From: Phyllosticta citribraziliensis
Lineage: Eukaryota
Direction of reading: 5' to 3'
Assembly: GCF_038025025.1 (NCBI RefSeq)
Contig: NW_027117345.1
Coordinates: 434,001-498,000, forward strand
Length of the DNA: 64,000 nt
In this document: positions 1 to 64,000 of the stretch, in pieces
Numbering within the stretch: the stretch's first letter is position 1
How the letters are laid out: every line of letters begins with the position of its first letter
Made by a program: the position numbers and the translations under genes
Notes under the pieces: model-generated
Databases searched by the model: none
What the model saw: only the letters and a program-made list of their open reading frames with translations
Told to the model about the DNA's origin: nothing

Positions 1-658
1 CTACCAGCTGGCCAAGGTCATGACGACACCCTGCGTCGTTCTCGTCACCTTTGTCATTTTCCGGACCACCGTCACCGCTTACAGGATTCTCGCCATTCTG
101 TGCATCTGCGCTGGAGTCATCTTGACCAACGGCGGCTCGGCCCAGAGCAACCCGTTTGGCGCAGTCATTGCCGTCATGGCCGTCACCGTCACCGCCTTCT
201 ATCAGATTTGGATCGGAAAGAAGATTGACGACTTGGACGTGACTCCGCAACAGCTTTTGATGAACCAAGCTCCCATTTCGGCTTTTCTGTTACTTTTCAT
301 TGTTCCTTTGATGGACAAGATTCCGGACTTTCGTAAGACTGCCAATTCTTTTTCTTTTCTTTCTTTTCTCTTTTCCCGTCGCCAGCCATACTAACCAAAA
401 CCAGGCACGATACCCTCTGAAGTTTACTGGTCCCTGCTCGCATCTGGCATGATGGCGAGCGTTCTGAATCTTTCGCAATTTCTCATCATTAGCCGCACTT
501 CGGCTCTCACTTTCAACGTCGTTGGAAACCTCAAGACCATCCTGATTCTATCGTTTGGGTGGTACGCCGAAGGCAGGATTCCCACGCAACAAGAAACCTT
601 TGGAGTCCTACTTGCCGTCGGAGGTGGGTGGCTCTACGGCCACCTGAAGCGCAAATGA
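1..658 (+). CDS. SLC35E/triose-phosphate-transporter-family nucleotide-sugar transporter, 3' part (5' end outside window)
   Basis: Hydrophobic ORFs 20..394 and 449..658 joined by intron 333..404 (GTAAGA...CTAAC...CAG); motifs YQLAKVMTTP, QLLMNQAP, TSALTFNVVGNLKT typical of the TPT/SLC35E family. Confidence 0.85.
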
Positions 659-1545
659 GGTTTTGTTGAGCGCTACTCCACACCAAATCTGCGACACGAC
701 CAGTCTCACCAAAGACTGCGCATCGCACCAAAACCGGCCCATCTTTCATGAATTTGGCCATGGATGGATACAAGACATCCAGCCCACTCGATCCGCGATG
801 CGGCCCGGCCCAGATGCTGAATGACCCACATTCACAAGGCTGGCCGAAGGCATCCGCGCCGCCGCCGAAATCACTGCGCAAGCGGCGATCAGGAAGCCAG
901 CCTGGCCTCGTTGAAGGAGAGGGCGCAGGAGCAGTACCACACATGCCGCTTGAAGCATTCATGGTACTGTGGGTTTGAGTCGCCAGGAGGTTAGGGCGGG
1001 CGATTGCTTCGACGCAACAACGGTCAAGAAATTCGGCCACGCTTGCCTTTCCACAGCGGACGCAACCGTCGAACGCAAGAAAGGAAATTAAACAGCGACG
1101 TGGGCGCTAGAAGGAGAGACAGAGTCCGTAAAGACAAAAGAAAATCATCAGTGCACTTTGTGGCAAAGCGAAACCAATAAACAGCATATTTCAACAGTTT
1201 TCCTGATTCTGCATGAGGCTGCCAGCACAGGAGCTCGGAGCTCAAGACGATTGGCTCACCTTGTGAACCGTTGATGCAGAATGCCACAAAAAGGTTGTTG
1301 ATCTATGCTTCTTTTTTGCCGCCGGAGATAACAACCGGCTTGCCGGTTATTTCTCGGCTGGCTTTTAGCGCGTGGCCCAAGCTCCAAAGCTTGGCTGCTG
1401 ATCTTCAACCTCAACTCAACGTTCACTTTTGTGTGTGCGACTAAAACCCGGTCCGAAACACCTCCCACGGCCATCTCACGCCCAACCTTGAATATTTGGG
1501 GATCAAGACTTCTGCGCAAGCCAGTGAAGTCCCGGGCATTCGACC

Positions 1546-2381
1546 ATGGCCGATGAAGACGCGGAAAATGTGCTCAGCACGCAGTGGCCAGCTCCTCCGC
1601 CTTTCTGGAAGCATTTTACGCCTGAAAACCGCGCACGACTGAAGGAGCTTCAGGAAGCCTCTCATGGCGAAGACACGCTGATGACGGGCTCTGAAGACGC
1701 CCACAAGACCAATGACTTGAAGCCATCGGACCTGCCGCCAGAACTGCGCTACCTGGTTCCGCCCGCACCGCCAGCCTCGGGAAAGTACCGCAGCTTTGGC
1801 GACCAGTATGATGTACGGAGCACGACCCGACCGCTGGGAGATTCTGGAATGCTAAGACGCCACAGATCAATGCCCAGCTGCCCTCGCTCAAGGACATGGG
1901 CATGGAGCAGCTGTACCCTTCACCCGCCGAGCCCATCTCGCCGTCCGGCACGACGACGTCGCAGCAGACGCTCGACCGCGCCTCGTACCTGAAGCGCATG
2001 ACGCAGTCGCTCCTGCTCAACTTTCTCGAATACGTCGGCCTGCTGAGCATCAATCCGTCCGAGTGGGCCAACAAATTCAAGGACCTGGACACGCTACTGG
2101 TCAACTGCCACAGCTTGATCAACGAATACCGCCCGCACCAGGCCCGGGCCAGCTTGATCATGATGATGGAGGACCAGCTCCGGCGAAAGCGGGAAGAGGT
2201 CGAGGGCGTCAAGAAGATGGGCGACAAGATTGAGGCCGTGTTGGCGGGCCTGGGAAAAGAAAGCGTCGACGTGGGCGAGGTGACGGAGGAGAACGGCGCA
2301 AGAGCTGACGCCGATGAGCTGAGGCGCAAGCAGCAGAGAGCCATCTTCCGCGCTCTGGACGGTGAGTTGGCCGTGGATTGA
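1546..2381 (+). CDS. MED7: Mediator complex subunit 7
   Basis: N-terminal WPAPPPFWKHFT and C-terminal HSLINEYRPHQAR motifs of Med7; intron 1813..1865 (GTACGG...CTAAG...CAG) joins ORFs 1546 and 1896 in frame. Confidence 0.92.
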
Positions 2382-3108
2382 AGAAAAGACCAGATATCCA
2401 ATGGTGGACTTGCACTTGGGGGATTGAAAGCTCCGTTCAAGTAAACGAGGTGCCATCGGTTGCAAAGGAAGAGGAGTTCATAGGCGGCCCTGCCATCGAG
2501 GTGATGGATTGCCCTCCGCGCTGCATGTCAGCTGCCAGTGCAACCATCCTACGCACTCGAGCCGTTGTCTCTCGACGTCGTCGCCGCCACATCCTCGTAA
2601 GATGAGTTACCGCATCGCCGGCTCGCTTTTCCGCAAGCAAACAAGCCCGCAAGTCTAGACGGGTCGTCCGAAAACAACCAGCGGTGCCATCGTGCTGGCT
2701 CGCACGCTCCTCCCTCCAGAGTGCGCTCCTCTGCATTTAAAAGCAGGACGCAACCCGAACAGACCTGCCGGCGTGGCGCCCGTCTTACCACCAGACCGCG
2801 GACGCTTGCAGGGCAAGTATATCGCGAAAGAGGGAGAGCAAGACTAGACTAGACCCAAGATCCAATCGATTTGCTTTGGCCGCAAGAGCCGTGGCATACG
2901 CAAAAGAAGCGTCATCACTCATCAGCCGTTGCTTTGTGCGTCGTAAAATTTCCCGTTTATCGGTTTTTGCAAACGACACGTCGCCGCATGCTGGCATCGT
3001 CTCGTCCTGAGCACGCGCGCTCGCCTGGCAAAACTGTCTGCTCAGGTCGTCGATCGGACTGACACAGGGAGGTAGGTGTCTGTTGGCTTGCTCTGCTCCT
3101 ACGATGCC

Positions 3109-5299
3109 CTACAACTTCGCCTTATCCTTTCTATGCCCTGTCCCCGTCTCCTCTCCAACCCCCGCCGCATTCTCAGCATCAACGACGCAAACCAGCCACC
3201 CCTCCGCAACCTCCTCGCCATCTTCAACATCCATAACCCACCGCACGCGGCCCGCAACCGCACAGCGCACCTCGATTTCCATCTTCATCTGCCGCACGAC
3301 CGCGACGACGTCGCCCGCCGCCACAGCGTCGCCTTCGTCGACGCACAGCTCGACCAGCGTCCCGGCGAGCGGCAGCGCAACGTGCGACGGATCGCGCGGG
3401 TCCGCTAGCGGGCGTGCCAACGCAGCCGCGGCGGCAGACGTGGACGATGCGGTCAGGGAGAGCGTGTACGGCGTCGGGCTGGTCGAGCCGGGAGACGTGA
3501 AGAGTATCTCGGCGGCCAGCGAGGCGGGGAAGTCGTTGCGCAGGATTCGCGTCAGTTCGAGGTGGTGTTTGCTGGGCGGCTCGTTCTGCTGGTCGAATGC
3601 TCCCTGCGGCGTGAGCGCAACGTCCCACGCGTCGCCCTTTCGGAAGAGCAATGTGGAGGCGCTGACGTTGGTCAGCGGCGCCGTTTCTGCTGTTGTAGTT
3701 GATGATGGCACTGCTGCGGTGGCCGAAGCCATCGCGCTCAGCCGCGCCGCCTCACGCGCTGCCAGCGCGGCCGTAATGCGTGCCCCCTCGGCGACAAGGC
3801 TCGCCTGCTGCGTCTCCAGCCACTGCGTCGAGCAGAGCCCGGCCGCAAAGTCGCTGTGCGACACGACGGCGCGCAGGAGGCTCAGGTTCGTCTTGACGCC
3901 CTCGATGCGCGTGTCGTCGAGGGCTCGCCGCGCCTTGCGCCGTGCCTCGTCCCGCGTTGGCGCCGTGACGACCAGTTTGGCCAGCAAGCTGTCGAAGTCT
4001 GGTGAGACTTTTGTGGCGTGCCCGGGGACTAGGTGCGTGTCTACTCTGACGCCGTTGCCGGATGGGAAGCGGAAGGAGGTGATGTTGCCGACTGATAGCG
4101 CCCAGCTGTTTTGTGGATCTTCGGCCGTGATGCGCAGTTGGATTGAGTGGAGGGGTGAGTTGGCCGGTATGTCTGAAAGCCCGCATGAGGCGAGGGAGGA
4201 GCCCTGAGCGAGGAGCAGTTGGGTTCTGACGAGGTCGATGTTGGATATGGATTCAGTGATGGTGTGCTCGACCTGCAGGCGTGGGTTAATTTCAAGAAAG
4301 AAAAACTCGCCGAGCTGAGGGTTCACGAGGAATTCAAAAGTCCCCAGAGAGAAGTATTTGACCTGGAGAAGTCAGCATGATGGATTAGAAGGAGCATCGG
4401 CTTATTCACCCTTTTCGCCATCTCAACGGCAGCTTCGATGACTTTGCCCACCAACCCCCTGTCCGGTATTGTGCTGGGCGCCACTTCGACCACTTTTTGG
4501 TACCGTCTCTGGATGCTGCATTCTCTCTCCCACACATGGCAGATATTTCCCTTTCCATCTCCCACAATCTGCACTTCGACGTGGCGGAACCCGTCAATGG
4601 CAGCTTTCTCGGCAAACACTTGCCGCGAGGGACTTTCCTCAATCGCACGCCTCGCAGCCTTTTCCAACTCTTCGGCACGCCTGATGAGACGAATGCCTCT
4701 CCCACCGCCTCCGTCGACGGCCTTGACCATAATCGGAAAGCCCACCTTCGAGGCAAAGGCTTCAATGTCGTCGACGCTGTTGGTTGGTCGGAGGAGTGCA
4801 GGACACACCGGCACCCGACCTACGCTTGTCAACTCGAACACGCAGTGTTTGAAAGAGAGGCCGTACATGCTTCAGCCAGCGCTCGCGCCTTCAGCTTGTC
4901 GCCCGTCGCTTCGAGAATCTCACTGCCCGGTCCGATCACCACGATGCTCGCTTCGTCCCACATGCGCCTCGCAAACTCGGCGCTCTCGCTGAGGAAGCCA
5001 TATCCAGGATGGATCGCGTCAATCTGATGCCTTCTGGCTATCTCTATGAGTTCGGAGACGTCGAGATAGGACGACACTGAAGACAGCTCGATTGCGTGGT
5101 CTGCTGCGAGCACGTGAGATGTGTCAGACGGCGTGAAGACGGCGTAGGTCTCTATGTCGAGTTCTCTTGCTGCGAAGAATATCCTGGTGGCAATCTCGCC
5201 TCTGCCGTCTAGTCAGTCGTCTGAGTTCCATACTTCGAGGACGCTTTTGGCTTGCCTGTTGCTGACTAGCAAACGTTTGATAGGACCGTGTTGGGCCAT
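3109..5299 (-). CDS. Biotin carboxylase plus biotinyl (BCCP) subunit of an acyl-CoA carboxylase; C-terminal AKL (PTS1)
   Basis: Spliced model MAQHGPIKRLLVSNRGEIA..., IHPGYGFLSE, KAVDGGGGRGIR, ERECSIQRRYQK, FLEINPRLQVEH, biotin site QMKM; three introns, first is GC-AG 5202..5255; no carboxyltransferase domain. Confidence 0.9.
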
Positions 5300-5561
5300 T
5301 TGGGAAAAGCAACAAATCTGTTCAACCCAGCTCTTGCAGTCTCTTTCCGTCGACCAACTTGCCAATGTTCGCTTTCAATGCCATTGTTTTGGGAAGAGAA
5401 AGATGAGAGGAAGTTGAGTGTCGGCAACAGCGACGTGGGGTAGCTCCAGGGACCGAGGCACTTCAACCCCCGCGCTCTTCAACTACGCGTCATTGCTCAA
5501 CCAGCACCATGTAGCGCAGAAGCAGCCGCTCCACCGGAGCATTCTCAATCACGGCTTCAAG
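5300..5561. promoter_or_regulatory. Bidirectional promoter (262 bp) shared by the two carboxylase subunits, with CCGAGG (FarA/FarB-type core) at 5453..5458
   Basis: ATGs at 5299 (-) and 5562 (+) face away from each other; CCGAGG is present but a single 6-mer could be chance. Confidence 0.55.
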
Positions 5562-7504
5562 ATGACGGGAAACGACGATGCCAGTGGTAAGCCGGCCGAA
5601 TCTGCGGCCTCGCGACGGCTTGCGCAAGTGTCATCACACGTCGCGCAAACGAACAGACTCCAAAACGACAACGCCAGTCCGCCCAGCTCTCCAGCATCGG
5701 AAGAAAAGCCAACGCGCCGCCGCCGCAAAGCGCGGAAGCAGTCGTCCCTCCCCGCCGACTACTCGGACGTCCTGTCCAATCTGGCTGCGCTGCGTGACAT
5801 GGCGTCGAAGCCGACGCACCGCGGCTACACGCGCCAGAAGCAAGCAGGCAAGCTCTGGGTGAGAGAACGCGTGGCCCAATTGCTTGATCCGGGGTCGTTC
5901 AGGGAGGTGGGCAGCGTGAGTGGGACTGTCGAGTGGAGGCAGGTCGACGGCGAGAGGGAAGAGCCCGTGAGCTTTGTGCCGAGCAATAATGTGCAGGGCT
6001 TTGGGTTGCTCGGTGGGAGGAAGGTCGTGCTTACGGCCGATGACTTTTCTCTCAGGGCTGGCCATGCTGATGGGGCTTTGGCGGCGAAGACGGTGAGTTT
6101 TCGTCAAGTTTTGCAGTCCAATTCTCCATTTCATCGCCGATCTTTTGTTCTCAACATTTTGGGTATATTGCTTTGCTGACACCTTCTAGTTGTACATGGA
6201 GAAGCTTGCGGTGGCTCTGCAGCTCCCCATGATCAAGCTCGTGGACGGCTCTTCAGGTGGCGGCTCTGTGACAACCATAATCGAAGAAGGATACTCCTAT
6301 GTTCCCCCAATGGTTGGCTTCGACTCGGTAGTTAAACAGCTCAATATGGGAATCCCGAACCTGGGTGCCGTTCTGGGCCCAGCAATTGGCCTAGGAGTAA
6401 TCATGTTACTCTCCCTTTATCGACTGTCCATGCTAACATTTGCAGGCTGCTCGTGTCACTGCGTGCCACTTTTCCGTCATGGCCGCAGACGTTGGATCTC
6501 TCTTTAATGCTGGGCCTAAGGTAGTAGCAAAAGCGACATTTGAAGAAGGCCTCAGTCCGCGTCAGTTGGGAGGTCCTGGCATGCACTGCACAAATGGCAC
6601 CATTGACAACCTTGCGGCGAACGAATCCGAATGCTTCGAGCAATTGCGTACCGTCCTCAGCTACCTCCCCTCCAGTGGAACCCAACTGCCTCCCGTAGCA
6701 GAATCCTCAGACCCCCTGAGCCGGCAAACGCCCTCTCTCCGCACTGCAATACCTCGCGTCCGCTCCCGCGCATACAACCCCTTGCCCATCATCACAACCC
6801 TCGTCGACGCTTCATCCTTTTTCCAAATCGGACAGCACTGGGGTCAGACTGCCATAACAGGCCTTGCACGGCTCGGCGGCCACCCAATCGGCATCCTCGC
6901 GCTGAACCCGCTCGTCAACAGCGGTGCCCTCGACGCCGCCGGATCGCAAAAGCTGACCCGACACCTCAAATTCTGCGACGTCTTCAACCTGCCCGTCGTC
7001 CAGCTCGTCGACGTACCTGGCTACGCGGTGGGCACGGCAGCCGAGCGCAGCGCAACCATGCGCCACGGCGTCGCGCTCGCAACGACGTACTACGCGACGA
7101 GCGTGCCCATCTTCTCGGTCCTCGTGCGCCGCGTGTACGGCGTCGCCGGCGCCGTCATGGTCGACAGCCGCGACCCGCACCACCGCGTGGTATGGCCCAG
7201 CGGCGAGTGGGGCAGCCTGCCGCTCGACGGCGGCATCGAGGTCGGCCATTCTCAGGAGCTGCGCGACGTGCTGGCTGCTCGTGGCCAGGAAGCTCGCGAT
7301 GCCCGCTATGCGGAGCTCGAGCAGCAGTATCGTCGCTTGATGAATCCTGTCCGCACGGCGAATGCGTTTGGTGTTGAGGAGATCATCGACCCTGCTGTCA
7401 CGCGGCAGGTCGTAGGTGAGTGGGTAAAGCACATGTATGAAGTGCTGTTGCCAGATAGGGTGCAGAGGAGGATGGTAGGGACATTGAGTCCAAGGTTTAC
7501 GTGA
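5562..7504 (+). CDS. Acyl-CoA carboxylase carboxyltransferase subunit with N-terminal PTS2-like motif
   Basis: Motifs GKLWVRERVAQLLDPGSF, ADDFSLRAG, LGGPGMHCTNG, LVDVPGY, WPSGEWGSLPLDGG, FGVEEIIDP; introns 6093..6189 and 6397..6445; RLAQVSSHV at 5616..5642. Confidence 0.9.
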
Positions 7505-8072
7505 AGAGTGTATTGTTTCGCAGAACTGCGCGGCGGGGACGGGTAAGAGAAGGATGGCCGTTTGGTTTCCTCCCTTTTCTTTACTTCAAATCTTTGTTTC
7601 CTTCAGCAAGATGGGTACTTCCTTGTCCACATTGTCCACATTCAAGTTTCCAAGGCACATACCTTTGATGATCACAGCGGCGCACTTGACATCTCTGCCC
7701 AAGTCTGCCTTTGGCTCCACAGTGGGCGTGGAAAGAACTGATGCCTCCTAGTACTGCGGCAATGTCTAGGGAGCATTCGTCTGCTGCCACCGTCACGCCC
7801 AGGGAGCTGTCGTTCGCAAGTGCAGCAAAGCCCAGAAATTAACACTTTTCCAGCGCCCGCGTCGGGTCGTGGAGAAAGGTGCCATGTCGCGCCTGCCTCA
7901 AATGATGGCCGCCGGCGCACACAGTGCGCATGTAAACAAACCCTCGACGCCAAAATTGCTCCCATCTTTCTTCATCGTCGGCCAACTCTTGCTTGCATCT
8001 CTCCACCCTCGACCCTTTTGCTTTGCAAGCACCCTCGTCGTTCGTTTCGTCTTTTAGCTCCATTGCATCACC

Positions 8073-9784
8073 ATGTCTCAAGGACGCCCCCAGCTTCCGG
8101 GCCGGGGTGCCGTCCTCTACGGCGTGGGCCCGTTTCTCCGCCGCCGCTCTGCCCCTGGTACTGATGCCGTCAATACTTCGACTCCAGCTGGTTCTTCTGG
8201 TTCTTCTGCTGCTCGTCCAATCTCTTCCAGCGAGAGCCATACCACAGCTTCCTCTGCTCAGCCAAGCGGTCACCGCCTCGCACCGCCGCCAACATCCGGT
8301 CTGACGCCACAGTCGCCGAGACAGAATTGTCGTCTTCCTGAAGAGAATCCAGACAAATGCATGATAGACACCAAGGGAATATTCGCGGGACAAGTCGATG
8401 CGTATAGACGAGTTGCGGAAAATGTTCAGTTGCTTCAGTCTTTTGCTGCTGAATTGAGCAATGGAGTTGATGAAGCCGACACACAGGTTGGTGAAAGACT
8501 CGCTACCCTTTGAAGTGCTTCTTGTTCGTCACCTGACACCTCTCCAAACAGGACCATGTAGGACCTGCTGGACCTAGCCAGCCCACGAATCCAAACACGG
8601 CAAATTTCCTCTTCAATCCAAGAACATCCACTACCCGCGCTCGGCGCGTGCGCCAGCAGTCTTCAGCTCCGCGTGAAACGTCTTACGGATGGGGTGTACA
8701 CAAGGACTTCGATGACTGTTCAAGGAGCGAGCAGAGGAAGAGACTGAGCGCGCTCAGGCATATTGCCGCATACTGGGAACTTGACAGCAGCACGAACGAC
8801 ATCCTTTCCGTATTGGAGGAGCTGCGTCCAACCGAGGCACTGGTTGACCACGGCAAAGGAGCTCATGAAAAGCCCACCATCGACGAGTATTTCGCCCGCC
8901 AATTTTACGAAAAGGACGACCGTGATTGTTCATCGGTCTACCTCGGACTCCTCGCCCGCTATTCGGAGCTGTTCTGTGGTGATCGTCGCAGTCATGGCCT
9001 CGATATCCTTCGCTATCATGCCAACATCCGCCAAATGCCAGACAGCGACCACCCTCTTTGGGACATCATGGAGCTAATTCGTGACGACATCTCCAGAGCT
9101 CTTGATCAGCCCTGCTTGGAGAAGATTCTCATTCACCCTTCGCAAAGGCTTGCGATGCGCTTGCAAAACATACGGGACGACGTGGCGATCATCGAACAAG
9201 AGGGAATAGAGGCGATGATGGCGGAACAGCGAACCCATAAAGACTCTCGAAAGCTGGAGTCGATGATGAGATTGCAGCAAAAGAAGCTAGCTAGACTCGT
9301 GCAGTCGCTGAGCAACCAGCTGTCTGTCCAGATGCAAAGGCTTCCGCCCCGCGAGGCAGCCACTCTTCAGGATCCGCGGGAGATCTCGATCGACATGTCT
9401 TTCTGCCGTCCGGGCCAGCCTCTTTCGTACAAGGTTGAATTCCCTGGCGAGGAATTCACTTACAATGGCATAATGCAAGGCAACCTTGCGCCCAACTTGC
9501 GCCCAACTTGTCTCAAAGTCGAGCTCTCCCAGTTGAAGAAACGTTGCAAGAATCAGCAGCGCACTGTCGACAACCATATGCGTCAAATCCATCAACGTGC
9601 GATGGCATGCGTTGGAGGCCGCCTCATCAACAAGAAGGCGCACACCCGAGCAATCAATGACTACGTCCACACCCACGCGAAGGAGGCCCGCCGCCTTCAT
9701 CGGGCCCTCCTCAAGTCAGCTCGCTTGAAAGCCTCTGTTCAGATGGTCAACTTCCACCTTCGCGCTCACAGCATGTCATTGTAA
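8073..9784 (+). CDS. Hypothetical protein (~548 aa), low-complexity N-terminus and coiled-coil-like C-terminal half
   Basis: ORFs 8073 and 8648 join in phase 0 through intron 8487..8551 (GTTGGT...CTGAC...CAG); no family motif recognised. Confidence 0.6.
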
Positions 9785-10292
9785 GTCCACTGAGTTCTCG
9801 GTTCGCACTGCAACATGTCACTAACCCTGCAACCGTGCCAGTCTCCACGAAGTTAAGCGGTGAGGTTTCGAGCGCCCGCATTCTGGTCTTGGACTTCCAA
9901 GCCATTGGCTCATTTGCTCAAGAGTGCACTGTAAACGCACGTGTGTACGCGTCGTTCAGTCGTTGAGAGCTGCGAAACTTCTTTTCATACTGGAATTGTC
10001 GGTTCTGGGGGGACGGCTTCGCGGTAGTGGTCGACTGCTATTCACGAAGGCAGAATTTCGCTGCTACAGAGCGATATGGGTCGGGAAGGTTCAGCGGGAA
10101 GGTTGCGCGGGAAGGATTACTGCGGTTGTGTACTTTAAACGGTCATGAGGGCTATGTACATAGTGTAGGTAAGGCGAGGTGAGGTGAGGCGAGGCAGGAT
10201 GGGTCTAGATAGAAAACTCTTGAAAACCACTTCAAAGTCCAAGCAAGCAGCGGTGTGTATCAACGGCCAAAGGGGAGGCGCCTAAACTATGA

Positions 10293-10480
10293 ATATTTGT
10301 CATCCACCAAAATGGTGGGTTTATATTTTGCAAAAGCGAGATGATTTAGCACCGGAACCAAGAGGCGTCCGACCGTCGACGCTCTTGAGGAAAGGCGTTA
10401 TCTACCAACTCGCTTAGAATCCATAACAGCTGACTTCTGTTCGATTCCGGGCGGGGGATGACGATATTCAATTTCTTTTT
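10293..10480 (+). ncRNA. Candidate structured Pol III-type ncRNA or tRNA relic
   Basis: B-box-like GTTCGATTCC at 10439..10448, T-run at 10472..10480, upstream hairpins; no complete cloverleaf. Confidence 0.25.
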
Positions 10481-11530
10481 GCATTTTGGCCGCAAAGTTG
10501 TTTGTCTCTTTTGCTTGTGGCCTTCCGGCGGCTTGGAGGCAGACGGGCGCGGACATCGACGACACTGACACCTCTCTACCACCACCTAGCTGACCACCGT
10601 CCTCTTTTGCTTCTTGTGTCCTCCCATCCTGCTTCCCTTCCTCCTCACTACATGTAGAGTGCCTGAAGAGCCAGTCCGGCCGTGGTGACTGCACGATTGC
10701 AGCTGCCTACAACCACATGCAGTCACCCACCTTTAACCCTCTCACACATCCATCCTCTACACCCGCTAGTCACTACCTTGTTTTCTTCAACATGACGTTG
10801 CCATGTTGACGCCTTGCCGACCCGCTCATGCGCGACAGACAGTATGGACAACAATGTGCTGCCCTCTTTGACGCAAACCACAACGATACCGCAAAATAGA
10901 AGAAGAGACAGAGCGATCAGGCATTCTGTGTAGGCAGCATGGCAGGTCGAGCGAAACATGTTGACAGCGCACGTCGAAGAAGTTCATGCGCGACAGAACA
11001 TAATGCCTGATGGACCGCGCAACCAGGGCGCAAGACGGCGGTCTCGGATTGACGTATCACTTTGAATGCTCCTTGCCTCTATTTGCACGAAAGTCTTGGA
11101 CATTTTCATCTTGAACACAAACGCTCTAAACGGTAGCGGGTATGATGCTGCGCCTCATGCTCTTTCTTCCTCATTCAAAATCATTTCCATTGGTACCCCG
11201 TGCAAGATACTTCTCCATCTACTTTCAGCCTCACACAAATGACAACAATAACTGAACGACTTCACAGAGAAAGGGAGCAACAAAAAAAAGTCAAAGATCC
11301 AGGCCAAGAATACAGCCAGTTTATTACATACAAGAAGGGTGTTTATTGCAATAAGCGAGCGCAAAACAGCAACAAAACAAGACAAGCACAACGATCCATC
11401 GACCACCAACCCAGCCACCTGATTCAGCCTACATCCATGCACCATCAACAAACACATCAACCCACCATCGTCACTGTGCCGTAACGGGTCCAGTCAATGT
11501 CGAGAAGACGTGGCGGAGACGATGATGCGT

Positions 11531-13428
11531 TTAGAAAGAGGGGGTCGCGGCGGGAGCAGCGCCAGACTGCGCGGCCTGGCCAGACTGACCCGACTGTTGG
11601 CCACCGAAGCCACCAGCGGCCGGGGTGTTCTGAGCAGACGAGCCTGAACCAGACTGCTGACCGCCGAATCCACCAGCGACAGGGGTGCCCTGAGGAGATG
11701 AGCCTGAACCAGACTGCTGGCCGCCGAACCCACCAGCGACAGGAGTGCCCTGAGGAGACGAAGCTGAGCCGGAACCGGAGCCAGACTGGCCACCGAAGCC
11801 GCCCTGCTCAGAGCCCGATTGCTGACCGCCGAAGCCGCCCTGCTCTGACGAGGAGCCAGATTGCTGGCCGCCAAAGCCGCCTTGAGTAGACGGAGTTCCC
11901 TGAGGCGACGAGCCGCCAAAGCTGCCGGATGGCGGCGTCCCCTGAGGGACGGAGCCGCTCATGACGGGCGTGCCCTGAGCTTGACGCTTCTCAAAGCTGG
12001 GAGTTCCGCTGGGCGGAGGCCCGCTCGGCGGGGTCCCTGACGGAGGCTGGCCGCTAGGAGGAGTCCCGGACGGCGGCGCGCCGCTCGGGATGCCGCTAGC
12101 TTGACGCTTCTGCTGGGCTGGAGGAGTTCCGCTGGGCGGAGGCCCGCTCGGCGGAGTTCCAGTCGGAATTTGACCTGATGGCGGAGTTCCGGACGGAGGC
12201 TGGCCGCCAAAGCTGCCGCCGTTTGCCCCCGGTGTGCCGATGGGCGCGAGACCGGACGCCTGCGCAGAAAAGGCCTGGGCGAATTGGTTGAGCTGCTCGG
12301 ATGAGAAGCCGCCGTTGGAGTTGGGCGTGGGGAACGCGCCAGCGCTGCCGACGGGCGTCATGGCACCGCCGCCGAATCCGCTGCCGCCGAATCCACTGCC
12401 CTGCGCGCCGGGAGTTGGGAACGATCCCGATTGACCACCGAAGCCGCCGGCACCAGGCGTGAAAGCGCCGCCGAAGCCGCTGCCACCCTGCTGGGCACCG
12501 GGGGTAGGGAATGAACCTCCAGCGCCAGGGGTCATGGCACCGCCAAATCCACCACCAACACCGCTGCCCTGCGCGCCGGGGGTGGGGAAAGAGCCTGACT
12601 GGCCGCCGAAGCCTTGACCAGAGCCAGATTCAGAGCCCGACTGGCCACTGAAGCCACCGGCGCCCGGAGTCTGTTGAGCAGAGCCCTCGCCGGCAGCAGG
12701 AGTTTGACGGCGGGCAAGGTCGGCCGCAGCAGCGGAAGTGGCCTGACCGTTTTGCGCGCCATTGCTGTCGGCAGCTCCGCTCGCGGCGGCAGAGGGTTGA
12801 GCACCGGTAGGCTTGGCTCCAGTAGGAGCGGCGCCGCTAGGCTGTTGCTGCGCGCCAGCATTCCCAGCTTGTGGAGTTCCCTGAGGAGCGTTGCCGCTAC
12901 CAGGCGTCTGAATGGGCTGAGGACCGTTGGCGCCAGGGGTGCCGAAAGGTTGAGGTCCGTTGGCGCCAGGGGTGCCAAAAGGTTGAGGTCCGTTCGCGCC
13001 AGGGGTGCCAAAAGGCTGCGGTCCGTTTGCGCCGGGCGTGGGGAAGCCGCCGGCAGGGGGCGTCGGGAACCCAGGAGGCGGAGTTCCGTTAAACCCTCCA
13101 GCTGGAGGCGTGGGAAACCCTCCTGCAGGAGGCGTGTGGAACCCTCCCGCGGGCGGAGTGCCGTGAAAACCGCCGTGGTGTTGACCTTGGCCACCAGCTT
13201 GAGGAGTGCCGATGGGCTGAGCGCCATTCGCAGCGGGAGTTCCGCTCGGGGCAGCCGGAGCACTGGCTTGGACGCTGCCAGCGGCGGCCTTGCTGTTGTT
13301 TGGCTGGACAGGAGCGCCGGCCACCAGGGCACTGCAAAGGGCCAGTCAGATACAGAGTCAGTTGGAGAGGGACGGAGATAGACTGACCTGGAGGCGCCAA
13401 GAGCAACGAGAGCAAGCTTGGAGTGCAT
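11531..13428 (-). CDS. Secreted Gly/Pro/Ser/Gln-rich repeat protein with dibasic (Kex2) sites
   Basis: Signal peptide MHSKLALVALGASSALVAG assembled across intron 13332..13387; repeats TPPAGGF, GTPGANGPQPF, PPSG(T/Q/P), GGFGGQQSGS; sites ARR|Q, QKR|Q, EKR|Q. Confidence 0.85.
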
Positions 13429-15050
13429 CTTCAAAGTTGTGCGGTTTTCTTGAGAGAGAGGAAGACAGAAAGGAAGTGTGTATGACAGCGACGGGAGAAA
13501 AGATTACAACAAGGAATTGACAGGGAGGACTTTTCTGTAAGGACTGAAGGAAAACCAACCAGGGCTTCTCAGTGTGTAGTTGACTGCTGCGAGGAATGAA
13601 ACGGCACCATGGTTGAGAGGCAGAAACGTCTTTATAGCAAGTAAGTTGGAGCTGTGGAGCTCGACGGCGTGCTATAGACGGGGAAATTGGTGGCACGAGC
13701 GTGCGCCGCTCTGCCCATGACGGGGGACGCACCGCTACGACAACAATCGTCTCGCAACGTTGACGACAATGGCAACATGGCTTGCTTGCTTGCTGGCTCC
13801 CCGGTGGGCCAGACCCTCCTCCGTAGCCACGCACATGCAAAAAGGCGGGAAAGCCGTGAAGGACCGGCGACAGAGTGCTGGGCTCCACCAATGAGCTAGC
13901 TCAGCGAAGACCGGAGAAGACCATGTTTCGAAGCCTGGTCAGCTTCGTGCTGATCTGCTTCCTGTCTGGTGGGCAGAGGGAAGAACAACAAAGGAAGCGC
14001 CGCAAAGGTACCAAGTAGTGATCGACGACGCATAAACAAACGTTTCAAGTGATCACCGCAAGCTCGGGCAGGCTGGATTCTACTACACACCATGGTCCCC
14101 GCAGCGCCCATCATCCCGCCCGCGAGCTTACGCGTCTTTGTTCGCCTGTGGCACAAGTCCCGCGTTTTGGTGTTTAGCGAGGCGTCAAGGCGTGCCATGG
14201 AATCATCGACTGGAGAGGAAAGGGGGCAGGTGTCTCCCATGTCTTGGTGTAAGTTGCTGCAGGGGAGAGAGATGGTATGCATGCTGTGAATGTGATCTGG
14301 GGTAGGGCAGACATGCAGACAGGCCGAGTCAAGGCTGGGCGAATGGCGTGTCGGAGCGACCCACAGAAGCGTGCGAGCACTCATGTCAGCCTGCAAATGG
14401 TGTAAGCTGAGGGTGACATCTCAAGCAAAGGATCAGGGGCCGTCTCCGCCAACGCGTGGAAAAGTGTGGGGCTTCATTGTCAGCGGAGTGTCAAGTTGAC
14501 ACGGGCGAACAGAATAGAGCGCTCTTGAAACCTGGCTACGACTTGTTTGGACGAAGAGTAGCGCCGCACGCTGAGCTGTCCGACGCACGAGGAGAGAGTA
14601 TGGCACATTGATCTCCCCCAGCGGTTGCATTGGAATTGGTGGTCCGACGATGTCGGCGGGTCGAGGCGCTGCAGCAGGCAGTGAGAGGCTCTAGCTGGTG
14701 TTGAAGTCGACGTTGGCCGCTGACTCGGATCCTCTGGCGGCCAAACCACCGACGAATCGCACGGGAACAACCCTTTTTTTTCTGCACAAACACCCACACA
14801 CTCTCAACTTTTAGCCGCTCAGGTTGTCGGATTCCAACCCTGCCCCTGCCGACGTCACGTAGACCAACAAACAAAGTCTTGGACTATGACATGATCAATT
14901 CCTTGCTCGCGCTTCCCGTCTGCTTCAGAGATATCAGTTGAGCCTTTTCCGCTGCTCCGCCCAGACCACCTACTAGACATGGTATCCTGCACGCGTGTAG
15001 ACCTGCCTTCAATATCATCCTGTCTCCCGCCAACCATAACGTTTCCTGCT

Positions 15051-15782
15051 CTACTTGGCCACGGCCGCGGCCAGGTCGGCCAGAGCCTCGCGGCGCTTGA
15101 ACTTGGCATCCTCAATGACCCCTGCAAAGAAACAGTTAGCGAGCTGTGACCGTGCATCCACCCACCAGTCTTTTTCGACATCTATTATTGCTTCTCTATT
15201 CCAAGCATGTTGAAGGTAGGGAGAGTCTCGTCACGTACCGGCATCAGCATCGCTTGAGAAGTTTCCAGTCCTGCCACGCGTCAGTCATTATGGTCGCCTG
15301 GCCTCCACTTGGATCGACATCGCTTACCACTGGACGTAGGTGTGACCCTCATGCTTGCCAGACGTAACGGGAAACAGGCGGATGGTGCTGACGACCGACG
15401 AGTAGCTCAGTTCAGGCGAAGCAGTGATGACCGAGTATGTGATGTAGTGGTTGATCGTCTGTGGATGCAATTAGCTCAATCGTTTCCTCAATTGTAAAAA
15501 GCTTCGCGTCTCGTGGCGCGTAGGGTTGCGTAAAACACTGCATCATCGTGGGGATTTTACCGAGTGCTCCTCCTGCTTGACCTCAAGAACGGTGCCGTCC
15601 TTGAAGGTCCACTTGACCACGTCCGTCTCGGGAGAGGCGCCCTTGACGTACTCGCTCTTGTCCAGCTTGGACCAGAACTTGCTGAAGTCCTGCAGCTTGA
15701 CGAGGTGCCAGACGTGGGCGAGCGGCGCCTCAATGACGGCCGATTCGGCGACAGAAGTCGAGGTGGGGATGCGAGAGGACAT
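15051..15782 (-). CDS. Bet v1-like/SRPBCC (polyketide cyclase-like) protein
   Basis: Four exons joined in frame (intron donors at 15560, 15327, 15238): ESAVIEAPLAHVWHLVK...HYITYSVIT...YVQWTGNFSSDADAGVIEDAKFKRREALADLAAAVAK*. Confidence 0.85.
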
Positions 15783-16181
15783 GATGTCGGTAGCTTTGGT
15801 TATTTGGATTCAGAGGGTGTGTGGTGGGCTTTTGAAGTGGAGAGCTGAGAAAGAGCTGTGGTGGTGAAGAAAGGAAGCTTCCACGGCTGCCGAATGACGT
15901 TCGCTTGACCCCGCAGGGCAACCACACAAACGGCAAGGGAGCTCTGTGGCGGGGTCAAGCCTGCACGCAAACAACACCATCAATCGCCGCCTACATGCAT
16001 CATCACTTTGCAAACATTTCATTTCACATTTCATTGAGAAAAGTCCAAGAGCAAACATCCATTTTTTTGTGGTTTGATATGTAAGAATTTTTTTGGTTTA
16101 TCCAGGATGGCCATCGAGGCATTGAGATTATCGTAGATTCATCATGTTGTCTCCGTTTCGGATTTCTTCAGAGTTCGTCCT

Positions 16182-17150
16182 TCACAAAATGTCGACCTTC
16201 TTGATCTCGACATAGTCCTTGTCCAGCTTGGGCACTTCGACCTTCAGGATGCCGTCCTCCAGCTTGGCAGTAATCGCGTCACTGTCAACCTGCGCAGGGT
16301 TTGCGCGGCTTCCAAGGCGAATCTTGCGGTCAAAGGCGCCAACCTTTCTCTCGTTCAAAGCCAGGGTCTTGAGCAGCTCCTCGTCGCCGGGCCTGTGGAC
16401 GACACCGGAGACACTGATCTCGCTCTTCTCGGCGTCCCAGCTCAAGCCGACGTCTTCCTTCTTCGCGCCGGGGATGGACAAGTGGATGACGTACGCGGTC
16501 TCCGTGTCGAACACGTCTGCCTCGGGCTTGAACTCGCCTTGCATGGCGTCTCTTTCTCCGTCGCCTTGCTCTCCAAACAGTTGTCGTTGGAAAAGATCCG
16601 AAAAGCCGCTCAGGTCAAATGGAGCGCCGGCCCAGCTGGCGCGTCCCCATGGACCGCGACGGCCACCACGACGTCCATGGCCTCGTTGATGGGGATGAAC
16701 ATGATGTCCGTAGGGTGCTGACGAGGATTCGGCCTCGGCGTAAGGGGGAGCAGGCCCATCGTTCTCAGGAGTGGGGGATCCTGCGCGGTCTTGGTCACCC
16801 TTTACGTCTGCTGAGAAACCTTCCGGGTGCGGAGGTGGAGGAGGTGGGTGGGGAAATCCGTGAGGAGGGGGAGGAGGAGGAGGAGGAGGGTGGTGGTGAT
16901 GTCCTGGGCCATGAGGAGCCCTTGGAGGCGAGGGAGGATGAGGGCCGCGAGCCCATCCAGTGGGGCATCCCGGGCCCATGAAGGGATGGAACCGAGCTCC
17001 CCACGGTCCCCAGGGGCGTTCATCATCCGAGGTGTTTTGGTTGTCGCCAGATCGGGAGGTAAAGAAGGGATGAGTGGTACCTTGGTTTTCCAGGTTTGCC
17101 ACAAAGTCCCAAAAGGGAGCTGTTTGGTTGACGTAGCGTATTGAAGGCAT
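16182..17150 (-). CDS. Small heat shock protein (HSP20 alpha-crystallin domain) with long His/Pro/RGG-rich N-terminus
   Basis: C-terminal FKPEADVFDTETAYVIHLSIPGAKKEDV...ERKVGAFDRKIRL...ITAKLEDGILKVEVPK; TATA-like TATATAA near 17231..17237. Confidence 0.92.
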   Translation of the reverse strand: MPSIRYVNQTAPFWDFVANLENQGTTHPFFTSRSGDNQNTSDDERPWGPWGARFHPFMGPGCPTGWARGPHPPSPPRAPHGPGHHHHPPPPPPPPPHGFPHPPPPPPHPEGFSADVKGDQDRAGSPTPENDGPAPPYAEAESSSAPYGHHVHPHQRGHGRRGGRRGPWGRASWAGAPFDLSGFSDLFQRQLFGEQGDGERDAMQGEFKPEADVFDTETAYVIHLSIPGAKKEDVGLSWDAEKSEISVSGVVHRPGDEELLKTLALNERKVGAFDRKIRLGSRANPAQVDSDAITAKLEDGILKVEVPKLDKDYVEIKKVDIL

Positions 17151-17965
17151 GTTGAAGGTGTTTTCGAGAGGTGTGATGTAGAGATGGAGTGGAGGGTTGA
17201 AAGTGATGGTGAAAGCAACAGACCGTGAGTTTATATAAAGAGGGGCAGCTCTAACATCCTGTCACTATGGACGACAGGCAGAGACGCGTACGTAGGCTAA
17301 TCGCCACTACACGAAGCTTGGTAAGCTCCGGCGCACGCCATAGGACAACCAGCAGGCTGTGACACAGAAACAAAGAAACAGCTCGAAGTTGAAGGTATAG
17401 GCTAGCCACAGGCAACAGCTTTTCGCACGCGAGGATTCGTCGACAGAGCTAGCAGTTGTGATCCTCTCACACCTTGTGGCGCTTAGCGTGGCGACGGTCG
17501 ACGCCACACAGCAACCTTGGTGATCCTGCACTGTAAACAGTAGAGTGACTGAGGAGAGCCTTCTGGCATATTCTTGTGATGGTAGATGAGTCAATAAGTG
17601 AGTTTGTCATCCTAGACAGAAACACTGAAGCTCAAGGCAGCATCAAAGTGTTTTGTCCGTGGCTGACTTGCCCCGACCCCTGACACCCAGACGGAGTCGG
17701 CGAGGCGGCATCTCCGCTCCCGAGCTCCGTCTATCGGATTCTTGGTTTATCCGCGCCGACACGATGTGCGTCATTGAATTGGTTCCATCGGGAAAGGTGT
17801 ACAACCTTCCAACTCCCTGTCCATCTCACAACACTGACGATTCTACCTGGATCGCAATGCTCCATCTGCCAGTCATCTTCTCATCGAGCATGCAAAACCA
17901 ACCTGTCCCCTCATCCTTCAATAGGCACCCGCCGTCGGTCGATTGAAGCTCGACCTACACACGAA

Positions 17966-19645
17966 ATGGACCAACCAGGGCTCGCCGAACTCGAGGTATG
18001 CGCCTGAAGATTGTGCTCCTTGCATAACGTGTTGCATGTGCTAACTCGAATCAAGCGCGAGTACTGCCCGGCTTTAGATGCTGCCCTGGTCTATGCCATC
18101 TACTCCGACTATGAAGGCCAACCAAATGCGCTCGACCAAGCGCGCGCGCAACTCGATCTACTCAGGGACAGCGCCGTAACTGAACAATTCACCGACTTTG
18201 ATCCCTCTGGAACAAGCGGCCAGGGCGCCCAAGACACTTCCCCGGACAATGGCCGACACTCTCAACGCAGCACAACTTCTCCCGTATCGGAGACGGACGC
18301 GACAAGCTTATCACACGGCATGTCTTCTCTTTGGGTCGGGAGCAGTAGCTCTGGAAGCTCGACGCCGTTGGAGCCCAGTGCGTTCATGGACTACTTTCAG
18401 GGGCTTGACGACGCATCAAAAGAAGCCCAGTTAGCCGAGACCTTTCCGACGCTCAAGCTCGAGACGATCAAATTCATCCTCAAAAAGTCCAACTCGGATT
18501 ATGAAAAGACGACGGACGAGCTTCTCAATCATGTGCTGTTTGAAGAGCTGGATGGCGTCGAGGGTGGTGAAGACTTTACGAGGAAAGGAATCGACGCGTT
18601 TGCAGCGGACACCAATGGAACGCGCGGCCGCAAGAAGAAGGGCAAGAAGAAGCAAAAGTTCATGAACCTTGATGAATATTCAAGAACACAATCAGAGCCC
18701 GCCTCGCCTGTTGAGAGTCGTTGGGACTCGGGCAGCAAAGACGTCTCGTTCATTTCTTCCAGAGTTGATCTCGACCACAAGATGATTTGGTCACTGTACC
18801 ACAAGAACAGCGCCTCTATGCGCAAGACCATCGACAGTTTGCTGAAGCAAGAAATCGACAACAGCTCGGATCCAAACGGTGAATCTGAACCAAATCCGTT
18901 GGTCACGTCGCGCGCCATTGACCTGATGTCGGAATTCTCCCTCGAACCACCCCAGGCTCTGGCCCTTATACGCCTGACACATCCCTCCTCAGCCGCCGCG
19001 CACGAACTGGCAAAAGCCCTCATCGGTCCTCCAGTACAATCGCGGGGTCGGGGCAATTCTATGGCGAATGCGACCCCTATAATCCCTCAATACGCACCCC
19101 TCAAAATCGACTCGGACGTCCTGTCAGAATCCGCCCACGCGTCGTCAAGCCTCGCGCCGTCCCCTCACCCCAACACACCCGCGAGCCTAGCCGCGCAGCG
19201 CGCCGCAGCATTCAGCGCCGCGTCGTCGCTCCACTGCACGGCGTCGTCGACCAACCACCGCGGCGCCGCGGCGTCCTACTACGCGCAGCTGGGGCGCGAC
19301 TACGACCGCGCGTACCGGGCGGCCGTGTCGTCAGATGCCGACGAGCTGGTCGCGTCGCAGAGCTCGGCGACGTCGCTCGACCTGCACGGCGTCAGCGTGC
19401 GCGACGCGCTGCGCATCGCACGTTCGGCGGTGCAGCAGTGGTGGGATGGCCTGGGCGAGCGCCGCATCAAGGGCTGGGGCGACGGCGGCGGCGAGTACCG
19501 CATCGTGACAGGCGTCGGCCGGCACAGCGATGGCGGCAAGGCCAAGATTGGACCCGCTGTCGGTCGCATGCTGGTGAGGGAGGGCTGGAAGGTCGAGGTC
19601 GGCAGCGGAGTGCTGAGCGTGACGGGCCGGCGGGCTCGGAGTTAG
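17966..19645 (+). CDS. Smr-domain endonuclease with CUE-like domain (Cue2/N4BP2-like)
   Basis: LDLHGVSVRDA and IVTGVGRHS Smr motifs; LAETFP CUE-like segment; intron 17996..18055. Confidence 0.88.
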
Positions 19646-19793
19646 CCCAGTGCTTGCGATGCAAGCAAGCAAGAGATGGAGATATGATCTGGCGCTGACG
19701 AAGAAGGCGAACAAACAGAACAGAACGCGGCGCCATAAACTGACACGACACGAAACGACATGAAGACACGTACGCTAGCCCATTTAGCGAGGC

Positions 19794-19879
19794 GTTGAAG
19801 GAGCATTCATCTGGCTAGCGTTTGCTATCACACTAGGAATGTTGAAGGAGCGTTCATCTGGCCGGCGTTTGCTACCACA
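19794..19879. repeat. Imperfect direct repeat, ~39-bp unit, period 47
   Basis: GTTGAAGGAGCATTCATCTGGCTAGCGTTTGCTATCAC at 19794 and GTTGAAGGAGCGTTCATCTGGCCGGCGTTTGCTACCAC at 19841. Confidence 0.85.
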
Positions 19880-20229
19880 AGGGGTATTTGGCGGATTTCT
19901 GGCGTTGCTGATGATTGCAAATGCACCACGACACTGGCATTTTAAACGGCGTTGCTGAAGCATGTTGAACAGGCTTAGACACTTAGTCTCGGTATCTACA
20001 GTAGTGCCACAATGTGAAGAGTATTGATCAATCAGGTGGTTCTTGATGAAGGAATGGAAATTTGGATGCGGGCGGGAATGCTCCCTCCTGTCTGCCTATA
20101 CAACCTCACATGCTGTGTCTACTTCTAATGGCTGCTTGAATGCAGTCTCGTGGGTCCCTCATCCACTCGCACACAGACCTCCACCACTTCCGCATCAACC
20201 ATCCCCTCCACACAGAGCCAAGCACACGA

Positions 20230-23200
20230 CTACGCCGCACCAAAGCCCCGAGCATTATCGAGCGCAACGACAAGCTTGCGCTCCATCTTCTCCCTCGACT
20301 CATACTGCGGCAGCAGCAAGCGGCCAAAGCACGTGGAGCTAGTCGGCAACTGCTCGCCATCGCTGCCGTTACGCTGGATCCAGAACATGAGGCTCTGGAC
20401 GCCGGCGACAGGCACGCGGTCGCTGGCCGTGACGAACTCGAGCAGCTTGCGCTTGCGCTCCTGGTCCCATGCGTTCACGATGCTCCAGAAGGCGCGGATC
20501 GTCTCGTGCGTCGCGCTGTACCCGTCGTACCGCGTCACACGCTCCAGCTGCGCCGTGTCGATCTCGCGGTGCCCTTCGACGATGCTCTGCAGGAGGGCCG
20601 GCCGCGCTTCGAGCAGCGCGAGGTGCGAGCGCGGCAGGCAGGCGTCGAAGCCGCGCATAAAGGCCGTCAGTTGCGGCTTGACGGAGCGGTACGTCAGCCA
20701 GTCCTTGTAGTCGAGGACAAACGAGGCGCGGTTTTCGTTGGTGAGAGGCGGAGCGTCGGGCCCCGTAGGGGGCCAGTTGATGGAAGGGTTGGGCGAGCTG
20801 AGGGTCGACTCGTCGGCATAGTTGAGGATATGACCGAGCGGGGGCAGCTCGTCGTCCTCGTCCATGGCCGCCATGTTGATATTGATGAGGAGGCCGCCGG
20901 CGTCGATGCTAAAGACGAGATCGCGGCCGAGTATGTCACCCACCTCTTCTTCGCAGTCGAGGATGAACTGGAGGCTCTTTTCCAGCTCGGGCCATCCATC
21001 TCCAATATAGTACGGTCCGGGGCGGCTTCGCTTCAAGAGTCTTGTGTACAAGATTCTAGGAAACGAGACGGGGAGCGTGATTCCATTGCAAATGGCAATC
21101 GAGAAAAGGAGACCAATGAGCTCAAACCGCTCGAGTGGTTCGGGAGACATGGGCCGAAACCAGGCCATGTGCGTCTGCGGGTCGACGGTAAACATGCCGT
21201 TGTCCGGGTTGAATGCTTCGGCGAGGGCGACTCTGAAGAACTCTTGCGCGACACCTCCCTGGTCTACACCTTGTTCTCCTTCATCCTTTCCCATGCGGAC
21301 CTTGAGAGGAAGCACTAGCTGTCGCCTCTCCAAGCCCCACAGCTGGTTGAGCGTATCTTCGAGTACGTGACTTCGCCGTACGTCCAGCGTGAGGTATCTA
21401 CTAGAAGCGACGGCATAGTTATCGTCCAGATATCGCTGCCAAGTGTGATTTAAAAAGTGCCTTCGAAATCGTTCCTGAATGTGGAAGTTGTTTCCCGCGG
21501 TCGTGAAATGCCTGGAGATGGTGAAAAAGTTGAGAGCGCGGAAACACATGAGAAGGAAAACGTCGGGGAAGAAGAATGTATACTCCAGGATGTGACGCAC
21601 GTTGGGATCGTCTCGGCGATCACAGTGGCTGGCGACAACTTCCACGAGGTCGATATCGGGCCTGAAGCGACATTTTTCGACGACGACGTTGAGCTCATTC
21701 TCGAAATCGGGCCCAAAGTACGTTGCTACACAGTCTCAGTATAGAACAACGCCAGATGCGATGCACTTACACATTGCCAGTAGGCATTCGGCGGCAGAGC
21801 CAAACGCATCCCATCGCTTGACTTCGTGCTCGCCGCGCCACGTCTTGAAGAGAATTTCATCTAACCACAGCCTCAGATTCCCATTAAGTAATAAATCCCA
21901 ATCCCATCCCAGGCTGTTGTCGGTCTGCACTCCACGACAACTCCTAACATGGGCGTAGACCAGAAGGATTGGTGAGCGTGATGAGACCTCTGTAGTCTTC
22001 GCAAGCATCTCGGAGAAGCATTGTCGAGCGCTGATTGCTCGAGCCAGACGAGTGGCGAGTCTGATCGCGGGCTCGTAGCTGAGTTGGTCCAGGGACATCA
22101 ATCCGGCCCTGGGAGTCTCACCAGCAAGCTTGGCCCAATCTTCTGCGGTGTCACCGAGCGCACTCAAAGCATGGATACAGATCATGATGATGTGTGCCGC
22201 GTCTTCGTCGGGTACATGAGTCAATTTGTCACCATGGAGCGACAAGCGCTGTGCCTTGGAATGCTTGCTTTTTGAACTCTTTCGAATTTTGAGCTCGGGA
22301 GGCGGAATGAACAAGCACTCGAGACTCTGCCACAAGCTGTCGAATACAAGTGCGCCATTGATGCCTTGCCATGCCGCAAACGCCCGGTGCATCTTTACTG
22401 GATGAAGATGCGGTAGTGGATTGAAACGAGCGTCGATTTCGTCGCGAAAGGATGCGAGCAGACGTTTTGGATTGCTAAGGCACTGATGAAGAGACTCGTC
22501 GACATAACTCCATGTCTTGTTCTCCGAATCGTACCTCGGGATGCCGCCAGGCAAATGGATTTGCAGCTTATCGTCTCTTTCGGCGAGTGCGAGACTTTTC
22601 AGGTCCTTCATGATTGAATACGAGAGGTAGCTCGCGGTGAATTTTCTCCTGTTTCGCGGCCAATCGTTCATTTGCAGGTCCTTGGCAGGAACGGGCTTTT
22701 CCACGCTCGACGATCGAGGATAGTTCCGCTTGGGTGGCTTCTTGGTAGGCGTCTTATCATTTGGCTTTTTGCTCGGCACTCCATTTGGTTTCCCCTGAGG
22801 CGCAAGTTTTCCATTCGGCGCTGGTAGGCATTGATCCGAGTTTCCAAGTTTTCCATACGACAGTCTGTTTGAAGTAGCTCGCCCCTTGGCTGGCTTGTTT
22901 GTTTTCCCGTTGAGCACCGGAGACGTATGTGCAGAGACAAGACCGTTGGTCTTGGAAGACGTGGTTGAACGCGATGGCAAAGGAACGTCGACTTGGGTAT
23001 TTTGAGCCGAGACTGGTTTTGGTTGGGCTTCCACATTCCCCGGACGACTTGTGATTGTGGTACCGTGACCAGACGCCGTCAGGTACTCGAATCCAGTCTC
23101 GATTTTAGCAGCGCGGTCTCCGGATGTTGCGCTGTCAGGACTTGCCAACCCAACACGGCCAGTTTGATTCAATGTCCGAGCGACTTTTGTGCTGTACAAA

Positions 23201-23703
23201 TTTTGCAAGAATGACCTGTGATCTATTCTCCTGGACCATCCGTCACGCAGCACCAGAGAGCCCACATGCATCCAGTTTGAAGGGCCATCGACAATATTGC
23301 ACAAGCCGGACTCGGGGTCGTCCTGACTTGCCAAGTGGTATGCGAGAGTCCTGGCAGCGACGGACGTCGGACGTCGGAGAGGTTTCGATGTGACGCGCTT
23401 GACGCAGCTGAAGCAAGTGGGCTTGTTGCAGTATGGGTTGTCGCAGCCATGGCGTATCTGCAAAGTGTACCTTGCGGCGCGTCAGGAGCACATTCGCGCA
23501 GCTGGTGGGTCAACATACCGGCGGACCAAAGACTGGAAAGTAGCTAGACGCGTGGCACTCGAGTCGCGGAAGCTTAACTCGTGCGAGCCCAGCACCCGCG
23601 AGCTTGCGAGCAGACGGCGCCACGGGTCCTTCGAAAGAGCGTCGGCAAGCTGCTGGGTACCGCCCAAGAGTTGTGGCGGAGACCCGCGCGCATCGGTCGT
23701 CAT
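20230..23703 (-). CDS. HUL4: HECT E3 ubiquitin ligase with N-terminal AZUL zinc-binding motif
   Basis: GCDNPYCNKPTC (AZUL-like); GEQGVDQGGVAQEFF, LLEFVTASDRVP, catalytic LPTSSTCF, terminal GFGAA; intron 23471..23518 and one near 21730..21770. Confidence 0.88.
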
Positions 23704-24281
23704 CTCATCTGGTTGCTGTGGAGGTCGGGGAGAGGAGGCGCGCTGGCCAGGCGAGGCGAGAGGGGTCGTGGGGTAGAAGATGTCGAACTGTCGAACTCAG
23801 CACAGCACGCACGGGAGGCGCAGATGTCATGGGAGATGGATGGATGGATGGGATGGGATGGGATGGGATGGGTGCGGTGGCCGTGCGCCGCGACAGGAAC
23901 CGAGCGGAGGGGATCCCTAGGTATGTGTGGTCCAGGTCATCAGTCAGCAACACAAGGGTTTAGACGTCATGCAACCAACTCAGCCCTACCGGCCCCGTCC
24001 AAGACTCACTAATGTTGGACTTATCGTCGGCTCGCGCTCGCCACAAGGTCTGGCCGGCCCTGCAATAATCTCACCGCACTCTGCCTGTCCTCGCCAACCC
24101 TCTCCCTTGAATTCTTCGCGCCCTCGCTCTGCGTCGACGACCTCGTGGCAATCTCCCGCTCTTTCGCGGCTCACCGTTCGCTTGCTGGCCCCTCCAGCAC
24201 CGTAGTCGCCGACCACGACTTTTCCTCCACCGCGCCCACCCTCCCGCCGTCACCCCAAACTCTGCTCAACCACTAGACGCC

Positions 24282-25941
24282 ATGGCTTCCAATCAGTCTT
24301 CGCACCCGTTTACCTGCAACACCTGCCAGGTCGCCTTTCGCGCCAGCGAACTGCAGCGCGCCCACATGCAGACCGACTGGCAGTGAGTGATTTTCCGCTA
24401 CACATTTGTTTTTGTCTCTCCATCGCTGACCGCTCCCTTCCAAGCCGCTACAACCTGAAGCGTAGAGTTGCCTCGCTGCCTCCTCTCTCGTCCGAAATTT
24501 TTGCCGAAAAAGTCCTTGCGAACAAGGCTTCTGCCGCCGCCACTGCCGCCAGGGCTCAATATGAAAAGTCGTGCGACGCCTGCCAAAAGACCTACTTTAG
24601 CGAAAATGCCTACGCAAACCACTTGAACAGTCAAAAGCACCGTCAAAATGTCGCGAGGGCTTCGCGGGGGGACGATGATGCTGCATCAGTCATGAGCTCG
24701 ACTTTTTCGCTTGGAGAAACTGTAGACTCCACCTCGACCGCGCTCCCAGACAGAGACACCGATTCCGAAGTATCCGAGGTTGTGGATGGTATTCAAAATG
24801 CTTCTCTGGGAGAAGGCTCGTCTGCAGACGCAGAGCAAGCAACAAAGACCGCCACCGTTACTGTCGACACCACTTCTGCCAAAATTGAGCCGCCAGCCGA
24901 AGTTGTCGACTGCCTGTTCTGCAACTTCCGCTCGCCAACTCGCGACCTCAACCTTGGCCATATGCAGCGCTTCCATGGCCTGTTTATTCCCGAGCAAGAG
25001 TACCTGGACGACCTCAGCGGTCTCCTCCGCTTTCTCTGGCGCAAGATTCACGAGTTCTGCCAGTGCCTCTACTGCAACAAGATCGTCTACACGGCAACGG
25101 GCATCCAAACCCACATGAGGGACCGCGGCCACTGCAAAATTGCTTACGAAGACGAGGACCAGATGCTTGAGATTGGCGAATACTACGACTTTACGCGCAC
25201 CTATTCCGACGACGAGGAAGGCTCTGTCACTGAGGGCGAGGACGGCGAGGGCGAGGATGGTTGGGAGACGGACAGCAGCGTCTCTGATGTGCCAACGGAC
25301 GAAATCACGTCTGTTCCCATTGATGATCGCTCGCACCGGTACGCCAAACTTGGACAACACCGCCACCACTCGCACGCAGATCCGCGCCCCCACAAGGCGG
25401 CTGACGGATACCACAGTCACGCGCACACGGGACCGAGAGCCGTCTACCATGACGAGTACGAAATGCACCTCCCGACGGGCCGCACTGCCGGACACCGCTC
25501 GCTGCGCCATTACTTCCGCCAGAACCTACGCAACTACCCGTCGGCTGCCGAGCGCGCCGAACGTCTGGCCATCGAGGAGGCGCAAGCCATGCGTAACGCA
25601 TCTTCTGGCGACGACGACGACGACGACGACGAGGCCGAGGGCGGTGTTCAATTGGAGCCCGGCCAAAGCCAGCTCGACCGCGGCAGAGGCCGCAACCGTG
25701 ACAGGCAGGTCGTGTCGCGTCCGGAAAGGGGCCTGGCCGGTGTCACCGACATCAAAAAGAGGGAAATCAGAGCAACCGAGCGAAGAGAAAACAAAAAGGC
25801 GCAGCGCGAGCAGGCGCGGGCCGAGTGGACAAAGAACAAGAAGGGCAACTTCCAAAAGCACTTCAGGGTAAGTCTGAACAGCCATCTCATCATAAAAACA
25901 ATTCGCCAGCTAACAATCAACAGGATCCGCTTCTCCAGTGA
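24282..25941 (+). CDS. REI1: Cytoplasmic pre-60S factor, C2H2 zinc-finger (Rei1/ZNF622)
   Basis: FTCNTCQVAF...HMQTDWH/RYNLKRRVASLPP, CLFC..HM..FHG, CLYC..HMRDRGHC, GHRSLRHYFRQNL, terminal QKHFRDPLLQ; introns starting at 24383 and 25868. Confidence 0.93.
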
Positions 25942-26989
25942 TCGACTCGCGTCATGGGAAAGGGTTTTTCTCGACTTTCTCTTTGGCGTTGGGCTGTTAC
26001 TACTTCTTGCATGTTCCAGAATCACGCGTTGCATGTCTCGGGCGCCGACTTTGCACGTGGGTGGGTGAAGAAAAAAGCCAGGCAGAGCGTCCCCATTTCC
26101 TTCTCTCTTTGAGTGGGTGAAGAAGGGGACGCGGGTAGATGCATGGCCAGGTGAAGAACAGGACGTGGTGTTTCCCAGGGCCTGTCTATACATTTATCTT
26201 CCTTGCGCAAAATAAACGAGGATTGCTGCTGTTACCAGACCACGTACCTTTGTCTTGTTCTCAGTGATGTTTGGTTTGTCTCACTTCTTCCTGTCGCGCC
26301 TCGGCTTGTATTTCCTCTACCCCCTGAGTTTGCAAGGGACCCCCTCTCCGTGTGGGCTGCTTTGACGTCACGAACACCACTCACGTTTGCTGGCTCCATG
26401 AGCATGTCGGTCTTGTACTTGCTGTTACCATAAATCGCTAGCCCACACTACACACTTCTATCCACCTATCTTATCAATCTCATGGGAAAAGAAGAAGAAT
26501 GGCGCGATGCGCATGCGTAGAAGAAGCATCTTGTCTTCATCCACTCTCCGTCTTTACCGGCCGGACAGAATGACAAGTCTATGATCATGTATCTTGCCTA
26601 CTCGTTCGCTCTATGCCTACATCCATCCTTCCACTAAATTAGATTGACACGAGTGATTGGTTGATGTTTTCGTCTGGTCTTGCCTTGTCTTCACGAGAAA
26701 AGAGAAAAGGGAAAAAAAGGAAAGAGAGAAAAACGCCAAAATGAACAATCGCGCTTCTACTCAACCTATCCTTATACGCAATTCGCTCCCCACATCCCTC
26801 ATTCAACGCATCCCACTGCCGCCGTCGCCGCCGCTATTGAATACCCACCTCCTTCCCACCCAACACCCCCCAACACCACCCACACCCACCATCCACCACC
26901 ATCCAACCCAACCCTCAAAATCCAAAGCCCAAAACAAACCTCCTCCAACCACTCTCCCCTCCACCCAACCAAAACAACAAAAACAAAAG

Positions 26990-27081
26990 AGCAGCGACCC
27001 GGGATCGAACCGGGGACCTCGGGATGGGATGCTGTATCTCAGACACTGCAATCCTACACTCTACCACTGAGCTACCGCTGC
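26990..27081 (-). tRNA. tRNA-Cys(GCA) with 20-nt intron (27026..27045)
   Basis: Cloverleaf: acceptor GCAGCGG/TCGCTGC, D-arm GCTC-AGTGGTA-GAGT, anticodon GCA at 27047..27049, T-arm CCCGG-TTCGATC-CCGGG, discriminator U, downstream T-run. Confidence 0.93.
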
Positions 27082-28183
27082 TTGATGGAAAAAGGCCTCA
27101 ATTGCAGACATTATGAATGTGTAATATTGTGATTCTTTGGGGTGGAGAGGGTGGTGGAGGGAGAGGGATGGGAGGGATGTCTGGCGGGGAACGGGTGGTG
27201 GTGGGATGGTCGTGAGAGGGGGGCTAAGGGGAGGGGAGGGCATATGGGGGCTGAGTTGGCTGGCTGGGGAGGGGGGGGACGGGAGGGAGGGCGAAGATGT
27301 GGTGGAGAAGAAGGAGTGTGGTGATGATTGTGTTGTATTGTGTACCTATCTTACATGCAGCTAGCGTTGTCATCGCGGGCAGCTCACCAACTCCACCGCG
27401 CCTATCATCAACAATTTCCTCGAGCACCCAAAGTACATGTACTCAGCTAGATAACTCAATTGACGCAACGACGCGCGATCCTGCCAAGCTGCGCTGCATG
27501 CATGCAGTTGGCGGGGCTTAAAAGTGTGTGGAGGGCAAGCAAGTAGCGTCCGTGAAAGGTTGACCATTTTTCCTCGTGCGCACAGCAAGCTACAGTACAT
27601 GTACCCATCTGTCCGCATGGACTTTTTTTGTCAATCCGTCGACGTCGATACAAGATTTGAGGCGAAAGGGTTGGAAGAAAGAGAAAGGACTCGAAGCGCA
27701 ACTACAGTGGTAACAAATGCACCATATGCGCTCTCACATCGCCAGAAAGTCTCAATTCTTTCGACACCCACCACTGTGGTGCGGCTATGCAGAAGGAGGA
27801 GGACCCGAAGACTGAGACGCCTTGCTATGCCCCGTGGTATAAAATGACGCGCAAAACAAGGACAACACAGTCCAACGAGAGAAACGAAAAAGAAAAAAAG
27901 AGCGCTAGGACAATATGTACAGCGGAGAAAAAAGATCAGGATCTATGAATGAACGCAGTGGATCAAGAGAATTCGTAAAGCGGGGGCAGGTGAAGAAAAT
28001 ATATGCAACAGCGCCTCACCCGTGCGACAGACAAAGACGACAGTTGGTAGGTATCCCATTCGTTGTGCATTCATTGAACCGTGGTAGGTAGGTGGGTGGG
28101 TAGGTAGGATGATGATAAAATCAGACTCTGGGGGGTATCAAGCAGAATTTCACAACCAATCGGTGCGCTGTGGAGCCATTTCC

Positions 28184-29641
28184 CTAGACCATTTCCACGT
28201 AGTTGCTGCAGCTGGTGTTAGCATTGTGGCAGATGACTCGAATGGAGCGGCGCGTACCTTGGGAAAATTCCCTCCCGGCCTCCGATCTTTCCGGTCCACC
28301 AATCCGTTTCGTTCTCTGTCCGCTTAGTGACTTCGATGATGTCACCCTTTTTGAAGCCCAGGTCGCCCGGTTGGTCGGGGTCGAATGTGAATTTGGCAAT
28401 GGCTTGGTTGGGGCCCAGCATCGATTTCCTAAATTGAGGCTTGGGCGCCGTTGGCCTGGCTGGACCGACCTTTTTGCTTCCGTAATAGTCGCCGGTACTG
28501 ACAGCACGGTTGCGTCTGTCCAGGTTGTCAAAGGTTTCGTTGGGGTTTGCGCGGGTGGAAAAGGATCGGTTGATGCCAGTGTTTTGAGGTGATGGGCGGT
28601 CGTACACGTCGTCCGTCCAGGTAGAGGAGCGAGAAGGCGGGCCGAACTCATTGTTGGTGGATCCAGTGCGGTGGCCGCGGACGCCTTCTCCGTATGCTGA
28701 GCCGCGGCGTCCCTGCCAAACCACGTCTTCGTGAGAAGAATCGTAGATGGGCATGTCGTTGTACATGGCATCCGACGCAGGAGCTCCACCAGCCGCGCCG
28801 GCAAAGACGCGCGAGTTGAGAACACGCATCAGGGGGTCGGCTGCCGGAGGGACTGGGACGTTGCCTTCGAGGAGTTGTCGCGCCGTAATCCTGCGGCCGT
28901 AGAGCTTCTCGTTGGCGTCGCGGCGCTCAATGAGGACGCTACCCTCCAAACTGACACCGGCAAAGAGACCCTTGGTCTTTGAGTATGCAAACACGCCGGC
29001 GACGCCCTTCAAGCTTGCTGCGCCAGCTGCTTCGGCATTGCGACCCACGGGTCCGGCGGCAATTGACACGTTGCCGCCCAGAGTCAGCGAGCCGGCCTGG
29101 GAAAATGTTCGCACAGCCGAGGCATCGTTGAGGATGAAGACAAAGTCGGTCAACTCAAAACCAATCTGGCCACCGAATCCTCCTCCAACGGTTCCAATGG
29201 CGGAGGGCGCTGACCAGCTGCCGTCTGGGAGACGCGCGACGACGATGCCAGAGCCGAAACGACCGGAGCCGAGGAAGCCAGCCTTGAAGACGGTCAAGAC
29301 TGCGAGACCCTACCGAAAGAGCAAATGTTAGACGTGGCTTATGGAGTTGTGCAAGGGCGCGAGAGCCGTGGCGGTCGAGCGGGGAGTGGCGTGTGAGACA
29401 TACTTTGGCATTGGCGAGGACCTGCGGGGGAATGATCTTATCTGGACCAAAAGACTGACGGGGGTCGACGAAGGAGGCGAGGATTTTACCCGTCTTCTTG
29501 ATTTCACCTGCAATGCAGATTCAGGCGTCAGCGTGGGGCGACGTCATCGGTTGAATTGAGGCGGCCGAGGACGGCGGGGGCTGGGGAGAAGAACTTACTG
29601 CCGACGGACGAGGGCAGAGGGTTGTGGATACCGAGCGGCAT
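28184..29641 (-). CDS. YSC84: SH3YL1/Ysc84/Lsb3 actin-binding protein (YAB/SYLF domain plus C-terminal SH3)
   Basis: MPLGIHNPLPSS start; KAGFLGSGRFGSG, GGQIGFELTDFVFILN, YSKTKGLFAGVSLEG; SH3 DLGFKKGDII...WWTG...GIFP. Confidence 0.93.
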
Positions 29642-30288
29642 TCTCGAGAGGGAGGCGAGGTGAAGAGGGAGGGCGATTTGGGGAGGACTCGAGGGATGGG
29701 GTGGGAGACGTTGAGGATGAGGTTGGGTGACGAGCGGGCGGTGTTCTGGTCAGCGGGTACATAGCGTTCCTAATAAGCAAACCATCCGCGAGAGCCGGCT
29801 GCTGGGTGGCAGCGCAGCGCCACGGCCTCAGCCCCGATATTGCGACCACAACACCAGTCCATGTCTGTCAGCATCAAACCCTCACTCGTGTCCGCGATGA
29901 CTTTTCGCCGGCCTGCGTCATCCATCTTGGCGACAAGGTTAACTTTGCGCCCGCGGCGCCGAGCCTGAACCGTCTTTGACCTGATGAAGCTGAGCGCCAG
30001 CCGGCCACCGCTGGCGCCCGAGTGTCCGCCTCTTCTGCATGACCGCGGCAGCTCACGGCGACCAACCAGTGCACCGCATCTCTGCCATCTGCTGCAGTAT
30101 TCAGCAACTACCTTACCTGCTCCAATCTCCAGCTCTGTCGCAACCGCTCCCTACTTCAAGGCGCCGTGCCATGAGCTGCCGCATACGACTCAAGATGCGG
30201 GGCATGGCTGACTCCGCATCTCAGCAAGCCCCAGAGATATAAAGAACATGAAGAAGGATGGCTTGCCATACCAAGCACACCTGTCACC

Positions 30289-31200
30289 ATGACCAACCCA
30301 GTCGCCGTCGTCACTGGTGCGTCCTCGGGCATAGGGCTGGCTCTGACCCAGCACCTTGTCTCCAAAGCCTGGCACGTTGTTCTGCTGGATCTCAAACCTC
30401 CACCACGCTCTGCCTCACTTCCAAATGACGCGACTCTGTTTGTCCAATGCGACGTCTCTTCGTGGTCCTCTCAGTCAAGCGCATTTGCCCGCGCATTCGA
30501 ATGGCGCAAGCGCGTCGATTTTGCCGCTCTCAACGCCGGCATTGATGACCGCGACGACATTTTCAACACGCTTCCGTCGACCAATGGCTCCTCCGCGCCG
30601 CCGCTGCCCACCAGGCCTAACATGAAGACTCTTGAGGTGGATCTCTTTGGTGTCTACTATGGCATCAAGCTCTTTGCGCACTACGCCTCGCTCTCGCCGT
30701 CCGCAAACAAGGACATAATCATCACTGCCTCCTCGGCCGCGCTCTACCCAATCCCTTCGGTCCCGCAGTACTCAACCGCCAAGCACGGTCTACTTGGCCT
30801 TGTGCGGTCACTGGCACCGAGCGCTGCGGCGCATGGCTTTACCATTAATGCCATTTGCCCGGACATGATCCAGACGGCTCTGGCTCCCGAGGGACTCATG
30901 GAGAGGTATCCGAATGATGCCAAGACGCCCATGGTGACCATGCTGCGGGCGTACGACGACTTGCTTGGACCTTCATCCGGCGGAGCGGAGAAAAAGAATG
31001 GACAGGTGCTCGAAGTCGTGATGGACCAGCTCATATATCGAGAGGGACTGAAGCCGCTAAACAAGAAGCAAGGCGCAGAAAATCTGGAAGGAGTTCTGGA
31101 GTTGTGGGAAAATGTCTATCGCGACAGAAACATTGCATTTGCGAGGAAAACGGAGGAACAAGAGCGGGCAAAGATTGCGAGAGCGAGCGGGAAGCTGTAG
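30289..31200 (+). CDS. Short-chain dehydrogenase/reductase (15-hydroxyprostaglandin dehydrogenase-like), C-terminal GKL
   Basis: TGASSGIG, LNAG, catalytic YSTAK; intronless 303 aa; TATAAA at 30238..30243. Confidence 0.9.
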   Translation: MTNPVAVVTGASSGIGLALTQHLVSKAWHVVLLDLKPPPRSASLPNDATLFVQCDVSSWSSQSSAFARAFEWRKRVDFAALNAGIDDRDDIFNTLPSTNGSSAPPLPTRPNMKTLEVDLFGVYYGIKLFAHYASLSPSANKDIIITASSAALYPIPSVPQYSTAKHGLLGLVRSLAPSAAAHGFTINAICPDMIQTALAPEGLMERYPNDAKTPMVTMLRAYDDLLGPSSGGAEKKNGQVLEVVMDQLIYREGLKPLNKKQGAENLEGVLELWENVYRDRNIAFARKTEEQERAKIARASGKL

Positions 31201-33145
31201 GACGACAAACCGAGGAAAGCCAAAGAAAAGCGGCAGTTTCCAGACTGTCCAGAAGTCAAGTCGTCCCCGAATTCATCGACCGGACTCGGCCATTTCCCAA
31301 TCCAAGCCAGCCCGGGGGTTCGACAGCCAATAACAGCAGCAAGTAGCGGCAACCAATGACAGACCAAGGCTCGAAAGCAGGGTCCAGTTCAGCCCAGGCA
31401 CGCAGGCACCCACTCTTCACCCACTCCCGTCCGCAACGCCAACGCCCTAAACCCTACGCACGGATCAGGATCGTGAAGTGGTGCCCGCCGTGCCGTGCCC
31501 GCCGCGGGAGCCCCCGCCCGCTCGGCGGTGCCGCCGTGGTCCTGGTCCTGGTCCTGGTGGAGTGGAGCCCTCCCTCCTTGCTCTCATCATCAGCCCAGCC
31601 CGTCGGCAAGGCTGGCTCCTGGATCCATATCTCTCCTGTTCCTGGCTGTAAATCATCCTCTGGCGCCAATAATCTGGGGTTCGCACTACCGATTCGTCTG
31701 TTCTCTCGTCTCCACTCCGCCTCACTTTTGCCTCGGCCGGCCGGGTCTCGTTGCTCAATCGCCCTCGACTCAGGTCGTCCGGACGGGACCCACCTCACGA
31801 TAACCGGCCGGCTGGGGCGAGCGAGCGGGCAGGCGAATGTCTTTTCTCGTGGCGGACAACGCCATGGAGTTTTCAATCCTTCTTCGTTCGGAGCTGCCTC
31901 TGTCCTGTCCCGCCGCGGTCGACGCCTCGTTGCTCTCTCTTCACCTTCTCTCAGAAAGGTGCGATTTGGCACGGCAGGATGCCAGGCCAGTTCGCACACG
32001 CAATGCAGCGCTGTACTCTATGTAGACACTGTTTCTCTACTTCGCCGAATCCAGTACTTCCTGTTGTTCACACCGAACCATTGCTCGTGCCTCCTCTTCC
32101 TCGTCTCCTTCTCTTCGCCACTTGCCGTCGATTCTTGCCACAGTGCCACTTTCCATCCATTCCCGCGCCGCTCATCCCGTCTCGTCGTCTCTTCAAGTCG
32201 GTGTGCGTCACTTGTGTCCCTCTTGGTGCCTGCCCGCGAAGGCCAACTCGGCTCAAACGAGTTTGTCTTCGTTTCTGCGTCCAGACACCTTCAAGCAGGC
32301 TCTGCCCACGCTGATGAATCGGCACCACAGCCAGCCACCCAATCTGCTCTCCGAACGGCCATGCAAGCGGCGGCGTTCGATGGTGTTTCGTCAATCAGCT
32401 CCGTCCCCTGTGGTGTTGCTGCCATGCGAACCAGTGTCGCCGCAAACGCAGAGGCAATGCACTCTGGCCACAAGCCCTTTTGATAGACTCCAAAGAGTTG
32501 GAGATGAACACGCCGAAGATGTCCAGTCCACTCTGCATCCCCAAACCGTTCAGGGGAGTATTCGCTGTCCAAGTCACACAGACATGTCAACACTGCGACT
32601 TGGATGAAGATTGAAATCGTGATAAAATTTCCCATAAGAGCGAACATCCGCAAGTCGCCATATTTCGACGTTTTCCACTTTTCCCTTTCTCTCTCTAACA
32701 AAAAAGCCAAAAAATCTAATTACTTCGCTTGAACGAGACAGAGACAGAGACATAGGTACTCCAACGCCCGCCTCCAGCCGACAAATTCCAGAAAAGATGC
32801 CGCTCTTTCCTCCGCCGGTCTAATCTGCTGATTCCAAAAATAATAAAACAGCATAACATGCTTCTATGATTCCTGTCGATCGTGTCCCAACGATAAAAGA
32901 AATCTAAAGACGTAAAGAGAAAAGATAACGCCGTAGTTTTTGAGAGATGCTGGAAGATGTGAGATCTAGATGGGTGGGTCTTTTGTGCTTCTCCCGAGAT
33001 CTCTGTTAGAGATGGGGAGAGGGAGAGGGTATATGCAGTTGACGCGTGCATGACAACATCGTCATCGACAACGGATTACGGGTGAAAATGGCAAAAGCGA
33101 GTCATGACAAAGCAACCCCGTGGCGGGCAGCAAAGCGCCGCTCGC

Positions 33146-34352
33146 TTACCACAGGGTGTAGCCGCCGTCGATGATGTTGTTGGAGCCGGTCATGAAGTTG
33201 GAGGCGGGGCTGGCCAGGTAGACGGCGAGGTTGTTGAGGTCGTCGACGGCGCCGAGGCGCTTCTGGGGCGTGTTCTCGATCCAGATCTTCTTCTGGGCGT
33301 CGAGGGCGGGGACGCGGTTGAGGGCCGTGTCCATGTAACCGGGGGAGATGGCGTTGACGCGGATGCCGTGGCGGGCCCACTCGGTGGCCAGCGACTTTGT
33401 GAGCTGCACGACGCCCGCCTTGGACGCGTTGTAGCACGACTGCTCCTGCGGGTAGTTGACGATGGAGCCCGACATGGACGCCACCAGGATGATGCTGCCG
33501 CCCTGCTTGGACAGGATCATCTTGCGGCCGACGGCCTGCGCCACGAGGAAGGCGCCCGTCAGGTTGATGTCGATGAGGCGGCGGAACATTTCCGTGTCGT
33601 ACGTCTCGGCCTTGATGTTGGAGCTGGAGTCGGCGTGTTAGGGCTGGAGAGAAGGAGTCAGGGGGAAGCAGGCAACTTACTCGGCGATACCGGCGGCGTT
33701 GAGGAGCACGTCAATCTGGCCGTAGTGGTCGTTGATGTCCTCGACGGCCTGGGTGATGGCGTCACCGTCGCGGACGTCAACCTGGTAGAAGCGGACGTCG
33801 ACGCCCGTCTGCTCCGAGAGCTCGCGGGCAGCCTCCTCGCCCAGCGGCTTCTGCACGTCCATGATGGCAATGCCACGGACACCGACCTCAGCGAGGGCTT
33901 GGGCCATGTTGAAGCCGAGACCACGGCCACCACTGTCCATGACGGTCAGCACATGGCGTTGGTTGAGAGATAAGAAACCGAGACAGGGGTAAGGCGTCAG
34001 GGATGACGGGACACGGCAAAACTCACCCAGTGACGACGGCAACCTTGCCGGGCAGGGTAAACTTCTTCAGGGTAGGGTTGAGTTGACTCAGGATGCTCGA
34101 GTCGAGGGGGAAGGCACGCTGCTTCTCGTCGGCACCGGACGGCGCGACGGGGCCGGTGCTGTGGGGCTCGACGGGAATCTCGACTTCCTGCCTGACGCCG
34201 TCCTTGTAGGTGACGGTGATGATCTTGCCGGCGCGCACCTCCTCGGCGTGCTCGACCTTGGAGCCCTGGTTGAAGAAGCGTGCGCCCTGGGCGGCGGCGC
34301 GGGGGACGGCGCGGCGGGCCGCGATGCGCGAGACGAGGTTGCGGGAGAGCAT
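33146..34352 (-). CDS. SDR, D-arabinitol dehydrogenase/sorbose reductase-like, with mitochondrial-type presequence
   Basis: VTG/GGRGLG across an intron, ASMSG, YNASK, NAISPGY, DGGYTLW; Arg/Ala-rich N-terminus MLSRNLVSRIAARRAVPRAAAQGARFF. Confidence 0.88.
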
Positions 34353-35170
34353 GGCGTTGATGTCTGGAGGGATTGAAAGAAGGTTTTGGTGGAGAGTTGT
34401 TGTCGTTGTATGTGTTCGGCGAAGGAGGGGACTAGTGGATAGTGGTTGGATTGGTACGAAAAGGAGACGCTTTTCCGCACGACAAGAAGGATGGATTGAT
34501 AGTACAAGAAGGTGGCCAGGCTGCGGCGACGGGGAGCGAGGAGGGCTTTTTATTGACAGGTTGGAGGCAGTGGATTATTCAGAGAGACGTGGCGGCAAGG
34601 CCACAACGCCTTCGCGCCTCCTGCCGTGGGAGCTGGTGGCAGCGGATGGAGACGAGAGCCGTCCAAGCTCCATAGCGGTCCACTGTTTCTACTTTGACGC
34701 GCCGTCAGTGCTCAGTGCTCACATCACCGACTCACCCAACGCCAACAGGCCCAGAATTCCACACCAACCCACCTCAGCTCCAGCCATCCGCCCTCCAGCC
34801 CCCCAGCCATGGACCATCCCATCGCATTGAATCGAGCCTGGCCGTCGGCATTCGCTGCTGCTACTCCTAGACGAGGCGCCGTTGATTGCTGACTCTGCTG
34901 GCCTGTCGCTCCATGCACGCTATCCAATTTTTGTCTCCAGTCGACGACGCGAAACCCACTTATGCGGATACTTTTGCGATGCGTGTAATTCGTGTCTAGT
35001 ATGTAAGCGCGGTTCCGTCGTGTCGGCATTGCGGCTCGCAGAACAGCCCGAGAGGCATGAGTGGAGGGTTGATGTCACAGTCCCACGCTTTCCGCCACCT
35101 GCGCAACCGCGACTTCATCAGGACGAGGACCCTGGGCCTGGGATCATGATTGATTGCCAGGCACTCCCTC

Positions 35171-35232
35171 CTCTGCTCTGCTCTGCTCTGCTCGGCTTCG
35201 CTTCCAAAGACCAGACCAGACCAGACCAGACC
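35171..35232. repeat. Pentanucleotide microsatellites (CTCTG)4 and (CCAGA)4
   Basis: Directly visible tandem repeats. Confidence 0.8.
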
Positions 35233-38200
35233 CTGAAGCTTGGCCGTCCCTCGATGATGCAGCCGATGATGTTTGCACATCGCCATCACTAAACACACGG
35301 CCCAGCAACAGTAACATCATCCACCATCATCACCCAGTTCGACTCGATTCATTTCGTTTCCCTCTCACCGCTGGACTGTCATTGCTGCACCGTTGACGCT
35401 GGATCCCAATCCTGTCACTGTGGCGTCCCGAGATGCAATGCACAGATAAGCAAGGATGCGCTGGGCGATCATGTCGCACTGCAGCCCCCCGAGAAAAAAC
35501 GCTTCTTTCAACCATGCACCCTCTCGCTCCATTCCCTGCACCTGCTCCATAACCGCGACTCAGCGTCGTGAAAATTTCCTCAGCCCTGTCATCACCACCC
35601 GGTCGCCTCTGGAAACCCGCCTGTGGGCCCTGTGTGTCGACGAGAAATTGCTCCTGGCCCGCCAGATGTTCATGCTGCCCAAGCATCAGAGACATTTTCA
35701 TCAACCCCAGCACCTTGATGGGGGGGATGCCTTGGGCCCCGTTCGTTCTCTAGTCCGCCTGCCTCGGTCGTGGCCGTGGATTGGCACGTGGTCGGCATGG
35801 CTCAATCCATTGCCTCTGGCTCCCTCGTCTTGGAGCTGGACCCTGGCAACCAATTCAAAGGTCCCTTTTTTTCTTTACTTTCTCGAAGCCCTCCCGGCTT
35901 CCATGACCGGCGAGTGGCGACTCACAAGGGCCCAGCTCGGCAACATCTCGCCTTTTTCGTGGTCAACTCGTCTCTACCAGTCCCTGACAACGGCTGCCGG
36001 TTGGACATGCTCTGCGTGCTGCTGCACATGTGCTGTGGCTGGCTCTCGTCGGCGGCCCCGGCGACTCGACCGTCGACGTTAGGCCCAGCACGGACTTCCG
36101 CACAGGAGCCTGGAATGTGACAAGCCAACCGCCCGCAGAAGGGCTGAGCAGGGTCATGAGGACAAGATACGGGCAGCCATGTTGTTATTTTGTGTTTTTG
36201 TCTCGTAGATGAGCAGAGGCTCTGCGGGAGCTGGACGCAGGACCCCTTGTCGCCAATTCGCCATCCGTACTTCCCCGGTTTCGGAGCGTGCCATGGCAAT
36301 GCTAAATTTACCTGGCCGTACCAGTTGCTTGGGAAGTGTGGGGGTCCCGAGTCCCGAGCAAAAAGCATCCCGCTCCTACAGCCAAACCACGCCGGCCCAT
36401 CCTCTACTTTTGCGTGGCTGGCCGTCTGTCTCCCTCCTCGTCCACGAGATGGTTCCTTCATCCGTGACGCGTGCGCTGTGGCGGACATCACGGCCTGTGA
36501 TGTGATACAATCTGCTTGACTCGATACTGCCAGGCTTTGTTTCCTCTCGGCCGCTTGGGATTCGATTTCCGACAACAGCGCACTGAGCCAGCCAGCCATC
36601 TTCAACAACAAATTTCAAAACAGTTGTTTTTCGTCGGTCACGGGTACACTGGCGAGTCGACGCTCTCTCTTCACTCGAGAGCTTTGTCACAATTCTTAGG
36701 CACCAACTTCAACCCAAGCAGTCCGTGTCTATACACACCTCGTACCCATCATCACCATTCATCAAACCCGTGCGTCCCGGATGTGCAACCCACTCGAGCA
36801 AGGAAAAACATCTCCTTAGTGTGACCAAAAGCAGCAATCTCAAGCGCGCTGCGATGTGGCTCAAGGCCTCGTCTTCCCTCCCTCCCTCCCTCCAAGAACA
36901 ACGACAAGTCGGTCACCGGGGCCCCCCCCCTCTGATCTCCCACTTCATTTCGCTCGCTCGCTCGCTCGCTTTCCTTGCCGTGCGCAACGTCCCACCGTAG
37001 TACAGACCCGGACCGGCCCACTTGCCTCCGCGGCACCCACCGACGAGCACATCACTTGCCCGTGTTGCCCTGCCGTGCCGCCCGCCTGACGAGCCCCCGC
37101 GACGGGGTACCCACACTGGCTCCGCTCTCCTTTCCGCCGCGCTTCGCTTGACCTTCTAGAAGCACTACGTTGCCGTTGCGAGAAGTCAGTCAGCCCGGCA
37201 GCAACGCGTCCAAACAAATGTGGCCATAGCTCCTTTCCTCTCCTTCCTTTCTTCCTTTTCTTTTCTGTCTCCAACACTTCTCACTTCTCCAGACACGGGC
37301 TCCCGCATCCCCGACCCCGACCCCGACTTCCCCTTCTCCTACTCCATGCGTCAGATGATGTACCCACTACCCCGTGCACCCCCTGCTCAGAGACTGGCTT
37401 GGAGCCGCCACGTGAGCGCGCCCCAATGATCGTCTTCCGCCGAGCTGTGGAGATGATGAAGAGCAAGGTGCCAAGCGCCGGACGCTATACATACATGCAC
37501 ATCAGTAAGTGTTGCACGTAATCACAGCGAACTCGACCGGCCGCGGCGCTCGCGCCTAGACCTGTCGATCGACGTACGCCGAGTGCTCGAAGCAGACATG
37601 TGTATTGTCGAGCAAAAGCACTTCACCGGCATCCTTCTTTTCCCTCTCCAGCTGCTCAGTCTTCTCGTGCACTTTGCGCAACTTCTCGCGCTGCTCGAGG
37701 TGCTGCTGCTCCGAAAAGAGTTGGAATCTGAAAAGAGTTGGGACCTGCAGCATACGTTCTCAGAGCCAGCTCGGACGTATTTTGGCATGGCAGACTGAAA
37801 CATCATGGACTTGGCTTGGGCCAGGGCTTTTCGGCCTCGGCCTCTGACTGCTGCTACTGCTGCTGCCCCTGCCATCCATCCATGCGCGTTCCATTCGTTC
37901 GTCAGTTCCGCCAACCGACGGAAGTGCAAGGTAGGCAGACGAGCGCACCTTTAAACCAACACCGCCACCCCAGGGGCGTCTGTTCAGCGGGGGCGATCAA
38001 GAGCCCACTTGACGGCAATGCAATCCATTTCACGGCTGGCAGTGCATTGGATGGCATCCCCAACCAAAGCGTAGACCACGACACGATCAACCCATGTAGG
38101 CGCTGACGCCCCAAAGAGCATATCAACCTGCAAAAGGATCCATGATGACACAGAAAGTCTTTACTGACATAGATCCTATTGACCCCACATTGACCCATCA

Positions 38201-38752
38201 GGAAGAAAGTGTAGGCTAAGCCTCACAGCCCTACCTTTCGTTGGTCTCGAGATGCTGAGATGTTACCTTGCCCTATCCCAACTTGATAAAGGGCGGCAAT
38301 TCCGAGAGTGGTTCTGCATGATCGACCTAGACACACTCATATGATCCCGTTCGCCAACGCGTGTGCATCTACCACACAACAAGCACCCGGCCCTCCCGAA
38401 GTCGTCACTCCTGACCACCCCGACTACGCTTCCTACTGGCTTCCTACGAGCCCCACACTGGCAGCACATTGCCCTTGTCGGCAAAATCTTGTTTTCTCCA
38501 CGGCCGTGTAAGAGGCTAAACGGATGAATGCTCCTTGTGTGCACCTGACGCAGTGAATGGATGCTCCCTGAACGAGGACACATCCAAGGCCACAACGTAA
38601 CCCACCGCCAATAAACTACATGAGGGGGCATGGCCCACTCAGGAGCTTTCAAGAGCATTCTAGCATTTCTACGGGATGATACGACAAGGAGCATTCAGCT
38701 CCATCTCTCAAAACCGATCTTGTACCAGAACCCCGCAAAGGCTGACAGGTTG

Positions 38753-40256
38753 CTACTTGAGCTTCCCGGACAGCGTCTTCGGGAACCTGTACTTGAAAAA
38801 GGCAAGAAGTTCATGGAGGTCGTTGCAGTCAAGGCTTTCAGGCATCTCCTCCAACATGAGGAGCAACTCCTTGATCGGCGCCCAGGCCCATCCTCCAGTG
38901 ACTTTTCCTGGCGCGGTGTGTGGATCCATGTACCGATCATAAATCTCGTGGGCGCGGCGGTCCGTCTCGTAAGCGGGCATGAGGTAGTACTTGACCGCCT
39001 CCAGGTTGACAACAAGGTCCGACTTCCGAACACCCATATTGGTGAGTGTGTGGCGCGTGGTAACAATCCAGTTCGTCCTTGACTCCGTCACGTTTGGGAA
39101 GCCCTAATCCTAATTAGTAGAAGTAATGAGTAAGAGCTTAGGAAGTAACTTACTGGGAAGGCTGTTTCTGGTCGGATCATCTGGCTTAGGCGCTCAGCAG
39201 TGGTGGCGCCGCCCCCAACAAGGAACGACGGATGCTTGAAGGTGGGAGCTGACGATGAGGAAGACGGAGCGGCGAACGGCAGTGCGAACTTCGAAGCTGC
39301 TTCCATGACCTTTCGCAACTGAGTGCGACGTCGGGCCGTGCCGTACTTGAGGTCCTGGCTGCGTGGGTTGACGAGAGACGGCTGGTCGTCGTCGTCCGAG
39401 AGAGAAATCACTTCGACAGCCTTGCGCTTCGGGGCGGGCTTGATGGACAGCTGAGAGACTCGTCAGTGGTGATCCATCAATTTGGGTGGCAGAAGGACTA
39501 ACATACCTCGGGCTCCTTCTTGCCGACCTCTGCAAAGGTCGATGAGCTCTTGTTCCCGGCCTCTCCAAAGGACGACAAGCTGTTGGTGCCGGCCGCTTCA
39601 AAGGTCGACGAGACGCTCTTGTTGCTGGACTTCGCAAAGGGCGACGAGATGCTCTTGTTGCCGGTCGTGCCAAAGGTCGAGGGGTACTGGTTGCCGGCGG
39701 ACTTCGCAAAGGGCGACGAGATGCTCTTGTTGCCGGAGGTCGAGGAGTGCTGGTCGCCGGATTTCGCAAAGGTCGACGAGGACTGGTTGCCGGCCTCTGC
39801 AAAGGACGAGAGCTGCTCCTGTGAGCCTCTTCGAGCGACATGCCCAGCGCGACGATCGAATCCTTGATCTCCTGGAGAGCACGGGCGTGGGCTTGTTGGA
39901 GCTCAGCAATCTTCATGCTTTGGCGATTCTCGAGCTCTTGAATGACATGGTGCTGCTGGGCCTTGATGGTTGCCGTCAATTGCTTGAAGGCGTTGACGGT
40001 GCTGGCCTTTTCGTGGTCGCGGCCCTCGCGGAAACCAGTTGCGTGGTCTCGAGGACAGCCAAGACGAGGTTCGTCGAATGTGACCTCACCACGGTCGCGG
40101 AGTATCTGCGTCGCGTCGGCAATTGCAGTGGCAGCCGTTCTCCTCAAATGATGACGAGTTCTTGTTTCCGTTCTCCGCAAAGGAAAACGATCTCCTGTTG
40201 CCGTTCTCCGCAAATCTCGAAGAGGTTCTGGCGGCCGCAAGCTTGCCCCTAATCAT
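38753..40256 (-). pseudogene. Probable frameshifted gene for a repeat/coiled-coil protein with NLS-like and SIM-like motifs
   Basis: Intact phase-0 introns 39451..39506 and 39104..39153 join SSxFAxxGNK repeats to PAPKRKAVEVISLSDDDD and a globular last exon; the upstream coiled-coil segment lies in another frame and stops interrupt the repeat frame. Confidence 0.55.
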
Positions 40257-40319
40257 AGACGCCGTCGACCAATGTGTCCACCTCCCAGTTACAAGCAGCT
40301 TCAGAACTTGAAAGCCGTG

Positions 40320-40560
40320 ATGGGCTTCGGCCCCAGCGACAAAATCCCCGAGCCGATCCAGCAAGGTCAGCCCAGACGTGTCGTCCTCGTCTTCCACGCC
40401 GCGGACAACGACATCAAATGGCTGAGCAAGGTCGGGTTCGACTGGCAGGAAAACGGAGTCATCGGGATGGTGGATTCCCAGCGGCTCGTGGCCTAGGAGG
40501 ATTCCTGTCATAATTTGAGGAAGGGCTTGGGTTGGTGCTCTCTTCCAAGTGTGACGAGTA
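40320..40560 (+). pseudogene. Fragment resembling a Gfd2/YDR514C/QIP-type RNase H-like exonuclease
   Basis: RRVVLVFHAADNDIKWLSKVGFDW...VIGMVDSQRL followed by TAG at 40494..40496; recognised by pattern only. Confidence 0.4.
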
Positions 40561-42168
40561 GCAGGACTGACTCTCGAATAGACAACCCCCACCAAATCGG
40601 ACTCTTCAACCTTACCATACGGGTGGGCCTGAACCCTCCGATCGAGACCCAAAGGCCTCGACGGAAGAACAAGAAAGGCGAGACAGTGGTGAAGGACAAC
40701 TTCGTCGGAGGACACAATGCTGCTGTGGACGCCGCCGCCGCCGCCTCCGCCGCTGCTGCTGATGCTGTCGATGTTGTCGATGCTGCGCCTCGCTGCACCC
40801 CTGCGTTTTGCTGGCCTTGGTGTTTTGTGCGGCTGCGCAGTATATGCGGAAGGTAGAGGGGGCGGAGTCGAGGCTGTTGGTTGGAGAAGTGGGGCGGTGT
40901 TTGCAAAGAGACTGGAGTGGATTTCCGGACCAATGCTGCGGAGGAGCTTCGTTTGAGAGGCCCCCATTTCAGCGGGCAGAGAGTCACTCCGGTCAACCAC
41001 AAAGTCGTGGTTCTTCCAGCCATTGTTCTCCTGTACTTTGTAATGGAATGTCTGGCTTGCTTCGTTGAACCCTTCTTTGAAGAGAGGCCCGGGCCGACGG
41101 TCCTTAACTTTTTGTTAAGGTCCAGAATTGTCACGCCGACTTCTGTGAGGCGATCGTGGTTGTGCTCGTAGGCTCTCGGTGTCGACGGACATGAAAATTG
41201 TCGGGCTTGGTAGAGGGCGTCGCGGGCGACCGGCCAGTTCCTCTGCTGCGAGGTCTTGCGAAATTATCGCCAAGGCAGCCTGCATGGGGTATCGGGCGTC
41301 CACAATAGCATTTGGGTCGTAGATGCGGGAAGCCTGAGGAGGAGGAACAAGATGGGTGGTTAGTCATGGAGATGAGGAGGTTGATGGGCGACGGGACTTG
41401 ACGTACCTTTGCCTCGTGGCTTGCCGGCTCCGTAGAATGGAGAGCAGGGCATGAAGAACATTGCAGACACAGAGAACACTAGGCCCAGGATCGAGAGCGT
41501 TGGTGCAATGGAGGGCACCAGGAGAGGAGAGAACATTAGTGGAACAGAGAAGAAGGTCAAGGGACGTTGAGGCTGTGATGAAGAATGAAGAAAAGGAAGA
41601 GAAGACAAAAGAAGGCAGGAGAGCAGCGCCGTCGACGAGCGAGACACTACTTCTATAGGTAAGGTAGGGCGGTGGTGGGTAAGGGAAGGAATCACCGGCA
41701 GCAAGGTAAGAGCACGCGCCATGACAATATCCCAATGGAAGGAGCCAGCAGCGGTCAGCCACACACCTACTTAGTAATGTAGCTGCTTTACAGACGACGG
41801 GCAGCAGCGAGTGATCCATGCAGGGAAGGGCTGCTCCACAAGGTAGCAGCTGTAGCTGAATGATGACTGACTGCCGGTGCCAGAATCCAACATTTCTCTT
41901 GAGCCCCATGGGGCGACAGGCGGAGGACCGCACATTTGCGCCAATGGGACTGCTATCTTTACTCGTTTCCTCGACGCCAGAGATTACTATGTGTAGCTGT
42001 GATCAAAGGGTCAAAAGAATTTGAATTGAGGTACATACAGACAACCGTGCGTTTGAGTCATCCCCTTCAAACGCACATCTCATCTCATCTCTCTCCCAAG
42101 CCGGCCAATTCCACGAGCTTCATTCTCTCTCGACGCCTCCAGCCCACAGTGCTCTCCCATTTCTCCAC

Positions 42169-45100
42169 CTACCTCCCCACACCAACCGAATCCGGAGTGC
42201 CGCTCGCACCACGCGCCGGCGTCGCCATGCGACTGGTGGAGGAGCCGCCGCCCGGCACCTTGAAGCCGACCTCCCAGCCACGCTTGTAGATGTCCTTGAC
42301 CATGTCCTCGCACACGGCGCGGCCCTCGTCGAGCTCGACGTGGCGCCAGTGCTTCCACAGCTTGAGCGCCGTGCGCGCGTCCTCGACCGAGTCGTGCGTG
42401 CCCGTCTGCACGTCCTCCTGCAGCACGATCCACGCCAGGAAGCGCAGGCTGAGCTTGCGCTGCCGCGCCGCGATGTAGTACAGGTCCACCGTGTCCACCA
42501 CCTGCGCCCGCGGCACGTGGATGTTGATGGTGCGGAAGTCCTTGGGCAGCCCGTGCCCGATGAAGACGCAGCCCAGGTTGAGCAGCAGCCAGAGCTTCTT
42601 GTACGCGACCTTGAGCCCGACGAGCGCGTGCTTGGATGTGCTGCGGTCCAGGTCGCCGGGCGAAATGCCGCTGAAGAGCGTCAGGTAGTCGACGATGGGC
42701 TCGCTGATTGCTATGTAGTCGTCGATGAAGGGCGCGCCTTCGTCGGGGCCGTCGCCACGAAGCACCGAGACGCGCGCCAGCCCCAGCCGCGAAGGTCTAA
42801 TCGTTTCGCGCTGGCCCGAGGCACTGATTTCGATTTCTTCGCGCTGCAGCGAGACGAATTCGGCGTCGATGGCGACAGGCCACCCCGCGCTCGGATGCTC
42901 GCTTGGGTCGAGCTGCTTGAAGCCGGGGCTGTCGATTGCTCCGGGACCCCAAGTGCGGTAGAGCAGAGAGGTGTCTAGCCGTTCTTTCCAAGTGTCGTCA
43001 ATGTGGTGGCTAACCTTGACGCTCTGGAACGCCAAAACTGACGGCAGTTTCCACGTCGGCTCGAAACGGAGCGCCTCCTCCTTGGTCACGGGCCGGACGA
43101 GAAAGTCGTTGAAGAGATGCCATTGGCCCTCGGTTTGATTGCTGTCGCGCGAGGACGGCGACACGTTGATCATGGAAACCAAGTGGGACTTTTGATTCTC
43201 GCCGCTGTTGATGTCAGCCACCACACCCACGAGCTCGTAAACTTGAATGTCGTAAAAGTTGCGTCGGAGGTGGTGTTCAAGGTCTTGGCCTTCGTAACAG
43301 AAGAATTGCCCCTGGTTGACGATGATGCCAATCTTCTGAGGCATCCAATTCGGCGTCGCCCACAGCTGCTTTGCCTCGTGGCTGTGGATGGCCGCATTGA
43401 TCATGATGATTGGCGGAATGTTTTGGATGCTTTTTCTTGCGGCCAGCTGTTGGTAGCGTTTGCATCTGTCACACCAGCCGCGGTTTTGGTCCTGCCGTTC
43501 AACGCTGGCCTTCAGAATTTGGGAGAATGTAGGTCTCGATGCCCGCATGTGGTTTTTCATGCTATTCTTGGGCGGATAAACCAATTCATGAGCAAAAGTG
43601 GCACCTGGTCTTCTTGTCTCGTTGTTGCACTGCGCACATCGAATGTTTGCAATGGCGTTGGTCGTCAGTGCCAGCTCCAGGTGGTTGGTACCGGAAGTCA
43701 TTTGTCGAAAGTCGGTCGTGAGCTTGTCGAGTAGAAAGCGATTGAGCGCCTGGATCATGTTGGTCAGAGCGTTGTTTGGTGAGTGCTCTTCGAGTAGGCC
43801 GAGGGAGGCTGCGTTCGACAAGTTGCTGAACGTCTTCAAAAAATTGGTGGCCTGGCAGTTTTGTCCCTGTGCCTTTTCCAGCATGTCGATGAGAAATCCC
43901 AGTTCGCAAAGCAGACAATTTTCAAACAAGCAAGACGTTGATGTGTGGTGCAGCGCCAAGTTACGCAGTAGAGGGGTGAATCTGAGCAACTGCAGCAGCG
44001 GATTTGCATATGAATTCGCAATGTGGGTTTCCAAGCCAGAGTATTCGGTCTTATTGTAGTACCTGGTTTTGTCAGCTCAAGCTCCCTGGCCAGGACGACC
44101 AACTTACTTGAAATCAAAGTCGTCAACTCCAAACTTGCTGTACTTGATTTCGACATTGCGGTACATGACAGGGACATCTTTCTTTGTTGTCCCATCGAGC
44201 ATCAGGTCAGTCATTGCTTCGAGCGTCTCGCTCATCCGACGCTCAGGGTCGCTGTTCGAATTATCTCTGGCCTTTTCGCTCAGGAACTTTGGCGCCATGA
44301 TGGAGTCGCCCTTGCCAGGCAGACGGGTTCCAACGACCTGATTTCTTTTCGTCTTTCGTGGGTTCGGTGCCCAGTGGCCCAGCTCTGCCCTCTTAAGGCT
44401 TGCCTGGACTTGCGGATCAACTTTTGGTGGCGGCGCCCCGACCTCGAAGATCAAATGACTCGGCCAGGCGGAGAGCAGTGTCTCTCGATAATAAGGCATT
44501 CCGACGGTACTCAGAGGGCTGCTAGGCAGTCAGCATTGGCACTGGGCAAGGGTCCGAGATACTCACGTATCCATGGACCAGTCCATTTTCTGAGGCGGAA
44601 TGACATGATCTGGAAACTCGGTCGGTTGGCTCTGATCCGTGAACCTGACCTTTGTGGGAGAGCCCCATATTCGGACAGTGCAGAGCGCATCTGAAAGAGC
44701 CAGTGCCTCCCCAGAAGGGGCCATTTCCAAAGAGGTCAAATACGTGTCGTAGAGATTGACTTGGCGGACGTTGGCAGTGTTTGGATTCATCAGGTCCACA
44801 ACCTGCAGCTGTCCAGATTGGGAAGCCACAATGCTTGTCGTAGACATGCGTGGATGCATCCGGACAAAGGCAGCTCCGACGTGGAATGGGATAGGCGGGA
44901 GCGGTAAAAGGGTCTTGAGGTCATAAACATAAGCGAAGGGGTCGAGGATTAGGTTATTCATTTGGCGGCGCGAGTACCCGCAAGTGACGAGGAAGTCGGC
45001 CTTTGCGTCCATGTCGTTGATCCATTCTTTGTGGGCTTGCCACGTCTTGACGAGTCTGAAGTTGAAGGGGTCTATGATGACAACCAGGCCAGTTTTTGTC

Positions 45101-45950
45101 GCGGCGCAGATGTATTGCCCGCCCTTTTTCATGAGCGTGAAATTGTGCTCGGCGGCCAGCTGCAATCAGTCAGCTCCTCGCCCTCTAAGCGTGCCGTCTC
45201 AGGCCCAGCTTACAGTGTCCACGATGGTCCCCTTTTCCACGTCGATCCTGTACATTGTATCTTGGCAGCCTGCTACCAGAATCTCATGAATGCCCTTGCT
45301 CGTAAAACTCATGCACCGTAGGTCTTTGAACCCATCGTGCCTGATCAGGGGTTAGTATCGCGGATTCCAGTTGTCGCTTGAGTTTCGTACGTGAGATGCC
45401 ATAGCGTCAAACCTCGCCTGGTAGCAAGGTGGACGCTCCGCACGCTGATACTCAGCACACCCTTGTCACAGAATAACAGCTGTTTGACTGGACCTTCACC
45501 CGAGGAATGCGCTCGATAGCTAGTATACCGTTGGAGCTCTGGGCCGAAGAACGAGGACACCCTCCCCTGTGCGTCGAATGCGCCCACTTGTTAACCAACT
45601 GAGCAGCAGGAATCCAATCGGTCGGGAGCTGAGGAGAGATCGTAGGAGGTGTGGGCCGAGCGAGACCGGGTTGTGTCGCAGAAGACGCACTCACAAAGTC
45701 ATTCCCAGCCCAAAGCAGGTCTTGATGCGTGTCGAACGCGACGGTGGTAGCTGATGTCGGCAGGGCATGCGGGCCTGGCGGAGGCAAAGCGATCTGACTG
45801 AGCTATGAGAAACGACAAGAATTAGCAGTGATTCTTCGTTTGATTAGGCAGGATCCCGCGCCGGGGAATAGGTTGCGACTGGACAAGAAAGCTGCGCTGA
45901 TAACAATGCGCGGGGAGCTGAAGACGTACCTCGTCCCAGTCCGCCTCCAT
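42169..45950 (-). CDS. PAN2: PAN2-PAN3 deadenylase catalytic subunit
   Basis: MEADWDE start, WD40 region, [13 protein letters not shown], pseudo-[19 protein letters not shown] nuclease VAIDAEFV...GHGLPKDF...HDSVEDA; multiple introns. Confidence 0.96.
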
Positions 45951-46607
45951 TTTTACCGCAAAGCAATAACGATGGTCAGGGCGGTCCCGGCGGCTTCTTC
46001 ATGCTCCAATCGCGGAACTAGAAGGAGTCGAGAGCAAAGGAGTGAAGAGGAGCTGTGGTGGTGACGGGGAGATGGTTGGGTGCGGAGCTCGTCTCGGAGG
46101 TGGACGCGGCGGTGGTCTGTGCCCTGGCGCTGTCGAATGCCCTGGGCTGGAGGCTCGTCTGAAAGCTTTCTTCCAACTTGCACCTTCATCCCAGCAAACA
46201 CCAAATCATCCAACCACGCATCGGTCTTGAACCGTACACGAGATCTCTGATCCGGCCGTCCTGCTGGAAAACAGACAAATGAACGCAAAGCACATGGCCC
46301 ATCGTGTCCCGCCAGCACACAAGCACGTTTTTCAGCACAGGAGATGTAGAACATCTGTTGATGGTTTTCTTTGAATCGCCTCAAAGGCTTCCATTGTCCA
46401 ACATACTGTATCCCAATACGCGTGCACCGAACTCACGCAGGTCAATCTAGGACCTCAAACCAGCCTCACCCGTCAACCCCTAGACAGATCCAACCGAGCC
46501 AACCCAATCCCAACAAAGAGGAAATGTGTAACGAAACAATTTGAAAGATCCAACCGCCTGCTCCCTCGAGCCACCGAATCTACGCGATCAAAATGCTTGA
46601 TTCAATC

Positions 46608-48945
46608 CTATACCGCAGGACCAGCCTTGAGGACCTCGGGGGTAGCCTCGTCGCTGTACTTTTCGAAGTTCTCCGCAAACAGCCTGCCAAGCTTGGTGAC
46701 CTCGCCCTTGAAGTCGGCGGTGCCCGTCCAGCTCTTGGCCGGGTTCAGCAGATCGTCAGGGACGTTGGGGCAGGTCTTGGGAACGTGGAGGTTGAACGTG
46801 TCGTACGTCTCGTACTCGACCTTGGCGAGCTCACCCGAGTGGATGGCATCGAGGATGGCGCGAGTATACTTGAGGGGGCAGCGCTTGCCGCCAGTCGTGG
46901 CACCGGCACCGACCCAACCAGTGTTGAGCAGCCAGGCGTTGGCATTGTGTTGCGAGATCTTCTCCGCAAGCATCTTGGCGTAACGCATTGGGTGAAGAGC
47001 AAGGAAGGGTTGAGCAAAGCACGAGGAGAAGGTCGCTTGCGGTTCTGTGATGCCATCCTCGGTGCCGGCCATCTTCGACGTGTAGCCGGAAATGAAGTGG
47101 TACATGGTTTGCTCGGTCGTGAGCTTAGAGATGGGAGGGAGGACACCACGAGCGTCACAGGTGAGAAGGATGATGTTGGTAGGATGGCTGGTCGAAACGC
47201 AAGGAATCTTGGTGTTTTCGATGTATTCAATGGGGTATGCGCTGAGAAGTGTGAGTAAAGATTTTGGGAACTGCTGACTGGCAAAGCTTACCAGCGAGTG
47301 TTTTCGGTGAGAGTGGCGTCTTCGTAGTCAACCTCACGAGTCGCGGGGTCGAAGACGACATTCTCAAGAATGGAACCAAAGCGGATGGCGTTGAAAATAT
47401 CGGGTTCCTTCTCCGCAGACAAGCCAATGGTCTTGGCGTAGCATCCGCCCTCGATGTTGAAGACACCCCTGTCGCTCCAGCAGTGCTCATCGTCACCGAT
47501 CAATGCACGCTTGGGGTCTGCAGAGAGGGTGGTCTTGCCGGTACCCGACAGACCGAAGAAGACTGTGACGTCGCCATTCCGGCCCTCATTTGCAGAGGAG
47601 TGGAGCGTCAAAACTTGGTGCTTGACGGGCATCTCGTAGAAGAGAACGGTGAAGATGCCCTTCTTCATTTCGCCGGCGTACTCGGTACCCAAGATGACCA
47701 TTTCCTTCTCGGCAAAGTTGATGGAGACGGAGGTCGCAGAGGTCATACCGGCGGTAAATCTGTTTGCCGGGAAGGCACCGGCGTTGTAGATGACATAGTC
47801 GGGGTGGAAGTGCTCAAGCTCGGCCCTCGAGGGACGGATGAGCATGTTGCGCATGAAGAGAGCGTGGTAGGCACGCGCGCAGACGACGCGCACCTTGATG
47901 CGGTAACGCTCATCCCAACCAGCAAAGCCATCAACGACGTAGATGCGGTTGCGAGTGTTGAGGTAGTCGACGGCGCGTTCTCTGTTGATGCGCCAGACCT
48001 AGAAAAAGCGTGGTCAGCACGTGGCGTGTCGAGCGTCGGCAAGAGTCGGGGGTCTTCAGGGCTAAACGTAATGTGCGGGGAAGCAGGCGCCACCTGCAAC
48101 CCACACAGTGACGTCGCGTCGATCGGTTCCACAACCAAGTCGCCATGTCTGTGGGGTAGATGCAGGTACAAATTCCACGGTACAATGCCATTCAATTCTG
48201 CCGACATCCGGCATTTGAGTAACGAGCGGCAACGTACCTCTGGAGTCATGGGCTTGTTCACTGGACCCCACCAAATGTCCTTTTCTGACGTCGGTTCCTG
48301 GACGACGCGCTTATCCGAGGGCGAACGGCCAGTTTTGGCTCCCGAGTATGCTGAGAGGGCACCAGAGGCGGTGATGGCCGAGCCAGTCTCGTAGACCAGG
48401 GCATCTTCGTAAAGAGCAGCGACAGACGGGTTGGCAATCTGGACAGCACCTGATCAGTGTGGGTCGCGAGATAAGCATCAGAGGGAAGACTGACGATGGC
48501 CACGCGGTCGTAGTCAATGTGCGCCTTATCGTGGAGCTCTTCCTCGATCTCGGTGTGCTCGCCCTTGGATGGTCTGGGACGGGATTAGCGCTTGTGATAA
48601 CCACAGAGCATAACCTCGGCAAGGGTGGACAGAGTTGGGAGCAAGGCTAAAACGGAGCACGGCCAATTCCCTCAGTCGAGGTGGCAGAGGTCGAGAGATT
48701 GGCGGGGATTGCTCCGAGGGAGGAGCAAAGGGGTCAACTCACTCTAGACCTCCAGGGTGGAGGGCAGTCTTGTTGACAAAGTTGGGGTTGGGGTTGCCGG
48801 AGACCATCTTGGAGAGAGAGGTGGAGTGGAAGTTATTCTTTGCCTGACGAGTGGCCTGCTGGCGAGAGAATTCCTGGGCGAGGGGACCTGGTGAAGCAGC
48901 ACGGAGAGGGGGGTCGGCGGAGCCTTTAGTAGGATTCAGGGCCAT
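46608..48945 (-). CDS. PCK1: Phosphoenolpyruvate carboxykinase (ATP)
   Basis: [64 protein letters not shown]; several introns. Confidence 0.97.
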
Positions 48946-49520
48946 GATCTCGGGAGTACTTGGAGTGAAGTCACGATGGTGCTGTCGGCTTGGGATTAGC
49001 ACTTGCAGCAAGGCGATTGGTTGTGAGGCGCAGTGGTCAGCGGACGGACGAACCGAATGTGGGAGCCGGAGAAGGGATGGGGCCTCTGGGCGGGCAAAGT
49101 CGGGAAGCGGGCCTGGAGGAGACGAAAAATAGTCGGCTCGAAGGAATGGTGAGCTGGGGGACGAGTGTGGGGGAGGTGCAGCAGGCGAGCAGTGGGGACT
49201 CACAGGTGCGATAGGCGAGCGACGGGCGAGGCTTTTGAGCGGGCTGGTGGCTAGCGTCTGGGTTGTGTTTTGATGGTCTCGAGTGAGGATGGAGTCGCGA
49301 AGCGTACATGTAGCAAGGCGGGCTCTGGCGTATCCCTGGAGCTGTTCACAGTAGAGTGTGGCCGGCTTGGGGCTAGCTGGAGACCCCAGCACACGTGAAA
49401 CGCAATTGCTGAGGGTTTGTCTGGGCCTTGCCAGTGACGTCGCAGCGTCGACCTTCAGCCGGAACATCCCTGGGCTGTGGACAGGAATAATGCCTCAGCC
49501 TGGAAGTATCCTTTGACGAC

Positions 49521-49543
49521 CCGATTCCCTCCGCGACTTTCCG
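49521..49543. promoter_or_regulatory. Two overlapping CCG-N7-CCG sites (AcuK/AcuM-type gluconeogenic element) upstream of PCK1
   Basis: CCGATTCCCTCCGCGACTTTCCG about 580 bp upstream of the PCK1 ATG. Confidence 0.7.
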
Positions 49544-50553
49544 AAGGATGATGCAGAATGAATGTAAGCGGCCGACGGGACTGCGATGCATGAGAGACAC
49601 GGTGCAGGAGAGCAGAGCAAACAGAAGCCAGCCGGAGAGCCTCAGCTGTCGACCTCGTCCGCCGACGCACGCGACCACCGGCAGAGTGCGCCCCAATAGC
49701 AGGGCAGCAATTTCAGAGAACCGAAGTCCAGAGTCCACCGTCGAGAGTCTAGAGCTTGTTCCTTCCCGCGCGCGGCCAGAGACCGAGGGGACCCACTCAC
49801 CACTTCCGGTTCCTACCTTTCCCCACGCCCCGCGTAGTAGCCCCAGCCGCTAACCGCTTCCGGCTGCGGGGCAGTCCGTGACGTCGGCTGTCGTCGGACA
49901 TTCCAACACCATCGCAGCTCAAACCTCACTGTCAGCGCCAATCCACCTCCCCAAGCCGCCAAGCCAACTCACTCTTTGATTCCTCTCCCCTGGAATCATC
50001 TCGCCAAGCTGAAGGCCATGGCGCTCATCTTGACCTCCCGCGTGGCGGCCACCAACCCCATTCACACACCTCCAGCTGCGCCTCAACTGCTCACATGCCC
50101 CTTCAGCCTCACCGGTGCCTGTGGCGCTTTTCCATAGCACAGTAGCTGGATACCCCAGAATCCGAGAGCATTGAGCAGCCACTGCAGCCCAGCCGCGCTA
50201 TTCTTTGTCGTGCTGCCGAATTCCACGTAGTCATCTTAGCCAGGCACCAAATCCAAACGGGCGGATGGCGGGGTTCCGCCCACCACCCCCAGTCCTCCAA
50301 GGCGGTCAACACCCACGAGTGATTTACAACCTCACCGCAATGTCATGCAACTTCTCGCAATCCCATACCGCTCGGGTCCGTGCGCCTTACCCCTTAATAT
50401 TTCCCGTATGCAACCATTGTGAATGACCTCTCAATGTGACCACCTCTTCTCAAAGCCACTGTCCAACTCTACAATCCAACTTCACCACTATCATTTTGCA
50501 GAACCACACTCGTTCAACCACACTCCTTCAACCGCGCCCTCCACTCCCTCACC

Positions 50554-50946
50554 ATGGCCCCCCGCATGAAACAAACGCAAAGACAGCTCGTGGCCTCGCT
50601 CCTCTCGACCAACACGTCCGTCACGGAAATCGCAACAATCGTCAACTGCAACCCGCGCTCTGTCTACGGCATCAAGCGGTGGCTGCGCACCAAGCACACG
50701 CTCGCGCCCACGCCCGACGAGAAGCCCGGCCCCGCGCGCACCCTGTCGCCCCGCGTCATGGGCGCCCTGCTCGTCCACCTCGCCGACTACCCCAATCTCA
50801 TTGTCCGCGACATGTGCGCCTGGATCCTCGACGAGTTTGATATCGACGTGTCCGTCTCGACTGTGCACCGCAGCCTCAAGACCGTCGGGTGGGATAAGCA
50901 TGCTGCGCAGCGCGCGGCTGAGGAGAGGCGGCTGGCTGGATACTAG
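50554..50946 (+). CDS. Tc1/mariner-IS630-type transposase N-terminal bipartite HTH domain without catalytic DDE domain
   Basis: SVTEIATIVNCNPRSVYGIKR (HTH1), PGPARTL linker, WILDEFDIDVSVSTVHRSLKTVGW (HTH2); stops 17 codons after GW; no TIRs seen. Confidence 0.75.
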   Translation: MAPRMKQTQRQLVASLLSTNTSVTEIATIVNCNPRSVYGIKRWLRTKHTLAPTPDEKPGPARTLSPRVMGALLVHLADYPNLIVRDMCAWILDEFDIDVSVSTVHRSLKTVGWDKHAAQRAAEERRLAGY

Positions 50947-51676
50947 TGGGCATGGCATCGCGAGTTTCTTTTGTTGTTTCTAGCATTTAGCGTTGTTCTT
51001 AATCCTCTGCTTCCTTTTCGTTCAATCTTTCAACGATATCCACAATGCTAGCCGTCCATCTCAAACAGCAGATGTAAAGCTTCAACAATTAACAACTTCA
51101 ATACACCATGTCAAATCACTTTCAATCCAGATCTCTGGAACTGCCCTACCTCTACCACAACCCCCTACCCACACCCACCACCAAGCTCCGCCTTCCCTCC
51201 CCACTACCGCCAAGTCCCCCCAACCCACGCCACATCCCTCCCGCTCCCGCATGTTTTAAACTCTGCCGCCTCGTTTCGCAGCGCCGCCGAACAAGCTTTG
51301 CCTTTCCGCTCGCCACACCATATGGAGACGTGTACCTGAAACACAACGCACGTTAGACAGGGCAAGACAAGACCAGGACTGTGGCACTGTCATTTGGCTG
51401 CCCGTATCGGAACTTGTCACTTGATGAAAGGAAGCGCACGCTTATTGAGTTGGGTGGCTCGTGATGGATGCGGGAGCGGGCGATAGGGGCACCGGGCATC
51501 GCGAGACAGAAGAAGCCAATCGCTCTCTTGTTCGTGCGGTGGGGAATCAATGGTGGAATAGATACACAGCGCATTCAACGCGCGAGGGCAAACGCCAGAG
51601 CAAACCAAACGCCCAAAACCCTCCTGCCTCTCACCTCCTCATCCATTACCACTGCAACAACTCCATTACCCCCTCA

Positions 51677-54600
51677 TCATCTTACATCCCTCCTCCTCCG
51701 TCCTGCAGTCATCCTTCTTCTCGCTCCCCTGTCCTTCATGTTGCGCCACCCCTGCACGTACAGCCACGTGCAGAAGAATGTTAGGACGACGTTGAACAGG
51801 ATGAAGATCCAGAAGACGCCATAGGAGCGCCAGAGGTGCGCGTGGTGGATGTTGAATGTGGCGGCCTGGGGGTTGGTTCGATGTGTTAGTCGTGAAGTGA
51901 CAGAGATTAAGAGAGAAGAGATAATAAGGGAAGGATAAGGGGGGAGACAAGGGGGGACAAGGGGAAGGGGTTGGTGTTGGTGTCGGTGTTGGTTGGGAGG
52001 TAGTTTTCGCGCAACGGCGCCGGACCAGCGCAGGCGACAGCCAAACAAACAGATGGACGGTCAGACGGACAAGTGGATAGAGCAGACAGGCGGCACTCTT
52101 TCCTGGCCACGCCATGCCATGCCATGCCGAGGAGCACACCCGCGCCTCCGTCGCTCGCTCGCTCGTCCAGCCCATCCACCCGGCTAAGCTCACATCCCCC
52201 CTGCCGTCCTGCGTACCGGCACCGGCAAACGCGTGCAACAGCTGCTCCCCCCATCCGATCCGACACGAGCCCTATCACAAACGCCACCACCGCAGTGCGC
52301 CCGGTCCGCAACACTCGATAGGTATCGTCAGGCAGGTATGTAGGTCGTCGCGACGCCATCCCGAGTGGACGGAGCACACGCGAGCACGACGCACCCGGCC
52401 CGTCCCGATGCCTGCGTGCCCTGCTCGTCGCTTGCGCCCCAGTAGTCCCCGGCAAACCCACCCCACCCCCACGGCCCACTGCGCCCTCCACCCTTCACCC
52501 TTCGCCCCCCCCTTTTTCTCGTCGAGCGTGGCTTGCTGCGCCCGCTGCCATACATGCAACGACGTCCTTTTCGGGGCGGCGCGCCGCACTGGCCACAGGG
52601 GCTTGTCCAAGCCCCGGACTTGGTCGCGCCTCGGGCAGATGGGAGCGAGCAGATTGGGCGCAGGACGAGGGCGAAGGGAGAAGGAGTGACGGGAGAAGTA
52701 GGTTGGATGAGACGGCTAAGTGCAGACTCAGACGAATCGAGCGAGGCCATAAAGCCAACGGCGGGGAAACGGGTGCACATAATCGCAAAAGAAAACGAGG
52801 ACTCCATGTGTATGGGGTAGGCAAAAGAAAACACAGGATAGGTAGGTAGGTATACGTACAAATTCAGTTCCGTTTTTGAAGCGGCAGTACCCGCAGCTGC
52901 CGTCATTGTTGGTCTGCACGTATCCGCTCCCGACGGCCGCGACGTAGGGGTCGGCGTAGCCGGCGCACGACTGGCCCGGCGGCGGCGTGAAGACGGCGAG
53001 TTCCTGCTCGTCGCAGCGGACGGGCACGTCGTGCGTGACGAGCGCGACGAGCGGCTCGACGAGGTACGTGAACGGCGAGAGCCCTATCGTGTTCGTTAGC
53101 CACACACAACCACTTCGACGCTCAACTCGCGAGACCAGCGACGCATCGACATACAGTACATCCAGCTCTTCCAGAAGCCGGTCAGACTGGCATACGGCAC
53201 CACGATGCCGCAGAAACTGATGACGAAGAGGAAGAAGATGGGCACGAGCAGCGACGCCATCAGCTCGTTGGGCGAAAAGGCCGCGACGGCCTGCCCGAAG
53301 CTGAGGTAGTAGAGCTCAAACGCCGCGACCATGAGCCAGGCGCTGGCGGCCGAGAGGCTGTCGCGCGGGAAGCCTGGCGCAAAGTACCAGCACGCCCAGT
53401 ACAGCGTGCCCGCGACGAGGCGGTAGGGAATCTCCGAGACCATGGCTGCCGTAGTGAAGGCGGCCCACGAGTACATTTTCGACTTGGACTCGCGCGAAAG
53501 GAAGAGGGCGCGCATGTTGAGGTAACGGGGCTGCAGTTGTTGGATTAGTGGAGGCGAGATGGCGAGGACCATGAAGACTGAAAAGAGCCGTGATTGCATG
53601 TCGATTGGACTGGACCCCAAGCTCCAAAAGGTGAAGCCGTTGAAGAGACCGGTGAAGATGTGGAGTATCTGAAAAATGTCAGTGTGAGTTGTGATACTTT
53701 TCGTGCGCGTTGTGATGACTGACCATCATGCCCATGACATAGTCGGGACTTCTCCACAGCGCCACAGAGGTCCTTTGCAGCAGTGCGCTGACCTGGTAAG
53801 ACAGTGGCATCGAATGCTCACCGCCATCACTGGCGATTCCAGCGTAGCTTTCTGTCCTCCTCGTCGTGGTGATTTCTTGAATCTCACGCGCCAGCTTCTG
53901 ACTCTCAGGAGAGTGACTCCACACGTCACCCCAATCCTGCTCTTCACGGGCCCCAGATCCAACGACTTCGAGCATGTACTCGGCCGGGTTCATCTCCGGC
54001 GGGCATCTCTGCGCTCCGTTCCGCTCAAAATAGTCAATCATCGTCCTGCTGTCACGACCAAGCTCGCCAAAGTAGATGGTGCGTCCCCCCGGTTTTAGCA
54101 GCAGGAGCCGATCAAAGTGCTGGAAAAGAACCGAGCTGGGGGCGTGGATGGTGAGCAGAATGGCTTGCCCCGAATCTGCCAACTTTCGCAGTAGCCGTAT
54201 AATGTTGAAGGCGGCGCCGCTGTCCAGTCCAGAGGTGGGCTCGTCGAGAAATATCAACAGCTCCGGTTTACTGGCCAGCTCCACTCCTATCGTGAGACTC
54301 TTTCGCTGCTCTTGGTTGAGGCCGGCAGCCGTTGTTCCGACGATTGCTCCGGCAAGTGGGCGCATCTCTAGCAGGTCAATCACTCTCTCTACGTGGTCGT
54401 GTTTCTCCTCTATCGAGACCTCTCTAGGCTGTCTCAACTCGGCGGAGAACCGCAAGGCCTCGCGGACAGTCGCGGTGGACTCGTGAATATCCATTTGCTC
54501 AGCAAATCCAGTGCTCCTTTGGAACGAATCAGGAAGCGGCTTCCCATCGACGAGTATGTCTCCTGCGACTGTCCCGACATTGGCTCTTTGTGACAAAGTG

Positions 54601-57536
54601 TTGAGCAAAGTCGTTTTTCCGGCACCACTGACGCCCATCAAAGCGGTCAACTCCCCTGGCTTGACGTAGCCCTGTACGTTCTGCAGCAGCCAACGTGCCC
54701 CTTGCTGGTACGAAATTGTACAGCTGACATTTTGCCACGTGAGGATTGGCCTGTGAGTGGGGACACTCGTGGATGCGCGAGTGGAATTTGTCCTGGAGTT
54801 TAAGAGATACACCGGGTCGAGAGGAGTGGGAGGTCTCAGGCTTGCCTCTTCTTCTTGGAGCGTGGTTGGCTTCTCCGTTCTTTGATCGATCGTCTCTGGA
54901 GCCTCTCCCCTCTTGTAGACCGTCACAGAACGGCCCCCTCTGTTGGGCTTCAGCAGTTCCATGCACGTTGCGTTGACGACTACAAGAATCACAAAGAACG
55001 CGCAAATAATGCCGAGATTCTTCCATAGATGTGAGTGAAAGTAGTCGAATGCAACAGCGACATAGTCCGCGCCCGCCACGCTTGTTTGCCCTCGAACGCT
55101 CCCTTCCAGCACACAGGTCTGGTACTGCGGTTCTACGTTTGGTACGCCGGACGGCACTAGGTATGGCGGCTCGCAGGCGATGTCGAGATTGTAGAATTCG
55201 TTGGCCATAAGCGATTCGAACCCGTACTGTATGGGGTTGAGCCAGCAGATCCAGCTGAACCAACGATGCATCTTTCGCGGAGGAATCAGGTAGCCGGTAT
55301 AGACAACGACTGCCTGCACCACGACCCCAGTAAATCGGGTGGCACCATCCAACGAGCTGGAGAAGGAACTGATGGTGCGGAACAAAGCAAAAGTTGTCAT
55401 GGTTGACATGAAGAGGAAAAGCAAAGAGATGAAGAATTGGGGCACGGTCCTCTGCAAGTTGCTCATGAAGTAAACAGGCGTAGAAAATAGCACGACTTGT
55501 AGGAAAACGAGGGGAACATCGCAAACCGTCTGAGCGATGGCATACGCACTGGGGCGATAAAATGAAAAGCTTTTATGCTTCAAAAGGATCTGCCGACCGT
55601 CAAAAGCGGCTGTGATCTCCGCCAGTGCAAGCAGCGCGTTGAAGAGAAGCATGAAGAACATGACTCCTCCCCTGGTGAACACGCCGGAAGCAGTCTGGGG
55701 CAGGTTGTAAAAGAGACTTCCAACAACAAGAGATTGGCAGATGATACCCAGAAACTTCGCCGCCAGTGATGGCATGTCCCCTGCCATTATAAGGAATTGG
55801 CGTTTGGTACAAGCCACAACTTGCCTCGGAAAAGACATCGTGTAATTCGTCTTGGGAGCATTCGTCTGCGACGCATGTGAATCGGAAGCGTGCAGCTCGA
55901 GATCAAATTTGAACTTTTCAATCTCTTTCAAGTTTTCCTGATGTGTCTCGCTGTCCTTGAAGGCCTTTTCAAACTGTTCCGGTGTCCTTGGTACCAGGTC
56001 TTCCCAGCCTTTCCAAGCCTGTCGCTCTTTCTCGTTCGACAAAGAAGTAAGGAAATCAGCAGTCGTCCAGCGGGCCTGTTTCACGAACCCAAGCGACTGG
56101 AAATACTTGGCTACTTTCTGAGCTGGACCAAAGTAATAGCACTTGCCCTTGTCAATGACCAGAACCTTGTCGAAGATTTGGTAGAGACTTTCTCCTGCTT
56201 GGTTCAAGGCGACGCACGTGGAGATCCCGGTCATGGTGGTGAGCGATCGCAAACTTTGGACGTACTCGAGGGCAGTCGAAGCATCCAGACCTCTTGTACT
56301 GTTATCCCAGCACTGAAAAGAAGCTTTGGTGACCAAGGCCTCAGCTATGCTCACGCGCTTCTTCTCACCGCCGGAAATCCCACGTACAAACTCGTTCCCG
56401 ACTTTTGTTTCCATGATCTGTTCCAGTTTGAAAATCTTGCTAAGAACTCGCAGGAATTCGTCCGTGTAATCTGACTGCGATTCGCCTGGAAGGAGTGACT
56501 CTTTGCCTGGCGTTCTCGTACTGATTGCAAACTTCAATGTGTCCCGGACTTTTAGCGTGGCATAGTGCTCGTCCTCCTCAGGACTGTAGAGGAATTCATT
56601 GCGATGATTGTAGTGCATTCGCTCTGCGGGCGTTCCCCCGAAAGTCACCTCGCCCTTGAAGCATTCAGAGCCACGCATCTGGTTGCCAATCACCTTCAAA
56701 AATGTTGAACAACCAGCACCGGGCCTGCCAAGCACTAAGCACATCTCTCCTGGCAAGACACAGCCCGTGAAGTCGTCGACGATTGGTGGTGTCAAGGCTG
56801 TATGTTGAGCAGTTTTGGTTGCCGTGTTTCCAATGGATCGCGGGATTGCCAGGAAGATGTCTGCGACTGTAGGCTGCAGCGCGATGTTGACTCCACATCC
56901 GTCGACCGTAAGGTTCTGGAAAACAAGGCCAAGATGCCGCATCTTTTCTTCTTTGGAGCATTCCTGGCGCGTTTTTCCAAAAAGGCGGGACAGAAGTCGA
57001 TCTAGTCCTTCTTGCTCTTTTGTGTTTTCATTCCCCGATTGAGTTGAAAAGGACGCCTGGGAAGTGCTATAACGAGACGAAAGACTGGGTGGGCGGTTCT
57101 GGAGGTGTTTGAAAGGCTCGTCTTCTCCGGCTGCTTTTTGGTGGTAGAGCACTTGTTTCAAGCCATCTTCGCCAACGATTCTCCCCGATGGCGATCTTGC
57201 GAGCGCCAGGTCAGAAGCGTAAGGTGTTTCAGAATACTTGACGTGCTTGAACGCTCCCGGACCCGAATCTAAGCATTCAGAGGAGGTCGAACCGGGAGAT
57301 TGAACCGAATTCCCTTTGGAGTTTTTCACAGCGTCGCGGGAATGACAGTCTGTGGTGACCTCCTCGGGTACCCGAATCGTCTCGCTTTCGCTCCAGATTC
57401 GGTCTGCTCGGATTGGCGAGGGCAAGTCGAGAGGACCCAGTTGAGCTTGTGAGGGAACATCTGATGGAGAACTTAGAGGCCAGTCTTCTGGCCACGCTTC
57501 TTCCGATGGACTTGGCCTTGTTCCTGCGTGATTCAT
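51677..57536 (-). CDS. Full-size PDR-family (ABCG) multidrug transporter
   Basis: NBD1 GRPGAGCST, ISGGEKKRVSIAE, CWDNSTRGLD; NBD2 GVSGAGKTT, LNQEQRKSLTIGVEL, FLDEPTSGLD; three introns in the TMD2 region, last one 51866..52859. Confidence 0.95.
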
Positions 57537-59169
57537 AATTTGGCAGGCGGGATCATTTGGTGGCAGGTCATTGGGAATCGCTCGTTAGACTTGAAGTAAA
57601 GAAGAGAAAGTACTTGGGCCCTGCAGAACCCAGCTTGCAGAAGATGGACTCAACGGTTGTTGCCAAAAGGAGAGAACAGTTGGAAGTCGTTGACATGAGG
57701 AGGAGCCGTCGGAACTTTAGCTGTTGGCAGTCTAGCGCTACTCCGGCTGGAAAACGTTCATTGGTTGCCAATCCAAAGAATCGGTCTGGGGCAGAGAACT
57801 CCGGAGCTGCCATCTGCACCAGCGGTTCCTTGTGAAGGCTTCTTCTGTGAGCGTGTTGGACTTGGGCAGCTGTGCTACGTTGCTAGAGATGTGCATGCAG
57901 CTAGTGGTTTTGTGGCTGACCTACGAGGAGCTGCCTGCTTCCACGATAAACTTTAGCAAGACACATTCTCAAGTTTTGTGCACCCTCTTCACTCGGTGTA
58001 TCATGATCCAACACCAGAAAGGGGAAGCGGTGTGGTCTCACTCTGCAGTGACCATCGTGTGAAGGGATTGACCCTGTACCTCGTTTTGTTGGAGCCCAAT
58101 CACCACAACTCCGTCAACCACCAAAACATACTTGATGTGTCTGTCAAGATGATCGTGTTGCACAGAGAGAGAGTCGATCCTACTGTTCAAGGCTGCTGGT
58201 AAACTCACTTACCAGAATGGTAAAGAGAACATTTGCGTCTGCTTTTCCGTGTCGAAAGATTCATCTGCTTGGTCGAATTCTGGGTGGTCATGGTGGATGA
58301 ATCTCCGCATTTGGCCAGACAGAATGCTCTCTGCGTTGGCAGCTGAGGTCGATTCGCTAAGAGCTTTGATGCTGAAAATGGTCCATCGCTCATCCCAGTC
58401 TGTAGCTACACCAGTATGATAGGAGGCTAGCTTCAAACAGTTCAGTGTCAGGAGAACGGCCGATGTGCTAGTTTCTTCACTTTCTAAACTTGTGGAGGTA
58501 GTCTCTGTTTCGAGCCCTTCAAGGTGGGCGTTCTTGTTGTAAACAAACTTGAAATGGATGCCTCACCAGGCGTCGATGCTTTCATCGGCAAGGTGATGGT
58601 TGTTGGGGCATGGTGAATTTGCCTGGACGCAAGGATATATGCTGTTGAGATGACAGTCTGTGGAGAAGGCGGTGGGGGAGGTTGGCACCACGTCCACGAT
58701 CGCCATGCAGGCTGGAGGTTGCGATACGACGGGAAAGAAGTGCAAATTTCTGGCAGGTATTCCTACACAGCGGTTGTTCAAGCCAGAAAAGCACTGGTGG
58801 TCGAGTCGCGGGCCGCATGGCAGCGGAGATGATAATGGAGGTGCGGATTGATGCTCGTGTTCCATTTGGATTCCTCTTGGCGAGACTGCCACATTGCGAC
58901 TGGACGGCCAGTAGAAGGCAGGCGTGAATGAAGAGCGAGAAGAAGAAAGCCCGGCCACGTCTGGGTGGTGATATTGATGTTGTAGCGAGGTCAGGTCGTG
59001 TACCGGTAGCGAGCGACGGGAAGGAAGCGACGGCCGGAGGTGGTTCGGCGGTGCGTCATGCCGCCGCCTTCAGTCCAGGTCCCGCCCTCCAACCTGCCCA
59101 GGCGCAGAAGGCCCATGCTTCGACAAATTCCACCCGCAACACATTCATCCTTCTCATCTACCGCGCGCC

Positions 59170-62100
59170 ATGTCGGGGATACAGGACACGTCCGCTGAGT
59201 CGCATCATGGCGGCGACTCATCTGCCCCGCGGACGGCAGGAAGCTCGTCTGCGCCCTCACTCGGCGACGATGGTCCAAATTCACCAGCAGACCCATGGGC
59301 GGTTCAGCTGTTGCTGATTCTTCAACCGTGGATAATACACTTCAAATCGCCGGGCTACATCAAGGCCGACACGGTGAAGAAGCTCGATTTATTGTCCAAG
59401 AAGATCCTCAAGCGCACCGTCAAGGAAGAAGATGTCCGGTACGACGAATCCATCGCATAAATTCTAGACATTCAAAGTTGACGAGACCAAGGTACACAAT
59501 CGGCTCCAATCCCAAAATCTGGCAATATCTCAGTGAATTGCTTCAAGCCGCAGTCCCATCCCTCGAAACACGCTCGTTCGCGCCACCCGACCCCGCCGCA
59601 CCTGAGTTCGAGGGCGCCTCGGTGACTCTCATCGCCTCCAACTACAGCACTTTGATGAAGGATTTGGAGCGACTGATCGATCTCGTATCCATCGGCCGCA
59701 ACTCTCTCACAATCGGGGAAGAGGCTCAGGAACTTGCGGCAAAGATGCAGTTTGACTCGGAAATATTCAAGCTGACGTCTGTTTGCGTAAAGGCAACCGC
59801 TAGAGGGTTTGACGGCGATGCTGGGACACAGGATGGGACGCGGTGGCAAGATGTGATCAATTCTTGTGGGTGAAGCGAGTTTGCTCCTCTGACTGTTGAC
59901 TAACCTTCCCCAGACAAGAAGCTGCTCATTACCTGTCTGCAGTTCCTCAACAACCTTGTCGCTCGTAACGAGCGGCGCAAACTGATGCTCTGGGTCGAGC
60001 TATTTGATGGATCGCCCGAAGGAGCCTTCAGGCCAGGCTCGAGGCCGCCGTTTGAGACGTCTGGATTGACCACTTCGCCCGAACAAGACTGGAGCTCGGT
60101 GCCATACTCTGATTTTACGGCCAAAGCAATCAAGGACCTGTCCACGGGTGCAGGATCAGGCTCGCAGCAGCGTGCGTCTTCTCCGTTTCTGCTCTACATT
60201 GGGAAGATTGGGATGGACGTCAAGCGTTCTCTGCTTGCAAAGGGCGAAAAGGCCGGGGCCACTGAAATTGCGGCCGAGTGCAAGAAGAGATGGCAGGAGA
60301 TGCCCCAGGAGTCGCGAGACGTAGGTCCCGTGTCTATTTTTCACTTAATAATGCTAAACTGGGACTCAGGAATGGCACCTTTTGTACAACGATCTCATGG
60401 CCAAATACCGGCAGGACGCGACGTTGCTCAAGTCAATCAAGCCACCGTCTGAGCTGAAGCCAATTGATCCCAACGCGAGCCAAGAAGAGAACGTTGCTGC
60501 TCTCGCTGCAAGCATCAATCAACTCCAGCTGGAAGTCGACCGTATGAAGAAAGCCTTGCTGTCGTCGAAAAGCAAAATGCTCACCTACCCTTCAGCACAA
60601 CCAAAGATTACGCCGACCGATGTCCTCAAACGGTGGGATATTGAGAATTTCCCGCTCACTACCAGGCTCCCGGAATCGCCCGCCGCGAGCGAGGCAGACT
60701 TTCGCATGGCCTACTCGGCAGCCTATGGAGCAAACATTCTCCAAGAAGGAAAAGACGATCTTATGAAGCGACTCGAAACCTTCCCGGAGCGCGTCCCGGC
60801 CCAGCGCGTGTCTGAAGCATCCCCCTCTTCGCCTGTAATATCACCCGCATCCCCCAACGCCACCGAACCAGCCGAAGACATTGGAGACGACGTCAGTGAG
60901 GAGGAGGACAGTGAGGACGACGACTATGTGGTTTCGGGCGACGACGGCCGAGGCTTGCTGACTGATGTGCCTTTGATTTTGGCGCCCTCTGAGATTGAGG
61001 TCCTGCCCATGATCATCATGTCTGGAATAGTGCCTCCACCCGAGGGAGCGTCCAACTATGGTGTCCTTGCGGACGAGATTGCCGCCATCAAGAATATGCA
61101 CACAGTCCGGTGCCATCTTCTGCTGGCGCAGGACAACGGAAGAAATCTGCTGCGCGAGCTGTTGATTTTCGTTGCGGCCTGGGATCTACGCGAGGAAGAG
61201 CTCTACTTCAAGTTCATGGTCAAGATTACCGAGGCCGTCCTCATGAATGGGCTCTTGCCATTTTCATATCACGCATTCCGCGAAACCAAGGACATTATTT
61301 CGCCTGCTCAAGGAGTCATTATGAAGTTGTTGACCAACATCTTCAAATCGAGGCAGAACCAAGCACTGGAAGCTGCCAAGGACCACGGGGATGGCCAGGG
61401 GTCCTCATACCCGTTGCGTGTCGACGTTCACATGGTCAACTTTTTGTTCACCGAGTTCCGACGTCACATCATCCCTCAAACATGTGCTCTGATCTTCCTT
61501 CAGGGTCAGATCAAGGCCGGAAATGCTCACCCTGAAGACTTTCCCCTCAACCTGTGGGACATGGAGCGCATGTACGAAGGAGTGTACCAGTATCTCGAAT
61601 TCTTTGCCATCTTGACGGAGCACGATGTGTGGAAGAAGATGATGGCCGACTGGGAGATTACCAGTGAACTCATTACGCTTCTGAAGGAGCTCGACTCAGC
61701 GTTGCCCAAGCAAACTTTGCTTGCGAGAAGGCCACCGACGATGCCCGAAAGCCACAGATCGACAAGCCCTCAGCCTCCGCCAGGCTCAGGTCCTGCTCCT
61801 GCTCCAGTGGCAGTCGAGCGCCCGTATGACGTCGGGGCGCCGACGGTGCCTTCGGACCAGTTTCCGGCACCTTCTTCGTCCAGCGGGCAGTATGTAGAGG
61901 ACCCAAGCGAAGAGCCTTCGGACTTTGAATGGCGAAATTTGAAGAAGCTGACAGTTTTGGTCTTGACTTCGCTGGTGTGGAAGAGCCGCAAAGTTCAGGA
62001 CCAGGTGCGGGCATATGGGGGCGTCGAGGCGATTCTGAATTGCTGTCAGTACGACGAAGGGAACCCTTACATCAAGGAGCACGCAATCATGTGCCTGAGG

Positions 62101-62535
62101 TTCTTGCTCGAGGGCAACAAGGAGAATCAGGACGTGATTCGCGATCTGGAGCCTCAGGGAGTGGTTCCAAACGAAGTGCTGGACCATCACGGATACGAAA
62201 CATTCTGGGACCAGCACGGCCAGGTCAGTCTGCGTCGCAAAGAAGTGGGTGCTCTGGCGAGCGCCAAGGCGGCGGCAGCAGCAGTTCAGGCGGCAGCGGA
62301 CGCTGTGCGGATCGGATCAGAGTTCAGCAGCAGTGGCAGTGGCAGCAACAGTGCAAAGGACGGAGGGACAGAGGGTGAGAGGAAGAGGCCGCCTCAGATT
62401 GGATCGGGACAGGCGAATCTGGATCTGCTGATGCAGCAGGTGATGAGGGACCTGCCGGCGACGGTGCAGGGAGCAAGACGAGATGCGGAGAAGGCGGCGG
62501 CACTGGCGAAGCTCGACAAGACATTCAAGAAGTGA
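59170..62535 (+). CDS. CTR86: Ataxin-10 homologue (armadillo-type) with HMG-box-like insert
   Basis: C-terminal ataxin-10 motif VQDQVRAYGGVEAILNCCQYDEGNPYIKEHAIMCLRFLLEGNKENQ; introns 59439..59491, ~59866..59914, 60321..60369. Confidence 0.88.
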
Positions 62536-63900
62536 GGTGAGAGTTGTGGTGGGTGTGGTGGGTGCATTTCTCTGGCGTCATTGGGGAATGCTGTGATTGG
62601 GCTGAAACGGGAAAAAGAGCACATGGTGCCGGCGTCCTGGAGTCTGGTTTGACAAGCTGCTGAGATGGGGTGAGGATGGCATGGAGTTGACGCTGTGTCT
62701 GCGGGCTGCGTCGAGGAAGTCTGGGTATAACATGGAGGCCTCGCTGTCGCATTTCTAGAGTGTTTTGGCACTTTCAAGTCTCATTGCTGCATTCTCACTC
62801 CGATGTCTTCATCTGCCATGTCGAGAGACGTGTTCTCGTCGTTTGTACCCCTGTTCCAGCCATGGAATCCAGCTTTTGGACCGCTCAACCCCGGCCGCCA
62901 TACATTTTGATTGCCAAAGTCAAGAGTTTGGATATGTTCCCAAAGCGCCCAATCACAGCGACGTCTGGATGAAGCTCGACTGGAGAGGAGGATCCAGCTG
63001 AGTCAGCATCGTGAGGATGACACCTCAGGAAGAAAGGGATCGGCATCTTCGGCGGGTGCCGGCTGCCGACTGCCGAAGGCCGCACGGGCCGCAGCAACTC
63101 ACACCACCGTCTCGCGACTCACGCGAGCGTTGGCTGTTCCGTCACGCCAGCGCTGCACCACCTCGCTCCCTTCCAATCACATTCGGCCCAATTCAACGCC
63201 CAACGTCAATCCTCGCTCTCGGCAGGGCTGACCGACATGGATGGAATCACGACACCTGCACTCCTGCACTCCTGCTTTCCCCGGATTAGCTCCAACGGCC
63301 AAGCCAATTCTGCACAACCCTCGCCCCTTGCGGCTCTCTGATTGCTTGCGGCTCTCAACGGCCAGCCCGCCGACGCTGCCGCGACTCAGCCCGCTCGGCA
63401 TTGGAGCGAAATGCTGAGCAGGATCTGATGCCCGGTACGGGTGCAAACGGGACTGCCTCTTTGATCATGATGCCACGAGTATTGACTGGCCCCCGTCTCA
63501 GCTGATGCAAAACCTGGTTCCGGTTGCCGCGGTGGCCGACCGTTGACCGTTGGCCGTTGGAAGGGCCATGCCGATGATGGATGAGCCATGACCAAAGCCT
63601 ACGCCTTCTGTGTATATATTGTTCGTGCTGGCGCGAGGTAGGTGGTTTTTTTCCTTCATCATCACAATCAACACAACAGTCTGTGGATAATTCGACTTCT
63701 CTTCGCCTTGTCTATATCGACCTCAAAACATCACTCTACAATTCGCTGTCCATAAATCGACACCCTCCTCAATCGCAATCAACCACCAAGAAACTCTCCA
63801 AACAAATCATATATCGAAGCCAAGTTTCAAATCGCTTCGCCTCTTCCGATAAACCAACAAATCAACCACCCACCAAAAAACCACCACTCCAAAACCAGAA

Positions 63901-64000
63901 ATGGCATTCCGTCCCTCGCCCATCCGCGCATTTCTCCGCTCCGCGCGCAACCTGCTCCCCAAGGAAGCCCACCCCGTCGGCCGCTACCCATCCGCGGGCC
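63901..64000 (+). CDS. 5' end of a gene running out of the window, possible mitochondrial presequence
   Basis: ATG after a C/A-rich leader; MAFRPSPIRAFLRSARNLLPKEAHP open to the window edge; TATATA near 63613. Confidence 0.5.
   Translation, partial: MAFRPSPIRAFLRSARNLLPKEAHPVGRYPSAG

Follow-up and report, generated by a model that had tools for sequence, protein, structure and literature searches.

A divergent gene pair in Phyllosticta citribraziliensis constitutes a fifth fungal carboxylase, placed outside the MCC, GCC, PCC and LCC beta-subunit families. The usual fungal count comprises ACC, PYC, MCC and urea carboxylase. Judging from its sequence, the pair is likely to specify a peroxisomal alpha/beta acyl-CoA carboxylase that depends on ATP and bicarbonate and is controlled by FarA and CreA. 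To our knowledge, no biotin-dependent carboxylase has been established in the peroxisomal matrix, and literature searches found no description of this two-gene carboxylase. The pair is present in many filamentous fungi. Its database labels are mitochondrial propionyl-CoA carboxylase beta chain and pyruvate carboxylase, a misannotation through which metabolic models of fungi, although they lack the mutase, can acquire a propionate route. That a fifth enzyme is conserved implies that a reaction is missing from fatty-acid or plant-lipid catabolism as described for fungi. The pair also opens a way to study, in a tractable eukaryote, a large bacterial carboxyltransferase (CT) clade that has no known substrate, and it offers a natural system for testing heteromeric enzyme import through two receptors.

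Gene pair and family placement

A 680-aa BC-BCCP gene (alpha) and a 598-aa CT gene (beta) are transcribed divergently from start codons 262 bp apart (Table 1). Public contigs showed splicing of 5/5 introns across both genes, the joint that skips the 54 nt of alpha intron 1 being present in 2/4 runs. Both spliced frames are open: alpha ends in ...RKDKAKL, and beta carries RLAQVSSHV at residues 19-27, WPSGEWGSLPLDGG at residue 496 and FGVEEIIDP at residue 554. The proteins are 97.8% (alpha, to relative P0121) and 96.5% (beta, to relative P0001) identical to close relatives. A sequence-only reading of this DNA had described a head-to-head BC-BCCP and CT pair 262 bp apart with a KDKAKL end, an N-terminal RLAQVSSHV and a promoter CCGAGG; the ATG coordinates and spliced frames bear out the arrangement, and all three motifs were found in place.

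Table 1. Features of the carboxylase locus in the window, the whole 64,000-nucleotide stretch of contig NW_027117345.1 that was analysed (position 1 is its first letter).
Feature	Position	Strand	Basis
Alpha subunit gene (BC - BT-like - BCCP), 680 aa	3109..5299	-	Pfam, intron joints, open frame
Alpha gene exons	5299-5256, 5201-4867, 4819-4410, 4362-3109	-	joints in public contigs
Alpha (BC) gene ATG; stop	5299-5297; 3111-3109	-	sequence
GC-AG intron 1 of alpha gene	5202..5255	-	ends GCAAGC...GCAG
BC-to-BCCP insertion (about residues 450-585), helix and strands	3397..3804	-	comparison with LCC and fused relatives
Biotin-accepting lysine Lys623 in QMKME	3283..3285	-	sequence
PTS1 tripeptide AKL	3112..3120	-	sequence; kept in relatives
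Divergent promoter common to both genes, 262 bp	5300..5561	.	sequence
GTGGGG, second CreA-type site	5435-5440	-	sequence
CCGAGG, FarA/FarB (CTF1) core site	5453..5458	+	sequence; orthologous regions
GCGGGG, CreA-type SYGGRG site adjoining FarA site	5468..5473	-	sequence
Beta subunit gene (carboxyltransferase), 598 aa	5562..7504	+	Pfam Carboxyl_trans, intron joints, open frame
Beta gene exons	5562-6092, 6190-6396, 6446-7504	+	joints in public contigs
Beta (CT) gene ATG; stop	5562; 7502-7504	+	sequence
PTS2-like nonapeptide RLAQVSSHV	5616..5642	+	sequence; N-terminus otherwise variable
Basic cluster RRRRK downstream of PTS2-like motif	5715..5729	+	kept in most relatives

All parts of an acyl-CoA carboxylase are present: a BC with intact ATP-grasp and catalytic motifs, the BCCP MKM lysine and a CT domain. 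Alpha contains the Pfam domains Biotin_carb_N, CPSase_L_D2, Biotin_carb_C and Biotin_lipoyl, with intact BC active-site motifs (GDK, KAVDGGGGRG, RHVEVQ, GTFEF, EINPRLQVEH and QLRITAE); its QMKM is invariant in 55 relatives, and the BC catalytic motifs are invariant too. The insertion places about 80-100 aa more before the biotin lysine than in LCC and fused relatives, and is probably a BT/PT-like subunit-interaction domain. Language-model look-alikes of the insertion were PCC_BT clusters (0.84-0.86), which serve as a lead only, and a BT domain was not among the matches listed in the Pfam search. The alpha structure model has low confidence across the insertion and aligns full-length in fold to PCC/MCC alpha chains.

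Head-to-head BC/CT order, one of the features whose conservation had been proposed as a check, is kept in 42/59 informative fungal loci, with no case of another arrangement; in the remaining 17/59, the sequence upstream of the CT is free of BC genes for at least 1.5 kb. Locus tags for BC and CT are consecutive in five named species. Besides the pair, the genome encodes ACC1, PYC, MccA/B and urea carboxylase, which brings its BC-type genes to five and its CT-type genes to three; a genome search found no further BC or CT gene lacking a partner.

Fungal CTs form one clade with bacterial 'DGSSGGGSV' CTs (SH-aLRT 100, identity 36-49%), their true relatives (Acidimicrobiia, Mesobacillus, Streptomyces, Binatia and marine Gammaproteobacteria), with which they have the motifs R[AG]GH[AS]D, GGGSV, G[LI]GAA[RK] and WPS..WGSLP in common. 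This mostly bacterial clade consists of stand-alone CTs and BC-BCCP-CT single chains; among the best 80 bacterial loci, 69 are fused and 7 are stand-alone with no BC found in the available flanks. Neither a solved structure (the best PDB match scored 277 bits) nor a characterised function was found for it. Placement of the fungal CT with Mycobacterium LCC was rejected (AU p 2e-9; anchor L191 verified, 1072 bits to 4rcn), as was placement with PCC-beta (AU p 1e-6; PCC anchor verified) or with the MCC/GCC-beta lineage (AU p 4e-6; anchors L294/L300 verified only to MCC/GCC lineage level). With the true MccA and MccB encoded separately elsewhere in the genome, the earlier view that the pair is not MccA/MccB holds.

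In a quick tree with a long fungal stem branch, the BC domain grouped within the single-chain BC-BCCP-CT clade (SH-aLRT 99) and outside PCC/MCC alpha. This is the clade of Mycobacterium avium LCC (4rcn) and the Deinococcus single-chain carboxylase (5fif/5h80), whose BC-BCCP-CT architecture is common to most bacterial relatives of the fungal CT; the fungal CT also resembles them in a WP[ST]GE[WF]G motif and in the small residues of its C-domain loop. Unlike LCC, the fungal CT lies in another clade (profile score 154 bits to LCC CT vs 247-264 for PCC-type chains), and the enzyme comprises two genes rather than one chain, an insertion before BCCP and targeting signals. In pairwise comparison the BC domain scored highest against pyruvate carboxylase, its sister clade in the BC tree; grouping the two was not rejected (AU p 0.21), and the alpha linker before BCCP, HRRGNPSDPSHV, matches the pyruvate carboxylase segment RVKGNRENPNHI. 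Alpha differs in lacking the TIM-barrel domain (Pfam), in length (680 vs about 1150 aa), in its BC-to-MKM distance (about 190 vs 685 residues) and in its acyl-CoA CT partner, and the genome has its own separate PYC. The sequence-only reading had likened the CT to bacterial single-chain LCCs and suggested a split enzyme: kinship with single-chain enzymes is supported (69/80 fused; BC placement), whereas LCC-family membership is not (p 2e-9). A simple 'split single chain' origin is too neat, given the extra 80-100 aa of alpha and a PYC origin of its BC that was not rejected (p 0.21).

Targeting signals and shared promoter

Of the other elements whose conservation in orthologues had been proposed as checks, PTS1 and CCGAGG were found to be conserved, and PTS2 in the form of a PTS2-like motif. 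A strict PTS1 ([SAC][KRH][LM]) terminates 86/120 BC relatives examined (61/69 non-redundant); all 120 end in x-[KR]-L, 29 of them with weak variants such as ERL, TRL and NRL. In a fungal peroxisome proteome, Pex5-dependent proteins preferentially end in AKL, SKL or ARL (PMC13343957). Bacterial members of the CT clade lack PTS signals (0/78 with a PTS1 end), and several independent eukaryotic CT-clade members have PTS1-type ends of their own (P0260 AKL; P0279, from Diplonema japonicum, AKL; P0283 CKL; P0244 SKM).

An R[LVI]xQxxxH[ILVM]-type motif occurs in 86/95 full-length CT relatives, its ninth position being I in 39, V in 28 (the residue found in the window), L in 18 and M in 1; in another 7 relatives, position 2 is A. 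The canonical R[LVIQ]x5[HQ][LAF] nonapeptide is thereby found in 18/95, or in 86/95 once I, V or M is admitted at position 9, and close relatives P0001 and P0003 carry the canonical ...HL ending. RLAQVSSH[VIL] nearly matches the Pex7-dependent thiolase signal RLSQVTSHL (PMC13343957), which counts for PTS2, and the Table S5 legend of that paper admits I in the PTS2 pattern. The beta model predicts a helix (residues 15-31) over the motif, inside a low-confidence N-terminus. Both signals persist in otherwise variable termini in Dothideomycetes, Leotiomycetes and at least one Sordariomycete. Counting against a peroxisomal location, no protein listed in a Histoplasma peroxisome proteome is named carboxylase, although Histoplasma may lack the pair and the method behind that proteome captures natively biotinylated proteins whatever their compartment.

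CCGAGG is a FarA/FarB site (PMC5068947 and PMC4117967). A single copy per 262 bp is weak alone (37/244 window tiles contain one), but the motif recurs in 27/27 non-redundant orthologous intergenic regions (253-516 bp long) vs a shuffle mean of 3.7 and maximum of 10 (200 shuffles), and vs 133/718 natural 370-nt control tiles. CCGAGG/CCTCGG is also present in 17/17 CT loci without a neighbouring BC gene. The CreA consensus is SYGGRG, and CCCCGC occurs in 22/27 orthologous intergenic regions vs 2.4 expected.

Candidate reactions

We propose that alpha would be imported by Pex5 via its C-terminal AKL and beta by Pex7 via its N-terminal nonapeptide. One promoter would serve both genes, with FarA/FarB switching it on and CreA holding it down on glucose, and the subunits would co-assemble, as their synteny and the lack of other orphan partners suggest; PCC, taken as a model, makes a beta hexamer the probable core. 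Against the peroxisomal reading stand the non-canonical ninth residue of most PTS2-like motifs, the weak PTS1 variants and the 17/59 loci without a neighbouring BC gene. The favoured reaction would be alpha-carboxylation of a saturated acyl-CoA from peroxisomal fatty-acid breakdown to alkylmalonyl-CoA, the substrate possibly being a short, medium, branched or carboxylate-bearing chain which beta-oxidation cannot finish. Within the peroxisomal carboxylase reading, this chemistry is a tentative choice with a little under an even chance, and it is more likely than geranyl-CoA-carboxylase-like action. We lean slightly towards a broader proposal, that fungi run an undescribed peroxisomal CO2 fixation by a Pex5 and Pex7 cargo enzyme from an uncharacterised CT clade, sent independently to organelles of the peroxisome type in further eukaryotes, including diplonemids, and that with a FarA-marked AtuA-family protein it may form a pathway unblocking branched or plant-polymer-derived acyl-CoAs.

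Structural comparison bears on the chemistry. Among PDB chains, the CT scored best against those of PCC, transcarboxylase and decarboxylase type (247-264 bits), ahead of MCC/GCC (119-157 bits). The CT model superimposed on transcarboxylase 12S, the Deinococcus single-chain CT and LCC with rmsd 4.2-5.0 Å (Z 24-26, 428-470 aligned; 4-6 Å over alpha-lineage chains overall), and on GcdA and MCC-beta with 22 Å (Z 19-20, 407-440 aligned). Domain connectivity sets alpha- apart from gamma-carboxylating lineages (PMC4673880); the argument is only moderate because the CT model is mediocre (mean pLDDT 63). The C-domain loop RRVYGVAG is like RKGYGLG (LCC) and RKAYGGAY (PCC) and unlike GASAGAGNY (MCC). Positions matching the PCC Tyr-Asp pocket hold small residues (Gly, Ala/Gly) rather than larger ones, which suggests, by analogy with mutagenesis of Streptomyces PccB, a roomier pocket. 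Against the favoured chemistry, alkylmalonyl-CoA has no obvious fate, methylmalonyl-CoA mutase having given no match in the genome.

A fate for the product is what an Atu-like peroxisomal route would give: the enzyme would gamma-carboxylate a 3-methyl-branched enoyl-CoA derived from terpenoids, from phytol or from branched fatty acids, a hydratase would add water, an AtuA-family lyase would remove acetate and beta-oxidation would resume. In Pseudomonas, AtuA is the lyase after geranyl-CoA carboxylase. This unlikely route would realise the earlier isoprenoid idea by convergence, not by descent from geranyl-CoA carboxylase. MCC and GCC (MccA/MccB, AtuC/AtuF) are likewise two-subunit enzymes of catabolic context; a separate beta gene of GCC type is absent from the genome, whose one AtuA gene has CCGAGG about 210 bp and CCTCGG about 150 bp upstream and encodes a protein ending in GKL (G[KR][LI] in 97/120 relatives). 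Against the route, the AU test excludes the CT from the MCC/GCC lineage, and the CT model fits the domain connectivity of that lineage poorly and alpha-lineage folds better (GCC 5ikl scores 137 bits); GKL is not a strict PTS1 (0/120 relatives strict) and may be structural; and the pair does not lie inside an atu cluster, AtuA being on another contig, with no match of its profile at other loci among 403, including all bacterial CT-clade loci.

An improbable alternative is a peroxisomal acetyl-CoA carboxylase making malonyl-CoA from beta-oxidation acetyl-CoA for polyketides or the biotin pimelate moiety. The alpha-lineage features of the CT fit it, as do the top PDB profile match (7w5u, an acetyl-CoA carboxylase beta chain, tied with PCC chains) and the peroxisomal location in fungi of BioF, the first committed biotin enzyme (PMC13647351). 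The FarA and CreA sites, however, suggest catabolism and count against it, as do the roomier pocket suggested by analogy and the lack of conserved biosynthetic genes beside the pair.

We give an equally low rating to a propionyl-CoA carboxylase, close to the database label, that would detoxify propionyl-CoA from odd-chain or branched beta-oxidation; its methylmalonyl-CoA would either undergo hydrolysis or serve as a polyketide extender. PCC alpha6beta6 (3n6r, 7ybu) has a like layout (alpha as BC, BT-like region and BCCP; beta as CT), the solved structures closest to the fungal CT are of PCC type, and odd-chain fatty acids yield propionyl-CoA in peroxisomes (PMC12125574). Both fungal subunits nevertheless lie outside the PCC clades (AU p 1e-6 for beta), DGSSGGGSV and GVAGA replace the PCC motifs DSGGARIQE and GGAYD, and the signals are peroxisomal rather than mitochondrial, the CT N-terminus being PTS2-like and not a presequence. 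Fungi use the methylcitrate cycle (PMC12125574), and the classical propionate route is not favoured because methylmalonyl-CoA mutase gave 0 matches in the genome assembly (the control matched in 8/14 genomes).

Least probable is that, the signals being real, most of the enzyme stays in the cytosol or is shared between two locations, or that the genes act apart (e.g. the CT as a decarboxylase or transcarboxylase), as the non-canonical ninth residue of most PTS2-like motifs, the weak PTS1 variants of some species, the 17 loci with unlinked CT genes and the 7 stand-alone bacterial CTs might suggest. Against this, both signals persist in variable termini across fungal classes, the BC catalytic motifs and biotin lysine are invariant and the genome has no other orphan partner.

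Aspergillus nidulans AN7764, labelled propionyl-CoA carboxylase, may be the orthologue; it changed less than 2-fold in 6/6 suberin microarray comparisons (PMC4117967), which counts against the main reading. Neighbourhoods of the bacterial 'DGSSGGGSV' genes vary and include acyl-CoA ligases, dehydrogenases, hydratases and monooxygenases.

Structure of the gene pair and its place in the genome

The two divergent genes encode a real, conserved and previously uncharacterised acyl-CoA carboxylase variant, the fifth carboxylase of the genome. A search of the genome itself returned five Biotin_carb_C matches, and CT (carboxyltransferase) matches in three genes. The other carboxylases, named from their sequences, are ACC1 (a 2190-aa frame), pyruvate carboxylase (PC), MccA with MccB, and urea carboxylase, so the pair supplies the only partnerless BC and the only partnerless CT. 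Re-reading the DNA reproduced the coordinates of the sequence-only reading, along with its 262-bp spacing, AKL end, RLAQVSSHV nonapeptide and CCGAGG site.

Across both genes, public contigs skipped exactly five segments with intron ends (5/5 in run X1, 5/5 in X4, which comes from a related organism, four in X3 and three in X2). X1 is perhaps not independent of the assembly, and the runs are RNA by guess, none being recorded as such; the joints bear on gene structure and not on expression level. Joined at the skips, the frames are open, giving an alpha subunit of 680 aa (BC, insertion, BCCP) and a beta subunit of 598 aa (CT), which rules out a pseudogene or artefact. The nearest named proteins are from Phyllosticta (97.8% for alpha, 96.5% for beta). 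The genes flanking the pair, a transporter and MED7 on the left and an ORF on the right, are unrelated, and no conserved metabolic gene cluster was found around the fungal pair or around its bacterial relatives. Further along the window (11531-13345, minus strand) lies a repetitive frame of ~600 aa rich in Gly, Pro, Ser and Gln; it has no Pfam match, a signal-peptide-like start and KRQ repeats similar to Kex2 sites.

Features of the pair, its surroundings and selected relatives
Feature	Location	Strand	Remarks
Alpha gene (BC-BCCP)	window 3109-5299	-	
First alpha intron	window 5202-5255	-	GC-AG; spliced in two runs
Beta gene (CT)	window 5562-7504	+	
RRRRK basic run	window 5715-5729	+	after PTS2-like motif; present in most CT orthologues
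TPT/EamA-like nucleotide-sugar transporter gene	window 1-658	+	3' end
MED7 mediator subunit gene	window 1546-2381	+	two exons
Multi-exon ORF	window 8058-9784	+	without Pfam match at E 0.001
AtuA/DUF1446 gene	G000:C7 about 1174150-1176170 (L402:6148-8175)	+	own genome
P0279 (Diplonema japonicum), P0283, P0260			BCCP-CT fusions; end in PTS1-type tripeptides
P0248 (Synchytrium microbalum, chytrid)			CT-clade member without PTS1 end; N-terminal domain unrelated

Family position of the two subunits

For the CT profile, the ten highest-scoring PDB chains were of PCC, ACC-beta and decarboxylase type (247-264 bits); the long-chain acyl-CoA carboxylase (LCC) 4rcn scored 154 bits and MCC/GCC chains 119-157 bits. 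The true relatives of the CT are bacterial, both stand-alone CTs (43–49% identity) and single chains; in genome contigs they were retrieved by an alignment search, a single-sequence search with the Phyllosticta relative P0001 giving no match. The best 80 bacterial CT loci comprised 69 fused BC-(BCCP)-CT genes, seven stand-alone genes and four cut at contig ends. In a 37-row IQ-TREE quick tree, with rows chosen from a 105-row FastTree set and anchors verified (that of GCC no further than the MCC/GCC lineage), fungal CTs and their bacterial relatives formed one clade (SH-aLRT 100) apart from LCC, PCC and MCC/GCC. The sequence-only reading had likened the CT to single-chain LCCs rather than to MccB; the closer kinship with single-chain enzymes held, but an LCC identity was rejected (AU p 2e-9 for joining fungal CTs to LCC), as were a place among PCCs (p 1e-6) and descent as an MccA/B paralogue (joining to MCC/GCC, p 4e-6). 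A PDB search found no solved structure among members of the clade. At a Mesobacillus locus (L310/L305, G002:C56), two different CT genes stand in tandem with a BC after them and an ATP-grasp acyl-CoA ligase-like gene before them, and at clade locus L015 two AMP-binding ligases and a sodium:solute symporter occupy the flanks.

The BC domain of alpha scored highest on PCs. In a 34-row tree it fell among the BCs of single-chain carboxylases (support 99), with PC as sister; membership of alpha in PC was rejected, and a PC origin of the BC domain was not (p 0.21). The linker before the BCCP also resembles PC. From BC to the biotin lysine, alpha has ~190 residues, compared with 88–110 in single chains. 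Residues 450-575 gave no significant profile match against PC, LCC, fused and MCC-alpha alignments; the linker with BCCP alone matched PC. That this insertion is the PT domain of PC is an unproven idea. Its language-model look-alikes were PCC BT domains (0.84–0.86), a lead only, and a low-confidence model of alpha aligned over its full length with PCC and MCC alpha chains.

Targeting signals and shared promoter

The pair is very probably peroxisomal and regulated by fatty acids, judging from its terminal and promoter motifs. Among the best 120 of 5639 BC matches, all ended in x[KR]L and 86 in the strict [SAC][KRH][LM] (61 of 69 once collapsed at 80% identity). The tripeptides (ARL 51, AKL 27, ERL 13, TRL 8, NRL 7, SKL 5, SRL 3, others 6) sit behind a tail of variable length. 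In the ESM Atlas, one cluster of proteins resembling alpha was mostly from Basidiomycota.

The best 120 of 2454 CT matches included 95 of at least 530 aa, and 86 of these carried R[LVI]x[QK]xxxH[ILVM] within their first 40 residues, where the N-terminus is otherwise unalignable. The canonical last residue L occurred in only 18 of the 86; the nine relatives missing the motif comprised seven with Ala at position 2, one truncated protein and one without the motif. The nonapeptides are close to RLSQVTSHL, the Pex7-dependent signal of Histoplasma thiolase (PMC13343957), and to RLQQTLSHL of SidI (PMC3709128). The RRRRK run that follows may serve as a nuclear signal or a processing site, or may contribute to import. 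Four other clade members, eukaryotic or unnamed, end in AKL, AKL, CKL and SKM, and three of these four have an N-terminal biotin-carrier-like MKM segment; no PTS1 end occurred in the 78 bacterial members.

Among the best 80 metagenome CT loci, BC lay head-to-head in 42 and in no other arrangement; 17 lacked BC over at least 1.5 kb of upstream sequence, and 21 were too short. In 32 of the 42, both start codons were located automatically; with the window and minus near-duplicates these loci gave 27 intergenic regions. CCCCGC, which we take to be a CreA-type site, was present in 22 of them versus 2.4 expected. CCGAGG or CCTCGG occurred in all 27 (mean 3.7, maximum 10, in 200 shuffles), in 133 of 718 natural control tiles, and within 700 nt in 17/17 CT loci unlinked to BC (one, L166, perhaps not fungal). 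This hexamer is the FarA/FarB site (PMC5068947, PMC4117967).

Proposed chemistry, rival route and published data

With the parts of alpha and beta, their conservation and their family position established, alpha would be biotinylated and imported by Pex5 and beta imported by Pex7; the two would assemble by analogy with PCC, and a peroxisomal carrier could supply ATP (PMC3709128). Alpha-carboxylating (PCC, ACC) and gamma-carboxylating (MCC, GCC) enzymes differ in beta-subunit connectivity (PMC4673880). The CT model (pLDDT 63) superposed at 4.2–5.0 Å on transcarboxylase 12S, 5fif and 4rcn, and at 22 Å on GcdA and MCC-beta; its loops are similar to those of PCC/LCC. Small residues occupy the positions of the PCC Tyr-Asp pocket, and a clade-specific Arg/Lys (Arg249) adjoins the N-domain oxyanion loop, His167 being clade-specific as well; a roomier acyl pocket or a carboxylate-bearing substrate is speculation. 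Product fate is the weak point of this chemistry, because methylmalonyl-CoA mutase had no match in the genome, as expected for fungi (PMC12125574). In a search for malonyl-CoA decarboxylase, none of the controls gave a match.

The strongest rival is a gamma-carboxylation route with the lyase-family protein AtuA, which would suit 3-methyl-branched acyl-CoAs. The single AtuA/DUF1446 gene has CCGAGG and CCTCGG 150–210 bp upstream and encodes a C-terminal GKL, with a G[KR][LI] end in 97 of 120 relatives, making AtuA by its motifs a candidate FarA-regulated, possibly peroxisomal lyase. However, a strict PTS1 occurred in 0/120 relatives, and AtuA was found in no other of the 403 loci searched.

For the probably peroxisomal carboxylase pair itself, some published data count against this reading. 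In A. nidulans, a possible orthologue (by label only) did not reach 2-fold induction on suberin in the data available. Carboxylase terms had no matches in the peroxisomal and PTS-list supplements of PMC13343957, PMC12316961 and PMC3237427, which is weak counter-evidence, since a carboxylase can be hidden by its label, by strict motifs or by native biotinylation. The open-access literature searched yielded no account of an acyl-CoA carboxylase in fungal peroxisomes. The pair's proteins are already in databases, under misleading names. Similar labels, a likeness by annotation only, are borne by A. nidulans AN7764, AN11009, AN10656 and AN10665 in the PMC4117967 supplement, of which AN7764 and AN11009 are candidate orthologues; the annotation suggests that this species has extra carboxylase pairs beyond a single one. 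Paracoccidioides PAAG_02163 (PMC7712234) and Fusarium FGSG_08688 (PMC6804420) are likewise alike by label only.
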